Shown in pieces: positions 1 to 64,000 of a stretch of DNA of 64,000 bases. This DNA is from an uncultured Acidobacteriaceae bacterium (GTDB lineage: Bacteria > Acidobacteriota > Terriglobia > Terriglobales > Acidobacteriaceae): assembly GCA_963767315.1 (NCBI GenBank), contig CAVYDK010000014.1:45894-109893 (forward strand). The letters are read 5' to 3'. The notes beneath the pieces are model-generated. The model was not told the origin of the DNA and did not search any database. It saw only the letters and a list, made by a program, of their open reading frames with translations. The translations under genes were made by a program, and so were the position numbers. Every line of letters starts with the position of its first letter. Positions within the stretch are counted from its first letter, which is position 1.

Positions 1-114
1 GGAAACTTGGCCGGGAGCCATGCGGTCAATCAGCTCGTACGCTTGCTGCTTCGTGTCTGTGGAGGCGACTGCCATTTTGAGTCCTCACGGAAATTTGCCG
101 TGGCTAAATCTGAG

Positions 115-269
115 TGTAGTCGATTTTGTAACGGTCAAAGCACCCAAAAGCCACAAAGATCAACAAGGATCGGCAGGCAAGCGGTAAACAATTCAATCTA
201 AATCACTTATTTTCACTCGATTTCAACAAAGTACCACATCCGATTGAATCTGTTTTGGGAGCAGAGGGT
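115..269 (+). repeat. att-like arm repeat, copy 1, ending in a tRNA-Pro(TGG) anticodon-arm core
   Basis: TGTAGTCGATTTTGTAAC...CAAAGCACCCAAAAGCCACAAAGATCAACA...CACTTATTTTCACTCGATTTCAACA...TCTGTTTTGGGAGCAGAGGGT; near-identical blocks start at 2108, 9079 and 21570. Confidence 0.9.
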
Positions 270-1555
270 ATGCCTCGCCAAAATTCAATCCGGGTGCAAA
301 ACGGGCATAGTGAATGAACTCGGAGTCGAGCTTTGCAGTGATTTTCGACTGGAGAGGGCTTGGTCGGTGACGGTGGAGAAACACAGAAACGGTACCGGGG
401 CCGATGCAATGAGTCAGCGGGCACACTTCTCCCGTGGATTCTCGTCAACTTTATTGAAAGATGTCTGAAACGAAAGTTCACGCGGCTAGATCATAGCGAT
501 GATGCAGGCCACCAAGTCTCGGCATGGAAATGACCTTGCAACCTTCATTGCGATGTATCTCGACTTCACGACCCGCAGGCGTTCCCTTTGCCAGTGCAAG
601 ATGAGTTCGGTCGTCATGGTAGTACCGGACGTACTCACCCATTAATCGTTTCAGATGCCGTTCGTTAAGTACGATTACGTGGTCGAGTAAGTCCCGTCTA
701 CAGTTGCCGACCCAGCGTTCTGCAACACCGTTCTGCCACGGACTACGGAAGCCGGTCCGCTTCGGCTCTATGCCGAAGCTCTTCATGGTGTCAACAACTT
801 CTTCATTGAACTGCGTGCCGCGATCAAAGATCAGATACCCGGGTGCAGAATCATCAGGAAAGGCCTCGCGGAGTTGTTGGACAACCCAAGCACTGGTCGG
901 ATGCCTGGTGACGCTGCAGTGCAGAATCCGCCGCCGATCATGCGCGATGACGAAGAAGCAGTAGAGCACGCCGAAGGTGAGCGTCGGCACGGTGAAGAAA
1001 TCCATCGCGGCAATCGCTTCACCGTGGTTATTCAGGAAAGCCGCCCACCGTTTTGCCGGCTCAGGATTTCGAGGGGCCTTTCGCATCCAGCGCAGCACCG
1101 TTCGCTCAGAGATATCGAAGCCCAACATCTTTAACTCACCGCGTATGCGCGGCGCGCCCCACATCGGGTTCTCGGCAACCATGCGGAAGATTAGCTCGCG
1201 CAGTTTCCTGCTCACACATCTTCTGCCCGCACGCTTCCGATGCCGCGAAAGCCACGTCCAGTACAACTTGAACCCTGCGCGGTGCCAGCGGACGACCGTC
1301 TCCGGCTGAACAAGGATCAATGTCTGCTGCCAGCCGGGCCACATCCGCCGCAACATCACCCAAAACAATTTGTCCGGAGCGGCAAACCGCGTCTGCGGAT
1401 GCTTCTGTTTCAAGACTCCGAGTTGCTGCCGCAAGGCCAAGTTTTCCAAAAGTAGATTACGACGAGAACGGGCAGACATAACAAGCAGAACGAACAAGAG
1501 CCTCAACAAACGCAGCATGAAACCCTTGTATCAAAACATCATTCCTGCAAGATAA
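269..1555 (-). mobile_element. IS481/IS3-like (rve) insertion sequence, right end present, left end not found
   Basis: End motif T(A)TGCCTCGCCAAAATTCAATCCG at 269 recurs at 14989 and 21177; ~200 nt conserved non-coding end followed by the transposase. Confidence 0.7.
478..1518 (-). CDS. integrase-core (rve, DDE) transposase
   Basis: 346 aa; WGAPRIRGEL HTH, AMDFFTV, LIFDRG, SPWQNGVAERW, RLGGLHHRY motifs. Confidence 0.9.
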   Translation of the reverse strand: MLRLLRLLFVLLVMSARSRRNLLLENLALRQQLGVLKQKHPQTRFAAPDKLFWVMLRRMWPGWQQTLILVQPETVVRWHRAGFKLYWTWLSRHRKRAGRRCVSRKLRELIFRMVAENPMWGAPRIRGELKMLGFDISERTVLRWMRKAPRNPEPAKRWAAFLNNHGEAIAAMDFFTVPTLTFGVLYCFFVIAHDRRRILHCSVTRHPTSAWVVQQLREAFPDDSAPGYLIFDRGTQFNEEVVDTMKSFGIEPKRTGFRSPWQNGVAERWVGNCRRDLLDHVIVLNERHLKRLMGEYVRYYHDDRTHLALAKGTPAGREVEIHRNEGCKVISMPRLGGLHHRYDLAA

Positions 1556-1556
1556 A

Positions 1557-1829
1557 TCAACGGTAGGCTTCGCGGCGGTGACGGACGCCGATGACTTCGA
1601 TGGCGGTCTCGTTCCTGAATTCAAAGAAGAGCCGGTAGTCGCCACAGCGGAGGCAGAAGCCGGTCTGAGGTGGCTTGAGCTTCTTCACGTCGCCGTTGCG
1701 GGTGGCGAGGTAGCGGTCGGCGCAGTGGAGAATGTCGAGGGCTGTCTGACGGTCGATGCGGCGCAGATCGGAGCGGGCTTCGTCAGACCAAACGATGGAC
1801 AGGCGCGCGGGGGCTTGCTCCTCACTCAC
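1557..1829 (-). CDS. RelE/ParE family toxin
   Basis: 90 aa; IVWSDEARSDL...GDVKKLK...LRCGDYRLFF...VRHRREAYR. Confidence 0.85.
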   Translation of the reverse strand: MSEEQAPARLSIVWSDEARSDLRRIDRQTALDILHCADRYLATRNGDVKKLKPPQTGFCLRCGDYRLFFEFRNETAIEVIGVRHRREAYR

Positions 1830-2083
1830 AGACCGAACTCGCGGAGAACTTCTTCGTGGGGAGTGCCCTCACCACGGGCCAGCGATGCGCGGGCGCGATC
1901 CAGGGCGGCGGCGGTCTCCGGGGTAAGGTCTTCTTCCTCGACCGGGGCCATCGCCAGGGAGCGAGACAGCGGCTCGACCATGACCTCCAAGAGGCTGCGC
2001 ACAGCCGGGATTTTCTCCTCGGGCAATGCGTCGAGTAGAAAATGTGCCTGCTGGCGCTCTGATTGGAGATTGGTTTCCGGCAT
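1826..2083 (-). CDS. cognate antitoxin (acidic, 85 aa from ATG at 2083)
   Basis: Overlaps toxin start by 4 nt; C-terminus ARASLARGEGTPHEEVLREFGL is typical of antitoxins; the longer ORF-track start lies inside the arm repeat. Confidence 0.75.
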   Translation of the reverse strand: MPETNLQSERQQAHFLLDALPEEKIPAVRSLLEVMVEPLSRSLAMAPVEEEDLTPETAAALDRARASLARGEGTPHEEVLREFGL

Positions 2084-2107
2084 AGTCAATTCCCGCACGA
2101 TCTCTAG

Positions 2108-2257
2108 TGTAGTCGATTCTGTAACTGTCAAAGCACCCAAAAGCCACAGAGATCAACAGATTTCAGGTCGTTCGCGGTAAATAGCTCAATCAAAAACACT
2201 TATTTTCACTCAATTTCAACAGATTTCCATAAACGATTGGATCTGTTTTGGGACAGA
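2108..2257 (+). repeat. att-like arm repeat, copy 2
   Basis: TGTAGTCGATTCTGTAACTGTCAAAGCACCCAAAAGCC...TCTGTTTTGGGACAGA. Confidence 0.9.
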
Positions 2258-2831
2258 TGGAGCCGCCTCCATAACTCCCATAAATTGAATGAGTTACAAA
2301 GCGGTCGTTGGGGGAGCTTGTCTGCTTTTTGGGCTTCCACTTGGAACTCTGTTGGAGGTCAGCCAAATTCACTTTCGGATGTTTTTAGGGGGCAGTTATT
2401 GGGAGACCCAGTCCGGGTTTCTGTCGAACAAACCGGAGACGGCAGCAGTTGGCTGTTTCTTTCGAAAGCGCAGGGCGCTCTCTAATTCGAAGTTACCGCA
2501 AATCCCGTTTTCCCTGCACATCAGTTGGGAAGCAATAAGCGCCCGAGAAATCGACGAGGAACGATCCCGATTATGTGGTCGAGTCCAGGATGACACGGAA
2601 TCGCTCTTTGCTTTCGACTGGAAGTCCAGCTAAGCCCTCCATCCTGCTACTGAGAGGTAGCATCCAAGCGAACAAGGGCCGATGCAATTGGTTCCCGTTG
2701 ACAACGGTGTCCCTTTGGGAGCAGGCTTTACAACACAAAAATGCCGTTTGTGGGTGTTTCTGGAGTTAAGCTTTATGTTTAGTCCAAACGCTTACAGCAA
2801 TACGATTTCGATTCGATTTGAGGTGAAATCC

Positions 2832-5800
2832 ATGTTCAGAGCAACTGTCAAGCGGCAATCGATAAGAGCTTCCGTAAAGTACGTTTCCAACTTCCTCGCA
2901 ATCCTGCTGGTTTTTGCTGGTTTGGCTGGAGGCGTTGCGCGAGCCCAACTGTCGGGCAAAGGCGAGATCAAAGGTACGGTGAAGGATCCTTCGGGTGCCG
3001 TGGTGACGAATGCGACGGTGACGGCGACGGAGGTCTCGACCGGGGTGAGCGCGACGCGATCGTCGAACGCTTCGGGGCTCTATGATATTTCGCCGCTCGA
3101 CGCCGGGGTGTACAAGGTGACGGTGACGGCGAAAGGTTTCGAGAAGCTGACACAGACAGATGTGCAGGTGAATTCACTGGAGATCAGTGACTACGACCCT
3201 GTACTGACGGTTGGTTCGTCATCGGAGACGGTGACGGTCTCTACGCTGCCGCCGCAGCTTGAGACCTCGAACGCAGTGTTGGGCGCGACGATGGAGCAGG
3301 AGATGTACTCGGCGCTGCCGATCGAAATGGGTGCGTATGGCAACCCGGACCAGCGACGCGCCACCGATTTTGCGTTCCTGATGCCTGGTGTGCAGGGCAA
3401 CAATACCACGGGCAATCCCACGACCAATACCGGCGTTGTAAACGGTTCAGGCAGTCGCGGCGCGGTCTCCGATGTGTACATCGATGGTATTCCGTTTGTG
3501 CGCGCGGGCGGCAACGGCGACCCGCGCTATGTATGGACGGCGATCTCGGTCGACGCTGTCGATCAGTTTCAGGTGCAGACCAGCGGCTACTCGGCCATCT
3601 ACGAAGGCCAAGGCATTCAGAACTACACCATCAAGCAGGGTGGCAAGGACTACCACGGATCGGTGTATGAGTTCTTCCGTAACACCTCGTTGGATTCATG
3701 GGGTTTCTTTATAGCGAATAATCCTGCGACAGGTTTGCCTGCAAAGCCAGTTGAGCACAGCAATGAGTACGGCATCACACTGAGTGGTCCGCTGGTTCCG
3801 CTTCCTGGGTGGAAGGACAAGCTCTTCTTCTTCGGCAACTACAACGGCTTCCGCTATGCTGCGGGAACCCCAACGCCGATGAGCTTCCCGACCCTGGCGC
3901 AGCAGCAGGGCAACTTTCAGGGCGTCGCTGGCGCAGCAACTACTGCGAATCTGACTAACCCGATGGGGCCTGGCATCTACGACCCAAACACACAGACGCA
4001 GTGCACGGCCAACAACGTAAGTCAGAAGCCCTGCCGGTACCGCTATGGGTTTGTCGCGGGTGGTGTGGCGAGCCTTACGGATCCTGGTGGCGCAACTCTC
4101 GGGCCCGGTGGAACCGTCGCGGTGGATGTCATTCCCTCGTCGGAGTTCTCGTCCGTTGCGCTGGCTATGCAGGCCTTCCTTCCCACAACCGGCATCGGAG
4201 CGAATGTGGGCAACAACTATATCTCTCCGAACGCAACAGGGCTCTCCAACTGGACTACGACAGACCGCATCGATTACACCATCGGCGCGAAGGACACGCT
4301 GACTATGGTGGCTGCCATCGGGCGGCAGGCCAGCTCTGTTCCTGTCGGTCAGACCACGGCGGGCCGCAATGTTGGACCGATTCCGTATAACTACGGACAG
4401 GTCTACGCCCCCAAGACTGCGGTGGGCATCATTGAAGAGACTCACCTCTTTACCCCGAACCTGGTCAACCAGTTGAAGTACGGCTATGCCCGCTATAACG
4501 GACCTACGTTCGATGCGAACCAGGCTCCGCAGTACTCCGCGACGACCATGGGGATCACGGGGCAGCCGACAGGACCGGCCCAGCAGTCGTTCCCGATTGT
4601 GACCTTCAGCGGAACGAATGCTCCGACGAACTGGGGTGGTACGACTCCCAACGTCACACTCGCCGAGAACTATACGCTGCTGGACAACCTACAGTGGGTA
4701 AAGGGCAATCACACCCTGACCGTCGGCGGACAGAGCGCATGGCTGCTGTACAACACAATCTCGGCGACGGGCAACTCGACGCCATTGACCCTCGCCAATA
4801 CGGTGACAGAGACGGAAGGTTTGAACAACGCTTTCTCGACGATCACCAATACCGGAGCGGCCTACGCTAGCTTCCTGATTGGACAGATCGACAAGCCCAG
4901 CTTTACGCAATATGTGCAGCAGGAGTTTGGCGCGCGCTTCCGGGCCATCTCGCCGTATGTGCAGGACAACTGGAAAGTCAACTCGAAGTTGACCCTCGAT
5001 GTTGGGATTCGCTACGACTTCTTCCCGAGTGTCACGGAAGTGCATAACAATATGAGCTTCTTCAACCCCAACCTGCTTAATCCGGTAACTGGTGTGAAGG
5101 GAGCGTTGCAGTTTGCGAGCGCTGCTGTGCCCACGCCAGTGAACAACTACTACAAGAACTTCGGGCCACGCCTTGGGCTCGCCTATCAGGTTCTGCCGAA
5201 GACAGTGATCCACGCCAGCTACGGCATCATGTTTACCCACGGCGGCGCAGTCGGCGGATCGGCCACAAACACGGGCGGCGCTACGGTGAACAATGGCATT
5301 CTGGGATTCTCTGCCTCCCCGTCCTTCTCTGCGAGCGGTTCGTTGCTGAGTACGGCTCCATTCACTGGCACCCATGGTGCGTTGCCGACGTACTCGCTTG
5401 CCTGCGGTACTGCGTCGGGCGCACAGTATGGCACCGGCTACACGACGTTGACCGGGCCAGCAACCTGCGGCGCCACAGGGACGGCCGCTTATACGGCAGC
5501 TCCGTCGTCGATGGGCTACCCCGATCCCTATCTGGGGGGGCGCGCTCCTGAGTATATCAACTGGGCCTTCGGCATTCAGCAGCAGTTGACCAATGCAGTT
5601 GCCGTTACGGTCACCTATGTAGGGTCGGAGGGTCACTTCCTTCCCGCAGATGGAAGCAATGCTCGCGGCTACTGGGCCGATCAGCTTGATCCGAAGTATC
5701 TTTCTCTCGGGACCAAGCTGGCCGACACAGGAGCGAATGAGACGACAGATTGCGCCAATGCCAGTCTTGGGATTACATGCCCCGCCAACTTTGTCACTAC

Positions 5801-6701
5801 GCAGCAGCTGAATGCCGCCTTGAAGCCGTTCCCGTTCCAGGGCGTTACAGACGCCTTCGGCTATGTGGCCAACTCCAACTACAACGCGCTACAGATCGCG
5901 GGCAATATGCGCGCCTCGCATGGGGTGACGTTCAATGTGAACTACACCTTCTCGCGGTCGATCGACGATGGCGGAACCTTCCGTTCGGGCTATCCCATTC
6001 CGCAAGGTACCATTGCCAACGAGCCGACCATGTCGTGGCCGGCGGATCGCATCGAGCGCAGCTTGTCTACTTCGGATCAGCCGCAGCACTTTGTGGTGAC
6101 TGGCGTTTGGGACCTGCCCGTGGGAAGGACAGTGCTCGCCAAAAACGCAGTGGAGCGTGCAGTTCTCGGAGGGTTCAAGTTCTCCGAGACCTTCCAGGCC
6201 TACTCCGGATCGCCACTGGCGATTACCTCCTCAAGCTGCGGAACCAATCCTGCACAGTCTGCCTTCTCCTCTCCGGCGGGCTCCTGCATGCCGACCTTCA
6301 ATCCAGCCTTCAGCGGTCCGGCTCGCATCAACGGAAAGTGGGGGCAAGGGGTTACTGCCGCCAACTACAACCAATCAACGAATCCTGCTAGCTACTTCAT
6401 CGACTCCACTGCCTTCATCGCAACGCCTGCCTACCAGTTCGGCAATACGCCGCGTACGGCAGCGTATAACATCTACGGACCGGGCAACTACGATCTGGAC
6501 ATCGCTCTGGTTCGCAGCTTTCCGCTGCACCTGAGCGAAGCCTCCAAGTTCGACTTCCGGGCTGAGATGTATAACGTCACCAATCACACGAAGTTTGCCG
6601 TGGCCAGTGCCGTATTTGGCAACGCGGCCTTTGGACAGGTCACTGCCGACACAGCCGCAACCCGCAAGGCGGTGCAGTTGACAGCTCGCATCGAGTTCTA
6701 A
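2832..6701 (+). CDS. TonB-dependent receptor with N-terminal carboxypeptidase-regulatory-like domain
   Basis: GTVKDPSGAVV, YHGSVYEFFRN, YVQDNWKVNSKLTLDVGIRYD, C-terminal RKAVQLTARIEF; SD GAGGTG before ATG at 2832. Confidence 0.92.
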   Translation: MFRATVKRQSIRASVKYVSNFLAILLVFAGLAGGVARAQLSGKGEIKGTVKDPSGAVVTNATVTATEVSTGVSATRSSNASGLYDISPLDAGVYKVTVTAKGFEKLTQTDVQVNSLEISDYDPVLTVGSSSETVTVSTLPPQLETSNAVLGATMEQEMYSALPIEMGAYGNPDQRRATDFAFLMPGVQGNNTTGNPTTNTGVVNGSGSRGAVSDVYIDGIPFVRAGGNGDPRYVWTAISVDAVDQFQVQTSGYSAIYEGQGIQNYTIKQGGKDYHGSVYEFFRNTSLDSWGFFIANNPATGLPAKPVEHSNEYGITLSGPLVPLPGWKDKLFFFGNYNGFRYAAGTPTPMSFPTLAQQQGNFQGVAGAATTANLTNPMGPGIYDPNTQTQCTANNVSQKPCRYRYGFVAGGVASLTDPGGATLGPGGTVAVDVIPSSEFSSVALAMQAFLPTTGIGANVGNNYISPNATGLSNWTTTDRIDYTIGAKDTLTMVAAIGRQASSVPVGQTTAGRNVGPIPYNYGQVYAPKTAVGIIEETHLFTPNLVNQLKYGYARYNGPTFDANQAPQYSATTMGITGQPTGPAQQSFPIVTFSGTNAPTNWGGTTPNVTLAENYTLLDNLQWVKGNHTLTVGGQSAWLLYNTISATGNSTPLTLANTVTETEGLNNAFSTITNTGAAYASFLIGQIDKPSFTQYVQQEFGARFRAISPYVQDNWKVNSKLTLDVGIRYDFFPSVTEVHNNMSFFNPNLLNPVTGVKGALQFASAAVPTPVNNYYKNFGPRLGLAYQVLPKTVIHASYGIMFTHGGAVGGSATNTGGATVNNGILGFSASPSFSASGSLLSTAPFTGTHGALPTYSLACGTASGAQYGTGYTTLTGPATCGATGTAAYTAAPSSMGYPDPYLGGRAPEYINWAFGIQQQLTNAVAVTVTYVGSEGHFLPADGSNARGYWADQLDPKYLSLGTKLADTGANETTDCANASLGITCPANFVTTQQLNAALKPFPFQGVTDAFGYVANSNYNALQIAGNMRASHGVTFNVNYTFSRSIDDGGTFRSGYPIPQGTIANEPTMSWPADRIERSLSTSDQPQHFVVTGVWDLPVGRTVLAKNAVERAVLGGFKFSETFQAYSGSPLAITSSSCGTNPAQSAFSSPAGSCMPTFNPAFSGPARINGKWGQGVTAANYNQSTNPASYFIDSTAFIATPAYQFGNTPRTAAYNIYGPGNYDLDIALVRSFPLHLSEASKFDFRAEMYNVTNHTKFAVASAVFGNAAFGQVTADTAATRKAVQLTARIEF

Positions 6702-6770
6702 CGGTTTGGAACTCTACCCATGCGCGGAGTCGAAATCGCTGCGTATAACTGAAAAGCATTTTCACCAAAG

Positions 6771-6799
6771 AGAGCTGCCCTACAGGGCGGCTCTTTTTT
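6771..6799. terminator. intrinsic terminator between convergent genes
   Basis: AGAGCTGCCC-TACA-GGGCGGCTCT-TTTTT. Confidence 0.8.
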
Positions 6800-6821
6800 G
6801 GCTCCTATGGCTATCCGCCCT

Positions 6822-8336
6822 TCATTGCATTGGCTGAAACTGCCCCGTGCACTGCGGCAGCAGAGTAGGCAGATTTAACACATCCATCCCGCTGTACGCG
6901 GTGTTTGCGCCCGCAGACGGAGGCGGTGCCTGTGTCGTCACAACCCCTGCACCCTTTAGTTCAAAGTTCACGTGGCTTACCACTGCCCTGGTGAACTGCG
7001 TATGCACCTGCTCAGGCTTGATGTCCTTGATCGTGACGTTGTCCAGTCGCACCTCAGTAACATGTGCCGCGTCCTTGCCGGCTATCAGTACATCACCGGG
7101 TGTGCTGGCAAATATGTTCTGCAAGGTAATGTTTTTATAGTCGGGAATTTTGTCGCCCGGAATGGCCGGATCCACAAAGCCTTCCAGCGTTCCGTTGTTG
7201 TAGAACGGGCTGATCGCGATTGGCATCTGCACATTCCGCATGCAGATGTTGCGATACGTCAGGTCATGCACCAGCCCACCGCGCGCCGCGTTGCTCTTAA
7301 TGCGAATACCGCTGGTAGTGTGGTCCTCCGTCAACCCATCCACCAACAGGTCGCTCACTCCACTGTAGGTTTCGCTGCCTATGGACATCCCGTGCCCGTT
7401 GTAAAAATGGTTGTTGAGCACGCTCATGTGCGTCACGCCGGTCTTCACAGCGATGTTGTCGTCGCCATTGTCGATCCAGCTCTTGGTGATGGTGATGTTA
7501 GTCGAACTTCCAGGATCGATGCCATCAGTGTTGCGCGCGTCTACACCGCGTATCGTCGGCGTCTGCAGATGAACGCCCCATGCAGTAAAGCCGTCTGTGT
7601 TGTTCACTGCCACATGGAAATTAGGAGAGTTGTGCAACGTAATGCCATAGATCACAAAGCCGTCGGCATGATTGCCCACAATCAGCCGTGTGCTGTAGTA
7701 GCGCAACTGCTTCGGCTCGGCCGCACGCGCCATTTGCCACCAACTGTAATCATGTCCAACGACCGTCGCGCCGCCGCGTCCGTCAATCACGCCGTCTCCC
7801 ATGATGGCCGCGTTCTTCACATTCACGCTTATCAGCGGCTTGCAGGGACGTCCCTGGGGCGTCTCCGCAGGCGGAGTATTGCCCTTAGATGCATTCTGCG
7901 CAGTGATGAAGGACGTACTTACGTTACTCATAGTTCCGCATAGCAGCTTCGTGGCGGAGTCAGCGGGATTGGGGTCGAAGTCCTTCGGGTCGCGCGATCC
8001 ATAGAGCACCACGCTCTTGTCGATCAGCAGAGTCACGCCTTCGCGCAGTTCCAGTGCTCCACTCAGAAACGCATTTGTGTTTTTTCCTGCTGCCAGTTCC
8101 ACGGCCATGCCGGGCCTGCAACGATCCAGCGCCTGCTGGATACGCGCTGTATCGGTGGTCTTCTCAAACTTTTCCGCGAGCTTATCGGCCTCGCCGGTTT
8201 TCTCTGCTTTCAGGATTACGCAAGTCGGTGGAATCACCGGCTCAGTCACTGTGCGCGTATCCTGCGCTTGTGCAGCGAACGCAGTTGTTATACATGCCAC
8301 TACGCAGTACATCAAACACCATGTGGACGTCTTCAA
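6822..8336 (-). CDS. GH28 polygalacturonase, secreted
   Basis: Signal peptide; GH28 motifs NTDG, GDD, GHG, RIK in the expected order. Confidence 0.92.
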   Translation of the reverse strand: MKTSTWCLMYCVVACITTAFAAQAQDTRTVTEPVIPPTCVILKAEKTGEADKLAEKFEKTTDTARIQQALDRCRPGMAVELAAGKNTNAFLSGALELREGVTLLIDKSVVLYGSRDPKDFDPNPADSATKLLCGTMSNVSTSFITAQNASKGNTPPAETPQGRPCKPLISVNVKNAAIMGDGVIDGRGGATVVGHDYSWWQMARAAEPKQLRYYSTRLIVGNHADGFVIYGITLHNSPNFHVAVNNTDGFTAWGVHLQTPTIRGVDARNTDGIDPGSSTNITITKSWIDNGDDNIAVKTGVTHMSVLNNHFYNGHGMSIGSETYSGVSDLLVDGLTEDHTTSGIRIKSNAARGGLVHDLTYRNICMRNVQMPIAISPFYNNGTLEGFVDPAIPGDKIPDYKNITLQNIFASTPGDVLIAGKDAAHVTEVRLDNVTIKDIKPEQVHTQFTRAVVSHVNFELKGAGVVTTQAPPPSAGANTAYSGMDVLNLPTLLPQCTGQFQPMQ

Positions 8337-8413
8337 GACTTGCCTCCACCACGCCGGATTCTAGCATTCCAGCATAACGGTCTGACATGGTCGAGCCTTT
8401 TGGTCAGGCCTGC

Positions 8414-9078
8414 TCACGGCTTTGATTGGGAGTGCGATGCATTTTGTGGCGAAGAAGCGGTGGGTGGCGCCTTGGTTTGTCCCAATACTGTCGCGGCGGC
8501 GATGGGGTTCCAGTGGTCGGAGCCGGCGAGGAAGACGTCGGGAAGGAACTGCGCGGCATCGGAGGGGGTGAGCTGGTGCGACCAGTGGACGCGCGTCGTG
8601 GGCGAAGCGCCGGGCCCGGTCGAGTTGGATTCGGCGTAGTAGGCGGTGGATTCGTTGGCGGGGTTGGACCAATTACCCCAGCCGGCAGGGTTGATGTTGG
8701 CGGGGAGCTCTGTATTAATGAAGATCACGCGGGCGTACGGACGCCAGGGGCGACCGAGGTAGGTGGTCTGGTTAGTGGCAGGATCGAGCGTGGTGGTGAT
8801 GCGGGAGTTGAGGATGACATAGCCGGTGGGCTGATCGGCAGAGGTGCGCGATTGTGCGGTGATGTAGCCGGGGCCGTTGGAGTGCAGCTCGTCACGCTCG
8901 AAGACGGCGGCGGCGTTGCCGAAGATGTAATCGACGCCGCCTTCGATATAGCTATCGACGTAGTACTGGCGACCGAAGTCGGCGAAGAGTGTGTCCTGGT
9001 GGCCGAGCAGACGGCAGTGCCTGAAGATGGAGCGGTCGGAGCGGTTGCTCTTCGCTGGCCCATCAGGCCATATGAGGC
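8414..9078 (-). pseudogene. pectinesterase (CE8) C-terminal fragment, 5'-truncated at arm copy 3
   Basis: QDTLFA, YIEGGVDYIFG, YLGRPW motifs; ORF N-terminus (LILVALGCFDSYKFDY) is the translated arm repeat. Confidence 0.85.
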
Positions 9079-9194
9079 TGTAGTCGAATTTGTAGCTGTC
9101 AAAGCACCCAAGAGCTACAAGGATCAACAGGGATCGGTAGCTACGTGGTAAACACTTCAATCAAAAGACCTTATTTCCACTCGATTTCAACAGA
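9079..9194 (+). repeat. att-like arm repeat, copy 3, cut before the core by IS1595
   Basis: TGTAGTCGAATTTGTAGCTGTCAAAGCACCCAAGAGC...CACTCGATTTCAACAGA, then the IS1595 TIR. Confidence 0.88.
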
Positions 9195-9235
9195 GGAAGA
9201 TTATCCCCCTGAGACAAGGTGGTACAATCTTTGGC

Positions 9236-10060
9236 ATGACTCCAACCCCCTGTCCGGAAGTTGTTTCCCTTTGGTGGCACATTCACCCAGGTGTGGGGTG
9301 CTTCATCGTTATCTTTGGTCTAGTGGGGGTTCTCGTGCCCCTTATTAAAGACCGAATAAGCAGACGCGAAAAGGCTGTCTGGAGTGCCGTCCTTATTTTT
9401 TTCGCTGTTTTGGAGTTGCGAACAATTCACTATGATGGAATAGAGCATGATGCAGTTGTAAATCATGATCGCTGCGTTCAGTTGGATAGTTTTCAAAAGA
9501 TAGCCGACGGGATCAAAAAGGAACTCGATAACACCGGGCAAATCTTAGATATAGAAAAACAAGGGCGCTCTCCGAGTATCTCGTCAACCGACAAGAAGGC
9601 ACTCATAACTAAATGGGGACAAGTATCTAAACTCCAGACAAAGGCCGTTGACGGAGCGGTGGCGACTCCTGAGAATCCACCACAGATTCAGCAGGGAAAA
9701 CGATCCGTTGACGCAGAAGCTCTTGGCCTAGCACTAAAAAGCGGAGAATCTTCGGCAGCGACGGTTATCAATGACAGCACCAATGAAGCTGGTAATTTTG
9801 CGAATCAGCTCGTGGTTGGCTTGCATTTCGGAGGATGGCAAGCTGGCGGCAATAACATCAAGATCGGCGACCCTGGATTCTTTCCCGATAGTCTTACCGT
9901 AGAGGTCTCCGCGAATCCTGCCTCCGCCGAAGATCATTCCATAGCCGAAGCCAAAGCCCTTATCACAGCACTGAAAAAACAGGGCGTGGAAGCTACGTTA
10001 CGATTCACAACATTACAATTTCCACCGAACTTTATGCGAATCAAAGTAGCGGGGCAGTAA
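9236..10060 (+). CDS. hypothetical membrane-anchored protein (IS passenger)
   Basis: 274 aa, two N-terminal hydrophobic helices, AT-richer than flanks, TACAAT just upstream. Confidence 0.7.
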   Translation: MTPTPCPEVVSLWWHIHPGVGCFIVIFGLVGVLVPLIKDRISRREKAVWSAVLIFFAVLELRTIHYDGIEHDAVVNHDRCVQLDSFQKIADGIKKELDNTGQILDIEKQGRSPSISSTDKKALITKWGQVSKLQTKAVDGAVATPENPPQIQQGKRSVDAEALGLALKSGESSAATVINDSTNEAGNFANQLVVGLHFGGWQAGGNNIKIGDPGFFPDSLTVEVSANPASAEDHSIAEAKALITALKKQGVEATLRFTTLQFPPNFMRIKVAGQ

Positions 10061-10966
10061 CTATGCCGCAATGAGGTTCTTGTATTCCAGTACCGGAGCC
10101 TCAATCAGCTTTTTCATCGTGTCACGGAACAGGTAAGGGTTATCACGGTTGTTGAATCGGAAGGTTATTTCGTCAAGGTAGGCGGATAGATGTTTTGCCG
10201 AGACTTTATGCCACGAACCAACAATCCCGCGCTTGAGCAAGCTAAAAGCGGATTCGATCCCGTTTGTGGTGATTTCACCCTCGACGTAAACGCCTCCACT
10301 GTGATTGATGGCCTTATGTTCGCAGAGGACGCCAGCCTTTGCGAGAGCCGGAGGATACGCGCCGAAGTCGTCCGTCATAATTACATCCACATCTTCGCTC
10401 ACGTTCTCGCGGATGTACTTCGCCAGCGTGCCCGATTTCACATCCGAGGCATGGAAGAAGCGAAGCTCACCCCCGCGCTGCTTGATGCCGATGACCACTT
10501 CCTTGCTTTTGAGCGACCGGCCCCGCGTTCCCTTACCGTGCTGTTTTCCGCCTACATAGGTTTCGTCAATCTCAAGTGTTCCTCCCAAAGGCTGCGTCTG
10601 CGCTTCTTTCATAGCCGCACGGATGCGGTGGCAGAGATACCATGCAGTCTTGTAGCTTCCGCCGATCATGCGGTTCACCTGATTCGCAGAGATGCCCTTG
10701 CGGGACTCGCACATCAGGTAGGTGGTAGCAAACCACGTTGGCAAGGGGAGTTTGGTATCTTGGAGCACTGTCCCGGCCAGAACGGAGAACTGATAGCGGC
10801 ATGAGTCACAGTCGAATACTTTACGGTCATACACGCGGGAAATCTTGGGTGAGTCGCAGCGGGGGCAGGTCACTCGATCCGGCCAGCGCAGAACTTCAAG
10901 GTATTCCCGGCAGCTTTCATCGTTTCCAAACTCGCGTAATACTTGGCAAAGGGTAGGTGCTTTCAT
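10061..10966 (-). CDS. IS1595 family transposase (Zn-ribbon + ISXO2-like DDE)
   Basis: CPRC/CDSC zinc ribbon, EIDETYVGG, MTDD, TNGIES, YLDEITFRFNNR. Confidence 0.93.
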   Translation of the reverse strand: MKAPTLCQVLREFGNDESCREYLEVLRWPDRVTCPRCDSPKISRVYDRKVFDCDSCRYQFSVLAGTVLQDTKLPLPTWFATTYLMCESRKGISANQVNRMIGGSYKTAWYLCHRIRAAMKEAQTQPLGGTLEIDETYVGGKQHGKGTRGRSLKSKEVVIGIKQRGGELRFFHASDVKSGTLAKYIRENVSEDVDVIMTDDFGAYPPALAKAGVLCEHKAINHSGGVYVEGEITTNGIESAFSLLKRGIVGSWHKVSAKHLSAYLDEITFRFNNRDNPYLFRDTMKKLIEAPVLEYKNLIAA

Positions 10967-11111
10967 GGCTCAGTCTCCGAGGAAATCGAAGAAGCATCCG
11001 AAGGACATGACAACCGAAGAAGCGATCCGTCATGTCTTCCACCCTAAGATCGTCAAACACTTGAAAGCAAAGGTGGAGGAGCTAAATCGTGTCCCAACAA
11101 AGACAGAATAG
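10965..11111 (+). CDS. small 48-aa ORF divergent from the transposase
   Basis: MAQSPRKSKKHPKDMTTEEAIRHVFHPKIVKHLKAKVEELNRVPTKTE; start codons overlap back-to-back (CATG); lies within the TIRs. Confidence 0.55.
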   Translation: MAQSPRKSKKHPKDMTTEEAIRHVFHPKIVKHLKAKVEELNRVPTKTE

Positions 11112-11148
11112 CAAAGTATCTACCTTGTGTCAAGGGGATAATCTTCCA

Positions 11149-12165
11149 ATGGGAAATACACTCAGCAAAGACTTTGGGGAAGCGGTCGTGAGGGTGCAGC
11201 CTGACGGGGACAACATCGAGGCCGAGGCCAGCGATCAATTCGTGGCCACTCCGCATATTCAGGCCTTGGCCGAGCGGGCGCTTGCCTATCTGGAAGTCGG
11301 TTACGCGGTGCATTTTGCCGGTTCGGCGGGCACCGGCAAGACGACGCTGGCCTTCCACGTGGCGGCCAAACTCGGTCGCCCGGTCACGCTCATCCATGGC
11401 GATGACAAGTTCGGCAGTTCGGACTTGGTCGGCAAGGATGCCGGTTACCGCAAGTCCAAGCTGATCGACAACTACATTCATTCCGTGCTCAAGACGGAAG
11501 AGAACATGAATACGTTATGGGTGGACAACCGCCTCACCACGGCCTGTGCCAGCGGGAATACCCTGATCTACGACGAGTTCAACCGTTCCCGCCCGGAGGC
11601 CAACAACGCCTTGCTGAGTGTGTTGGAGGAGCGGGTCCTGAATCTCCCCAGCCTGCGCCAGAACGGCGAAGGGTATCTTCAGGTTCATCCTGACTTCCGG
11701 GCGATCTTCACCTCCAACCCGGAGGAGTATGCCGGCGTCCACAAGACCCAGGATGCGCTGATGGACCGCCTGATCACCATCCAGATGGGCAACTTCGACC
11801 GGGAGACGGAGATTGCCATCGCGATCGCCCAGTCCGGCGTTTCGCGCCAGAATGCCGAGATCATCGTCGACATTGTGAACGAGTTGCGAGGCACCGGCGT
11901 CAACAACCACCGGCCGACCATTCGCGCCACCATTGCCATCGCCCGGATTCTGGTTCATCGCAAGGCGCGGGCCGCATTCAACGATCCGGTCTTCCAATGG
12001 GTCTGCCATGACGTTCTTACCACCGAAACAGCCAAGGTCACGCGCGAGGGCCAATCGTTGATGCCGCACAAGATCGACGAATGCATGGAGCGGGTCTGCA
12101 GCGCCGCGCTGAAGGCACGCCGCACCGGTAACCGGCTCGGCCTCGTAAACAAAGGGAAGGAGTAA
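11149..12165 (+). CDS. gvpN: gas vesicle AAA+ ATPase GvpN
   Basis: GSAGTGKT, LIYDEFNRSRPEANN, FTSNPEEYAGVHKTQDALMDR; ATG lies 1 nt outside the IS end. Confidence 0.9.
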   Translation: MGNTLSKDFGEAVVRVQPDGDNIEAEASDQFVATPHIQALAERALAYLEVGYAVHFAGSAGTGKTTLAFHVAAKLGRPVTLIHGDDKFGSSDLVGKDAGYRKSKLIDNYIHSVLKTEENMNTLWVDNRLTTACASGNTLIYDEFNRSRPEANNALLSVLEERVLNLPSLRQNGEGYLQVHPDFRAIFTSNPEEYAGVHKTQDALMDRLITIQMGNFDRETEIAIAIAQSGVSRQNAEIIVDIVNELRGTGVNNHRPTIRATIAIARILVHRKARAAFNDPVFQWVCHDVLTTETAKVTREGQSLMPHKIDECMERVCSAALKARRTGNRLGLVNKGKE

Positions 12166-12169
12166 TTCG

Positions 12170-12484
12170 ATGGCAATCCCTGCAAAAGGTCTGAATCAGC
12201 TGCGCACCCTCTCCGGCCGGGTGGATCAACTCTCCCTGCCCTACCGAAGCTACATGCAGATCACTTGTCTGGAGATGGAACGCGCCCGGCGCAATATGGA
12301 GCGCAAGAGCGCTAGCCAGCGGGTGGCCCTGATCGATGCCCGGGTCCAGGAGATCGAGAAGGCCAAACAAGAGCTGCTCCAGGCGGTGGCTGGTTCCGGC
12401 CGGAGCACTCCGGCGCGCCTGCCCGGCCTTGAACTGAAGCCCACGCCCCGCTGCAGCACGGGCGGATTCAAAATCCGTTACTGA
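12170..12484 (+). CDS. gas vesicle accessory protein, GvpV-like coiled coil
   Basis: LRTLSG...YMQITCLEMERARR; position directly after gvpN. Confidence 0.6.
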   Translation: MAIPAKGLNQLRTLSGRVDQLSLPYRSYMQITCLEMERARRNMERKSASQRVALIDARVQEIEKAKQELLQAVAGSGRSTPARLPGLELKPTPRCSTGGFKIRY

Positions 12485-12496
12485 GGGAGCCGGCCC

Positions 12497-12724
12497 ATGC
12501 TGACCATCAAGACCTCCGTTCACGTCCCGGCCAACCGCCATCGTAGGAACTTCCATTGCAGCGCTGTTTCCACCGGTGCGCCCCTGGTGCGAGTCGGCGG
12601 GTTGCGTCAGCTTCAAGAGTGGCTGCGGCTGTTCGACGCCGAGTCGCGGCGCCTTTGGCTGGAGATGCGATGGAGATCGCACCTGGGACGGGTGCGGTTT
12701 GCGCAAGGGAGGAGCAGGCCATGA
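12497..12724 (+). CDS. hypothetical protein (75 aa)
   Basis: SD-like GAGGGAG upstream; stop overlaps the next ATG (ATGA). Confidence 0.4.
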   Translation: MLTIKTSVHVPANRHRRNFHCSAVSTGAPLVRVGGLRQLQEWLRLFDAESRRLWLEMRWRSHLGRVRFAQGRSRP

Positions 12725-13524
12725 AAAATGGTGAGTGTGCAGCCATAGCGACCGGCCCCGGCCAGAATCCGGGAGTACCCGCGGCCAGTGGAAGAAACTA
12801 TCTCTACGCGATCGTGGCGGGTGACGAACCGCGAGCCTATCCTTCTCTGGGCCTCGACGGAAAGGATGTGTACACCATCTCCGACGGTCGCTTGGCCGCC
12901 GTGGTCAGCCGCTTGTCCAGTTCCAAGGTCCGCCCGGAACGCGCCAACCTGAAGGCCCACCAGGCGGTGCTCAATCGTCTGCTTGCCGACACCACCCCGC
13001 TGCCCATGGCCTTCGGTACCGTTGCCAGCAGCCCGCAGGCCATCCATAAGATTCTGCTCAAGAATCGGCGCGCCTTTGGCGAGCAACTCGCGCGCGTGGC
13101 CGGCAAGGTGGAGATGGGCTTGCGCGTCTCCTGGGACGTGCCCAATATCTTTGAGTACCTCGTCAACATTCACGCGGAACTGCGTTCGGCGCGCGACCGC
13201 CTGATGAGCGCACGCCACGAGTTCACCCAGGAGGAAAAGATCGAACTGGGCCGCATGTTCGACCGCCTGCTCAACGACGACCGCGAGGACCACACCGCTA
13301 AGGTGGAGCGCGCCCTTGCCCCGCTGTGCGCGGAATTCAAGGTGAACCAGTGCCGCAATGAGAACGAGGTGATCAATCTGGCTTGCCTGGTGAAGCGCGA
13401 CGCACAGGAGGCGTTCTCCGCTGGTATCTTCGCCGCGGCCAACTTCTTCGACAACAACTTCTCCTTCGACTATAGCGGGCCCTGGGCGCCGCATAACTTC
13501 GTGGAGCTCGAATTGGAGCAGTAA
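12721..13524 (+). CDS. GvpL/GvpF family gas vesicle protein
   Basis: YLYAIV...H..VL...TPLPMAFG...GKVEMGLRV...YSGPWAPHNFV. Confidence 0.9.
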   Translation: MKNGECAAIATGPGQNPGVPAASGRNYLYAIVAGDEPRAYPSLGLDGKDVYTISDGRLAAVVSRLSSSKVRPERANLKAHQAVLNRLLADTTPLPMAFGTVASSPQAIHKILLKNRRAFGEQLARVAGKVEMGLRVSWDVPNIFEYLVNIHAELRSARDRLMSARHEFTQEEKIELGRMFDRLLNDDREDHTAKVERALAPLCAEFKVNQCRNENEVINLACLVKRDAQEAFSAGIFAAANFFDNNFSFDYSGPWAPHNFVELELEQ

Positions 13525-13856
13525 TGCTGTTGGTGGACGACATCCTCTTATTTCCGGTTCACAGCATTCTGTGGGTCTTTCGCGAGATCGGCGAGATCGC
13601 CCAGAAAGAACTGGCCGGCGAGGCCAAGTCGATCACCGAGCAGCTGCGGATCCTCTACATGCAACTGGAGACCGGGCGGATCACCGAAGCCGAGTTCGAT
13701 GCCGGGGAGAAGCTTCTGCTGGACAGGCTGGACGCCATCGAAAGCCGCCTGGAGAACGAAGGTGAGGCGGAAGAATCGGACCAGGATGATGGCGAAGAAT
13801 CCGCCGTGGCCGGGCGCGTGGTCGGCCGGACGCAGGCCAACGGGAGACCGCTATGA
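13524..13856 (+). CDS. gvpG: gas vesicle protein GvpG
   Basis: MLLVDDILLFP...LYMQLETGRITEAEFDAGEKLLLDRL, acidic tail. Confidence 0.85.
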   Translation: MLLVDDILLFPVHSILWVFREIGEIAQKELAGEAKSITEQLRILYMQLETGRITEAEFDAGEKLLLDRLDAIESRLENEGEAEESDQDDGEESAVAGRVVGRTQANGRPL

Positions 13857-14988
13857 GCCGGCAGACGCTATCGTTCTTCGACAAGCCGGGCCTCCAGCTT
13901 CTGCTCTTTGGCGGCAAGGGGGGCGTGGGCAAGACCACCTGCGCCACGGCTGCCGCGTTGCGCCTCTCCGCGCTGGCACCGCAGCGTTCTCTCCTGCTGG
14001 TTTCCACCGACCCCGCCCACTCTGTACGCGACAGCCTGGCTGGCTATCTGCCCCCCGGCAAGCTGCACGTTCTCGAGCTGGACGCTCAGCAATGCCTCAC
14101 CAAGTTCCGCCAGCAGAACAGCGGCATGTTGCGCGAGATTGCCGCTGCCGGCACCTTCCTGGACGACGACGACATCAATCAATTCCTCAGCCTGTCTCTG
14201 CCCGGCCTGGACGAGTTGATGGCTCTGTTTGAAATCTCCTCGTGGGTCGAGGCCCGCCAATACGACTGCATCGTGGTGGATACGGCGCCCAGCGGCCACA
14301 CCTTGCGCCTGCTGGCCATGCCCGACCTCATCCGGCGATGGCTCGGCATGTTGGAGGTGTTGCTGGCCAAGCGCCGCTACATGCGGCGGGTCTTCAGTCG
14401 CGATGCCGGTTCCGATCGCCTCGACCTCTTTGTGACCAAGTGGAAGTCCACGCTCCATCTGGCCGAGAAGCTGCTGCACGATCCGCGGCGCACTCAGTTC
14501 GTTCCGGTTTCCATTGCCGAGCCGCTCAGCGTCTGCGAAACCGTGGCTCTCTTCCGGGAATTGCAGGGCCGGAAGATGCCGGTATCCGAACTGGTCGTGA
14601 ATCAGCTCCACCTGGAGTGCGATTGCCCCACCTGCAAGGACGCCGCAACGGACGAACAGTTGCAAATCCAGCGGCTGATGACAGGCATCGTGCTTCCCTG
14701 CCCGGTGTGGGGCATCGGGCTGCAGCAGGAGGAGGTCCGCGGCCAGCAGTTGCTCATGCAGTTCTGGGACCACGCGCAACCGATCGCTCGACGGCCGGAG
14801 ATTGCCGTCGGCTGCAGCATCGTCCGCAGGCCCGCTGCGCTGGTCGAGCCGGCCGTGCTGGTTCCGGCCCCGGCGCCTTCGGCGCGAATGCAGTTTATGC
14901 TCTTTGCCGGCAAGGGCGGCGTGGGCAAAACAACGCTCTCTTGCGTTACCGCCGTGCGCATGGCACGCGACTTTCCGGACAAGCGGGT
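13853..14988 (+). pseudogene. ArsA/GET3-family ATPase, truncated early in its second domain by an IS end
   Basis: GGKGGVGKTT, STDPAH, DTAPSGHTL; second GKGGVGKTT followed within ~20 aa by the IS end at 14989. Confidence 0.85.
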
Positions 14989-16318
14989 TGTGCCTCGCCA
15001 TAATTCAATCCGGGGGCAAAACGGGTCTGATGAATGAAATCAGAATCTGGCTTTACAGTACTTTTCGATTAGAGAAGGCTTTTCGGTGACGAGAGAGACC
15101 TACGGAAACGGGCCAGAGTCGACGCAACGAGTCAGCGGGCACGCCTCTCCCCTGGCTTTCGTCAACTCTCTAAAAAATCTTCGCAACGAAAGCTCAGGCG
15201 GCCAGATCGTAACGATGATGCAAGCCGCCAAATCTTGGCATGGATACGACTCTGCAATCTCGGGTGGAATTCGCCTCATCTTCACGATCCGCCGGGGTTC
15301 CCTTATCCAGCGCAAGGTGCGTCCGGTCGTCATGGTAGTAACGAACATACTCGCTCATCAATCGTTTCAGGTGTCGTTCGTTGAGCACTATCACGTGGTG
15401 AGCAAGTCACGTCTACAGTTGCCAACCCAACGTTCTGCGACGCCGTTCTGCCAGGGACTATTCAGGCTGGTTCGCTTGGGCAGGATGCCGAAGCTCTTCA
15501 CCGTATTGACAACCCCCTGATTGAAATTTGGGCCATGATCGAAGATCAGGTAACGGGGACCCGAATCGCACGGGAACGATTCACGCAGCTGGTGAGAGAT
15601 CCAGGCGCTACTGGGATGCTTCGTCACGTTGCAGTGCAAAATCCGCCTCCGGTCATGTGAGATGACAAAGAACAGTAAAGCAAGCTGAAGGTCAACGTCG
15701 GCACTTCAAAGAAATCCATCGCTGCAATCGCTTCACGATGATTGCTCAGGAAAGCCGCCCAACGCTTCGCCGGCCCGGGATTTCGAGGTGCTTTCCTCAT
15801 CCAGCGCAATACGGTTCGCTCCAATATCTCGAAGCCGAGCATTCTCAACTCGCCATGAATGCGCGGTGCTCCCCAGGTCGGGTTCTCAGCAACCATGCGG
15901 TAGATGAGCTCGCGCTGCTCACGATTCGTCGGCTTTCGTCCCAGAGGAGCTTTCTTGCGTGCGATCTTCTTCCAATAGAGCTTGAACCCGTTACGATGCC
16001 ATGGACTACCGTTTCCGGTTGAACGAGAATCAGTGCCGTCTTCCATTCAGGCCAGAACTGCATCAAGAGCATCCAGAAACACCTATCTGCAGCAGCAACT
16101 TTTGGCTGCGGATGCCTCTGCTTTAAAACAGCGAGTTGCTGTCGAAGAGCCATGTTTTCCAGAAGCAGGTCGCGGCGAGAACGAAATGCTCGGATAGATA
16201 GAGAAAATAGGAGTCGGAACAGTCGCTGCATGAGCCAGTGTTACACATAGACGGAGCGGTCCGGCCCCACAGATCATCTGATTGATTCAAATGTAGATCG
16301 CAACTTTGACGAACGACA
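14989..16318 (-). mobile_element. degenerate IS481-like element (frameshifted rve transposase)
   Basis: TGT...ACA ends with imperfect IRs (10/16); transposase split across ORFs 15845-16231, 15624-16046, 15391-15639 and 15194-15394, homologous to 478-1518. Confidence 0.85.
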
Positions 16319-16857
16319 GTCACAAACGAATGAACATTACGTTTCAGCCCGATTACAAGCTGTGATTGTTCGGTTAATCCGGAATATCCATTTTGCTTGT
16401 CCGGATACCCTGATCGGTGTTGCGGGGTACACTTTAGATAACTATCAATGGACGACCGCTGCATCTCCACGCCAGGCAACTGCGCAGACACAGAAAGATA
16501 TTTACAGACGGCGAAATACGCATTAGGCACAAGAACTAACAAGAGCCCGTGAGCGAGTTGCATTCGCTTGGGCGCACTTAAAGATGTGAAATCAACACCG
16601 GGCCAGGTCGTCCGCAGCGCACCAATGCGTGACGCGAATCACAATAGTCTTGCGAATAAAATATAGGATTCACCCCATATTGAAATCCCTGGGCTAGAAC
16701 CGTAGGCATGAAAAAGTCTACAGTTTCCGAACCGGTTCAAGCTCCCCAGATCAACCTGCTCCTGCGTTGGATCGGCAGACTCTTGGCGACTGACAGCAAC
16801 GGGACCCAATCGCCCAGGCACTGTCCTGGCGTAGTCGATTTGTTTCGGAGGATTGTG

Positions 16858-19800
16858 ATGTGTCGAAAGTTGTTGCAGCTCAGCGGACCTCAGTCTTCAA
16901 GAGGCCGCAAGAGCAAGTTTGTGCCACGCGTTCTGCAGAGACTCATGCCCGCGAATTGGTTCGCAATAGTCATCCTGCTTCTTCTTCCCTTTCTTTGCCT
17001 TGCGCAGTACACCACGGGAGTGGTTCAAGGCTCTGTTCTGGACCCATCGGGCGCTCTGGTCAAGGACGCTTCGGTAGAGCTGAAGAGCCTGGAAACAGGA
17101 GGGGGCCGCACCTTTCCCACCACGGCCAACGGCCTCTATTCTTTCACCGCTGTACCGCCAGGCAGATACCGCCTTCGCGTCACGGCGACAGGCTTTGCTT
17201 CTCGGTCCGCCGATATCGCCATTTCCACCAGCCAAACCACCACACAGAACTTCACGCTGCAGATCGGACAGGCGTCCACCACCGTCAACGTCCAGGCGGA
17301 TACGGCGCCGCTGCTCGATGCCTCCGATCCCTTGCGAGGCGTCACCTACAACGAAACCGAGGTCGGCACACTTCCCAACCTCAACCGCAACATCAACAGT
17401 CTGGTGATTCTTGCGTCGGGGGCCACGCCAACCTTCAATCCACGCGGAGGGGAGTTTACCACCGTCAATGGCGCGCAGGCCGGCCAGATTAACGCCAATG
17501 GCGGACGCTCCAAGTCCACCTCCACGCAGCTCGACTACACGGACGCCAACGATTGGGAGTTTGGCGGCATAGCACTCGCAACCGAACCAACGCCCGACAT
17601 GCTCGGCGAGTTCCAGGTGCTCACCAACAACTGGGCCGCGGAGTACGGCGTGAAATCCTCCGCCGAGATCGTCATGGTCACCCGGAGCGGAAGCAACTCG
17701 CTGCACGGCACCGCATACGACTTTCTGCAGAACGCCGCGTTGAACGCTCGGGACTACTTCGACACCACGGGCAGACCCGACCCCCTGGTCCAGAACTATT
17801 ACGGCTTCACCCTCGGCGGCCCGATCCTGCGCAACCGAACTTTCTTCTTCGCCGGGTACGAGGGCCGGTCAACCCATGGCGCAGGCACCACCCTGGTGGC
17901 GGACCTGCCCACCGCAGCCGCTCGCAGCGCCGTTCCGTCGCCCACGGTTCAAAGCCTGCTGCAGTTGCTCCCTCTGCCAACGGTCGCAACCAGCAACCCG
18001 CTCATCGGCACTTCCTCTATCGCCGAGCCCAATCCCTCAACCGGAAACCAGTACCTGCTGCGCGCCGATCATTCCTTCTCCGCCAGGAACAACCTGACAC
18101 TGCGCTTCTACAGCAACTCCGGCACCAGCGTCGACCGTGTCTCGAACTCCCTGCCTCAGTACGACTCCAGCTTCGATCCGGTCGGCAGGAACGCCATGAT
18201 CGCCGATACCTGGACGCCGCGGTCCAACAGCACAAACGAACTGCGCATTGCCTACGGCCGGTCGAGCGCCCTCTTTGAACCGCTCACCGAGCCGGCGACT
18301 CCACGCTTCAACGTCACTGGGTTGGTTGGCTTCGGCACGGTGGCAAACTGGCCCCAGGGGCGCGTCTTCGACGTCTATCAACTGAGCGACGCAACCAGTT
18401 GGGTTCATGGGCGGCACATCGTCAAGGCCGGCTTCGATCTGCGCCATATTGAAGACAACTCGCTCAACTACACCAACAGCCGAGGCGCATTCACATTCAC
18501 CTCCGTGAATAACTTCCTGGCCGGTACGATCGGCAGTTACACCCAGGAGTTCGGAAACACATACCGCGGGTTCCGTGAGAACTATAACGGCGCTTTCGTG
18601 CAGGACGATTGGAAGCTGAGGCCCACCCTGACCCTGAACCTTGGCCTGCGCTATGAATTTCAAGGCAGCCAGAGCGATGCCAACCACCTGCAGTCGGTGC
18701 TCGACATCGCGGGGACGGGGAACATCGGTCAACTGGGCAGCGGACCGCTCGGCGTCTTCAACACGCAGAACTCTCTGATTCGCTCGCATCCCGCTCTGCT
18801 GGCGCCGCGCTTTGGCTTTGCGTGGGACCCCGCGAACGGACAATTTGTGCTCCGCGGCGGCTATGGCATTTATTACGATTCGCTGATCTTCAACGGCTTG
18901 CAAGCTGGCCGCACCGCGCCGCCCACCGATTACACAGGCACGCTCAGCAGCTTCAGCGGAAGCAACACCCTCGCCAACCTCCTGGCAGGCACAGCTCCGC
19001 TGCAGACGACTTTGACCGCACAGGCCGGCAGCTTCAACAATGTCACCAACCTTGGCAGTGTTGTCTCTGAGAATCCCAACCTCCGCAATCCTTACCAACA
19101 GCAATACAGTTTCGGCGTTGAGGTTCGCCTCGCAGCGTCGATCATGGCGGACCTGTCCTACGTCGGCTCGCGCGGTTCGGCCCTCACCACCTATGAGCCC
19201 ATCAACTCGACGCTGTCCGTGGACCGTCCCGCTCCGGCTACCAGCGCCGCCGATCAGGCCAATCGGCTCGCGCAGTTCCAGGCGTTTTATGCCTCCGAGA
19301 ACGGCCCCGGCAACCCGCGCGTCGATCCTCGCTTCAACGACGTCAGCTATATCAGCGACACCGGCAGCTCAACGTACAACTCGATGCAGTTCTCCGCGTT
19401 GAAGGCTCTGTCCCACGGCCTACAGTTGCGCGCCTCCTATACATGGTCGCATTCCATCGATAACAGCTCGGATTACAGCCCGGGCCAGGGCGCGCTCGAT
19501 ACCAACTTTGAGCAGGACCAGTTCAATCCCGGGGCGGAGCGCGGCAGCTCCGACTTCGATGTCCGTCACCGTTTTGTTCTCTCTCACGTTTGGCAGGTCC
19601 CCGTCTTCCGCAATCAAAAGGGAATCGAAGGCCACATCCTCGGCGGCTGGACGTTTGCTTCCCTCAACCAGTTTCAGTCCGGCCTACCGTTCACGGTCAT
19701 CACCGGCTCGGTTGCGGGAATCCCGGACGCGAATATGGACGGCAATACAGTCTCGGGTCTCGATAACTCCCGGCCCAACTGCGCCGTTGGCGGCTCGTTC

Positions 19801-20127
19801 ACCATGGGCAACCCGTTGTCGAACACGAAGTACGTCCCGGTCCTGCTCGGCAACAATGGGAACTGCGGCCGGAACACGGCCCGCTTGAACAAATTCATCA
19901 ACTTCGATTGGACCTTTTCCAAGAACATCCGCGTCTTCGAGAGAGGATTGCTCAACTCCGGCCCGTGGAACCTTGAATATCGCGCCGACCTGTTCAACGC
20001 GTTCAACAACCCGTATCTCTCGGTTTCGGGCACCAACTTCCTGAATCTCTCAAGCCCGGGCTTTGGCCTCTACAACACCGCAGCCGCCAGCCGGCGCATT
20101 CAGATGGCCCTCAAGCTCAACTGGTAG
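16858..20127 (+). CDS. TonB-dependent receptor (CarboxypepD-like N-terminus)
   Basis: GSVLDPSGALV, LHGTAYDFLQN, FVQDDWKLRPTLTLNLGLRYE, RRIQMALKLNW; SD GGAGG before ATG 16858 (16945 is an alternative start). Confidence 0.92.
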   Translation: MCRKLLQLSGPQSSRGRKSKFVPRVLQRLMPANWFAIVILLLLPFLCLAQYTTGVVQGSVLDPSGALVKDASVELKSLETGGGRTFPTTANGLYSFTAVPPGRYRLRVTATGFASRSADIAISTSQTTTQNFTLQIGQASTTVNVQADTAPLLDASDPLRGVTYNETEVGTLPNLNRNINSLVILASGATPTFNPRGGEFTTVNGAQAGQINANGGRSKSTSTQLDYTDANDWEFGGIALATEPTPDMLGEFQVLTNNWAAEYGVKSSAEIVMVTRSGSNSLHGTAYDFLQNAALNARDYFDTTGRPDPLVQNYYGFTLGGPILRNRTFFFAGYEGRSTHGAGTTLVADLPTAAARSAVPSPTVQSLLQLLPLPTVATSNPLIGTSSIAEPNPSTGNQYLLRADHSFSARNNLTLRFYSNSGTSVDRVSNSLPQYDSSFDPVGRNAMIADTWTPRSNSTNELRIAYGRSSALFEPLTEPATPRFNVTGLVGFGTVANWPQGRVFDVYQLSDATSWVHGRHIVKAGFDLRHIEDNSLNYTNSRGAFTFTSVNNFLAGTIGSYTQEFGNTYRGFRENYNGAFVQDDWKLRPTLTLNLGLRYEFQGSQSDANHLQSVLDIAGTGNIGQLGSGPLGVFNTQNSLIRSHPALLAPRFGFAWDPANGQFVLRGGYGIYYDSLIFNGLQAGRTAPPTDYTGTLSSFSGSNTLANLLAGTAPLQTTLTAQAGSFNNVTNLGSVVSENPNLRNPYQQQYSFGVEVRLAASIMADLSYVGSRGSALTTYEPINSTLSVDRPAPATSAADQANRLAQFQAFYASENGPGNPRVDPRFNDVSYISDTGSSTYNSMQFSALKALSHGLQLRASYTWSHSIDNSSDYSPGQGALDTNFEQDQFNPGAERGSSDFDVRHRFVLSHVWQVPVFRNQKGIEGHILGGWTFASLNQFQSGLPFTVITGSVAGIPDANMDGNTVSGLDNSRPNCAVGGSFTMGNPLSNTKYVPVLLGNNGNCGRNTARLNKFINFDWTFSKNIRVFERGLLNSGPWNLEYRADLFNAFNNPYLSVSGTNFLNLSSPGFGLYNTAAASRRIQMALKLNW

Positions 20128-20214
20128 TCGCGGTTCGGGCCTCTCGCCTGCGGTCTGTAACAATGGCTGGGCCGCGAAGTCCGCGAAGACCAAGCCGTTC
20201 GGGAGAAAAATTCC

Positions 20215-21162
20215 ATGCTCACCTTCAATCGCAGGCAACTCCTCCGCGGGTTTGGCGCCGCCGGCATTGTGTCGGCTCTTGCACCGCAGCTGCTGGCGAA
20301 GGCAGAAACAGAAGATGCGTTTCAGTTTTTGTTTATCACCGACTGCCACATTCAGCCGGAACTGGATGCAGCCAGCGGGACGGACTCCGCGTTCAAAAAA
20401 GCTTGCGCGATGCAGGCCGATTTCACGATCCAGGGCGGAGACCATGTCTTCGATGCCTGCGCTGTCAGCAAGCAAAGGGCACTCTCTCTGTTCGACCTCT
20501 ACGCAAAGACCGAGCAGGACCTCGGCATGAAGGTGTATCACACCCTTGGCAATCACGATTGCCTCGGAATTGGAGGGACTGTTGTTTCGCCGCAAGATCC
20601 CCAATACGGCAAGCGGTTGTACGAAGAGCGCTTTGGCAAGACCTACTACTCGTTCGACCGCAGGCATTGTCACTTCGTGGTGCTGGACTCCATCCATCCG
20701 CTGCCTGGCCATACATTTGAGGGCCGGGTTGACGACGGCCAACTGGCCTGGCTCGCCACGGATCTTGCGGCGCTCGCGCCCGGCACGCCCGTCATCATCG
20801 TCACACACATCCCTCTGGTCACTGCAGTTGCCGCCTATATTCCAGCCGAATCGCCGATGCGCGAGTACATCCCTCTGCTCAGCGTCTCCAACTCCGCGCA
20901 GGTTCTCCAGACGCTTGCGGGCCACAATGTGATCGCCGTATTGCAGGGCCACACTCACATCAACGAGACCGTCATCTGGAAGGGCGTTCCATTCATCACA
21001 GGCGGCGCGGTCTGCGGCAACTGGTGGCATGGCAGCCATCTTGGCAACCCGGAGGGTTTCACCGTTGTCAAAGTTGCCGGCGCGAAGGTCACGACTCACT
21101 ATGAGACTTATGGCTTCAAGAGCGTGGATCCACAAAAGGACTTTGGCTATAAGGCATCTTAA
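20215..21162 (+). CDS. Tat-exported calcineurin-like metallophosphoesterase
   Basis: RRQLL twin-Arg signal; DxH, GD, GNHD, GHxH motifs. Confidence 0.88.
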   Translation: MLTFNRRQLLRGFGAAGIVSALAPQLLAKAETEDAFQFLFITDCHIQPELDAASGTDSAFKKACAMQADFTIQGGDHVFDACAVSKQRALSLFDLYAKTEQDLGMKVYHTLGNHDCLGIGGTVVSPQDPQYGKRLYEERFGKTYYSFDRRHCHFVVLDSIHPLPGHTFEGRVDDGQLAWLATDLAALAPGTPVIIVTHIPLVTAVAAYIPAESPMREYIPLLSVSNSAQVLQTLAGHNVIAVLQGHTHINETVIWKGVPFITGGAVCGNWWHGSHLGNPEGFTVVKVAGAKVTTHYETYGFKSVDPQKDFGYKAS

Positions 21163-21176
21163 AATGCACATCATCT

Positions 21177-21517
21177 TGTGGCTCGCCATAATTCCATCCG
21201 ACGCGAGGAGAACCCAGATTTTTGAGCTTGGAAGCGGTTTGGAAGGGATATTTAACTGTGAAGAGGGTTGCCGGTGACTACGGATATCCTCGAATACGGT
21301 GTCTACTCGGCGGCGAAAGGGAGGCAGGCATCTCCCACAGTTCGTCTTCAACTCTGATGTGATGTTCGCAGCAGTTCAGGCTGCGCGGTCGTAGCGATGA
21401 TGCAGGCCACCGAGTCTTGGCATGGAGATGACCATGCAACCTGCATCGTGATAGTTGTGCCTCGCCTTCTCGGCTAGCCGGAGTTCCCTTCTCCAACGCG
21501 AGATGAGTACAATCCAC
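21177..21517 (-). mobile_element. IS481-like right-end remnant with transposase 3' fragment
   Basis: TGTGGCTCGCCATAATTCCATCC end; fragments HLALEKGTPA and MPRLGGLHHRYDRAA. Confidence 0.8.
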
Positions 21518-21569
21518 CCGGTGTTTTCTCGATCTTCCACCTCGCAGGAAGACTCAGGACAATAAGCGC

Positions 21570-21854
21570 TGTAGTCGATTTTGTAGCTGACAAAGCACCC
21601 AAAAGCCACAAAGATCAACAGGGTTCAGCTCATTTGCGGTAAACAATGCAATCGAAAACACTTATTTTCACTCGATTTCAACAGGATTCAATAAACGGTC
21701 TGATCTGCTTTGGGAGCAGAGGGTCGTCAGTTCGAATCTGACCGCCCCGACCAGCACAATCCTTTATTTTCTATGCCTTCTCTTTGGGGAAGAAAGGCCT
21801 GCTTGTTGAATCTTGTGGTTCACTGGGGATTCTACAGCTACAGAATCGACTACA
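21570..21854 (+). repeat. attP-like junction: arm copy 4 + tRNA-Pro 3' half + inverted arm
   Basis: Left TGTAGTCGATTTTGTAGCTG versus reverse complement of right TGTAGTCGATTCTGTAGCTG (19/20); CCACAA..TCAACA at the same offset in both arms. Confidence 0.85.
21704..21753 (+). pseudogene. 3' half of tRNA-Pro(TGG) (att core)
   Basis: TCTGC-TTTGGGA-GCAGA anticodon arm, GTTCGAATC T-arm, CCA end; no D-arm or 5' acceptor strand upstream. Confidence 0.9.
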
Positions 21855-22047
21855 GATGAAGATTCCTAAGATCGTTGTGAACCACGATGCTCTTGATTTC
21901 TCGACTGTTCTGGTACAGCGTTCCAGGGGGGAACCATCTGTTTCCAAGGCAGATGCTCTCCCGTCATGCTGAAGCTGTCTTAACCCAATACAGAACAATC
22001 AGTCAGAATCAGCAAATCACAATCAGGGCGAGCCACTGCGGCGCATC

Positions 22048-22854
22048 CTAGCTTTGATGAAATGGTCGAGACTGGCTAACTGTCAGCTTATATGGGGTTG
22101 CCCATGTCTTATAGCTGCTGAAGAGGAGCTGAACGCCAAGGACGAGCAGCCAGACCCAGAGGACAAAACGCAACTGACGGCGCGGAACGCGTGTGCTGAA
22201 GATGGTTCCGGCGATGGCCCCGGCGGCGCCGCCAACAATCAGGTGCGTCAGCAACTCCGGGTTGGAGGCGTGCGAGAACCAATGTGCGCCGCTGCCAATG
22301 AGCGAGACGATAAAGCCAAAGGCAATATCTGTACCGACTACTTGCGCGGGTTCCAAAGCAGTGAGGCTGAGCAGCGCCGCCGAGCCCAGAGCGCCGGCCC
22401 CTGCGGAGGAAAAGCCGACCTCGGCTCCTACCGGAAACATCAGCCACGCCAACCAGGGACTGCGGTCCCGCGGATTCGCGTTCTGCTTCAGCGGACGAAA
22501 CGTAACAAAAATCTGCCAACTTGCCGTCGTCACCAGAATCGTACCCAGAATTGCATTCGTCAGGTTCTGCGAACCGGCGTTCACCAGATGCTTCAGGAAG
22601 AGCGACCCAACAATCACGCCGGGCACACCACCCAGAAGCATGAACCCAAGCGTCCGCCAAGCCACGTTGCGGCGAAGGATTTGCGCCGGCACCAGAATCA
22701 GTTTGACCGCTGTGGCGAACATCAAGCCGATGCCGACGGCAACCGGCGCCGGCACTCCGAGAAACAAAACCAGCACCGGCACGGTGACGGTTCCAGCGCC
22801 AACGCCGGTGAACGCAATAAACAGAGCGATGATGAATCCAATAAGATATTGCAT
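22048..22854 (-). CDS. sulfite exporter TauE/SafE family
   Basis: Multi-TM; GVGAG, GFSSAGAGALG, VVGTDIAF. Confidence 0.88.
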   Translation of the reverse strand: MQYLIGFIIALFIAFTGVGAGTVTVPVLVLFLGVPAPVAVGIGLMFATAVKLILVPAQILRRNVAWRTLGFMLLGGVPGVIVGSLFLKHLVNAGSQNLTNAILGTILVTTASWQIFVTFRPLKQNANPRDRSPWLAWLMFPVGAEVGFSSAGAGALGSAALLSLTALEPAQVVGTDIAFGFIVSLIGSGAHWFSHASNPELLTHLIVGGAAGAIAGTIFSTRVPRRQLRFVLWVWLLVLGVQLLFSSYKTWATPYKLTVSQSRPFHQS

Positions 22855-22884
22855 TGTCGATTCCTCAATTCCGTCGCGCCCGTA

Positions 22885-23583
22885 TTATTTCGGCGGCGCT
22901 GCTTCGATGTGAATGCCGCATTCAACCTTGCGGCCGGCCCAACGGCCGGAGCGCGGATCGTTCGGGTCCAGTGGAAGCGTCGTACAAGGCTCGCATCCGA
23001 TGGAGGAGTAGCCGCGTTCATAGAGCGGCAGCAGTGGGATCGACAGTTCTTCGCAGGCGGACCAAACATCGCGCGTCGTCCACGCCGCCAGAGGCGCGAG
23101 CTTAAGCACCTGCCTGCCGCCGGGAAGCGTGAACAGCGCCGACTCTTCGAGGGCCGCCCGGCTCTTTGCCTGCTCACGGCGCAAGCCGGTAATCCACACG
23201 CGATAGCCGGCAACGGCTTTGAAGAGCGGTTCAACCTTGCGCAGCCTGCAGCACTGGTCCGGTGCGGATCGATACAGCAGGCCGTGCTCGGCCTCCTGCT
23301 CGGCGACCGTCTTTTCGGGTAGAAGGTTGATCAAATTGAGTCGCCATTCGCCGGCAATGCGGTCCCGATAGGCATAGGTTTCGGGAAAGTGATAGCCGGT
23401 GTCGAGAAAGAGGATGGGTATCTTTGCATCCAACTCGATCGCCAGCTTCGCAAGCAGTACATCTTCGGCCTGAAAGCTGCATGTGAGGCATACATCCTGA
23501 TTGCCGGTGATTTCGCGCGCCAGCGCGGCGCGCAGCTTGCCCAGTCCGGTCTCCATCCGCCCATGGACTCCCACTGTGCTCAT
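22885..23583 (-). CDS. cysH: APS reductase (CysH, Fe-S type)
   Basis: FLDTGYHFPET, CCRLRKVEPL, SIGCEPCT, ECGIH; start overlaps the upstream stop (TGATG). Confidence 0.92.
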   Translation of the reverse strand: MSTVGVHGRMETGLGKLRAALAREITGNQDVCLTCSFQAEDVLLAKLAIELDAKIPILFLDTGYHFPETYAYRDRIAGEWRLNLINLLPEKTVAEQEAEHGLLYRSAPDQCCRLRKVEPLFKAVAGYRVWITGLRREQAKSRAALEESALFTLPGGRQVLKLAPLAAWTTRDVWSACEELSIPLLPLYERGYSSIGCEPCTTLPLDPNDPRSGRWAGRKVECGIHIEAAPPK

Positions 23584-23910
23584 CACAAACCTGCCTTTTC
23601 CCATGGAATGAAGAACCCTGCGCCGTGCAACAGTTGATGGACGGCAGAGACCGCATGGTTTGGATCGTTCGCGTCGAGAGTAAGCTGCCGGTCTTCTGCG
23701 CGCACCAGGAGCGTTCCGCCTTCGTTCGCGTTCACGACCAGCGCAAGCAGTCCGGATTGGACCTGCAGCCGGATGACGATCTCCAGCAGGCTCGGATGAA
23801 ATAGGAAGGCTTCATCGTCCGCTTCGATGCGGCTGGAAACGACTCCCACGGAAAAGAGCGAACGCTCGATGGAATCGATCAGTTCGACAGGGCCGCTCAG
23901 TTCGAGGACC
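23583..23910 (-). pseudogene. out-of-frame C-terminal (vestigial APS-kinase-like) domain of CysN
   Basis: After GEREARWGHRGA a one-base shift gives VLELSGPVELIDSIERSLFSVGVVSSR...WEKAGL*, ending exactly at the cysH start. Confidence 0.65.
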
Positions 23911-25305
23911 CGCGCCGCGATGGCCCCAGCGCGCTTCCCGTTCGCCGATGGTCACAGGGCCCCACGCGTCCGCGTGGAGACTGCCGGCCGTCGCGCCTCC
24001 GGACGCCGCCGTAATCATGCCCGCTGCAACGGTGCCGTTGGTTTCGGCGTCGACCAGGATGAATGCGCCAGTGCAGCGATTCACGCCGTAGAGGTCCACT
24101 GCGATGGGACGCAGCAGATGCAGCGTGACCACGCCAATGCCGTTCATCTCCAGCGTGTCGGCGGGTTCATGCGTCAGGCTGGCGATATTGGTGCGATGTT
24201 CGATTGCGGAGACGAATGCGGGCACGGTCTGGCTGGTGTGCTTCAGCAGATAGCGGCGATCGCGCTGCAGCGGACGCGCATCCATCCAGACGAGCGCGGC
24301 CTGAAGGCGCTTGGCGACGGTTGCCTGCGTGTGCGTGGAGACGATCAGATCGCCGCGGCCGATGTCGAGCTCGCGATCCAATACCAGCGTGACCGATTGC
24401 GGCGCAACCGCCTCGGCAAGCTCACCATCGAAGGTGACGATGCGCGCAACCTCTGCGTTTTTGCCGGAGGGAAGCACGGTGATCCGATCGCCGGGGCGAA
24501 CCATTCCCGATGCAACCTGACCGGCAAATCCGCGAAAGGCGTGATTGGGACGAAGGACCCGCTGCACGGGAAAGCGGAAAGGCGCAGTGCGCGTATCAAG
24601 CGACGATGGCAGCGACTCAAGAAGCTCAAGCAGTGTTGGACCGTTGTACCATTTCATCGCTTTCGAGCTGTGAACGATGTTGTCGCCGGCGAGAGCGCTG
24701 ACCGGAACGAAACTGACATCGACCGGGTTGCCCGTATCGGCTGCGATGCGATCGAGGACGGAAGTGAAATCCAGTTCGATGGCGCGGAAGGCCGCCTCGT
24801 CGTAGCCAATCAAATCCATCTTGTTGACCGCGACAATCACGTGGCGCACGCGCAGCAACGATGCAATGTAAGCGTGACGGCGCGATTGAATCAGAACGCC
24901 CTTACCGGCGTCGATCAGCACCACCGCCGCATCGGCCGTTGACGCGCCAGTCGCCATGTTGCGCGTGTACTGCTCATGGCCGGGCGTGTCGGCGATGATG
25001 AACTTGCGGCGTGGCGTGGAGAAGTAGCGATAGGCGACATCGATGGTGATGCCCTGCTCGCGCTCCGCGCGCAGCCCGTCGGTGAGCAATGCGAAATCAA
25101 TCTGCCCCGGGGCCGTCGTTCCCTTGCCTTCGATGGAGCGTACCTGATCGTCGTAGACCGACTGCGTGTCGTAGAGCAGTCGGCCGATGAGTGTGGACTT
25201 GCCGTCGTCCACGCTTCCCGCCGTCGAAAAGCGCAGCAAATCCTTTTCGCGCTCCTCGGCAAGATAATCTGCGATCGAGAATGGGAGTGCCGCGAGTGTG
25301 GCCAT
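23812..25305 (-). CDS. cysN: sulfate adenylyltransferase subunit 1 (GTPase)
   Basis: GSVDDGKST, EREQGITIDVAY, DTPGHEQYTRNM, VNKMD. Confidence 0.95.
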   Translation of the reverse strand: MATLAALPFSIADYLAEEREKDLLRFSTAGSVDDGKSTLIGRLLYDTQSVYDDQVRSIEGKGTTAPGQIDFALLTDGLRAEREQGITIDVAYRYFSTPRRKFIIADTPGHEQYTRNMATGASTADAAVVLIDAGKGVLIQSRRHAYIASLLRVRHVIVAVNKMDLIGYDEAAFRAIELDFTSVLDRIAADTGNPVDVSFVPVSALAGDNIVHSSKAMKWYNGPTLLELLESLPSSLDTRTAPFRFPVQRVLRPNHAFRGFAGQVASGMVRPGDRITVLPSGKNAEVARIVTFDGELAEAVAPQSVTLVLDRELDIGRGDLIVSTHTQATVAKRLQAALVWMDARPLQRDRRYLLKHTSQTVPAFVSAIEHRTNIASLTHEPADTLEMNGIGVVTLHLLRPIAVDLYGVNRCTGAFILVDAETNGTVAAGMITAASGGATAGSLHADAWGPVTIGEREARWGHRGAGPRTERPCRTDRFHRAFALFRGSRFQPHRSGR

Positions 25306-26262
25306 TTAGAAGTAGCCCTCCCGCTTCTTGATCTCCATCGAACCTTCCTGGTCGTGATCGATGACACGGTTGGCGCGCTCTGACGAGCGGAAGGAGAGCA
25401 GCTCCGCAATGATGGCGGGAATCGTATCCGCGTCAGACCGAATCGCTCCGGTGCACGGACTGCAACCGAGCGAACGCAGCCGAGACTTGACCATTTGCGG
25501 CTGTTCGCCGGGTAGCGCGACAAAACTCTGCTCCATGGGAAGCAGCGCATCGCCGCGCACATACATGGGGCGCTCCCTGGCAAAGTAGAGATCGACGACC
25601 GGAATCTTTTCCTCATGGATGTATTGCCAGACATCCATCTCCGTCCAGTTGGAGAGCGGAAAGACGCGAATGCTTTCGCCGGGATGGACGCGCGCGTTGT
25701 ACAGGTTCCACAGCTCGGGGCGCTGGTTCTTCGGGTCCCATTGCCCGGCGCTGTCGCGGAAGGAGTAGATGCGTTCCTTGGCGCGGGATTTTTCTTCATC
25801 GCGCCGCGCGCCGCCGAAGGCCGCATCGAAGTTGTAGTGACGCAGGGCGTCGAGCAGGGCCTGCGTCTTCAGCAGTCCGCAGCAGCGCTTGGTGTCCAGC
25901 GCGATGGGATTCGTGCCCGCGGCGATGGCGGCCTCATTGCGCCAGACCAGCAGCTCGACGCCCGCGGAGCGGGCGGTTTCATCGCGGAAGGCGAGCATCT
26001 CGGCGAATTTGAAGCCGGTGTCGACGTGGAGCAAGGGAAAGGGAATCGGCGCGGGGTAGAAGGCCTTCTGCGCCAGCCGCAACATCACGGAGGAATCCTT
26101 GCCGATGGAGTAGAGCATGACGGGACGCTCAAACTCCGAGGCCACTTCGCGCAGGATGTAAATGCTCTCCGCTTCCAGCAGGCGCAGATGGCCCAACCGC
26201 CGCGCAGCGGATGCGCCGGCTGGCAGCGATGCGATCGATGAATCGCTTACGGAGATTGCCAT
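25306..26262 (-). CDS. cysD: sulfate adenylyltransferase subunit 2
   Basis: [43 protein letters not shown]. Confidence 0.96.
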
Positions 26263-26306
26263 GCACGACCTCGTTCAGTGTGGGGATTCCGCTGAAGGCC
26301 AGTGCA
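26262..26306 (-). promoter_or_regulatory. hairpin sequestering the cysD SD and start
   Basis: Minus strand TGCACTGGCCTTCAG-loop-CTGAACGAGGTCGTGCA(TG): ~13-14 bp with bulges, covering GAGG; paired by eye. Confidence 0.6.
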
Positions 26307-26374
26307 ATGGATTCGCACCCGGTCGATCAGCGAGGGGTGCGTCTTCTGATGAATCGCGATTGGGGAATCAGAGA

Positions 26375-26443
26375 CTACTTCATACACCCGTCGAAGATGT
26401 TCGACAGGCGACAACAAGAGCGGCGTTGGGACGCGCGAACCAT
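26375..26443 (-). CDS. Cys-rich leader peptide upstream of cysD (MVRASQRRSCCRLSNIFDGCMK)
   Basis: 22 codons, 3 Cys all TGT, AGGA 8 nt before ATG, ends 112 nt before cysD. Confidence 0.7.
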   Translation of the reverse strand: MVRASQRRSCCRLSNIFDGCMK

Positions 26444-26502
26444 GGGTACGTTCCTGGTGGCATTTCGCCGGGACAATCGGAGCTGGAAGTTCTTATCCAG
26501 AA

Positions 26503-26516
26503 TTGATGCGCATCAA
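26503..26516. promoter_or_regulatory. perfect 14-bp palindrome, candidate operator
   Basis: TTGATGCGCATCAA between tRNA-Cys and the cysD leader. Confidence 0.45.
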
Positions 26517-26538
26517 GCCGGGACCGATTCAATAAAGT

Positions 26539-26614
26539 TGGAGCGCCGGGCGGGAATTGAACCCGCGAATACAGGTTTTGCAGACCTGCGCGTTAGCCGC
26601 TTCGCCACCGGCGC
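26539..26614 (-). tRNA. tRNA-Cys(GCA)
   Basis: GCGCCGG acceptor, CAGGT-CTGCAAA-ACCTG anticodon arm, GTTCAAT T-loop, U73-CCA. Confidence 0.96.
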
Positions 26615-26736
26615 AATTGGAAACTTTTGGTGGATGCCCAAGTCGCATCGCTGGGTCCTGGGGTTGTTTTGCAATCTGCCTCCGGGATTATGGAAGGACG
26701 TAGCGGAGGTCGGCGTAGCCGGCGAAGTCGTGCGCT

Positions 26737-26829
26737 GTCCTCACGGCTCAGCAGCAGATACGGCAGCACAAACGACCACTCCTCGTGCGACACATCGCTC
26801 GGATAGCGAACCCGTCCCTCGTTTCCCAT
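26737..26829 (-). pseudogene. IS5-family transposase N-terminal remnant
   Basis: RYPSDVSHEEWSFVLPYLLLSRED. Confidence 0.7.
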
Positions 26830-26897
26830 CCTTCCATGCTGCGCAGAATACAAGCTCACGCAAAGATTCTACCCAGGTACAGACTTCATAACAGGCT

Positions 26898-29800
26898 CTA
26901 GAAGAGAAGTTTGAGGCCGAGCTGGATCTGGCGTGTGGTGGCGGCGGAGGTGATGACTCCGGCGGTGGGGCTGAGGGCAACGGCGCTGGTCTGGTTGGCG
27001 GCGGTGCCCTGGGTGGGCCCGGCGGAGAAGACTGTCTCGGCCGGAGTGAGCAGGTTGGTGTGGTTGAGGACGTTGAAGAACTCGGCGCGGAACTGCGCGC
27101 GGACTCGCTCGGTGAGCTGCGTGGTCTTGGCCAGCGACAGGTCGAGGTCGTTGTAGCCGGGGCCGGTGAGCGTGTCGCGGCGGAGGTTGCCAACCGTACC
27201 GTAGGCGGGCGCGGAGAAGGCGGCGGGATTGAAGTACTGGGCTACTTTTTGTGCGGTAGTACCCTGGGTGTAGAGCGATCCGGTGAATGCGGGGTTGACG
27301 TTGGGGCGGACGGGGTTTCGCGAGTCGCCGGAGCCGGTGGGGTTATAGCCAAGCTGCGGGCTGAAGGGGAAGCCCGACTCGAGGGTTGCGATGGCGGAGA
27401 GCGTCCAGCCGGAGACGGCGGCGTTGGCGAAAGGCCTGGCGTTGGCCAGCAAGAGATGGTTCTTGCCGAAGGGCAGGTCGTAGCTGGCGTTGATGGAGGC
27501 AAGGTTGCGGATGTCTGTGGCGGCAGGACCCCAGTCGAGCGCGGGATTGTTGGGGTAGGAGACGAAGGCTGGCGTGTTGGCGGAGACGCTGGTGTTCCAT
27601 GCGGAGCCGTCGTCGAGATTACGCGCGTAGGTGTAGTTGGCGCGGAAGGTGAGACCATTGGCCAGCGAGCGGTGGAGATCGACTTCGAGTGCATTGTAGG
27701 AACTCGACCCCTGCGAGACCCAACTTGTGGTGTTGGCGAGCGCGGGGTTGGGCTTGGTGGTCGTCGGGTAGTAGATGATGCCGCCGGGCTGGACGACACT
27801 GGCGGGCTCGTTGAGATCCTCGGAGAGGATATGGTGGGTGCCGTGCGAGCCGACGTAGCCGATGGTGAGCGAAGTCTTCGGTGCGATCTGCTGCTCGACG
27901 CGCAAGGTCCACGCGAAGACAGATGGCGTTGCGATGTCGGGCTGCACTGTGGAGGGTGAGACAGAGGAAGCGCCAGAGGTCGGATTTGCAACACTGCCTG
28001 AAGTCGAGTAGATGGTGTTGAAGGGGGCCGACTGGTCGAGGCGGTAGTCGAGCGTGTCGAGCAGAGCGTGGTGCAGGCCGAAGCTGGCGCGCAGGACTGT
28101 TTTGCCGGTGCTGAACGGATCGTAGGAGAGGCCGAGGCGCGGCTCGGGGAGGAACTTGGCTCGGTTGGTGGTGAGGGAGGAGGAACCGGTGGTGGGGGTT
28201 GAGTTGATGATGCCGCTAGTGAATCCGTAGACCGGCGCGCGACCGTGCGAAGCGTTCCATCCGTCGGTGGATTCTGTGCGCAGGCCGGCGCGGAGTTCGA
28301 GGTTGGGGAAAGTTTTGATGGTGTCTTCAACGTAACCATCGACGAAGGTGCTGCGCCAGCCCAGTTCGGTGGTGGAGGGGACGTAGGTGAAGGTCTTGAT
28401 GGTTCCCTGCAGGAAGGTGGTGAGCGAGGCGAAGCTGGCCTGGCCGTCCTGGTCCTGCGCCAGGTTGTCGTTGGACTCGAGCAGTTGCAGCCAGCCACCG
28501 GCCTCGATCTGCTGGCGTCCGCGCGAGTAGTAGATGTGATCATCAAAAGTAAATAGGTTGCGCGTGGTGCTGTTGTTGGAGCCAACGTTGACGCCCGCCG
28601 TAGTGATGGTGGACGCGCCGTTGGAGGCCGTCGAGCCGGCGATGACGACCGCGCCGGTGGGCTTGCCAACGAGAAAGGTCGGGGTTACGGCTTGAATGTT
28701 GGCGGGAACCGAGCCGAGGAAGAAGAAGCTGGCGCGAGAGAAGCCTGCGCGGGCGGTGTTGAGCAGGCGCGGCGAGAAGACGTGCTGCTCCTGCACGCTC
28801 GCCACCTGCTCGCGCAGATTCTCCTCAACGAGTGAGTAGGGGTCTTGCGTGGGTGTGTGGGCGATGGAGTCGTCGATGGTGTAGACGGCGAAGAGCAGAT
28901 CGTTCGGCGTGAGGTTGGCGTCGAAGCGCGTGGTGCCGAAGTCCTCGCGGATGTGCTGAGTGGGCGAGGAGAATGCCTCGGCGATGCCGGTGGGAAGGCC
29001 GGTGGGAGAGAGGAGTTCAGGGCCGTTCTGCGTTGGCCACAGGTTCAGCAGGCCAGCGACTCCGGCGCCGAGCGTGACGGGTGAGAGTGCGCCGGTGGTC
29101 GCGTTGGGCACCAGGCCGTTGCGTGCGTTCGAGTCGGGCACGAAGGTGACGTTGGAGATGCCGAGGTTCTGGCGATAGCCCTCGTAATTCGCGAAGAGGA
29201 ATAGCTTGTCTGTCTTGATCGGGCCGCCCAGCGATGCTCCGAAGTTGTTGCGCTGGAACTCCGGGATGCGTGCGGGGTCAAAATAATTGCGCGCGTCGAA
29301 AAAGGAGTTGCGCAGGAACTCGTAGATCGATCCATGAACGCTGTTGGTTCCGGAGGCGGTGATGATGGAGACCTGCGCGCCCTGCCGCTTGCCGTAGGCG
29401 GCGGAGTACGTGTCTGTGATGACGTTGAACTCGCGCACGGCCTCGACGCCGAGGAGTTGGCCGCTGGTGCCGCCGGGGGTGACGTTGATGAGCGATGCTC
29501 CGGTGTACTCGACGCCGTTGAGCAGGTAGAGATTGTCCTGCGGGCGGCGGCCACTGACGGCGAACATATTTCCCACCGATGAGTTCGACGTGCCGATGGA
29601 GCCCGAGCGCTGGGCGGTGTAGTTGACGGTGGCGGGGTTCAGGGTGATGAGCTGGTCGTAGCTGCGTCCGTTGAGGGGGAGTTCCTTGATCTGGTGCGCG
29701 TCGATCAGGCCGGCAGTCTGCTGCGTGGAGAGGTTGACGACAGGGGACTCGTCGTTGACAGTGACGGTCTGCACGACTCCGGTGAGCGGGAGCGTGAGGT

Positions 29801-30110
29801 TGACGCTCTGCGACTGGCCGACCGAGAGCGCGATTCCGGTGCGGCGCTGCTGGCTGAAACCGGTGGCGTCGGCGGTGATGGTGTAGCTGCCGACCGGGAT
29901 GGACGGCGCGGCGTAGCGGCCATCAGGGCCGGTCTGGAGATGACGCTCGTTGCCCGTCTCATCGTTGTGGACGAGGACGGCGGCGTTGGCGATGGCTGCG
30001 CCGGTGGAGTCGGTAATGGTGCCGGAGATGGTGCCGCCGACGACCTGCGCGGGAGCGAGTTGCACAGCCAGGCCGAAGACCAGAATCATTCCAATCAATT
30101 TGCGTACCAT
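26898..30110 (-). CDS. TonB-dependent receptor inside the sulfate-assimilation cluster
   Basis: GTITDSTGAAI, LPLNGRSY, VHGSIYEFLRN, RQIQLGLKLLF; SD AGGAG before ATG at 30110. Confidence 0.92.
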   Translation of the reverse strand: MVRKLIGMILVFGLAVQLAPAQVVGGTISGTITDSTGAAIANAAVLVHNDETGNERHLQTGPDGRYAAPSIPVGSYTITADATGFSQQRRTGIALSVGQSQSVNLTLPLTGVVQTVTVNDESPVVNLSTQQTAGLIDAHQIKELPLNGRSYDQLITLNPATVNYTAQRSGSIGTSNSSVGNMFAVSGRRPQDNLYLLNGVEYTGASLINVTPGGTSGQLLGVEAVREFNVITDTYSAAYGKRQGAQVSIITASGTNSVHGSIYEFLRNSFFDARNYFDPARIPEFQRNNFGASLGGPIKTDKLFLFANYEGYRQNLGISNVTFVPDSNARNGLVPNATTGALSPVTLGAGVAGLLNLWPTQNGPELLSPTGLPTGIAEAFSSPTQHIREDFGTTRFDANLTPNDLLFAVYTIDDSIAHTPTQDPYSLVEENLREQVASVQEQHVFSPRLLNTARAGFSRASFFFLGSVPANIQAVTPTFLVGKPTGAVVIAGSTASNGASTITTAGVNVGSNNSTTRNLFTFDDHIYYSRGRQQIEAGGWLQLLESNDNLAQDQDGQASFASLTTFLQGTIKTFTYVPSTTELGWRSTFVDGYVEDTIKTFPNLELRAGLRTESTDGWNASHGRAPVYGFTSGIINSTPTTGSSSLTTNRAKFLPEPRLGLSYDPFSTGKTVLRASFGLHHALLDTLDYRLDQSAPFNTIYSTSGSVANPTSGASSVSPSTVQPDIATPSVFAWTLRVEQQIAPKTSLTIGYVGSHGTHHILSEDLNEPASVVQPGGIIYYPTTTKPNPALANTTSWVSQGSSSYNALEVDLHRSLANGLTFRANYTYARNLDDGSAWNTSVSANTPAFVSYPNNPALDWGPAATDIRNLASINASYDLPFGKNHLLLANARPFANAAVSGWTLSAIATLESGFPFSPQLGYNPTGSGDSRNPVRPNVNPAFTGSLYTQGTTAQKVAQYFNPAAFSAPAYGTVGNLRRDTLTGPGYNDLDLSLAKTTQLTERVRAQFRAEFFNVLNHTNLLTPAETVFSAGPTQGTAANQTSAVALSPTAGVITSAATTRQIQLGLKLLF

Positions 30111-30215
30111 GGCAGTCTCCTGTATGCAGTCCATCCGCGTTCGCCGTCCATGGGGATGGCGCCAGACCGGATGATGCATTCCGTTTGATTTTTGTTTTGT
30201 TTACCGCGTGAGAAT

Positions 30216-30335
30216 TCAACCGCGAAGGGCTGGCGCGCGAGATCGACAGGCACAACAATGCGCTCTTCCCGGCCGGCTCAGCGCGCGGGCGAAGCTTGCA
30301 AACAAGGGTGCGGAGATCGGGGTATACACGGGCAT
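30216..30335 (-). CDS. Cys-rich leader peptide upstream of the TonB receptor (...RPGRAHCCACRSRAPALRG)
   Basis: CAT TGT TGT GCC TGT CGA; stop 105 nt before the receptor ATG; start uncertain (ATG 30335, or in-frame GTG/TTG downstream). Confidence 0.6.
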   Translation of the reverse strand: MPVYTPISAPLFASFARALSRPGRAHCCACRSRAPALRG

Positions 30336-30441
30336 CCTGGACTCGGTGGACCTACGAAGTGCGTTTGTATGGGGAAAGACAAAATCGCGGACAGGCCAGC
30401 GGGCGCTAGCGCAGACAGCAACAACACGCGAATTTGATAAA

Positions 30442-30466
30442 GAAGTTTTGCATCTGAAAAAACTTC
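30442..30466. promoter_or_regulatory. inverted repeat in the divergent promoter region
   Basis: GAAGTTTT-N9-AAAACTTC. Confidence 0.4.
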
Positions 30467-30544
30467 CTGACTGGCACAGTCTAGCGAAGATTGGAATTCC
30501 TGTCCAGCGACCCGCCGATTTTTTTTTTGCGCGCCGCGGGCAAC

Positions 30545-30573
30545 TTGACTTTCGCCCGGGCTGCACCTACTGT
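30545..30573 (+). promoter_or_regulatory. sigma70-type promoter predicting a leaderless transcript
   Basis: TTGACT-17 bp-TACTGT, then 6 nt to the ATG at 30580. Confidence 0.75.
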
Positions 30574-30579
30574 CTACTT

Positions 30580-30633
30580 ATGGAAGGTCAGCTCTGTTGT
30601 CGCCGCTGTTCACAGCCTCGCGCGGACAGATGA
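30580..30633 (+). CDS. Cys-rich leader peptide upstream of sir (MEGQLCCRRCSQPRADR)
   Basis: 17 codons, 3 Cys all TGT, ATG at the predicted +1, ends 94 nt before sir. Confidence 0.78.
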   Translation: MEGQLCCRRCSQPRADR

Positions 30634-30673
30634 CCTGGGTCTAAAGTTCAGATCGAAATCCCGGTTTTCAGAT

Positions 30674-30711
30674 ACCCGCGAAGCAGCCGTTGCTGTCGCG
30701 GGTTTTCTGTT
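30674..30711 (+). terminator. attenuator-like intrinsic terminator between the leader and sir
   Basis: ACCCGCGA-AG-CAGC-CGTT-GCTG-TCGCGGGT followed by TTTCTGTT. Confidence 0.65.
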
Positions 30712-30727
30712 CCAGGCGAGGGATAAT

Positions 30728-32425
30728 ATGACGGAAGCAATCCAGAAGAAAGAGACCAAGGCGCAACAGGCGGAACGCTTGAAGCGCGAAAAGAACCCCT
30801 GGGAAGCCTTCGATGAGGTGCGCGCCTTTGCGCGCCAGGGCCGCGCCAGCGTGTTGCCCGACTGGGCTTCCAGTTATTTCAAATGGTGGGGCGTCTACAC
30901 CCAGGGCGACGGCGTGGGAGCTACCGGCGGCAAAGGCGGCGAGGGCCTGGCCTCTGAATTCTTCATGATGCGCATCGGCATTCCCAACGGCATCGTCACC
31001 GCCGGCCAGCTTCGCGTCATCGGCGGATTGGCGCGCAAATACGCCCGCAACCTTGCCGACATCACCGTGCGCCAGAATATTCAGCTTCACTGGCTTACCA
31101 TCGAGTCGCTCCCCGAGGTTGTGGATGCGCTGGACGCCATCGGGCTTTCGCCCAAGGGGGCCTGCGGCGATGTGGTGCGCAATGTGACCGGCTGCCCGCT
31201 GGCCGGAGTCGCCGCCGATGAGTTGATCGACGCCTCCCCGCTCGCCCTGCAGATCGCGCGCCTGCTGACGGCGAATCCGGAGTTCTACAACCTGCCGCGC
31301 AAATTCAAAATCTCCGTCACCGGCTGCCCCTCCTGGTGCACACACCCGGAGATCAACGACATTGCCCTCACTGCAACCGAAAACAACGGCCAGATCGGTT
31401 ACTCGCTGCGCGTCGGCGGCGGCCTCTCCAAGGAACCGCATCTTGCCGTTCGTCTCAATGCCTTCATTCTCCCCGATCAGGCGGTCCGCGTTGCGCGCGC
31501 CATAGCTGAAATCTTTCGCGATCAGCAGGGCCTACGGGAAAACCGCAGCCAGGCCCGCATGAAGTATCTCTTTCTGAAAGAAGGCTGGACCGCCGAGAGT
31601 TTTCTTGCAGAACTGCAGTCGCGACTCGACTTCACGCTGTTGCCCGGCGTGCCCGAGCAGGTTCCCGAGGACATCTTCCGCGACCATGCGGGCATTCATC
31701 CGCAGCGCCAGCCCGGCTTGAGCTACGTTGGTGCATCGGTCCTGCGCGGCCGGATGAGCGGCGAGCAGTTGGAAGCCGCCGCCGAACTTGCCGAGCGCTT
31801 CGGAAGCGGAGCGTTGCGCGCAACTGTCTCGCAAAACCTGCTCTTCATCGACATTCCCAACCGCAAGACAGCCGAATTAGCGCGGGAACTTGGGCAGATC
31901 GGCCTTCATGTCGATGGTTCGTCTTTTTGGCGCGGCGCGGTCGCCTGCACCGGCACTGAGTTTTGCAAGCTGGCCATCACGGAAACCAAGGGCTTTACAC
32001 GCTGGATCGTGGATGAGCTCGAAGAGCGGCTGCCCGCGTTCGACCAGCAGCTCCGGCTGCACGTCACCGGCTGCCCCAATAGCTGCGGACAGCACTGGAT
32101 CGCCGACATCGGCATCGAGGGCAAAAAAATCAAGCACGAGGGCAAGCTCACCGACGCTTATTACTTCTGCCTCGGCGGAGCGGTGGGCCGGCACGCTTCC
32201 ATCGCGCGCCCGGTAGGCTATCGCTGCCCCGCGCCGCTGGTGCCTGAAGCGATCGAGCGTCTGCTCCGCCACTACCTCGCCAGCCGCCTGCCTGAAGAGA
32301 ACCTGCGCACCTGGTTCTTGCGCCACACGAACGATGAGCTGCGCGCCGATTTGGCGGGTGAGGTTTTGCCGCCGGTCGAGCGCGACCTGCCCGCGGGCCG
32401 CGTGCCCCACGGCATCGCCGATTGA
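30728..32425 (+). CDS. sir: nitrite/sulfite reductase (siroheme, ferredoxin-type), likely sulfite reductase
   Basis: ACGDVVRNV, NLPRKFKI, ACTGTEFCKLA...VTGCPNSCGQH siroheme/Fe-S motif; cys context. Confidence 0.9.
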   Translation: MTEAIQKKETKAQQAERLKREKNPWEAFDEVRAFARQGRASVLPDWASSYFKWWGVYTQGDGVGATGGKGGEGLASEFFMMRIGIPNGIVTAGQLRVIGGLARKYARNLADITVRQNIQLHWLTIESLPEVVDALDAIGLSPKGACGDVVRNVTGCPLAGVAADELIDASPLALQIARLLTANPEFYNLPRKFKISVTGCPSWCTHPEINDIALTATENNGQIGYSLRVGGGLSKEPHLAVRLNAFILPDQAVRVARAIAEIFRDQQGLRENRSQARMKYLFLKEGWTAESFLAELQSRLDFTLLPGVPEQVPEDIFRDHAGIHPQRQPGLSYVGASVLRGRMSGEQLEAAAELAERFGSGALRATVSQNLLFIDIPNRKTAELARELGQIGLHVDGSSFWRGAVACTGTEFCKLAITETKGFTRWIVDELEERLPAFDQQLRLHVTGCPNSCGQHWIADIGIEGKKIKHEGKLTDAYYFCLGGAVGRHASIARPVGYRCPAPLVPEAIERLLRHYLASRLPEENLRTWFLRHTNDELRADLAGEVLPPVERDLPAGRVPHGIAD

Positions 32426-32435
32426 GGATCAAGCC

Positions 32436-33884
32436 ATGAGCCTGTTGCCGGTCTTTCTCAAACTCGATGGTCGCCCCGGCCTGCTGGTGGGCGCGGGAGC
32501 TGTCGCCCTGGAAAAAATCGGCAGCCTGCTCAAGACAGGGCTGCGGCTCCGCGTTGTCGCTCCCAATGCAGTGCCTGAAGTACGGCAACTCGCTATCGAA
32601 GGCCGGCTCGAATGGATCGAGCGCCCTTTCGAATTCTCCGACCTCGATGGCAACTTCCTGGTCATCGCCGCCACCGATTCTGCCGAGGTCAATGCAGCCG
32701 TCTACCAGCGCGCGCGCGCGCGCGGCATTCTGGCCAACAGCGTGGACGACCCTCCCCACTGCGATTTCTATTTCGGCTCCGTGGTCAGTCGCGGCGAATT
32801 GCAAATTGCCATCTCGACGGCCGGAGAGAGTCCTGCCGTCGCGCAGCGTCTGCGCCGCGAGATCGACGAGCAGTTGCCGGAAGACCTCGGCCGCTGGCTT
32901 GAAGATATGGGTAGGTTGCGCCGCGAAGTGTTGGCAAAGCAACCGCGCGGCGAGTCGCGCAGGCGGATGCTGCATCAATTGGCGCAGCGTCCGGTGTGCG
33001 AAGCGGCGTCCTGCCCCTCGCGCCAATTGGCCCTCGCGCCGTTAAAAAACGAGAACGCCAATTCAGCAGGAACGGTCTATCTGGTGGGGGCCGGTCCGGG
33101 AGATCCAGATTTGCTCACTCTCAAGGCGCTGCGCCTCATTCAGTCAGCCGACCTCATCCTCCACGACGACCTTGTTCCGCAGGCAATTCTTCACCTCGCG
33201 CCGTCCGACGCCGAAATCATCAATGTGGGCAAGCGCTGCGGCGTGAAGAGCATCTCGCAGGAGCAGATCAACGCGCTGATGGTGGCGAGCGCCCGCGCTC
33301 GTCGCACTGTGCTGCGCCTCAAGAGCGGCGATCCGCTGATCTTCAGTCGTGCCAGCGAGGAGATCGCCGCGCTCACGGAATCCGGCGTGCCCTTTGAGAT
33401 CGTCCCCGGCCTCTCTGCCGCTTTTGCCGCAGCCGCGGCCATCGGCTGCCCGCTTTCCAGCCGCAACAGCGCATCGAATGTGATCTTCTCCACCGGCCAT
33501 CACGCCCAGTCTCACAATTGCGCGCCGCTGCCGCAACTGGAAGACGCAACCCGCGTGGTTTATATGCCCGGCCGCGATCTGAGTTTGCTGGCGGAACAAT
33601 GGCTCGACGAAGGCCTGCCCCCCGAATTCCCCTGCGCCGTCGTCTCGCAAGCCTCTCAGCCCGGCCAGCAGCTTCGCTGCACTACGCTCGCCGCACTCGG
33701 CAACGCCGAGCCGTTTGACGCGCCGAGTCTGCTGATCGCCGGCTGGGCGCTTCGAGAGTCCTCTGCCGCATTCCAGCACCTCGCCAAAACTACATCCGAG
33801 CGAAATGGAGAGCTTTCTCGGTCGGAAACTCCTGCACCGAAAACGTCTTTTGTCTCTGCTTCTGGTCCGGCACCTTCCCGGTAG
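32436..33884 (+). CDS. cysG: siroheme synthase (dehydrogenase/ferrochelatase + uroporphyrinogen-III methylase)
   Basis: LLPVFLKL, NSVDDPPHCDFYF, VYLVGAGPGDPDLLT, RLKSGDPLIF; last ~35 aa derive from IS-end/integrase DNA. Confidence 0.93.
   Translation: MSLLPVFLKLDGRPGLLVGAGAVALEKIGSLLKTGLRLRVVAPNAVPEVRQLAIEGRLEWIERPFEFSDLDGNFLVIAATDSAEVNAAVYQRARARGILANSVDDPPHCDFYFGSVVSRGELQIAISTAGESPAVAQRLRREIDEQLPEDLGRWLEDMGRLRREVLAKQPRGESRRRMLHQLAQRPVCEAASCPSRQLALAPLKNENANSAGTVYLVGAGPGDPDLLTLKALRLIQSADLILHDDLVPQAILHLAPSDAEIINVGKRCGVKSISQEQINALMVASARARRTVLRLKSGDPLIFSRASEEIAALTESGVPFEIVPGLSAAFAAAAAIGCPLSSRNSASNVIFSTGHHAQSHNCAPLPQLEDATRVVYMPGRDLSLLAEQWLDEGLPPEFPCAVVSQASQPGQQLRCTTLAALGNAEPFDAPSLLIAGWALRESSAAFQHLAKTTSERNGELSRSETPAPKTSFVSASGPAPSR
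33776..33800. mobile_element. isolated IS481-like right-end remnant
   Basis: CCTCGCCAAAACTACATCCGAG matches CCTCGCCAAAATTCAATCCGGG (272-294 region) at 18/22. Confidence 0.5.
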
Positions 33885-33955
33885 TGCCACTCCCAAGCAG
33901 TTGCGTTGCGTCTTTTGACCTTTCGGATTGTTCCCATCTGGTATCTTGAAGGCAT
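33806..33955 (-). pseudogene. tyrosine integrase N-terminal (arm-binding) remnant
   Basis: MPSRYQMGTIRKVKRRNATAWEWHYR, then after a frameshift KQRQKTFSVQEFPTEKAL, resembling acidobacterial phage-integrase N-termini. Confidence 0.6.
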
Positions 33956-34033
33956 GGCTTTCTCGCGAACCTCCCCGCGTGTAATAGCAATTCTGTATAC
34001 TATCTTCGGGGTTTGTGGGGCTGGTCATTTTAC

Positions 34034-34046
34034 TAAGTTGTTGATA
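34034..34046. promoter_or_regulatory. IHF-type binding site
   Basis: TAAGTTGTTGATA fits YAANNNNTTGATW exactly; lies between the integrase remnant and tRNA-Arg. Confidence 0.55.
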
Positions 34047-34054
34047 CCAAAGAT

Positions 34055-34131
34055 GCGCCCGTAGCTCAGCTGGATAGAGCGGCAGCCTCCGAAGCTGTAG
34101 GCCAGAAGTTCGAATCTTCTCGGGCGCACCA
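34055..34131 (+). tRNA. tRNA-Arg(CCG)
   Basis: GCGCCCGTAGCTCAGCTGGATAGAGC...CTCCGAA...GTTCGAATC...CGGGCGCACCA. Confidence 0.97.
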
Positions 34132-34322
34132 TCCATTTTCCCGCCACGCCCTTCCCTATCTTCCGCCGCTCTCGTCCCAATCTTTCCGCCCCAATCTCTC
34201 CTGCGAGGAACGCCCCCAACCGGCCGGCCGATCGGCGAGTGGGCACAAAGCGACCTTCCGGGGATGTTTTGAAATGTGGCGGTGGATGGAGTCTTCAGCG
34301 AACCGTTCTCCGGGCCAAATAC

Positions 34323-34350
34323 CTGCTAACAGAGAAATTTACAGGGAATT
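34323..34350 (+). repeat. 28-bp direct repeat, copy 1 (island-end-like)
   Basis: CTGCTAACAGAGAAATTTACAGGGAATT; 24/28 identical to 47797-47824. Confidence 0.7.
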
Positions 34351-34567
34351 GGATCCCGATGTGGACACAAGACCATGGGATCTCGCTCGGTGGTATAGCC
34401 TAGGTCACTATATCTATAAAGCTGACTAAACAGGCTCTTTAAACCAGCCGAAGACTAACACTCACGTTGGTTCAGAAATACCGGGCTGATTAGCAACCTT
34501 GGCCTCAAACTCGTCGTTGAGGCGATACCGTCTGGTCTTTTTCGAAGCATCGGTGACGACCAGGAAG

Positions 34568-35109
34568 TCAGCCGCAAGGGACGGCAACCTTGGAGAAACA
34601 GGAGCAAAATCCACCCTCAATCGTTGAATTGTGGATGCGGCTTGGGGGTCCAAGCCGCGACCCGACGCTTTGCTTCGGCAATCTGATCCGGGTCATCTGA
34701 GGCAGAAACGGCGTGATTCTCTGGGAGCATCCTGCGTTGCCATTCTGTGCAGCCAGCGTCATCCATTCATAGGCTGCGACGTTATCCTTGGCTACGCCAT
34801 TGCCATCGGCGAAGAGCGTGCCCAGCAGACACTGCCCGTCGGCGATGCCCTGGCCGGCGGCGATCTGCAAATACTTCGCGGCGGCAACATGGTCAGGCGG
34901 CCCGCTGAGTCCGGGAGCGAGCCTCTCGCAGATGATTTCCAGGTTGTACGCCGCGTCGCCGTGGCCCTTCCATACCAGCACCTGGGCGCGTCCAGCGATT
35001 TCGCAGGAAATGCGGTTTGCGCGGAATACATGACTGTAGCAGTTGCGAGCACGAGGCCCAACAGAGCAAGCGCCGATTTCGTCTTCATCTGGAATCTCCT
35101 CTTCGGCAC
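34568..35109 (-). pseudogene. Sel1-repeat secreted protein, frameshifted
   Basis: Signal peptide MKTKSALALLGL in one frame; AAGQGIADGQCLLGTLFADGNGVAKDNVAAYEW in another. Confidence 0.7.
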
Positions 35110-35185
35110 TAATTCGCATGAATTGTACCGTTCCTGCGGGGTTTTGCACGACCAATGCTCATCCTTCCATGGACCATATGCCGGA

Positions 35186-35620
35186 TTAGGGTCTGCTCAA
35201 CACCGCAGTCTTGTTATGTATTGCCTGCGTTCGTGCCGCGAACGCCCAGTGATTTCCCATACAAAAGTTGACAATGGAGCAGCACAGAATCGCGATACTG
35301 TTCGAAACGAGCAGGGGGATGTGTGCTTCATGGACTAGGATTCGCATCAACAGCAGATTTCCCAGCAGGGAGACCAAACCACTGGAAAGATGAAACCGAA
35401 TGAATTGCGTGAGCAGTGCGGCGCGGTCGCGGCGGTCGCGCCACGTGTAGTGCAGGTGCCATACAAAATTGTGTACAAGCGCAAGCTCAATGGCCGCAGC
35501 TGTGGCATAGAGATAGTGGCCCGCCGAAACCCGATTGAAGAGAGCGAGCGCGGCAAGCTGCACCACCATCCCCATGGCTCCCACCAGATTGAACTTCCAA
35601 TAGCGGGCAAAAGTGTTCAT
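35186..35620 (-). CDS. GtrA family membrane protein
   Basis: KFNLVGAMG...HNFVWHLHYTW...IVNFCMGNHWAF; ATGA overlap with the upstream gene. Confidence 0.88.
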   Translation of the reverse strand: MNTFARYWKFNLVGAMGMVVQLAALALFNRVSAGHYLYATAAAIELALVHNFVWHLHYTWRDRRDRAALLTQFIRFHLSSGLVSLLGNLLLMRILVHEAHIPLLVSNSIAILCCSIVNFCMGNHWAFAARTQAIHNKTAVLSRP

Positions 35621-36342
35621 GGCAGCGGCTCCTGCCGGTAGAGCGCTGCCGTGTGACGCAGAGTGACGCTTATCGCCATCGCAGACATGCAGACCGCTGC
35701 GATCGCACCTCCCAGATCGAAGAGCAGCATCCTGTGCCCGAACAACGTTGCGTACGGACTGCGCAGCGCTGCCAGTGTGCCGAGGATCAGCAGAATGCGA
35801 ATCTCCGTGGGGCCGAAGATGCCCTGCGATAGCTCGAAGCACGACAGCGTATAGGTGGCGAGGTAGCTCTCGCTGGAGAGGAGGAGAAACGCGATCAGCA
35901 TCGCGATCGCGGTCTGCCAGTGCAGCAGACCGGAGCAGCCGAGTCCGACCATCAACGCAATGGAGCCGAAGATATCCACCATGTGGTCCACGTAGAAGCC
36001 ATAGCGCGGCCTCTGCAGGCGGCGCACTCGGGCTAGGGTGCCATCCATGCTGTCGCCCAGCCAGTTGAGCGCGATGCACAGGACCACCAGAAGCAGCGCG
36101 TAGCGGTTGGTTCGTGAGAGCGCATAAAAGATCCCCGCCGCGATCTGAGCGCCGAGACCGAGCAGGGTGAGCTGGTCAGAGCTGAGCCACTGCGGCGCTC
36201 GCTCGGCCATCCACAGCAATGCGCGCTTCTCGATGGAAGCGCTGAGGGACTGATTGATACGGCGGGCGGTTTGAAATCCCGCAGCATTCTTTGTAGCAGT
36301 CGATCTCTCATTCATCCTTATGGTTGCCTGTGCGTTCATCAT
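35617..36342 (-). CDS. CDP-alcohol phosphatidyltransferase family protein
   Basis: DSMDGTLAR...YGFYVDHMVD signature; SD AAGGAG before ATG 36342. Confidence 0.9.
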   Translation of the reverse strand: MMNAQATIRMNERSTATKNAAGFQTARRINQSLSASIEKRALLWMAERAPQWLSSDQLTLLGLGAQIAAGIFYALSRTNRYALLLVVLCIALNWLGDSMDGTLARVRRLQRPRYGFYVDHMVDIFGSIALMVGLGCSGLLHWQTAIAMLIAFLLLSSESYLATYTLSCFELSQGIFGPTEIRILLILGTLAALRSPYATLFGHRMLLFDLGGAIAAVCMSAMAISVTLRHTAALYRQEPLP

Positions 36343-36398
36343 GGTCTCCTTTCCAATTGTTGATTTCCGTGTTGTCATCTCGTCGCTCGTCGATCGAG

Positions 36399-37244
36399 CT
36401 ATCTGCGCAGCGTGTTGCATGTGGAACGCAATGTGAACTCCAGCGACTCGCGTGGAACGCTCTCCACAAATGGCCGAACCGCCCAGCCGAGGCCGGTTGG
36501 TATGGAGCGCGTCAGCGAGACCGACTCGATCTGCATGTAAAGTCCGCCGTCCCACTCCTCGTAGCTCCAGTAGGTGTTCAGCCGCCACAGGAAGCCGTGC
36601 TCCTCGCCGGGGCTCAGCGCTCGCTCGCTGGCCGTGCCGGGCGAGTCGATCTCATCGATCCGCGTGCTCTGCGAGGTGCTGAATCCGTGCTGCGCATCGA
36701 GTCGTCCAAACGAGATGTCGTAGGCCGTATCCATCACCACCGTGATGACGTGCCGCTGGCGTACGCGCATCGTTGCCTGCAGCCGGTCTCCCTGTTGTGC
36801 CAGCACACGTGCCTGTAGCACCTGCGGAGAGAAGTGTTTCGGGTAGGCGCTGAAGTCCTTCATCAGCCGTTCGAAGTCCGACGCTTTGGCTCCAGGGGCA
36901 AACGCCGTGCCGCGCCAGTGGTGCAGCATCGCTCCGGGCAAATCCGCACCCACTGGCGGTGTCAGCTTCTCGATGATCAACTCACCCCGGCGCAGACGGT
37001 CCGCACTCTGCGGATCAGAATCCGCCGGAGCCAGGAAAGCACTCTGCGATCGATGCTGCTGCACGAGGCGCGTCTCAACCGCACGCGTATACGAGTTGAA
37101 GGCTGCAACGGCTGCCGGTGTGGGCCCTGCAGCAACGCAGTCGGGAGCAGTGACGAAGAGGAATAGTCCGCAGAGAAGAGAGAAGGTTCGGGAGCGTGTG
37201 GATTGGAAGCGCGTCACGGGTACTCCTCGTTTCATAAAATGCAC
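36399..37244 (-). CDS. secreted conserved hypothetical protein, possibly START/SRPBCC-like fold
   Basis: Signal peptide; HHWRGTAF, FLWRLNTYW, ESVSLTR, PRESLEFTL; fold call is a guess. Confidence 0.7.
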   Translation of the reverse strand: MHFMKRGVPVTRFQSTRSRTFSLLCGLFLFVTAPDCVAAGPTPAAVAAFNSYTRAVETRLVQQHRSQSAFLAPADSDPQSADRLRRGELIIEKLTPPVGADLPGAMLHHWRGTAFAPGAKASDFERLMKDFSAYPKHFSPQVLQARVLAQQGDRLQATMRVRQRHVITVVMDTAYDISFGRLDAQHGFSTSQSTRIDEIDSPGTASERALSPGEEHGFLWRLNTYWSYEEWDGGLYMQIESVSLTRSIPTGLGWAVRPFVESVPRESLEFTLRSTCNTLRR

Positions 37245-37402
37245 AATGCTCCGCCCCGGCCTCCCAGATCAATGCATGGGACCTCACCCGTTGGAGTTTG
37301 TTTCTCACACTGCAAGGGATTGCAGTAATTAGACTTTCTGAAAGTTATCGCTTCGGCGACAGGTACAGATTGAACGCGTGATCGGATACACTGGCACATA
37401 AC

Positions 37403-38299
37403 ATGACGGAAACAAGGCCAGCCCGGCGCTATCGTTTTGGTGTATTTGAAGCAAACGCTGCCTCGGGAGAGCTTCTGCGGCAGGGAATTCGAACCAAATT
37501 AAACGCCCAGCCCTTTCAGGTACTCTGCATGCTCCTGGAGCGGCCCGGCGAACTGCTGACTCGAGAGGCTATCTCCCGCGAGCTGTGGCCCGAGGGCACC
37601 TTTGTCGATTACGAACATGGCGTGAACTCCGCGGTCAATCGCATCCGCGAAGCCCTCGGAGATACGGCAAGCAATCCACGGTTCGTTGAGACCCTGGCCC
37701 GTCGTGGATATCGCTTCGTGGCTCCCGTGGAACGGATTGGCCTCGGTGAAGATCCGTCTCCCTCAGTCTCCGAGTCCACGGCCTCGGGTTCGAACGAGCA
37801 TACGGTCGTTTCGAGCGAGTCTGAGGCTGACCTTCTCAGCCGGATTCTGGCCTCTCCGCAGGAACTTCCGAAGGCCTCGTATCCCGTTGTGCAGACGCTC
37901 TTCGTCCTCTTTCAGTGCATGTACCTGAGTTTCTATATCGGTGCGCTGTCAAATCTGCCGGAGATTGATGAACTCTTCTCCCCACTGCCGAAAGCATCGC
38001 AGGCACTTACTGTCTTGATCGTGACTGCCGCAGTTCTGATCCCTGTTCGTGCCTTCGTGCTCACTGCTGTGCTCATGCACGCGCCCCGAGTGCGCGAGAA
38101 GTTCCTCAGGATTTGGCCGTTTCTGTTTCTGTTCGACGAGCTTTGGTCGCTCTCGCCATTCCTGCTGCTGCACCACATCAGCATCGGATTGGCAGTATCG
38201 TGTACGGCGCTTCTCGTCTACTCGCCCTTTGCACAGCGCTCTCTAGTCCTGATGGGTGCAGGCGGCATGGACCGTGAAACCTCAGCTACGGTCCGGTGA
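37403..38299 (+). CDS. CadC/ToxR-like winged-helix regulator with C-terminal TM helices
   Basis: YRFGVFEA...QPFQVLCMLLERPGELLTRE...IREALGD...FVETLARRGYRF; four hydrophobic segments. Confidence 0.88.
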   Translation: MTETRPARRYRFGVFEANAASGELLRQGIRTKLNAQPFQVLCMLLERPGELLTREAISRELWPEGTFVDYEHGVNSAVNRIREALGDTASNPRFVETLARRGYRFVAPVERIGLGEDPSPSVSESTASGSNEHTVVSSESEADLLSRILASPQELPKASYPVVQTLFVLFQCMYLSFYIGALSNLPEIDELFSPLPKASQALTVLIVTAAVLIPVRAFVLTAVLMHAPRVREKFLRIWPFLFLFDELWSLSPFLLLHHISIGLAVSCTALLVYSPFAQRSLVLMGAGGMDRETSATVR

Positions 38300-38508
38300 A
38301 CGGAGCGATCCTGCCAACCCAAGCTGTGGCAGCGAACTTTCCGAAATGCTGACTTGAACAAAACCGCTTTAGGCGACGGACGCTTGCGCGTGGAGCTGAG
38401 CGAGCGGCTGTGACGTTGCAATTCCCTGATATCAGCCGACACAGCGCAAGGATGAAGATGCACTCACACGGGCCATCCTCTCATTGGCCAGGTTAGGATG
38501 GAAGCACC

Positions 38509-39342
38509 GTGAGGCGAACACTTACATGCATGCTGTGGCTGGGAGGGCTAGTAGGCCAAGCCCAGGTCCGGCATATCTCTCGCCTGGCAAGTGCACTCCA
38601 CGGGACACACGCCACCGCTGTTGTCGTGGATGTGCCCTCTGGAAGCATCCTTGACAGCTATGGCGCTCTGGATATGCCGGCTGCACCGGGTTCGACCCTA
38701 AAACCATTCGTGCTGAAGGCGGCACTGGATGCTGATGTGATTTCCGCGCAGGAGACGATCCACTGCCGCGGTACGCTGATGGTAAAGGGACATAATCTGA
38801 CGTGCGGACATCCCCGCGACATCACTGTTCTGGACGCGAGGCAAGCGCTGGCGGAATCCTGCAATACCTACTTCGTTACCCTGGCGCGGCGAATGACTTC
38901 GCAGGTGCTGCTGAACGGATTGCAAGCGTATGGTCTGCATCCGGCAGGATCTGCTGCCGTACCCGACGACCGTGCGCTGCTTGCGGTGGGAATTGTGGGG
39001 ATCAAGACGTCGCCGCGCGAACTGGCCATGGCCTATCGCATGCTGGCACAGCAGATGAATGGAGCAACGGGACATGCGGTAGGTGTAGTGCGCGATGGGA
39101 TGCTGCAATCGGTCGCGACCGGCATGGCACGCGGGGCGCAGACCGACGGGGTGATGCTTGGCGGCAAGACAGGGACAGCACAGGATGCGCCTGCACCGTG
39201 GAGTCATGGGTGGTTTGTGGGCATCCTGTTTGACGGGCAGATGCAGGCACGGCGCGTCCTCGTCATCTATGTGCCCCGCGGCACTGGCAACGACGCGGCA
39301 TTGCTGGCAAAGAGAGTATTACAGCGAAAGGCAGTGCAATGA
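38509..39342 (+). CDS. stand-alone penicillin-binding transpeptidase-domain protein
   Basis: SxxK (STLK), SxN (SCN), KTG motifs. Confidence 0.85.
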   Translation: MRRTLTCMLWLGGLVGQAQVRHISRLASALHGTHATAVVVDVPSGSILDSYGALDMPAAPGSTLKPFVLKAALDADVISAQETIHCRGTLMVKGHNLTCGHPRDITVLDARQALAESCNTYFVTLARRMTSQVLLNGLQAYGLHPAGSAAVPDDRALLAVGIVGIKTSPRELAMAYRMLAQQMNGATGHAVGVVRDGMLQSVATGMARGAQTDGVMLGGKTGTAQDAPAPWSHGWFVGILFDGQMQARRVLVIYVPRGTGNDAALLAKRVLQRKAVQ

Positions 39343-41024
39343 GGCTCGCGCATGGAATCCTGCTGGGCCTGTTGGTTACCTCAACTGCAAGGTCGCAATC
39401 TGCAACGGATGTCACTGTACGGCTGTACTACACCCACGCCATACATGCTGCCACGGTTACACCGGTGGATGCGGTCATGCGATTGTGTAAGGGGTGCAAA
39501 ACCAGTTTGATTCCCGCGCAGTTGCAGATCAGTACTAGTAAGGCGCAGTTGATAGTAGGCGGAAAAGCTGTGCCTGAACTGGATTTAAGCGGACAGGTTC
39601 GCTTGACCGCAGACAGCGGGCAGGTTGAGTTGGGCTATGGACAGTGGAAGGTTACTGCGGCGCCGGATGGGCTTCATGTACTGCTGACAATTCCCAGTGA
39701 ACGGTACGTGATGGCAGTCCTTCAGAGCGAGGCAGGGGCAAACGAATCCGCGGAATCACTCAAGGCGCTGGCGGTGACGGCACGCAGCTTTGCCCTGACC
39801 AATCCGCATCGGCACGGGACGGAAGGGCTGTGCGACAGCACGCATTGCCAGGCCCTGCGTATGGGTGATGTGCCGGATGAGATTGAGCGCGCGGTACGTG
39901 CAACCGCAGGCGAGACGCTGTGGTGGCATGGGGCGCGTGTGCCCGGATACTTCACCCAGAGTTGCGGTGGGATGACGGAAGATGCTGCGGTTATGTGGGG
40001 TGGAGAGGAAAAGCCGTGGCTGACGTCCCATGCAGATCGCTACTGCGTAAGACTCCCCTCCCAATGGCACGCAGAGATGAGCGTTACAGAGTTGCGTGAG
40101 GCTCTGTATGCGGAGGGTTGGAAGCTGGGTGGTGCGATCGATGGCATACGCGTTGTGCAGCGGGACGGAAGCGGTCGCGCGCGAAAGCTGCTGGTTTCGG
40201 CAGGGGCTGAACGAGTGACAATTCCGGCAGCGAGCCTGCGGTTTGCGTTGAACCGGTCACTCGGCTGGAACCGTCTGCGCAGCGATTGGTATGAAGTGAC
40301 CTTGAATGATGGGCGTGTGGTGTTCGATGGAAAGGGATATGGGCATGGCGTTGGGCTATGCCAGGCCGGTGCGGCAGAGATGGCGAAGGCAGGCAAGAAC
40401 TATCGAGAGATTCTGGCGTTCTACTTTCCCACTACGGGCCTGCAGGTGGAGGCCAATGATGCGGGATGGATGCAGCACGACGGGAATGGATGGACACTGC
40501 GGTCTACGGGAGATACGGCGAGTTTGATGGCACAGGGGAACCGGGCGCTGCTTCGGGCGCACGCATTGTTTGCAGGCAATGTGCATCCAGTGGTGACCGT
40601 GTACCCGACGACGGAACTCTTTCGGCAGGCTACCAATGTGCCTGGATGGATGCTGGGAACCGCTCGCGGCGACACGATTGCCTTGCAACCGGTGAGCGTA
40701 TTGCAGCAGCATGGCGGTGCAGAGGCGCTGCTGCTGCATGAGTTTCTGCACAGCATGGTGGAAAGCGAAGCGACGGATGCTGCGCCGTTGTGGCTGCGAG
40801 AGGGATTGGTTGAGGCGCTGGCGGGCGAGTCTGGAGGGCCGAAGAACATGACCCCAGTTCAAATCGACGCAGCCTTGCTCAGAGCAGGCAATCAGCAGGA
40901 GGCGGAACAAGCGCATCGCGCAGCCTGTGAATTGGTGCGCGGACTGATTGCCAAATACGGAATGCAAGCGGTGCGCGGCTGGCTACGCAGCGGAGTCCCG
41001 CGGGGCCTGGTTGCGGGCGAGTAG
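39339..41024 (+). CDS. SpoIID/LytB-domain protein with C-terminal HExxH peptidase-like domain
   Basis: ESLKALAVTARS, CDSTHCQ, GHGVGLCQAGA; C-terminal HEFLH...WLREG. Confidence 0.85.
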   Translation: MRLAHGILLGLLVTSTARSQSATDVTVRLYYTHAIHAATVTPVDAVMRLCKGCKTSLIPAQLQISTSKAQLIVGGKAVPELDLSGQVRLTADSGQVELGYGQWKVTAAPDGLHVLLTIPSERYVMAVLQSEAGANESAESLKALAVTARSFALTNPHRHGTEGLCDSTHCQALRMGDVPDEIERAVRATAGETLWWHGARVPGYFTQSCGGMTEDAAVMWGGEEKPWLTSHADRYCVRLPSQWHAEMSVTELREALYAEGWKLGGAIDGIRVVQRDGSGRARKLLVSAGAERVTIPAASLRFALNRSLGWNRLRSDWYEVTLNDGRVVFDGKGYGHGVGLCQAGAAEMAKAGKNYREILAFYFPTTGLQVEANDAGWMQHDGNGWTLRSTGDTASLMAQGNRALLRAHALFAGNVHPVVTVYPTTELFRQATNVPGWMLGTARGDTIALQPVSVLQQHGGAEALLLHEFLHSMVESEATDAAPLWLREGLVEALAGESGGPKNMTPVQIDAALLRAGNQQEAEQAHRAACELVRGLIAKYGMQAVRGWLRSGVPRGLVAGE

Positions 41025-41729
41025 CTCGGATGTGAGCGCCACGACGTAGGTGAACAGGTAGACCAAGACAACATAGACCACGGTGAGCCTCAGCACGACG
41101 CTGATAACTTCGACAGTCGGGTTGCTTGGTGGATGCCAGTCAATCAATGAAGTAAGGACATTGGCTGCGCAATAAAACAGGATTGGAGTAAGCCAATACT
41201 GCCAGCGGAGGAGAATGCGCGAGGCATTGCGTCGCGCCTGCCATCCGCGCGTGACGGTCTCGATCGCTACCGGGATAAAGAGTGCAGGCAGTACGATCCA
41301 CATCAGGGAATCGAAAATATTTTCTTGCCAGTTGAGCAGGCGCGGCTGGGTAAAGATGCTGCGCAGGTGCGGGCCGAGCATGGCGTTCCAGTAGGACGCG
41401 CGTTGCGAGGCGCGGTCATTGAGCGGGTCGAGGATGTAGTTTGCGAGTGAGAAGATTGCAATCCAGAGCGCGAGCAGAAGACCGCCCAGCCAGATAGGTT
41501 TGTTTTCGGCGGACTGACGGAGCCGGCGCACGATGTATGTGTAAAGAGCGAGAGTCCCGGCAACCAGCAGACAGATGGTAAGGGCCGAGAGCGCAAGTTC
41601 CCAGAGATGCGAGTCAGGAATGGTTGTAGCGGCAATTGCAATGCCTATCAACCCAAGATTGCCGAAGATCTGCCACAGCAGGATGCGAATGGCGATACGG
41701 CGGCGTGCAGCGAGGAAAAGATTATTCAC
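40983..41729 (-). CDS. integral membrane hypothetical protein
   Basis: ~6 hydrophobic helices; start overlaps the A2M stop. Confidence 0.75.
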   Translation of the reverse strand: MNNLFLAARRRIAIRILLWQIFGNLGLIGIAIAATTIPDSHLWELALSALTICLLVAGTLALYTYIVRRLRQSAENKPIWLGGLLLALWIAIFSLANYILDPLNDRASQRASYWNAMLGPHLRSIFTQPRLLNWQENIFDSLMWIVLPALFIPVAIETVTRGWQARRNASRILLRWQYWLTPILFYCAANVLTSLIDWHPPSNPTVEVISVVLRLTVVYVVLVYLFTYVVALTSELLARNQAPRDSAA

Positions 41730-44700
41730 TTGGCTACCTCTTTTACGTCGAGGCGAAGCTCATCCGTGGTGGCCTGCACGCCCGGCTGGTACATGGGAGA
41801 GACGCTGGCAGGGCTGATGGCAAAGCTTCCGTGGTTTACAACCTTGAGAAGATAGAACGAATCATGACGGCCGTCGAATGTGCCTGCGAAGATTGCGGCG
41901 TGATCGTCGTGGAACTCCTGACGTGTGTACCACCAGTTCCAACTGGCGGGCCGGTTGACGATGTTGTAGCTGTCGCTGTTCTGCAGGAACTCAACACCGG
42001 CGGGGATGGGGTCTTCGATCAACAGATACTTCTGTGGCGATCCGCCAACGCCGAGATGAACAGCGAGAACATCTCCCTGCTCCACCGGGCCGTTGAGAGG
42101 CTTGAGCGTATAGACGATGTTGCCGTCCTTCGTTGTGGGAACCAGGATGGAATAATCGCGAGCGATGCTCAATGCAAGCGAGCCCTGCTGATAGCTATGC
42201 GGCGAGGTTGAGAAGTATGTCGCCTGTGTGGTCCAGTAGGCACGACCGTTGCCGGTAGAGACGATGCGGATGGTGTTCTGCTGCGATTGCAGATGCGCAG
42301 CGTCCAGAGTGAGGGAAAGCGTGGCGCCCTTGACTGCATCTGCCTGCGAGAAGTGGCGCTTCCCTGCCGAGGCTCCGTTGACGAAGACTTCAACGTCTGT
42401 GTCGCCAGCAAGCTCGTGCGAGACCAGAAGATAGTCGGTGAGGCCGTAAATCACGAACGCGGTCTGCTGCGTGCTGCCCCACCAGTAGCCTTCGGAGCGA
42501 TTGGCGACAAGCCACTGTGCGGCCTTCACCAACAGCGGACTCTGCGGATCGGCCTGGGCAAGAAACTTGAGTACAAACGCGGTCGATTCGGCGCTGCCGT
42601 CGTAGTCAATGTCGAGGAGGTTATTGCGGCTCTCGGGCCAACTGGCAAGATCGCCCTCGATGCGGGCCTTCTTTTCGAGCAACTGGGCGATGGCCGGGGC
42701 GCGCGAGTCCTTGGCATCGAGCATGGCGAGGCCGGTGTAGGCGAGAGCCTGCGGGCCGAGATCGTCGCGGCGGGAGTAGAGCGTGTCGAGCTGACCCTTC
42801 AATATCTGCGCGGAATTCTCACGCGCTTTTGCCGATGCGAAATTACTTGACTGAATGTCTATAGATTCTGCGAGAGCATAGACCACATAGGCGCGGAGTT
42901 CCGGGAGCATGTGAGGATGCTGTTCCAGGGCATTCTGCAGAAAATGGATGCTGCTAGGCACTCCCTCTGTCCAGCCACCGGAAAAATCTGCCTTGGTATA
43001 GCCCGCCTTCCTCGCCTGCGCGAGGCCACTGACGACGTAGGCAGTCATGAAGACCTGGCTCTGGTCCTCCTTCCACCATCCCCAGCCGCCATCTTCATGT
43101 TGATAGTCGCGCAGACGTTCAAAACCGGCCTGGATCTTGGCGTTGAGGGCTGCCTGATCGATCTTCGAGGGGAGGTTCAGCTTTTGCATGGCCTGCGCCA
43201 CAATAATGTTCGGCAGCAAGCTGGACATGGTCTGCTCGGTGCATCCGTAGGGGAAGGTGGTGAGGTAGTCGAGCGCGGAGAAGAGCGAACCTGCGATGGA
43301 TGGACTCACTTGAATCGTGAGCGAGTGAGCGGCGGGGTCGGTATTAGCGGGGAATGATAGCTGGCTGGTGCGGTCCCCGGTGTTGGCGATGACGCCGGAA
43401 GACGCAATAGTCTCCGCAACTCCGGAGGGATGCACAGGGAGCGTGATCTGCAGTGCGTCGCTCTCAGGCGAGGAGATGGCCTTTGCGGTCAGCGTGGCAG
43501 TGCCCACAGCAGAGGCGCGCAGGCGATACAGGATGGTGGCATCGGCCCGAGGGGCGACGGTCACCTGCTGCGCAGAGCCGCTGACGATGTCGAGACCGGC
43601 GGCATCCAGCGAGAGTTGGATCTGCTTGGTCTGTTGCAGATAGTTGTGCACGATCACAGGGATGGTGACCACATCGCCCTTGCGCAGGAAGCGCGGCTGC
43701 CCCATGCGGACGATGATGTTCTTGCGCACGATGACCCGGTTGACTGTTGCGCCCGCCTTGGAATCCACCGTAATGGCGCGGACCGTGGCGCGCCATGTGG
43801 TGAGCGAGTCGGGGAAGGTAAGGGTGACGCGAGCGTGGCCTGTGGCGTCGGTGTGGACGTCCGGTTGCCAGAAGGCGGTATCAGGAAAGTCCTTGCGGAT
43901 GCGCGGCGCACTGTCGATGCTTGGTTTAACCTGCGCCAGTTGCGGGTGGAAGCGGCGTTGGGCCAGCAGCGGTGAACGAGAGCCTGCCTCGCCGGTGAAG
44001 TAGTACACGAGCGAATTATCTATGTCGGGGTAGGTCTCGCGCTGTGGGTAAAATGCATTGAGAATATTGCCGCTCGAGTCCGGTTCGACCGAGTAGACAG
44101 CCTCATCCACGACACCGAAGCTAAAATCCGCGGAGACCGGCGCACCCGTGGCATCGTGTGCCGTCACGTCATAGGCAGCACTCTGCTGCGGCTGGAAGGT
44201 TTCTGACGCCGGTGTAATTGTCAGTTGCAGTTTCTGCTGGGTCGTCGGCACCACTATATTGCGTTGTCCTTGATAGACCTTTTCGTCGCTGAGGAAGACA
44301 ACGTCAACCGTCAGATTGGGTTGGGAGTCCTTGGTAATGGGGAGATCGAAGGAAAGCACCTTGCCGGAGCTGTCCAGGACCTTGCGGAACTCTACGGTGT
44401 AACCACTGGCGGTGATCAGCGCGTGGAAGCCATCGACCTGGGTGATGACTGAAAGATGTGCGGTATCGCCGGGAGCGTAGGTCTTCTTATCGGTGATAAT
44501 TCGGATTTGCTGATTCGACTCATCCCCGAAGTCTGCGTTCTTTAAGCCGTTCACCCATAGCCAGCCAATGTCCTGCACGGTACGCTTCTCTGGGGTCACG
44601 GCAGTAGCAACTACATTAAGTGAACCCGCCATGTTGGCGGGCATATGCACAACGACGGTGCCATCGGAGCCGGTGGTTGCGTCGGCATCGCCTGCTGCTG

Positions 44701-46543
44701 TAGCCGTGTAGGTACGAGGCCATCCCATGTTGTATCTGCGGTCCTCGAGATGCAGGTGCACGGGAGTCTGCACGGGCTTGCCGTCGTAGTCGATTGCAGT
44801 GACCTGGAAGCTGGCGTTCTGCCCCTGCTGCACGGAGTAGCTGAGCGGCTCGACCTGCAGGCGGAAGCTACCGTAGGTGGCGAGAATGCGATAGCGGCCG
44901 CTGATCTCCCGGCCAGCCTCATCGGTGACGCCTGCTTCGACGACGTAATCCTTGTCGAAGTGCTTGTCTTCATTAAAGGCGGTTGGTATGGAAACCGTAA
45001 GCTTGCCATCGGCGTCAAGACGGCCTTCGCCTGCAACTTGCTGATCCCCTCCGTAGCCGATGGACTCCTGCGAGTCGCTGCTCTGCGACCCGTCAGCGTT
45101 CTCTCCAGCAGGATCGTTGTTGTTATCGCTGTCATCCTCGTTCCACCACCAGTGCTGGTTGACAGAGACGGTGTACTTCACCTTGGCGCTGGCGACGGGT
45201 TCACCGAAGAAGTAGCGCGCATCGATCGTGACGGAATCGCTCTCTCCCTGCATGACTCGCTGGCGGGCAGCGGTGACGTGCACCTGGTACTCCGGCTTGC
45301 GATAGTCCTCCACTTGAAATGTCCCAAGATATGAGAGGTTGGCATGCGTATCGCTCGTGATTCTGTAGTAACCGAGCGAAGCGGTCAGCGGCAGATTCAA
45401 GTCCCCCTGCACCGTGCCCATCGCGGAGAAAGGCAGTTGCTTGTCGTAAACGGACTTCTGCTGGTCGTCCTGAATCAGGATATGGATCTGCGCCAGTTTG
45501 GGGAGGATGAGAGCATCGCCTGCGTGCTGGCGAACGATGACCTTGAAGTGGACCGTGTGGCCGGGGCGATAGACGGGCCGGTCTGTGTAGCCGTAGCAGG
45601 AGTAGAGAGTGTCCTGCGACCGAGTAAACGAGGAGTACCACGGGGCGACAAGATCAACGTCGCCGCCCGAGCGGGCCAAGACCCAGAGTTTGCTGTCAGC
45701 CGTGTCGGTCTCAACTCCACCTTCCCCATCTTCATCATCCGCAGATGTTACATTCTTTTTTGCAGAAGGCGGAGCGTCGAAGGTGGCAAGTCCGTCTGCC
45801 TTTGTGGTGACGCGGTGCGGTGGCTGCTTGCCGAGAGCAAGCACAACTCTGGCCCCGGTGACGGGTGCGCCGGTCTTACGGTCGACGACAAAGGCGACCA
45901 TCTGGCCGGCAACCGTACGCGTGATCAGCGCTGTCTCACTGACCATGAGCAGCGTATAGGCCTTCAGGTGGCCGTCCGTGGCCTCCACCAGATACATGCC
46001 GGGTGGAAGCGGATCGATGGGTAGGACCTGATTGTCCGAGACGTAGGTTGGCGGCACTTCCTGACGCCAGCGCGCGACCAATTGCTTGTCGTTCAGCAAC
46101 GGAACCTGCGCGAACTGTGCAACGCCGACGATTCGGCTGCGCTTCGCTAACCCGGACTGCTTCTCCTTCAGCGCGTCGCGCGTAGCACGGGAGAGCTGGG
46201 CGCGGAAGAAGTGTTTAACGTCAATCCATAGGTCGTGCTTCCAGTCGTGAAAGCGCTCAAGCCATGTCTTTTCGTCGATCTGCTCGACGGGGCTGTTGAT
46301 GGTCTCGCCGAAGCTATGCATCTCCGAGAGACCGCCAATGAACTTTTCCGGGTTGTTGACATGATAGACGCGAAACTCCAGCTCAGACTCGTTGCGTGCA
46401 TATAGATGGATCTTTGGGTTCTCGCCGGGCGCAAACGCTTTATAGGTGCTGAGGGTAAAGTAGGGCGATGCGGCGAACGCGCATGGCACAAATAGCAGGA
46501 AGAGAATGACGAGCGCCGCTAATCTTCGCGCAGAATATTCCAA
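41726..46543 (-). CDS. alpha-2-macroglobulin family protein with thioester motif
   Basis: TDRPVYRPG, IRKDFPDTAFW, FPDSLTTWRA, FPYGCTEQ, DGGWGWW; start uncertain (TTG 46543 chosen). Confidence 0.93.
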   Translation of the reverse strand: MEYSARRLAALVILFLLFVPCAFAASPYFTLSTYKAFAPGENPKIHLYARNESELEFRVYHVNNPEKFIGGLSEMHSFGETINSPVEQIDEKTWLERFHDWKHDLWIDVKHFFRAQLSRATRDALKEKQSGLAKRSRIVGVAQFAQVPLLNDKQLVARWRQEVPPTYVSDNQVLPIDPLPPGMYLVEATDGHLKAYTLLMVSETALITRTVAGQMVAFVVDRKTGAPVTGARVVLALGKQPPHRVTTKADGLATFDAPPSAKKNVTSADDEDGEGGVETDTADSKLWVLARSGGDVDLVAPWYSSFTRSQDTLYSCYGYTDRPVYRPGHTVHFKVIVRQHAGDALILPKLAQIHILIQDDQQKSVYDKQLPFSAMGTVQGDLNLPLTASLGYYRITSDTHANLSYLGTFQVEDYRKPEYQVHVTAARQRVMQGESDSVTIDARYFFGEPVASAKVKYTVSVNQHWWWNEDDSDNNNDPAGENADGSQSSDSQESIGYGGDQQVAGEGRLDADGKLTVSIPTAFNEDKHFDKDYVVEAGVTDEAGREISGRYRILATYGSFRLQVEPLSYSVQQGQNASFQVTAIDYDGKPVQTPVHLHLEDRRYNMGWPRTYTATAAGDADATTGSDGTVVVHMPANMAGSLNVVATAVTPEKRTVQDIGWLWVNGLKNADFGDESNQQIRIITDKKTYAPGDTAHLSVITQVDGFHALITASGYTVEFRKVLDSSGKVLSFDLPITKDSQPNLTVDVVFLSDEKVYQGQRNIVVPTTQQKLQLTITPASETFQPQQSAAYDVTAHDATGAPVSADFSFGVVDEAVYSVEPDSSGNILNAFYPQRETYPDIDNSLVYYFTGEAGSRSPLLAQRRFHPQLAQVKPSIDSAPRIRKDFPDTAFWQPDVHTDATGHARVTLTFPDSLTTWRATVRAITVDSKAGATVNRVIVRKNIIVRMGQPRFLRKGDVVTIPVIVHNYLQQTKQIQLSLDAAGLDIVSGSAQQVTVAPRADATILYRLRASAVGTATLTAKAISSPESDALQITLPVHPSGVAETIASSGVIANTGDRTSQLSFPANTDPAAHSLTIQVSPSIAGSLFSALDYLTTFPYGCTEQTMSSLLPNIIVAQAMQKLNLPSKIDQAALNAKIQAGFERLRDYQHEDGGWGWWKEDQSQVFMTAYVVSGLAQARKAGYTKADFSGGWTEGVPSSIHFLQNALEQHPHMLPELRAYVVYALAESIDIQSSNFASAKARENSAQILKGQLDTLYSRRDDLGPQALAYTGLAMLDAKDSRAPAIAQLLEKKARIEGDLASWPESRNNLLDIDYDGSAESTAFVLKFLAQADPQSPLLVKAAQWLVANRSEGYWWGSTQQTAFVIYGLTDYLLVSHELAGDTDVEVFVNGASAGKRHFSQADAVKGATLSLTLDAAHLQSQQNTIRIVSTGNGRAYWTTQATYFSTSPHSYQQGSLALSIARDYSILVPTTKDGNIVYTLKPLNGPVEQGDVLAVHLGVGGSPQKYLLIEDPIPAGVEFLQNSDSYNIVNRPASWNWWYTRQEFHDDHAAIFAGTFDGRHDSFYLLKVVNHGSFAISPASVSPMYQPGVQATTDELRLDVKEVAK

Positions 46544-47610
46544 CGATAGACGCCGAGAAAGTTTGGATTTGAGGGCGTCGGCCGCCAGCGTGGGTCGGGA
46601 TGATGCAGCAGGTCCGCGAGCAGCACGCGGCGCATCTCGCCTGGATGATTGTCGATTGGCCCCGTGTGATAGACAACCCATTCGCTGTGTTCTGTGATAA
46701 CCATCGAATGATACTGCGAATCTGCTTCAAGCAAGCGAAAAAATATTAAATCTCCTGGACGGGCGGCGCTGATGTCGCGGCTGACAAAGAATGTATTGGC
46801 CTGGATGAGCGTTTTCGCGTCGGCAAACTGGGCAAACGTGCCATCCGTGACATCAGTCACACGAAACGGACCGGGACGGATGCGGAAGAGGCTAAGGCCA
46901 AGTGGGGTATTGGGATAGCTCCATTGCTGGATGGAGGTCAGCGCCGGCATCTGCTCAACGGAGTACTGCGCATACCAGCGTTCATCGTGGAACCGGAGCG
47001 ACTCGCGATAGGCGTAGCGAAGCAGCGAGGCACAGTCAATGATCTCCGGCGGGAGCTGACTGGGTTCAACATCGGCGGCCCGGTCTGCCAGCGCGGTGAA
47101 CCAGAGCCGGAATGCCTGCCGATCGGTGGCACTGTGCAGACGCATCCAGTCGGGCGTGCCATCGCCAAAGCTGTCGCGGTCATCCGGCACAGATGTGACC
47201 GTAAGGGCAAGATTACTGCCGCGTCCCATTACGCCAAGGCGAAGACGGCCAGGAATCACACCCGCGCGGAGATAAAGGGCGACATGGCCGTCGGGCAGGT
47301 CTTCTAGACGATAGCTAGAGGGCTGAGCGCCGGTGAGATGGAGTTGGGTTGCATCCAGTGACAGATGGTGACGCGCTTTGAATATGGCTACTTTATGCTC
47401 ACGGCCATCCGCGGGAAGCGTAACGCGAGAGGGTCCGACCACTATTCCTGAATACGCTCCCAGCCGCCATGCAAGGAGTATTGCGATGACGAGGAGTGCG
47501 ATGGATGCTGCCGCGAAATAACCAGAATGCAAATCACGCCAACGTGTCATGAAAGATATCGCTAGCTCGGTAACGAAACAGAGGGGACGCCGTGTGGCGT
47601 GTGCGGCCAA
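46519..47610 (-). CDS. DUF1175 (YfaT-like) family protein
   Basis: DCASLLRYAYRESL, ARPGDLIFF, YHSM, YHTGP, WRPTPSNPNFLGVYRW. Confidence 0.85.
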   Translation of the reverse strand: MAAHATRRPLCFVTELAISFMTRWRDLHSGYFAAASIALLVIAILLAWRLGAYSGIVVGPSRVTLPADGREHKVAIFKARHHLSLDATQLHLTGAQPSSYRLEDLPDGHVALYLRAGVIPGRLRLGVMGRGSNLALTVTSVPDDRDSFGDGTPDWMRLHSATDRQAFRLWFTALADRAADVEPSQLPPEIIDCASLLRYAYRESLRFHDERWYAQYSVEQMPALTSIQQWSYPNTPLGLSLFRIRPGPFRVTDVTDGTFAQFADAKTLIQANTFFVSRDISAARPGDLIFFRLLEADSQYHSMVITEHSEWVVYHTGPIDNHPGEMRRVLLADLLHHPDPRWRPTPSNPNFLGVYRWNILRED

Positions 47611-47796
47611 CGTTCAATCAAGAAAACTGCGTTAGTCGTTACTATAACCCGGTTTTTGCCTCTCCTCGGCCGTATCGACATATCGGTCGTATCTGCCGTT
47701 GTCTGGCAAGGGCCAACGGCCCGTCCTATATTTAGCCTGGGGCGGACGGGGTCCCCGGCGAGCTTGCTCGCTGGGGCAGGAAGCCCCAGGTACGCG

Positions 47797-47824
47797 CTGC
47801 TAACAGAGAAATCCGCAGAGAATT
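47797..47824 (+). repeat. 28-bp direct repeat, copy 2
   Basis: CTGCTAACAGAGAAATCCGCAGAGAATT. Confidence 0.7.
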
Positions 47825-47920
47825 TCACGATTTTTGGCCTATGATGCTGCCACCAGCTCTCTCTATAGCACTGAATCTAAGCGAGTTCCTGCATTACTCG
47901 GGGTTTTCATGCACCATCCC

Positions 47921-47976
47921 GAACAGGGAATTACCACCCACATATCAGGGAATATCAATTCCCTGATACAGGGATT
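47921..47976. repeat. cluster of CAGGGA motifs including a 9-bp inverted repeat
   Basis: AACAGGGAAT ... ATCAGGGAA-TATCAA-TTCCCTGAT-ACAGGGATT. Confidence 0.55.
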
Positions 47977-48175
47977 CGGATTGACTTCTTGATAACCGTC
48001 TTGCCCAGTCCACTAAGATCGCCGGTCTGTCGCTGTCCCCCGATTGCGTACCATAGGATTTCGCAGATGTTCGACCGTGTGGTTTTTTTACATCGGGGAT
48101 CGTGCTAAGCTGTGTCAACTTTGTCATCTTGCATTTCGGCGAAGTGAAGGTTCGAAACAAAATGGAGAATCAAAC

Positions 48176-50104
48176 ATGTCATCCAAATATCGTTTAGCAT
48201 TTTTTGTGGTTGCGGCCCTGTGCGCCGCATTCATGACGGCGAATCTGCAAGCGGCAGCGGTTGAAAACAAGCTGCCGGCCGCGGTCAGCATCAAGGACAT
48301 CCCCCACCTGGAGAAGCGCGATGGGATGACCAAGCTGATTGTGGATGGACGCCCCTTCATCTGCCTTGCGGGCGAACTGTCCAATACCGCCTCGTCCGAC
48401 CGCGAAGCCACCAAGGCCACCATCGCGCGCCTGGCGCAGGCCAATTTCAACACCGTCCTTTCGGTTGTTTCCTGGGACCTGGTTGAACCCACAGAAGGCA
48501 AGTACGACTATTCGATGATCGACTATCAGATTGAAGCCGCCCGCGCCAACAACGTGCGGCTCATCTTCCTCTGGATGGCCAGTTGGAAAAACGGCTTGTC
48601 GCACTTCCCGCCTCTATGGGTCAAGGCCAGCCAGGAGCGATTCCCGCGCGTGGTCAACGCCCAGGGCAAGACGCTTGAGATCCTCTCCACGCTGAGCGAA
48701 AACAATCGCAACGCCGACGCCACGGCCTTCGCCGCCGTCATGAAACACATCCGCGAGGTGGACAAGACCCACACGGTCATCGCAATCCAGGTGGAAAATG
48801 AAGTCGGCACAATGGGCACCACCCGGGACTTCGGCCCCGCCGCCAATGCCGCCTTTGCCGGCCCGGTCCCCAAGGAGCTGACCGACTATCTTCAGAAGAA
48901 CAAGGACCACCTGCGGCCGGAACTGAAGAAGATCTGGGACGCCGCGGGCGACAAGACCAGCGGCACCTGGGAGCAGGTTTTCGGCAGGAACGTGCAGCGT
49001 CCGGCGGACGATCCACCGGTGCCCAACAGCCCCAATCGTTCTAAGCGTCCGGCCAACGCCGAGCTTTTCAATCACACGGATGAGATTTTCATGGCGTGGA
49101 ACTACTCCCGCTACATCGGCTATGTGGCTGCGCAGGGCAAGAAGGAATATCCGATCCCGATGTATGTCAACACCTGGCTGGTGCAGCCCAACGACATCGG
49201 CGCGGGGGACTACCCCAGCGGCGGGCCCGAGCCGCTGGTGCATGACATCTGGAAGGCCGGCGGGCCGGCGATCGACATCCTGGCGCCGGACATCTACCTG
49301 CCGGATTTCGCCGGAATCATCCAGACCTACTCGCGCAACGGCAATCCCGCCTGGAATCCCGAAACCGGGCAGAACGCCAACAACGCGTGGATGGGGTTCA
49401 CGCAACTCAAACTCCTGTGCTTCTCCCCGATGGGCGTTGACGGGCGCCTGAACGCGACCTCGGAAGACCCGTTCGTGCGGTCGTATGGGTTCCTCAACTC
49501 GATCTCGGGTGCGATTGCCGAGGCGCAAGGCAAGCCGGATGCGATCAAACTGATCGAGCTTGAACCGGGGCAGAATCCCGGGAAGGTCGAGATGGGCCGG
49601 TATATCTTCGATTTCACCCCCGTGGCAGGGACTCGTGGCGGCCCAGCAGCCGGTGAACGTGCTGGCGCCGCTGCGCCGGCGACGAGGCCTGGCGCCCAGG
49701 CTGCGCCTCAGAGTGAAGGACGCGGCGCCATTATTGGGTTGTCCTTCCTCGACAGGCCTTTCCTGCTGATTATCAACACCGCCCCGGATGAGTATTACTT
49801 CGCGACCAACACATCATTGCCGTTCGTTGCTTTGCCAAACAACATCCCCAACGCCAGGGTCGCTGCGCCCGCCATCATGGAGCACGGCGCATTCAAGAAC
49901 GGCGTCTGGGTGATGCAACGCCGCGCCAACGGCGACGATATCATGGGCCGCGGATACGACGTCTCCGCCGCAGCCAACAACAACCTGCCCGGCTCCCAGA
50001 TACCGCTGGGCGTCGGGGGCAGAGGCGGCCGTGGCGCCGGAGCGGGCGACACCACGCACCAGCCGCCGACCGTGATGCGGGTTACCTTCTATCACTATCG
50101 CTAG
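48176..50104 (+). CDS. GH35/GH42-like beta-galactosidase with DUF5597-type C-terminus, secreted
   Basis: LIVDGRPF, GELSN, FLWMASWKNG, QVENEVG, YPSGGP, IDILAPDIY. Confidence 0.85.
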   Translation: MSSKYRLAFFVVAALCAAFMTANLQAAAVENKLPAAVSIKDIPHLEKRDGMTKLIVDGRPFICLAGELSNTASSDREATKATIARLAQANFNTVLSVVSWDLVEPTEGKYDYSMIDYQIEAARANNVRLIFLWMASWKNGLSHFPPLWVKASQERFPRVVNAQGKTLEILSTLSENNRNADATAFAAVMKHIREVDKTHTVIAIQVENEVGTMGTTRDFGPAANAAFAGPVPKELTDYLQKNKDHLRPELKKIWDAAGDKTSGTWEQVFGRNVQRPADDPPVPNSPNRSKRPANAELFNHTDEIFMAWNYSRYIGYVAAQGKKEYPIPMYVNTWLVQPNDIGAGDYPSGGPEPLVHDIWKAGGPAIDILAPDIYLPDFAGIIQTYSRNGNPAWNPETGQNANNAWMGFTQLKLLCFSPMGVDGRLNATSEDPFVRSYGFLNSISGAIAEAQGKPDAIKLIELEPGQNPGKVEMGRYIFDFTPVAGTRGGPAAGERAGAAAPATRPGAQAAPQSEGRGAIIGLSFLDRPFLLIINTAPDEYYFATNTSLPFVALPNNIPNARVAAPAIMEHGAFKNGVWVMQRRANGDDIMGRGYDVSAAANNNLPGSQIPLGVGGRGGRGAGAGDTTHQPPTVMRVTFYHYR

Positions 50105-50162
50105 GTTAAAGAGGAGAACAATCCATAAACTGAGAACCCCGATCGCGTGCGCCGTCCTTGGC

Positions 50163-51563
50163 TTACAGTCCGCTGGCACCCGCGGCGGAGACTGTCTTGG
50201 TGGCCAGGGGCGTCGCGATCGGGTTGATCCCCGTTGCGGGAGATGCGAGAGTCAGAGCGACGATGGTGTCCACTGTCTCCGGATTGCCGCTCAGCGTGAC
50301 TTCCACGCTGGTGTCGGTCTGCGTGCAATTGGCGTCACCGCCGGTGAGGCTGGAACAGGAAAGGACCTTTGCCGGAAGAGCGGGAAGCGAGAGGGTCTTG
50401 CCGGTGGCGTGCAGGATGTGCAGATAGACCGTCTTGTCGTGGAAGGTTGAAACGCCGTAGTCGCCCGGCAGGTAAGGCCCGCCACGCGTGGCGTAGATGC
50501 TCTGGCCATACAGCTTCAGCCAGTCGCCAACATCCCGCAGGACCTGGGCCTGCTCCGGATCGATCTGGCCGTCGGGACGTGGACCGACATTGAGCAGAAG
50601 GTTCCCGTCGCGTCCCACCACGGAGACCAGCAGGCGGATCGTCTCGTCCCGCGTCTTTACTTTGCCATTCGGCTTGTAGCCCCACACACCTCCCGCCATT
50701 GTGGTGCAAAGTTCCCACGGGTGCTGGTTGTCGAAGTCGCCCAGCGCCTTGTCTCCTTCGCGGTCGCGAAAGTCGGCCGGGGCATCGGTGCGGTTGTTGA
50801 TAATGACCGACGGCTGAAGCTTTTTGAGATTGGCGATGGCCTGGTCGTCCTGCCAGGAGAAGGACCCGGAGTAGCTCTGCCCCCTGGGCCTGCCCGACCA
50901 TTGTCCGCCTTTGAACTGGACTCCGCCGAAGCCCAGCCAGCTCTCGCCGCCGCCGTCGAACCAGAGAATATCGATCTTGCCGTAGTTCGATGCCAATTCG
51001 TTGAGCTGGCGATGATACTGATCGCGCATCTGGATGGCGCTGGGTCGATAAAGGTCCGGGAAGAAGAAGCCCGGGAACCTCCAGTCCAGCGGCGAATAAT
51101 ACAGCCCAATGCGCAGTCCCGCCTTGCGCGCGGCCGTGACGTATGCGGCCACGAAGTCGCGGTGGGCCGCCGATTTCATGGCCGTGTAATCGTTGCCCGG
51201 ATCGTCGAACATGGCGAAGCCATCGTGGTGGCGCGTCACCATTACGGTGTACTTCATGCCGGCCGCCTTGGCGGTGGCGGCCCATGCATCGGCGTCGAAC
51301 TTGTCCGCGGTGAACTGGCTGGCCAGCTTGGCATACTCGTCCACGGGAATCTGCTCGTTCCATTGCACCCATTCGCCGCGGCCGGGAATGGCATAGAGTC
51401 CCCAATGGATGAAGAGGCCGAACTTGGCATCGCGCCACCAGGCAATGCGCGCGGCCGCGCCGTCATCGGTAACCATGGGTGCTTGCGCCCAGGCGATGGA
51501 TGCTGTGATGGCAAGAACAAGCAATGCAAATGAGAAGCTGGAGCGGAGTACAAGTTTCTTCAT
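50163..51563 (-). CDS. GH29 alpha-L-fucosidase, secreted
   Basis: WWRDAKFGLFIHWG, TRHHDGF, ILWFDGG, PWELC, GNLLLNVGP. Confidence 0.93.
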   Translation of the reverse strand: MKKLVLRSSFSFALLVLAITASIAWAQAPMVTDDGAAARIAWWRDAKFGLFIHWGLYAIPGRGEWVQWNEQIPVDEYAKLASQFTADKFDADAWAATAKAAGMKYTVMVTRHHDGFAMFDDPGNDYTAMKSAAHRDFVAAYVTAARKAGLRIGLYYSPLDWRFPGFFFPDLYRPSAIQMRDQYHRQLNELASNYGKIDILWFDGGGESWLGFGGVQFKGGQWSGRPRGQSYSGSFSWQDDQAIANLKKLQPSVIINNRTDAPADFRDREGDKALGDFDNQHPWELCTTMAGGVWGYKPNGKVKTRDETIRLLVSVVGRDGNLLLNVGPRPDGQIDPEQAQVLRDVGDWLKLYGQSIYATRGGPYLPGDYGVSTFHDKTVYLHILHATGKTLSLPALPAKVLSCSSLTGGDANCTQTDTSVEVTLSGNPETVDTIVALTLASPATGINPIATPLATKTVSAAGASGL

Positions 51564-51821
51564 AGGGCCCTTTCCTGGCAGGATGAGCTTATCGCAAGTT
51601 TGCCGATCACGCTTTGCCGATCTTCCCTGAGTATTCTATCGAACGATAGTGCGGTTTCATCGCAGGTCTTTACAAGAGCGAAGACCGTGGCGTGGTTTTT
51701 CCTCAAGAAAAGCCACTTTAATAATTTTCGCGTGATAACAGTTGCGGTGAAACCGCTCTAGCCGGCGGAGCGCCCCATCAGAACGTACTGCATAGGCAGG
51801 AGTGCTGAGAACGCTCGATCT

Positions 51822-52793
51822 CTATTCTGCTTCTACAGAAACCAGCGTCAGCCGTGCAGTCAGGACCACCAGCGCAATCCAGAGCGAGTCGGCGGCCAGC
51901 AGATGCGCTACCTGGGTCCACACCGGGGCCAGCAGGGTTACATCCAGCACGCCGAGCAGATAGACGGCAGCGAGCAGCGCCAGCACCAAGGCGGAGAGAC
52001 CGCGCTGGCTGTTCTGCGCTGCCGCCCGCATCAGGATCCAGATCAGAAAAACGCCGGCGGCAAGGGCGGCCATCGGATGGACCCAGCGCCAGCGCACCAG
52101 CCAGCCGCTGGTCGTGGAAAAATCATGATGCAGGGCCCCGGCCAGCGAAGTCGCAGGAAAAAGCGTGTCGCCCAGCGCCGCCAGCGAACCGGTTACACCC
52201 ACCGCCAGGACCACGAAAATACCAGCCATTGCGGCCAGCGGATTTACCAGGCGAATGCTCTCCCAGCGATACCCCGTGCGGCGGCACAGCAAGTGCGCGG
52301 TCACGGTCAGCGCCGCCAGCAGCAGCAGCGTATTGGTCAGATGCAGCGCCAGAAAGAGGGGACGCAGCGGCGACTGGCTCTGCGCGGTCAGCCCCAGGGC
52401 AACCAGCAAAGCTCCCAGAATCGCCTCCATCACCGTCAGCGCCGCCGCGGCCACGGCGGATCCCCTGGCCATATCTCCCCGCCCGGTGGAACGGAAGGTC
52501 CACAGCAGCAGCCCCAGGACCGCAACCAGCGAGAGCCCGCTGGTGATGCGGTGGGTGAACTCGATGAGGGTATTCACGCTGGCGGAGTGCTGCAAGACGG
52601 TCCCGTTGCACAGCGGCCAGTGGTTCCCGCAGCCGGCCCCAGCCCCGGTGGCGCGCACCAGTGTTCCCCACAGGATTACGGCGATAAAGTACGCCAAAAC
52701 GGCCCAGGCAAAGCGCCGCAAGGCAGCAGAAGGCGACTTATGCGCATTCTTTGAAGCAGCCGAGATTGTCATGGAAGCTTCCAGACCCCCCAT
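51822..52793 (-). CDS. ctaA: heme A synthase (CtaA/COX15)
   Basis: GAGCGNHWPLCNG, EFTHR, conserved His in TM helices. Confidence 0.9.
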   Translation of the reverse strand: MGGLEASMTISAASKNAHKSPSAALRRFAWAVLAYFIAVILWGTLVRATGAGAGCGNHWPLCNGTVLQHSASVNTLIEFTHRITSGLSLVAVLGLLLWTFRSTGRGDMARGSAVAAAALTVMEAILGALLVALGLTAQSQSPLRPLFLALHLTNTLLLLAALTVTAHLLCRRTGYRWESIRLVNPLAAMAGIFVVLAVGVTGSLAALGDTLFPATSLAGALHHDFSTTSGWLVRWRWVHPMAALAAGVFLIWILMRAAAQNSQRGLSALVLALLAAVYLLGVLDVTLLAPVWTQVAHLLAADSLWIALVVLTARLTLVSVEAE

Positions 52794-52910
52794 CAGTGTA
52801 AATCAGAGAATCCACCGCCAACTGCCGCGCATCACAAACAATACAAGCCCTTTATTATTGTCCAGTAACGCAAAGGACAAACGGCAGGTGCGGCAGCCCA
52901 CGGCAGGTGA

Positions 52911-53999
52911 TTGGAGAGTAGGATGAGTTTGGCCTTGTTTCTGGCTTTGCACGACATGGACGACATGCCTGCCGGACACGCAATGACTGCAATGCAAACG
53001 CACGAATCCTGGTGGCATCGGGCCATCCAATGGGTTGCGGGCCTGTTCAGCACCCCCACCAGCATCTTCTCTCCGCAGGCTACGCCGGCACACACCATCT
53101 TCAGCCTGTCCATGCTGGTGCTGGCCATTACGCTGGCCATCTTTCTGGCCGTGGCGGGGTTGATGCTCTACGCCATCATCCGCTTCCGCCATCGCGCCGG
53201 CGACTCCAATGCCGATCCAACGCAGGTCTACGGCAGCAATCAGATCGAAGTGCTGTGGACGGTGATTCCGATTCTGATTCTGGTGGTGCTCTTTCTGGCC
53301 ACCGCTCGCGTCATCTCCGTAACCGAGCAGGCGCGCAAGCCTGCCAACGCGTTGGATGTGGTGGTGATTGGCCATCAGTATTGGTGGGAATATCGCTATC
53401 CGGCCTCGGGCGTGGTTACGGCCAACGAACTGCATCTTCCCGCCAGCGACCCGAAGGCCCCCACGCCCACCTACATGACCATGTCCTCGGCCGACGTCGA
53501 TCACAGCTTCTGGGTGCCGAATCTGGCCGGCAAGATGGATCTGATTCCCAACAAGGTCAATGTCATGTGGATCGATCCGCACAAACCGGGCCTCTATCTG
53601 GGCCAGTGCGCGCAGTACTGCGGCACCGGACACGCCAGGATGCTGATCCGCGTTTACGTGGACTCCCCGGCGGATTTCGCCAGGTGGATTGCCCATCAGA
53701 AACTGGCGGCGGAAGACGATCCGGCGGCGGCCGAGGGCAGGCTGGACTTTGAACACATCGCCTGCGTCAACTGCCACACCGTGACCGGCACTTCGGCCAA
53801 TGGCAAATTCGGCCCCGATCTGACGCACCTGGCCAGCCGCGACACCATCGCTTCCGGCACGATCAGGAACACGCCGCAAAACCTGCGCCAATGGATCGAC
53901 GATCCCGGCTCGATGAAGCCCGGAGCGCTGATGCCGAAGATGAATCTGAGCAGCCACGAACTGGACGCGATCACGGCCTACCTGGCCACGTTGCGCTAA
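52911..53999 (+). CDS. coxB: cytochrome c oxidase subunit II with fused cytochrome c (caa3 type)
   Basis: GHQYWWEY, DVDHSFW, CAQYCGTGHARM CuA, CVNCH; true start may be slightly downstream. Confidence 0.95.
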   Translation: MESRMSLALFLALHDMDDMPAGHAMTAMQTHESWWHRAIQWVAGLFSTPTSIFSPQATPAHTIFSLSMLVLAITLAIFLAVAGLMLYAIIRFRHRAGDSNADPTQVYGSNQIEVLWTVIPILILVVLFLATARVISVTEQARKPANALDVVVIGHQYWWEYRYPASGVVTANELHLPASDPKAPTPTYMTMSSADVDHSFWVPNLAGKMDLIPNKVNVMWIDPHKPGLYLGQCAQYCGTGHARMLIRVYVDSPADFARWIAHQKLAAEDDPAAAEGRLDFEHIACVNCHTVTGTSANGKFGPDLTHLASRDTIASGTIRNTPQNLRQWIDDPGSMKPGALMPKMNLSSHELDAITAYLATLR

Positions 54000-54030
54000 A
54001 GCACGCCTTGAATGCAAGAAGGAGAAACGG

Positions 54031-55716
54031 ATGATGCCCCCGCAGACGGCCGGCGCGATGACCTTTGATTCCCCGCCCGCTCATCCCAAGCTGTGGCTCG
54101 ACGCGGTGAATGAATGGCTCACCACGGTAGACCACAAACGCATCGGGATGCTGTATATCGGCTACGCGCTGGTCTTCCTGCTCATCGCCGGGCTGGAAGC
54201 CGCCGTGATGCGCATCCAGTTGGCCGTGCCCAACAATCACTTCGTCTCGCCCCAGGTCTTCAATCGCATGTTTACCATGCACGGCACGACCATGGTCTTC
54301 TTCGTGGGCATGCCGATTCTCTTCGGCTTTGGCAACTACCTTGTCCCGCTGATGATCGGCGCGCGCGACATGGCCTTTCCCCGCCTCAACGCCTTCAGCT
54401 TCTGGATCTCCGCCTTCGGTGGGCTGCTGCTTTACTTCAGCTTCATTGGCGGCGATGGTTTGTATGGCGCGGGCTCGGCGCCGGATGTGGGCTGGTTTGC
54501 TTATGCGCCGCTTACAGCCAAGCTCTTCTCGCCCGGGCACAGCACCGACTACTGGATTCTCGGCGTCTTCTTGAGCGGCATCGGCAGCGTGGGCACCGCG
54601 CTGAATATCGTGACCACCATTGTCTGCATGCGCTGCAAGGGCATGACCATGGCCAGAATGCCGCTGCTTCCCTGGCTCTATCTGGTCACCTCGGCGATGG
54701 TCTTCATCGCCATCGGCCCGCTCACCGCGGCGCAGATGATGCTGGGCCTCGACCGTTTTCTGGGCGCGCACTTCTTCGATGTGCAGGCCGGCGGGTCGGC
54801 TGTCTTGTGGATGCACTTCTTCTGGATCTTCGGCCATCCCGAGGTCTACATCCTGGTGCTCCCCGCCTTTGCCTTCGCCAACGAGATCATCCCGGTCTTC
54901 TCGCGCAAGCCCATCTTCGGCTACCCGGCGATGGTCGGCGCCACTGTGCTGATCGGCTTCATCAGCCTGGGCGTATGGGCGCATCACATGTTCACCGTGG
55001 GCCTGGGACCGGCGGGCAACACCTTCTTCACGCTGGCCACCATGATTATCTCCGTGCCCACCGGCATCAAGATATTCAACTGGCTGGCCACGTTGTGGGG
55101 CGGCAAGATCCGCTTCGCCACGCCCATGATCTTCTCCATCGCCTTCCTCTTTCAATTTCTGATCGCCGGCCTGACCGGCATCATGCTCTCCGCCGCGCCC
55201 TTCGACTGGCAGCTGGGCAACTCCTACTTCGTGGTGGCGCACTTCCACTTCGTTTTGGTGGGCGCGATTCTCTACATGATCTTCGCCGCCTTCTACTACT
55301 GGTTCCCCAAGATGTCTGGCAAAATGCTGAGCGAGACGCTGGGCAAGTGGCACTTCTGGCTCTTCACCATCGGCTTCCATCTCACCTTCGACTTCATGCA
55401 CATCCCCGGCTTGATGGGAATGCCGCGCAGAATCTACACCTACGAGGCCGACCGCGGCTGGGCCGTGTGGAACATGATCGAGAGCATCGGCATGATCTTC
55501 CAGGCGGCGGCCATCCTCATCTTCGTATGGAATGTGGTCCGCTCCTATCGTCACGGCGAAGAAGCCGGCCCCGATCCGTGGGATGCGTGGACGCTGGAGT
55601 GGTCCACCGCATCGCCGCCGCCGCACTACAACTTTGCCGAGGAGCCGGTGGTGCATAGCCGCCGTCCCCTGTGGGACCTCAAACATCCCCAATCACCCGA
55701 CTCCGACTACGAGTAG
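54031..55716 (+). CDS. coxA: cytochrome c oxidase subunit I (A1 type)
   Basis: TTVDHKRIG, HGTTM, GHPEVY, WAHHM, HFHFV. Confidence 0.97.
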   Translation: MMPPQTAGAMTFDSPPAHPKLWLDAVNEWLTTVDHKRIGMLYIGYALVFLLIAGLEAAVMRIQLAVPNNHFVSPQVFNRMFTMHGTTMVFFVGMPILFGFGNYLVPLMIGARDMAFPRLNAFSFWISAFGGLLLYFSFIGGDGLYGAGSAPDVGWFAYAPLTAKLFSPGHSTDYWILGVFLSGIGSVGTALNIVTTIVCMRCKGMTMARMPLLPWLYLVTSAMVFIAIGPLTAAQMMLGLDRFLGAHFFDVQAGGSAVLWMHFFWIFGHPEVYILVLPAFAFANEIIPVFSRKPIFGYPAMVGATVLIGFISLGVWAHHMFTVGLGPAGNTFFTLATMIISVPTGIKIFNWLATLWGGKIRFATPMIFSIAFLFQFLIAGLTGIMLSAAPFDWQLGNSYFVVAHFHFVLVGAILYMIFAAFYYWFPKMSGKMLSETLGKWHFWLFTIGFHLTFDFMHIPGLMGMPRRIYTYEADRGWAVWNMIESIGMIFQAAAILIFVWNVVRSYRHGEEAGPDPWDAWTLEWSTASPPPHYNFAEEPVVHSRRPLWDLKHPQSPDSDYE

Positions 55717-55724
55717 ACAGGCTT

Positions 55725-56321
55725 ATGAGCGCATATACCGCGGCACTGACGCAATCCACCGGCGAATGGCAGTTGCCGGACAAAGGCAAGGTGGGCATGG
55801 TCTGCCTCATCGTGGCCGAGGCGGCAATCTTCATCATCTTTGTCCTTGCCTACATCTTTTACCTCGGCAAAAGCCTCAGCGGGCCCACGCCCGCGGAAGT
55901 GCTCAAGCTGCCGGTCCTGGGAACGGTGTGTTTGTTGTCGAGCAGTCTCACCGTGCACTTCGCGGTGACTGCTTTAGAGAGAAACGCGGCGCGGCTGAGT
56001 TCCCTGTGGCTGGCACTGACGGTGTTGCTGGGCGGCATCTTTCTCGCCGACACCGCGGTGGAGTGGCATGAGCTGATCTACCAACACGGCCTGACCATTC
56101 GCACCAATCTCTTTGGCACAACCTTCTATTCGCTGGTTGGTCTTCATGCTTCGCACGTTATCGTGGGGCTGGGCATGTTGGGCCTGGCGCTGCTCTTCGC
56201 GGTGGCGGGCAAGCTGAACGGCAGCCACGCGCATCGACTGCACGTCCTCTCGTATTATTGGCATTTCGTGGACGCGGTGTGGGTGGTGGTCTTCATCGTC
56301 ATCTATGGACTGGGAAGGTAA
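55725..56321 (+). CDS. coxC: cytochrome c oxidase subunit III
   Basis: FYSLVGLHASHV, YWHFVDAVW. Confidence 0.94.
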   Translation: MSAYTAALTQSTGEWQLPDKGKVGMVCLIVAEAAIFIIFVLAYIFYLGKSLSGPTPAEVLKLPVLGTVCLLSSSLTVHFAVTALERNAARLSSLWLALTVLLGGIFLADTAVEWHELIYQHGLTIRTNLFGTTFYSLVGLHASHVIVGLGMLGLALLFAVAGKLNGSHAHRLHVLSYYWHFVDAVWVVVFIVIYGLGR

Positions 56322-56322
56322 G

Positions 56323-57174
56323 GTGAACGCAGTGCAAGGACCGGGAAAAGGAATGCGCACGGAACACACCGCATCGCTGCATCTGCCTGCGCCCACGGTA
56401 TGGCCCATGGTGCTGGGCTTGGGCATCACGCTGATTGCAGCCGGCCTCGTCACAAGCGAGACCATCTCCGTGCTGGGCCTGGTCCTCTCTTCGATGGCCG
56501 CGGTCGGTTGGTTCCGCAACGTGCTGCCGCGCGAGAAGTACGAGCAGATCACGGTGCCGGTCTCTGCCGAGGCCGTGGCCCAGGCCTCCGCGCAACCATT
56601 GCGTTCGCCGCGCGCGCCCGTCCTCGTGCGCCCCGCCTACAGCTTCGTCTCCGGCATCGAAGCCGGACTGGCGGGCGGCACGGCCATGGCCATAATCGCA
56701 ACTGTCTTCGGTTGGATCCAGTTTCACAGCCTCTGGTTCAGCATCAATCTGCTGGCTGCGGGCAACTTCATCGGATGGACAGATGCGACCGACGGCTTCC
56801 TCAGCCAGTTCCATCCGCAGGGACTTATGGCCGCGCTGGCCATTCACGCCATGGTCTCCGTGCTGGTGGGCCTGCTCTATGGCGCGATGCTGCCAATCTT
56901 CCCGCGCAAGTCGCTGCTGACTGCCGGATTGATTGCTCCGCTGCTGTGGTCTGCCCTGGCCTGCTCCATGATGAAGATCGTCAGCCCCATCCTCGGCGAA
57001 CGCATGAATTGGTGGTGGTTCGTGCTCTCCCAGGTCGCCTTTGGACTGGTTGCGGCAGCAGTGATCAATCTTCGCGTCAAGGTGCGCTCAGCCGAGTTTC
57101 AGGCGCTTCCTTTCGCCACGCGCGCGGGCTTGCATACCGATTCTAAGATCGGCAAAGACGAGGGCCGGCGATGA
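56323..57174 (+). CDS. membrane protein, N-terminus resembling oxidase subunit IV
   Basis: LPAPTVWPMVLGLG followed by ~6 further TM helices. Confidence 0.65.
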   Translation: MNAVQGPGKGMRTEHTASLHLPAPTVWPMVLGLGITLIAAGLVTSETISVLGLVLSSMAAVGWFRNVLPREKYEQITVPVSAEAVAQASAQPLRSPRAPVLVRPAYSFVSGIEAGLAGGTAMAIIATVFGWIQFHSLWFSINLLAAGNFIGWTDATDGFLSQFHPQGLMAALAIHAMVSVLVGLLYGAMLPIFPRKSLLTAGLIAPLLWSALACSMMKIVSPILGERMNWWWFVLSQVAFGLVAAAVINLRVKVRSAEFQALPFATRAGLHTDSKIGKDEGRR

Positions 57175-57908
57175 GCGGAACCACGGCAACAACTCCTCGC
57201 ATCGCTCTCGTTCTAGCGGGCTGCATGATGCTCGTCCTCGTTGGCTGCCGCGCTCCGGGCAAGCCCGGCCCTGCCGAACCAAGGCCCGATCAGGTGATGG
57301 AGTTTGCCAAACTCTACAAACAGAACTGCGCCGCCTGTCACGGAGAGCAGGGCAAGCGCGGCCTGGCTGTATCGCTTTCCAACCCCGTCTACATCGCCAT
57401 CGCCGGTAAGGAGGCGATCCTCAATGCAACGGCCAAAGGCGGGCCCGGCAAGCTGATGCCGGCTTTCGCCAAAAGTTATGGCGGGACGCTGACCGATGCG
57501 CAGATTGAAGTGCTGGCCGGCGGCATCGTGCGGCACTGGGGACAACCCCAACTGCTGGCCGGGCAAAACCCGCCTTCGTATGCGGCCACGCTGGCGGGCG
57601 ATGCCTCGGCAGGCAAGGCGGCTTACACGGCATATTGCACGCGCTGCCACGCCGCGGAGGCAATCGACCAGACGCACACTGCAGGCCCCATTACCGATGC
57701 GAATTATCTGGCGCTGATCAGCGATCAGGGACTGCGCACCGCAATTCTTTCCGGCCGTCCCGAAGAAGGCATGCCGGACTGGCGCGGCACTGCACCCAGG
57801 CCCCTGACCGATCGGCAGGTCACCGACATCGTTGCGTGGCTGGCCTCGTTGCGCAAGACGCCAGCTTCACCGAACACCGCCCCAAGCAAGGAGAAGAGCC
57901 ATGAGTAA
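57171..57908 (+). CDS. di-heme c-type cytochrome, lipoprotein
   Basis: LVGC lipobox; CAACH and CTRCH. Confidence 0.9.
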   Translation: MSGTTATTPRIALVLAGCMMLVLVGCRAPGKPGPAEPRPDQVMEFAKLYKQNCAACHGEQGKRGLAVSLSNPVYIAIAGKEAILNATAKGGPGKLMPAFAKSYGGTLTDAQIEVLAGGIVRHWGQPQLLAGQNPPSYAATLAGDASAGKAAYTAYCTRCHAAEAIDQTHTAGPITDANYLALISDQGLRTAILSGRPEEGMPDWRGTAPRPLTDRQVTDIVAWLASLRKTPASPNTAPSKEKSHE

Positions 57909-58581
57909 ACCGACTGAAGAAACTCCGTTGCCTGCACCCTCAGTGTGGCTCGGCACGACCAGAGAGATCGAGGACGCGCACACCAGCGCAACCTCGCGGC
58001 GTAGCTTTCTCTTCAAGGTGGCGATCGGTCTGAACGCTGTGGTGGGCGCGGTTCTGGCTGTGCCGATTGTCGGCTTTCTGCTGGGTCCGGCGATGAAGAA
58101 AGAAGGCGCGGAGGACAAATGGATTGCGCTCGGCACGGTCGGTTCCTTTCCGATTGGCGAGACGCGGCTGGCCGAGTTCGTGAATCCCATCACCAGCCCC
58201 AGCGATGGCGATACCGCGAAGACGGTCGCATGGGTTCGTCACGCCGACGATGGAAACTTTCAGGTATTTGCCATCAATTGCGCGCATCTGGGTTGCCCGG
58301 TGCGCTGGTTCGAGCAATCCAAGCTCTTCCTCTGCCCCTGTCACGGCGGCGCGTATTATGCCGATGGTTCGCGCGCATCGGGACCGCCAGAGCGTGGACT
58401 CTTCGAGTACCTGCACTGCATCGAAGGCGGCAATTTGATGATTCGTGCCGGGCAATTGCCCACGCTAACCACCCAGGCCTGCGCGGGCAAAGCTCCGCGG
58501 GTCGAGACTGCAGCGCAGCCGTCCACACCGGGCTTGCTTGCCATTCAGGCGCCGGCCGCCGCGCCGCAAGAGAGGTCCTAG
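57901..58581 (+). CDS. Rieske iron-sulfur protein of the bc complex
   Basis: SRRSFL Tat signal; CAHLGC and CPCHG. Confidence 0.93.
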   Translation: MSKPTEETPLPAPSVWLGTTREIEDAHTSATSRRSFLFKVAIGLNAVVGAVLAVPIVGFLLGPAMKKEGAEDKWIALGTVGSFPIGETRLAEFVNPITSPSDGDTAKTVAWVRHADDGNFQVFAINCAHLGCPVRWFEQSKLFLCPCHGGAYYADGSRASGPPERGLFEYLHCIEGGNLMIRAGQLPTLTTQACAGKAPRVETAAQPSTPGLLAIQAPAAAPQERS

Positions 58582-60096
58582 ATGAAAGACCTGAAGCAGC
58601 GCGGGCTGCGCATCTTCCAGTGGTTCGAGAAACGCACCGGCCTGCTGAAGCCGATGGCAGAGATGGCCCGGCATCCTACGCCGTCTTCTGCCGCCAGTTG
58701 GTGGTACGTCTTTGGCAGCGCGGCCATGGTGCTGTTGATCCTACAGGTGGTGACCGGCGTTCTGCTGGCCCTGGTCTATTCGCCCAGCGCGAGCAACGCC
58801 TACGCCAGCCTGCAATTCATCAACCACAACCTGCGGCTGGGCTGGTTTTTGCGCGCCATGCACGGATGGGGATCGGACTTCATGATCGCCATCGTGCTCA
58901 TTCACATGATGCAGGTCTTTCTCTTTGGCGCATACAAATATCCGCGCGAGCTGACCTGGATCGCGGGCGTCTTTCTGCTCGTGCTCACCCTGGGCATGGC
59001 CTTCACCGGACAGGTCTTGCGCTTCGATCAGGACGCCTACTGGGGCCTGGGCATCGGCGCTTCCGTCATCAGCCGCATTCCGTTCGCCGGCGCTCCCATG
59101 GTGCATCTCCTGCTGGGCGGGCCGATCATCGGCGGCGCCACGCTTTCGCGCTTCTTTGCGCTGCACGTCTTCCTGATACCCGCTCTGCTGCTGGCCTTCG
59201 TGGGCCTGCACCTGCTGATGGTTCTGCGCCTGGGAATCAATGAATGGCCGATGCCGGGGCGTCTTGTGCGCAAGTCGGATTATGACCGCAATTACGCGGC
59301 TTTGACCAAATCCACCGGCGTTCCCTTCGTGCCGGATGCCGCGTGGAAAGACGCTGTCTTTGCGGCAGTCCTCCTGCTTGCCGTGATGGCCTGCGCCTTC
59401 TTCTTCGGTCCCTTTGGCCCGGGCGGAGAGCCGGATCCGGCCATCATTCAAACCGTGCCGCGTCCCGACTTCTTCTTCCTCTGGCTCTATGCCGTGCTGG
59501 CCTTCCTGCCGCCGGAGATGGAGACTCCAGCCCTGCTGATTGCTCCCGTGGCGATTGTCGGCGGACTGCTCTTGTTGCCGCTGATTGCAGGCGAGGGCGA
59601 GAAGCATTGGTCGCGCCGGCCGGTTGCGGGCCTCATGGTCACGCTGATCGCGGTCACGCTGGGCACATTCACTCACCTTGGCCTTCATACGCCGTGGAGT
59701 CCGGCGATGGATTCGTGGTCCAGCGATCCCGTGCCGGCATCTTTCATAGAGCATAGGACCCCGCTGGAACGGCGAGGCGCCCTGCTGCTGCAACAGAAGC
59801 AGTGCCGCAACTGCCATTCCATTGGAGGCGTGGGCGGAAGGCGCGGCCCCGCTCTGGATGCGGTTGCAACCGAGATGACCGGGGACCAGATCGTTCGCCA
59901 GATTCTGCAGGGCGGCGGCAATATGCCGGCCTACGGCAAGGCGCTCAGCCCGGAAGAAACCACCGCCATCACGCAGTACCTGCGAACGCTGCGCGGGCCG
60001 GGATTGCCTCCGGCGGCCGATGCTTCGCAAGGCTTGCAGCCACAGAACGCCTCGCACCCGGTTGACTCAACCAGGGGTTCATCGGGTGCGCCATGA
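58582..60096 (+). CDS. cytochrome b + subunit IV + cytochrome c fusion
   Basis: RAMHGWGS, RFFALHV, PDFFFLW (PEWY-equivalent), C-terminal CRNCH. Confidence 0.92.
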   Translation: MKDLKQRGLRIFQWFEKRTGLLKPMAEMARHPTPSSAASWWYVFGSAAMVLLILQVVTGVLLALVYSPSASNAYASLQFINHNLRLGWFLRAMHGWGSDFMIAIVLIHMMQVFLFGAYKYPRELTWIAGVFLLVLTLGMAFTGQVLRFDQDAYWGLGIGASVISRIPFAGAPMVHLLLGGPIIGGATLSRFFALHVFLIPALLLAFVGLHLLMVLRLGINEWPMPGRLVRKSDYDRNYAALTKSTGVPFVPDAAWKDAVFAAVLLLAVMACAFFFGPFGPGGEPDPAIIQTVPRPDFFFLWLYAVLAFLPPEMETPALLIAPVAIVGGLLLLPLIAGEGEKHWSRRPVAGLMVTLIAVTLGTFTHLGLHTPWSPAMDSWSSDPVPASFIEHRTPLERRGALLLQQKQCRNCHSIGGVGGRRGPALDAVATEMTGDQIVRQILQGGGNMPAYGKALSPEETTAITQYLRTLRGPGLPPAADASQGLQPQNASHPVDSTRGSSGAP

Positions 60097-60926
60097 ACGA
60101 TGCCAATGCCTTGCAGGCCCTCATGCGCGATTGGACCCTGCCGCTGCCTTTGACGTGCAGCATCGCGCTCTCCGCCGTAGTCTATCTCGTGGGATGGATG
60201 CGCATCCGGCGCACGCGGCCCAGGCAGTTTCCCGTCTGGCGGCTCTGCTCCTTTGAACTGGGCATGGCAGTCTTGTGGGGCGCGATCGCTTCGCCCATGG
60301 ACGAATTGGCCGACGCTCTGCTCAGCGCGCACATGGTCGAGCATCTGCTGCTGATGTCGGCTGTTCCTCCGCTGGTCCTGTTGGCCGCGCCGGTAGTCCC
60401 CATGCTGCGCGGGCTGCCGCGGTGGGCTTTGTTTCTGCTGCGTCCGCTGCTCAGGACGGCATGGTTGCGGCGCGCATTCGGTTTTTTGTTGAAGCCCCTT
60501 CCCGCATGGCTGATGATGAACCTGACCTTCCTCGTCTGGCACGTGCCGGCGGCTTACGACTTTGCCCTGGAGAATGAGACTTGGCACGACATCGAGCACC
60601 TGTGCTTTCTGCTCACGTCGCTGCTCTTCTGGAATTGCCTGATTCGCCCCTGGCCATCGCGCAAGCGGCATTTCGGCTGGATGCTGTTGCCCTATCTGGT
60701 GGGCGCGGACCTGGTCAACACCATGCTCTCGGCTTCGCTGGCCTTCTGCGGACGCCCGGTGTATCTCTACTACGCCAGGAACCCAAATCCATTTGGCGTT
60801 TCGCTGCTCGACGATCAGGTACTGGGCGCGATGGTGATGTGGGTCTTCGGTTCGATCGCCTTTCTGGGCCCGGCCATGTGGATTACAATTCGGCTGCTCG
60901 ATCAACCCAAGGAGCGTCTCGCATGA
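60093..60926 (+). CDS. ctaG: caa3 oxidase assembly factor CtaG family
   Basis: LSAHMVEHLLL, WHVP, DDQVLGAMVMW. Confidence 0.88.
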   Translation: MNDANALQALMRDWTLPLPLTCSIALSAVVYLVGWMRIRRTRPRQFPVWRLCSFELGMAVLWGAIASPMDELADALLSAHMVEHLLLMSAVPPLVLLAAPVVPMLRGLPRWALFLLRPLLRTAWLRRAFGFLLKPLPAWLMMNLTFLVWHVPAAYDFALENETWHDIEHLCFLLTSLLFWNCLIRPWPSRKRHFGWMLLPYLVGADLVNTMLSASLAFCGRPVYLYYARNPNPFGVSLLDDQVLGAMVMWVFGSIAFLGPAMWITIRLLDQPKERLA

Positions 60927-61948
60927 ATCCTTCCTTATTGCAAATAGCCGAAGGGCCGCTCGTTTCCATCGGCGGCCTGCCGCCATCGTTCCCCGCGCGG
61001 GACCAGCCGCTCCCGCATCCGATTCACATTCATGCGCCCAGTCCCGGGGCCACGGCAACGCTGCTGCACGACTGCTTCGTGCTCTTCAAAGTGCGGGTTG
61101 TGACGCTTGTGCTGGTCACCGCGTGGGGCGGCTACTATCTGGGCGCGATGCACTCCGGCGTATCCAGCGTGCAACGCGGCTTGCTCGGTGCATTGCTGGG
61201 CATCGGGCTGGTCTCCGCCGGCGCCGGAGCGCTCAATGAAGCCCTGGAACGCAAGACCGACGCGCGCATGAAACGCACCGCCGATCGCCCCCTCGCCGCT
61301 GGACGCTTCTCGCTTGCGCAGGGTGTGATGGCCGGCATGGGCGCGCTGTTCCTGGGCGCATTGGACCTGCATTTCTTCGCCAATCCACTCACCACGCTGC
61401 TGGCGCTGCTGACCGCGTTTGCCTACGTTGCGGTGTACACGCCGCTCAAGCGCGTTACCCCTCTGGCCACCTTCATCGGCGCATTTCCAGGCGCCATGGG
61501 GCCGATGCTGGGATGGACAGCGGCGCGTGGACGCATCGAGTGGCCCGGCGTTGCGCTCTTCGCCATTCTCTGGGTCTGGCAATTTCCCCACTTCATGTCC
61601 ATCGCCTGGCTCTATCGCGAAGACTATGCGCGCGCGGGCATTCGTATGCTTCCGGTCGTGCATCCGGATGGATGGTCCACCGTGGTCCAGGCCTTGGTCT
61701 TTGCCGTCCTGATGGTTCCGGTAAGCCTCGCGCCGTGGCGGCTGGGCATGGCGAGCGGAACCTATGCGGTCCTGGCTGTCCTGCTCGGCTTCATCTATCT
61801 GGCTTATACCCTTCGCTTCATGCGTATCCTGCGCCCTGTCCCCGAGGCAGAAAGCCGCATGGTGGCCCGCGATCTGCTCAAGGTAAGCGTGCTCTATCTG
61901 CCGCTGCTCTTCACCATATTGATGCTGTGCGCCACGCGCATTTCATGA
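60923..61948 (+). CDS. ctaB: heme o synthase (protoheme IX farnesyltransferase)
   Basis: LNEALERKTDARMKRTADRPL, YTPLKR, WQFPHF, DYARAGIRMLP. Confidence 0.94.
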   Translation: MNPSLLQIAEGPLVSIGGLPPSFPARDQPLPHPIHIHAPSPGATATLLHDCFVLFKVRVVTLVLVTAWGGYYLGAMHSGVSSVQRGLLGALLGIGLVSAGAGALNEALERKTDARMKRTADRPLAAGRFSLAQGVMAGMGALFLGALDLHFFANPLTTLLALLTAFAYVAVYTPLKRVTPLATFIGAFPGAMGPMLGWTAARGRIEWPGVALFAILWVWQFPHFMSIAWLYREDYARAGIRMLPVVHPDGWSTVVQALVFAVLMVPVSLAPWRLGMASGTYAVLAVLLGFIYLAYTLRFMRILRPVPEAESRMVARDLLKVSVLYLPLLFTILMLCATRIS

Positions 61949-62268
61949 GGAAGCGATGCAGACTGCTTCCTCCGGTCCAATAAATCGTCCGCAAACTGCA
62001 CGCAACGTCCTCGCTGCCATTCTGGTGGTCGGCGCTGTGGCTACCGGAGCCCACGCCGTGTCCATTCGTTCCCTCCGAAGGTTCTAGTTGCTTGTCACAA
62101 CCAGCTTCTCCGGTTCAGTTCGAATGGACAACCTCTTGAAAGATCACAGGTGGTCCTGTATCAATCGGTGAATTGCAAGAAACGGACCTTCGAGGGTCCG
62201 GTCAGAGAAAAGGCCAGTTCACGCGCGGCATTCCTGCCGTGTGGGAGATTCTCTGGTGCCATAAACTC

Positions 62269-62303
62269 GTAGCAATAGCCCGACCATGCGGGCTTATTGC
62301 TAC
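62269..62303. repeat. inverted repeat downstream of tRNA-Ser (terminator or integrase arm site)
   Basis: GTAGCAATA-GCCCG-ACCATG-CGGGC-T-TATTGCTAC. Confidence 0.55.
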
Positions 62304-62337
62304 ACAAGTTGAATAAAATGAATAACTTAAGACTAGA

Positions 62338-62427
62338 TGGCGGAAGAGGAGGGATTCGAACCCCCGGTGCCCTTTCAGGCACGCCAGTTTTCAAGACTGG
62401 AGCCATCAACCACTCGGCCACTCTTCC
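62338..62427 (-). tRNA. tRNA-Ser(TGA)
   Basis: GGAAGAGTGGCCGAGTGG...CTTGAAA...long variable arm...GGTTCGAATCC...GCCA, 90 nt. Confidence 0.97.
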
Positions 62428-62475
62428 TCTGCCCAGTTTAGTCTGCGATGGCGCGTTGCGTAAAACAGAAACGCG

Positions 62476-63258
62476 CTAGAACGCGTCCACAGGGAGCTGG
62501 CGTTTGCGGTACTCATCGAGGTAGAGGGTCATGGGCTGGGGCATGACATCGCGGTAGAGGCCCATCTTGAAGTAGAAGAAGCTGGGAGCGGGGTAGCCAG
62601 TGGCCGCGTTCTCCGGGTTGGCGGTGACGCCGGTGTAATCGACGACCTGCTTGCCGTCGAGCCATGCCTTGATACGTCCGGTTGACTGCGGGGTGAAGCG
62701 CACCTGGAAGCGGAGGTCGAGCCAGCGCCCACGCAGGTCGCGCTTCTCTTCGTAGAGAACAGCCTTTTCGCTGCGGCCAAAGCTCTGCGTAATACGGAGA
62801 ACCCCGCCAACGTAGCGCACGGCGAGTACCGGGCTGTCGTCGGAGCAGGGGGCGGAGTCGGAGCCGCAATACTGCTTCCACTGGGCGACAACCAGGCGGA
62901 CGGGGACGATGGGGAAGTCAGCGGGGAAGAAGAGGCTGAAGGACTGCTCGTATGGGACGCCTTCGCGCCCGGTGAGGCGGCGCGCCTCGGTGAGTTCGTC
63001 GCGTTCGCTGTCGGCGTCGCCGTTGATTCCGGCTTCGAACTTGTCGTTGGCGTGAATGGTGAGCTGGACGGCGCCGTGGCCCGCGCGGGTGATGGCGGAT
63101 TGCAGGGTGAGCGCTCCGGGGGCGATGCGTGTGGTCTCCCAGAGAGGGCTGAGGGTGGGGGTCTCGAAGCCGTCGTAGACGTCGATGGGAGTGGCGGGCG
63201 CGGGAAGCGTCTGCGAGAGCGCGGGGAGGGTTGCGAAGAGCAGGACAAATTTCCACAT
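62476..63258 (-). CDS. secreted polysaccharide-lyase-like (beta-jelly-roll) protein
   Basis: Own signal peptide MWKFVLLFATLPALS; SERDEL, VVAQWKQ, GRIKAWLDG, YFKMGLYR. Confidence 0.7.
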   Translation of the reverse strand: MWKFVLLFATLPALSQTLPAPATPIDVYDGFETPTLSPLWETTRIAPGALTLQSAITRAGHGAVQLTIHANDKFEAGINGDADSERDELTEARRLTGREGVPYEQSFSLFFPADFPIVPVRLVVAQWKQYCGSDSAPCSDDSPVLAVRYVGGVLRITQSFGRSEKAVLYEEKRDLRGRWLDLRFQVRFTPQSTGRIKAWLDGKQVVDYTGVTANPENAATGYPAPSFFYFKMGLYRDVMPQPMTLYLDEYRKRQLPVDAF

Positions 63259-64000
63259 AGCTGTTGGTTCGTACTTGATGATGCCGCGGGGGCTGGCGGC
63301 GATGAAGTCGGCGAGGTAGCGGACGTGCTCGGCGGCGGATGGATCGAGCGCGTAAGCTGCGACGGGCGCGGCGGCGGATAGCTCGGTTGTTGGGGCTGCG
63401 CCTCCGGCCAGCAGCGTGGCGCGGATGGCGGCCAGCGCGTCCGTGGTGTTCAGCTTGGAGGCCTGCAGCAGGCGGTAGGCCTGGCGCAGTGCCTTGAGCT
63501 GCGCGGGCGTAAAGCCGCGCCGCTCCAGGCCGACCTTGTTCAGACCGTAGGCGTGGTTGTTGCGCTCGATGCAGGTAAGCGAGTAGGGCAGCACGTCCTG
63601 CGTAATCGTCGTCCCGCCGCCGATGTAGGAGTAGCGGCCGATGCGGCAGTACTGATGCACCGGGCAGAGCGCGCCGACGACGGCGTACTCCTCAATGGTG
63701 ACGTGGCCGGCCAGCGTGGCCGCGTTGGCCAGGATGCATCCGTCGCCGATCTGGCAGTCGTGGCCGATGTGGACGTAGGCCATGATGAGGCAGCCCGAGC
63801 CCAGGCGGGTGACGCCGCCGCCGCCCACCGTCCCGCGCGATATGGTGACCGACTCGCGAATAGTATTGTTGTCGCCCAGCTCGCAGCGCGTAGGTTCGCC
63901 CGCGTACTTCAGGTCCTGCGGCGCGACGCCGACCGAGGCGAAGGGGAAGATGCGGTTGCCGCGGCCCAGGGTGAGATGGCCGTCGAGCACAACATGGGAG
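63259..64000 (-). CDS. lpxA: UDP-GlcNAc O-acyltransferase LpxA (5' end outside the window, stop codon absent)
   Basis: PQDLKY, IRESVTISRGT, MAYVHIGHDC, LAGHV, GLNKVGLERRGF, SPRGIIK. Confidence 0.93.

What the first reader, a model, noticed from the sequence alone, without database searches (positions are those of the whole stretch)
30545..30727. sir leader: leaderless Cys uORF on a canonical promoter with terminator and possible antiterminator
Seen: TTGACT-17-TACTGT places +1 on the A of the uORF ATG, and no SD precedes it. A GC-rich hairpin with TTTCTGTT lies at 30674-30711. The uORF 3' part (TCGCGCGG, ~30618-30625) can pair with the hairpin's 5' arm (CCCGCGA) in about 7 bp with a bulge. Established: the mycobacterial polycysteine sensors are leaderless. 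Inference: stalling at Cys6-7 exposes the antiterminator, while full translation masks it and allows termination. The antiterminator pairing is modest and was judged by eye.
Basis: partly seen in the sequence, partly recalled or inferred. Interest (0 to 1): 0.8.

Follow-up and report, generated by a model that had tools for sequence, protein, structure and literature searches.

The report
Cysteine-sensing leader peptide attenuator of sir
A 17-codon, cysteine-rich mini-gene that starts at the first base of its mRNA, followed by a transcription stop hairpin, lies in front of the sulfite reductase operon of this soil Acidobacterium and of about 85% of its relatives, so it very probably switches the operon on when cysteine runs short: a known kind of switch that I found no published report of in this phylum.

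Summary
TTGACT-17-TACTGT sits 6 nt before the ATG at 30580, with no SD. The uORF (30580-30633) reads MEGQLCCRRCSQPRADR. A GC-rich hairpin with UUUUCUGUU (30674-30711, -19 kcal/mol) lies 17 nt before the sir SD.

Comparison decides the case. Of 109 sir loci from Terriglobales Acidobacteria, 98 have a Cys-rich short ORF upstream and 93 also have a hairpin plus U-tract. In 80 the start codon lies 5-8 nt after a TAnnnT hexamer. Controls: 91/103 real regions have at least 3 Cys in 8 residues, against 11/103 reverse complements and 6/103 shuffles. The closest clade (Terracidiphilus) keeps a 17-codon MxxxxCCRCCxxxRAxR.

The antiterminator is moderately supported. Cognate uORF-3'-part and terminator-arm pairings beat all 120 clade swaps. 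Folding with a ribosome stalled at Cys6-7 forms the pairing; a ribosome at the stop codon masks it. Base-by-base covariation within the clade is not significant.

Verdict: a ribosome-mediated, cysteine-responsive transcription attenuator with a leaderless leader peptide. It is a new member of a known kind. I found no Rfam match and no paper on it in Acidobacteria.

The parts
30545..30550 (+). -35 hexamer TTGACT
   Evidence: Read. TTGAC[T/G] is conserved 17 nt before the -10 in same-genus relatives, and TTGAC/TTGCA in the Terracidiphilus clade.
30568..30573 (+). -10 hexamer TACTGT (TAnnnT class, 3/6 to consensus)
   Evidence: Read. A TAnnnT hexamer lies 5-8 nt before the uORF start in 80 of 98 leaders. 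It was not listed by the consensus scan.
30580..30633 (+). Leaderless leader ORF MEGQLCCRRCSQPRADR*. The A of the ATG at 30580 is the inferred +1; the stop TGA is at 30631-30633.
   Evidence: Homologous 17-codon uORFs MxxxxCCRCCxxxRAxR occur in 20+ Terracidiphilus-clade MAGs.
30595..30609 (+). Sensor codons: Cys6-Cys7 (UGU UGU, 30595-30600), Arg8, Arg9, Cys10 (UGU, 30607-30609)
   Evidence: Codons 6, 7 and 10 are Cys in nearly all clade members, while codons 2-5 vary freely.
30585..30603 (+). Region 1: 5' strand of the uORF self-hairpin, which pairs with 30620-30636. It acts as an anti-antiterminator in untranslated RNA.
   Evidence: MFE of the free leader. The hairpin spans nt 6-57 at -25.0 kcal/mol. 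Its conservation was not established.
30618..30625 (+). Region 2: antiterminator 5' strand UCGCGCGG, inside codons 13-16 of the uORF
   Evidence: It pairs with 30675-30681 when nt 1-27/31 are masked by a stalled ribosome. The CGCGCG block is conserved. A swap test gives block covariation between clades.
30632..30639 (+). Helper helix, 5' strand GACCUGGG (overlaps the stop codon)
   Evidence: It pairs with 30660-30666 in the stalled-ribosome fold. The block AGGTGACCTGGGTCT is conserved in the clade. 80.7% of alignment cells are paired.
30660..30666 (+). Helper helix, 3' strand CCCGGUU
   Evidence: The helix alone is -6.4 kcal/mol and brings regions 2 and 3 together.
30674..30703 (+). Intrinsic terminator hairpin. 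The outer stem is ACCCGCG/CGCGGGU, the inner stem GCAGC/GCUGU, the loop CGUU. The 5' arm 30675-30681 is region 3.
   Evidence: -19.0 kcal/mol. 92.3% of cells are paired, three pairs show compensatory change, and the covariation score exceeds all 500 shuffles. An equivalent hairpin is present in 93 of 109 loci.
30703..30711 (+). U-tract UUUUCUGUU
   Evidence: Read. A T-rich tract follows the hairpin in the relatives.
30718..30723 (+). Shine-Dalgarno GAGGGA of sir
   Evidence: Read. In the full-length MFE it pairs with AUCCC at 30658-30662, so a second, translational layer is possible. This was not tested.
30728..32425 (+). sir: ferredoxin-type sulfite reductase, 565 aa
   Evidence: Pfam NIR_SIR (5.6e-52) and NIR_SIR_ferr (3e-37). 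Homologues align from residue 1.
32334..33884 (+). Siroheme synthase (CysG-like), second gene of the regulated unit. The true start is probably near 32430.
   Evidence: Pfam TP_methylase, NAD_binding_7 and Sirohm_synth_M.

Best explanation
This is a ribosome-mediated, cysteine-responsive transcription attenuator of the sir-cysG operon.

Inferred sequence of events:
1. RNA polymerase starts at the A of the ATG at 30580, so the mRNA is leaderless. A 70S ribosome begins translating the 17-codon leader at once.
2. When Cys-tRNA(Cys) is plentiful, the ribosome runs to the UGA at 30631-30633. There it covers region 2 (UCGCGCGG, 30618-30625) and the 5' strand of the helper helix. The terminator hairpin (30674-30703) then forms, and transcription ends in the U-tract near 30705-30711. 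The product is an RNA of about 125-130 nt.
3. When Cys-tRNA(Cys) is scarce, the ribosome stalls with Cys6 or Cys7 in the A site. It holds region 1 and leaves region 2 free.
4. Region 2 then pairs with the terminator 5' arm (30675-30681). The helper helix 30632-39/30660-66 stacks on this pairing. Both form before the 3' arm is made, so polymerase reads on into sir and cysG.
5. If no ribosome translates, the uORF folds on itself (-25 kcal/mol), region 2 is sequestered, and termination again results.

What is shown: the sequence elements, their conservation, and the predicted alternative folds.

What is inferred: the TSS, translation of the uORF, stalling, and the cysteine response.
For: Anatomy.

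Regulated genes: the downstream genes are sulfite reductase and siroheme synthase.

Conservation:
- 98 of 109 Terriglobales sir loci have a Cys-rich short ORF, and 93 also have a hairpin plus U-tract. The median uORF is 24 codons with 5 Cys and ends a median of 100 nt before sir.
- Controls: at least 3 Cys in an 8-residue window occurs in 91/103 real regions, against 11/103 reverse complements and 6/103 shuffles.
- Only the Cys positions are conserved in the peptide.

Leaderless geometry:
- A -10-like hexamer lies 5-8 nt before the start codon in 80 of 98 leaders.
- The same genome has a leaderless His-run leader with a terminator before hisI.

Terminator: stem sequences differ between clades but the hairpin persists. 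Within the clade, 92% of cells pair and the covariation score exceeds all 500 shuffles.

Antiterminator:
- The best partner of the 5' arm lies 0-30 nt before the stop codon in most clades.
- The cognate arrangement is the best of 120 clade permutations. For the window's clade the mean is -15.9 kcal/mol, against -9.0 to -11.8 with foreign arms.
- In the window, the probability that the 5' arm is sequestered in nascent RNA is 0.85 with a stalled ribosome. It is 0.52 with a ribosome at the stop, 0.49 for free RNA and 0.50 for shuffled sequence. Across 89 leaders, stall exceeds stop in 70.
- Energies: antiterminator plus helper helix -16.1 (-21.6 with the inner hairpin) against terminator -19.0.
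Against: - There are no experimental data.
- The -10 is weak (3/6) and the consensus scan did not call it.
- Within the Terracidiphilus clade the antiterminator and helper helix are mostly invariant. Covariation there is not significant (score reached by 128 of 500 shuffles).
- One large clade (GCCCAC-type terminators) has only weak antiterminator pairings, about -9 kcal/mol.
- GC-rich arms pair readily with anything. Shuffled controls reach a sequestration probability of 0.51, against 0.66 for the stalled state.
- The window's leader has only 3 Cys codons, the fewest in its clade.
- At equilibrium the full-length leader always folds into the terminator, so the model depends on kinetics.
Confidence: 0.78

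Rival explanations
1. The Cys uORF acts mainly on translation, as in mycobacteria. Ribosome stalling would remodel the leader so that the sir Shine-Dalgarno is freed. The hairpin would serve as an SD-sequestering or stabilising structure rather than a terminator.
For: In the full-length MFE the sir SD region (GGGAU, about 30720-30724) pairs with AUCCC at 30658-30662, at the base of an extended terminator helix. The antiterminator state uses part of that same segment. The only experimentally studied poly-Cys leaderless sORF works translationally.
Against: A GC-rich stem followed directly by a U-tract is present in 93 of 109 loci, although stem sequences change between clades. That is the signature of an intrinsic terminator. 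The Cys tract itself does not pair with the sir SD, which lies more than 110 nt away. Conservation of the SD pairing was not tested.
Confidence: 0.1
2. The small ORF and terminator form an independent gene, either a Cys-rich micropeptide (for example metal- or redox-active) or a small RNA acting in trans. It would merely lie next to sir.
For: The unit has its own promoter and terminator. Cys-rich micropeptides exist. A terminated leader RNA could also have a second role in trans.
Against: Only the Cys run is conserved in the peptide. Length (12-49 codons) and all other residues drift between clades. The unit is always in sense orientation directly upstream of sir, and no second promoter was seen in the 17 nt between the U-tract and the sir SD. 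Similar Cys uORFs precede other sulfur genes in the same cluster.
Confidence: 0.05
3. Premature termination is controlled by something other than the ribosome, such as a protein or a small-molecule-binding RNA fold. The Cys codons would be incidental or secondary.
For: Conserved nucleotide blocks outside the Cys codons (AGGTGACCTGGGTCT and TCC-ACGGTT) show selection at the RNA level.
Against: There is no Rfam match. The conserved blocks are explained by the helper helix. Cys enrichment is the one feature shared by all clades, even where the RNA sequences are unrelated.
Confidence: 0.05
4. The ORF is a chance ORF, or the 3' end of the long open frame 30208-30633, lying before an ordinary hairpin.
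For: The frame is open upstream to a GTG at 30208. Three Cys in 17 codons is only mildly unlikely in random sequence of this GC content.
Against: Conservation is far above the controls. Several relatives have in-frame stops (TAA or TAG) inside the -10 hexamer just before the ATG (TAATAT, TAGAAT). The upstream stretch carries the divergent promoter and opposite-strand uORFs.
Confidence: 0.02

Closest known systems
Classical leader-peptide transcription attenuators of amino-acid operons (E. coli/Salmonella trpL, hisL, leuL, thrL, pheL)
   Same: [quoted passage not shown] It has an intrinsic terminator before the first structural gene. The antiterminator 5' strand lies just downstream of the sensor codons and is masked by a ribosome at the stop codon. 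A 1:2 hairpin enforces termination without translation.
   Different: The sensor amino acid is cysteine, and the regulated genes are sulfite reductase and siroheme synthase. The leader ORF appears to start at +1, with no 5' UTR or SD. The antiterminator is a short long-range stem (7 bp) stacked on a separate helper hairpin. The phylum is Acidobacteriota.
Mycobacterial polycysteine leaderless short ORFs (Ms5788A and the 'Cys ribulon'; Canestrari et al. 2020, bioRxiv 10.1101/834739, Mol Microbiol 114:93)
   Same: It is a leaderless short ORF with consecutive Cys codons upstream of cysteine or sulfur metabolism genes. Several such leaders occur in one genome, and the inferred signal is ribosome pausing on scarce Cys-tRNA.
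   Different: In mycobacteria the poly-Cys tract pairs with the SD of the downstream gene and control is translational. No intrinsic terminator is involved. Here a canonical terminator follows the uORF and the Cys tract does not pair with the sir SD. The sequences are unrelated and the phylum differs.
uORFC-8-2 motif upstream of cysS in Rhodobacterales (Brewer et al. 2021, PMC8632094)
   Same: That motif is also a predicted uORF with tandem Cys codons followed by an intrinsic terminator stem and U run. It was likewise interpreted as ribosome-mediated attenuation.
   Different: That motif controls cysteinyl-tRNA synthetase and is restricted to an alphaproteobacterial order. Its Cys codons are at positions 14-15 inside the first stem, and it is not described as leaderless. 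The window has no Rfam match of any kind.
Candidate Cys leader peptides upstream of cys/cbs operons in Actinobacteria (Seliverstov et al. 2005, PMC1262725)
   Same: These are short ORFs with runs of Cys codons near the stop codon, upstream of cysteine genes.
   Different: No terminator hairpins were found there, and a Rho-dependent mechanism was suggested instead. Here the terminator is the most conserved structural element.

Membership tests
Leader-peptide (ribosome-mediated) transcription attenuators | Short leader ORF enriched in codons of the regulated amino acid | tested here: met
   MEGQLCCRRCSQPRADR. 91/103 related regions have at least 3 Cys in 8 residues, against 6-11/103 in controls.
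Leader-peptide (ribosome-mediated) transcription attenuators | Intrinsic terminator between the leader ORF and the first structural gene | tested here: met
   Hairpin of -19.0 kcal/mol plus UUUUCUGUU. Present in 93/109 loci. 92% of cells are paired and the covariation score exceeds 500/500 shuffles.
Leader-peptide (ribosome-mediated) transcription attenuators | Mutually exclusive antiterminator that uses the terminator 5' arm, is free when the ribosome stalls at sensor codons, and is masked at the stop codon | tested here: inconclusive
   Predicted in the window. Supported between clades by the swap test, 1 of 120 permutations. Base-level covariation within the clade is not significant. No experimental test.
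Leader-peptide (ribosome-mediated) transcription attenuators | 1:2 hairpin that sequesters the antiterminator strand in untranslated RNA | tested here: inconclusive
   A strong uORF self-hairpin (-25.0 kcal/mol) is present in the window. Its 5' strand is variable in relatives and its conservation was not measured.
Leader-peptide (ribosome-mediated) transcription attenuators | Regulated genes belong to the pathway of the sensed amino acid | tested here: met
   The downstream genes are sulfite reductase and siroheme synthase.
Leader-peptide (ribosome-mediated) transcription attenuators | Readthrough increases when the cognate charged tRNA is limiting | not testable with these tools
   This needs experiments.
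Mycobacterial polycysteine leaderless sORF attenuators | Transcript begins at the start codon of the sORF (leaderless) | tested here: inconclusive
   The promoter geometry fits and is conserved, with a -10-like hexamer 5-8 nt before the start in 80/98 leaders. No TSS data are available.
Mycobacterial polycysteine leaderless sORF attenuators | Consecutive Cys codons, upstream of cysteine or sulfur metabolism genes | tested here: met
Mycobacterial polycysteine leaderless sORF attenuators | Poly-Cys tract pairs with and sequesters the SD of the downstream gene; control is translational, without an intrinsic terminator | tested here: not met
   A canonical terminator is present. In the folds the Cys tract pairs within the uORF, not with the sir SD.
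Rfam families, including known amino-acid leaders | Match to a curated covariance model | tested here: not met
   cmscan of 29500-31500 at E<=1 returned only a spurious lncRNA hit outside the element.
uORFC-8-2 motif (Rhodobacterales cysS) | Located upstream of cysS, in an alphaproteobacterial lineage | tested here: not met
   The downstream gene is sir and the organism is a Terracidiphilus-like Acidobacterium.

The most novel reading that the evidence does not exclude
Terriglobales Acidobacteria may run an order-wide 'cysteine ribulon' built from leaderless poly-Cys leader peptides coupled to intrinsic terminators. This would be a transcriptional counterpart of the mycobacterial system.

In this one 5-kb cluster the leaders would control three units:
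- sir-cysG
- cysDN, whose leader lies just downstream of the cluster's own tRNA-Cys gene
- a TonB-dependent outer-membrane receptor, through two tandem Cys uORFs

That would mark the receptor as a cysteine-starvation-induced importer of an unknown sulfur source. Leaderless His and Met/Cys leaders elsewhere in the genome would make leaderless ribosome-mediated attenuation a main amino-acid-sensing strategy of the phylum.

The sir leader may also act at two levels, because the antiterminator state frees the sir SD.
Probability: 0.45. Interest if true: 0.65.

Novelty: new member of a known kind. Interest (0 to 1): 0.5.

Why it matters
Almost none of the attenuators predicted in Acidobacteria have an assigned function (PMC2965389). 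The phylum is abundant in soil and hard to study genetically.

A conserved cis-acting cysteine sensor gives a sequence-readable marker of which genes these bacteria switch on when sulfur or cysteine is short. That set includes an uncharacterised TonB-dependent receptor next door.

It also shows that the poly-Cys leaderless sensor, so far demonstrated only as a translational device in mycobacteria, has been joined to classical terminator/antiterminator logic in an unrelated phylum. This is a case of convergent regulatory design.

The family is large (more than 90 examples here) and diverse enough to found an RNA family model.

Tried and rejected
- **Rfam.** A permissive scan of 29500-31500 found no relevant family.
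- **Consensus scans.** The promoter and terminator scan missed both the promoter (the -10 matches 3/6) and the terminator (its stem has an interior loop). I relied on folding and comparison instead.
- **RNAalifold.** On the 23-sequence clade alignment it recovered only the invariant outer terminator stem. I therefore counted hand-specified structures.
- **Extended antiterminator.** A version adding GCUGUU to AAGCAGC, as suggested by duplexfold, is unfavourable as a single structure at +3.9 kcal/mol. I dropped it in favour of the helper-helix model.
- **Clade definition.** Clustering terminator arms by shared 6-mers lumped 87 of 89 into one group. I replaced it with motif-defined clades.
- **Genome-wide regulon scan.** A scan for Cys uORFs followed by a terminator gave mostly noise. 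It also missed the sir leader, because the leader's frame is open upstream. I therefore give no regulon size.
- **Long ORF 30208-30633.** I rejected it as a gene.
- **Phylum-wide check.** Only 1 of 9 sir loci outside the order has the element. It is not universal in Acidobacteriota.

Full report
**The observation**

The sequence shows the following.
- TTGACT lies at 30545-30550, followed by a 17-nt spacer and TACTGT at 30568-30573.
- Six nt (CTACTT) follow, then ATG at 30580. No purine-rich stretch precedes the ATG.
- The ORF 30580-33 encodes MEGQLCCRRCSQPRADR*.
- Downstream lies A-CCCGCG-AA-GCAGC-CGUU-GCUGU-CGCGGG-U (30674-30703), followed by UUUCUGUU to 30711.
- Then come the SD GAGGGA (30718-23) and the ATG of a 565-aa ORF at 30728.

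The consensus scan listed neither the promoter nor the hairpin. The -10 matches TATAAT at only 3 of 6 positions, and the stem has an interior loop. 'Canonical' is therefore too strong for the -10.

Folding gives the hairpin in the MFE at -19.0 kcal/mol. The by-eye pairing UCGCGCGG (30618-25) with CCCGCGA (30675-81) exists as 7 bp with one bulged C.

**Context**

- The downstream ORF is a ferredoxin-type sulfite reductase (NIR_SIR, NIR_SIR_ferr). A siroheme synthase follows it.
- On the other strand lie a TonB-dependent-type outer-membrane protein (26898-30179), a tRNA-Cys (26539-26614), and CysD and CysN homologues.
- The genome is a 3.04-Mb, 22-contig assembly. The closest sir genes, at 77-89% identity, are from Terracidiphilus and other Acidobacteriaceae MAGs, and from T. 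gabretensis S55.

**Is the uORF real?**

I collected sir loci from 29 related genomes and 80 GTDB species genomes, 109 usable loci in all, the window's own locus among them.
- 98 have a short Cys-rich ORF in the 360 nt upstream, and 93 also have a hairpin plus U-tract. The hairpin is -12 kcal/mol or stronger in 89.
- The median uORF is 24 codons with 5 Cys and ends a median of 100 nt before sir.
- Controls on the same regions: at least 3 Cys within 8 residues of a short ORF occurs in 91/103 real regions. It occurs in 11/103 reverse complements and 6/103 shuffles. For at least 4 Cys the counts are 68, 3 and 0.
- In the closest clade the uORF is always 17 codons, MxxxxCCRCCxxxRAxR. The Cys positions are fixed and codons 2-5 vary freely. 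This is the signature of a sensor leader, not of a functional peptide.
- The window's version, CCRRC, is the Cys-poorest member of the clade.

**Leaderless start**

- In the same-genus relatives, the pattern is TTGAC[G/T], 17 nt, TAnnnT, 6-7 nt, ATG.
- In the second family of the order it is TATAAT, 5 nt, ATG.
- Overall, 80 of 98 leaders have a -10-like hexamer 5-8 nt before the start codon. Several of the rest have near matches such as GAGAAT or CATCAT.
- Some relatives carry TAA or TAG in frame inside that hexamer. This rules out the long frame that is open from 30208 in the window.
- A strict promoter, leaderless short ORF and terminator pattern occurs only five times in the whole genome. 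One hit is this leader. Another is MSSSTQHRGHHHHHAHSVLAAVSGRAK before hisI. The His leader serves as an internal positive control that this organism uses leaderless leader peptides.

**Terminator**

The stem sequences differ between clades, but the hairpin plus U-tract persists. The arm types are:
- CCCGCG..CAGC
- GCGCCCAC
- CCCACCGCCAG
- AACCCGC..CCAGC
- AACCCGGGTGTC

Within the 23-sequence clade alignment, 92.3% of cells pair and three pairs show compensatory changes. The covariation score exceeds all 500 shuffles, and slid controls reach only 31-46% pairing.

**Antiterminator**

- The best duplex partner of the terminator 5' arm lies 0-30 nt before the uORF stop codon, after the Cys run, in most clades.
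- In a swap test over five motif-defined clades, all five cognate combinations have negative residual energy. The cognate assignment is the best of the 120 permutations. For the window's clade the mean is -15.9 kcal/mol, against -9.0 to -11.8 with foreign arms.
- The GCCCAC clade is weak, at about -9 kcal/mol.
- Within the window's clade the pairing is conserved but almost invariant. 78% of cells pair, against 33-55% in slid controls, and covariation is not significant.

**The window's leader under different ribosome positions**

- Free RNA folds the uORF on itself (nt 6-57, -25.0 kcal/mol) and forms the terminator.
- With nt 1-27 or 1-31 masked (ribosome with Cys6 or Cys7 in the A site) and the 3' arm not yet made, nt 39-46 pair with nt 96-102. 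This pairing is stacked on a helix between 30632-39 and 30660-66. That helix explains the two conserved blocks AGGTGACCTGGGTCT and TCC-ACGGTT.
- Together these are worth -16.1 kcal/mol, or -21.6 with the compatible inner hairpin.
- With the ribosome at the stop codon, region 2 is masked.
- The probability that the arm is sequestered in the window is 0.85 (stalled), 0.52 (at stop), 0.49 (free) and 0.50 (shuffled). Across 89 leaders the means are 0.66, 0.46, 0.49 and 0.51, and stall exceeds stop in 70.

I rate the antiterminator as moderately supported. It depends on kinetics, because at equilibrium the terminator always wins.

**Mechanism**

The element has the four regions of a classical attenuator, with a leaderless leader.
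- Plentiful Cys-tRNA leads to termination at about 30705-30711.
- Scarce Cys-tRNA stalls the ribosome at Cys6-7, the antiterminator forms, and transcription reads into sir-cysG.
- In the full-length MFE the sir SD pairs with 30658-62. The antiterminator state partly uses that segment, so a second, translational layer is possible. I did not test this.

**Comparison with known systems**

- The mycobacterial poly-Cys leaderless sORFs share the sensor. Their output is translational, they have no terminator, and the Cys tract itself sequesters the SD.
- Actinobacterial cys leader peptides were reported without terminators.
- The uORFC-8-2 motif of Rhodobacterales cysS has Cys codons plus a terminator, but it controls cysS in another phylum.
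- No paper in the searched library describes a Cys leader in Acidobacteria, and Rfam has no match.
- Earlier unchecked notes of this scan describe the same class in other Acidobacteria genomes. They agree with my reading but are not independent evidence.

**Scope**

The element is widespread in Terriglobales. Outside that order, one of nine sampled Acidobacteriota sir loci has a poly-Cys uORF with a matching antiterminator and terminator.

**Verdict**

This is a real, strongly conserved cysteine-codon leader-peptide attenuator. It is a new member of a known kind, and I found no published description of it in this phylum. My confidence in the overall mechanism is about 0.78. It is lower for the exact antiterminator pairing (about 0.6) and for the leaderless TSS (about 0.7).

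Noticed in passing
window 30406-30506 (- strand): A divergent promoter-like site TGGACA-17-TAGACT lies at 30506..30478. It is followed by AGGAAG and a poly-Cys uORF, MQNFFIKFACCCCLR (30453..30406). The uORF points toward the TonB-dependent receptor gene. Homologues ...IKIACCCCLR and ...LKLACCCCR are present in two close relatives (L032, L039).
   Followed up: partly
window 30216-30335 (- strand): A second, 39-codon ORF ending ...RAHCCACRSRAPALRG lies between the first minus-strand uORF and the TonB receptor start at 30179. Its TGTTGTGCCTGT...CGCGCGCC stretch resembles the sir leader. Relatives L032 and L039 have ...CCCC... versions. The receptor may therefore sit behind two tandem Cys uORFs.
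   Followed up: partly
window 26375-26443 (- strand) and 26539-26614 (- strand): A cysD leader ORF, MVRASQRRSCCRLSNIFDGCMK, is preceded by AGGAA and carries the same TGTTGTCGCC nucleotides as the sir leader. A tRNA-Cys(GCA) gene lies about 95 nt upstream on the same strand. CysD and CysN follow.
   Followed up: partly
G000:C20:18558 (+), outside the window: A leaderless-type His leader lies before a phosphoribosyl-AMP cyclohydrolase (hisI) gene. It has TTGACA-17-TAACTT-8-ATG, the peptide MSSSTQHRGHHHHHAHSVLAAVSGRAK and a -21.9 kcal/mol terminator.
   Followed up: partly
G000:C18:257999 (+), outside the window: A Met/Cys-rich short ORF, MISRPTTVEAMAMCMHMCRRTVGVCGNNPMR, starts 6 nt after TATACT. 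It is followed by a -21.5 kcal/mol terminator and a Cys/Met-metabolism PLP enzyme that looks like O-acetylhomoserine sulfhydrylase. This may be a methionine/cysteine attenuator.
   Followed up: partly
L119 (G120:C363:29181-29741): An Acidobacteriota genome from another family has MNMYDFRTLRCCCSCPCLLGRDAGF... upstream of sir. A sequence GGGCAGGGACGCGGGUUU mimics the 3' arm of the following terminator, AAACCCGCUGCCC...GGCAGCGGGUUUUUU. Here the uORF seems to have a short 5' UTR with GGAG rather than a leaderless start.
   Followed up: no
window 30208-30633 (+): The uORF frame is open upstream to a GTG at 30208, giving a 141-aa ORF. This is a mechanical artefact that runs through the divergent promoter region. 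It made a genome-wide small-ORF scan miss the sir leader.
   Followed up: yes
The genome search tables: Genomes labelled 'same genus' have sir only 64-70% identical to the window's. Genomes labelled 'same family, other genus (g9)' reach 79-82%. Either the sir region or the genus assignment of this MAG does not follow the species tree.
   Followed up: no
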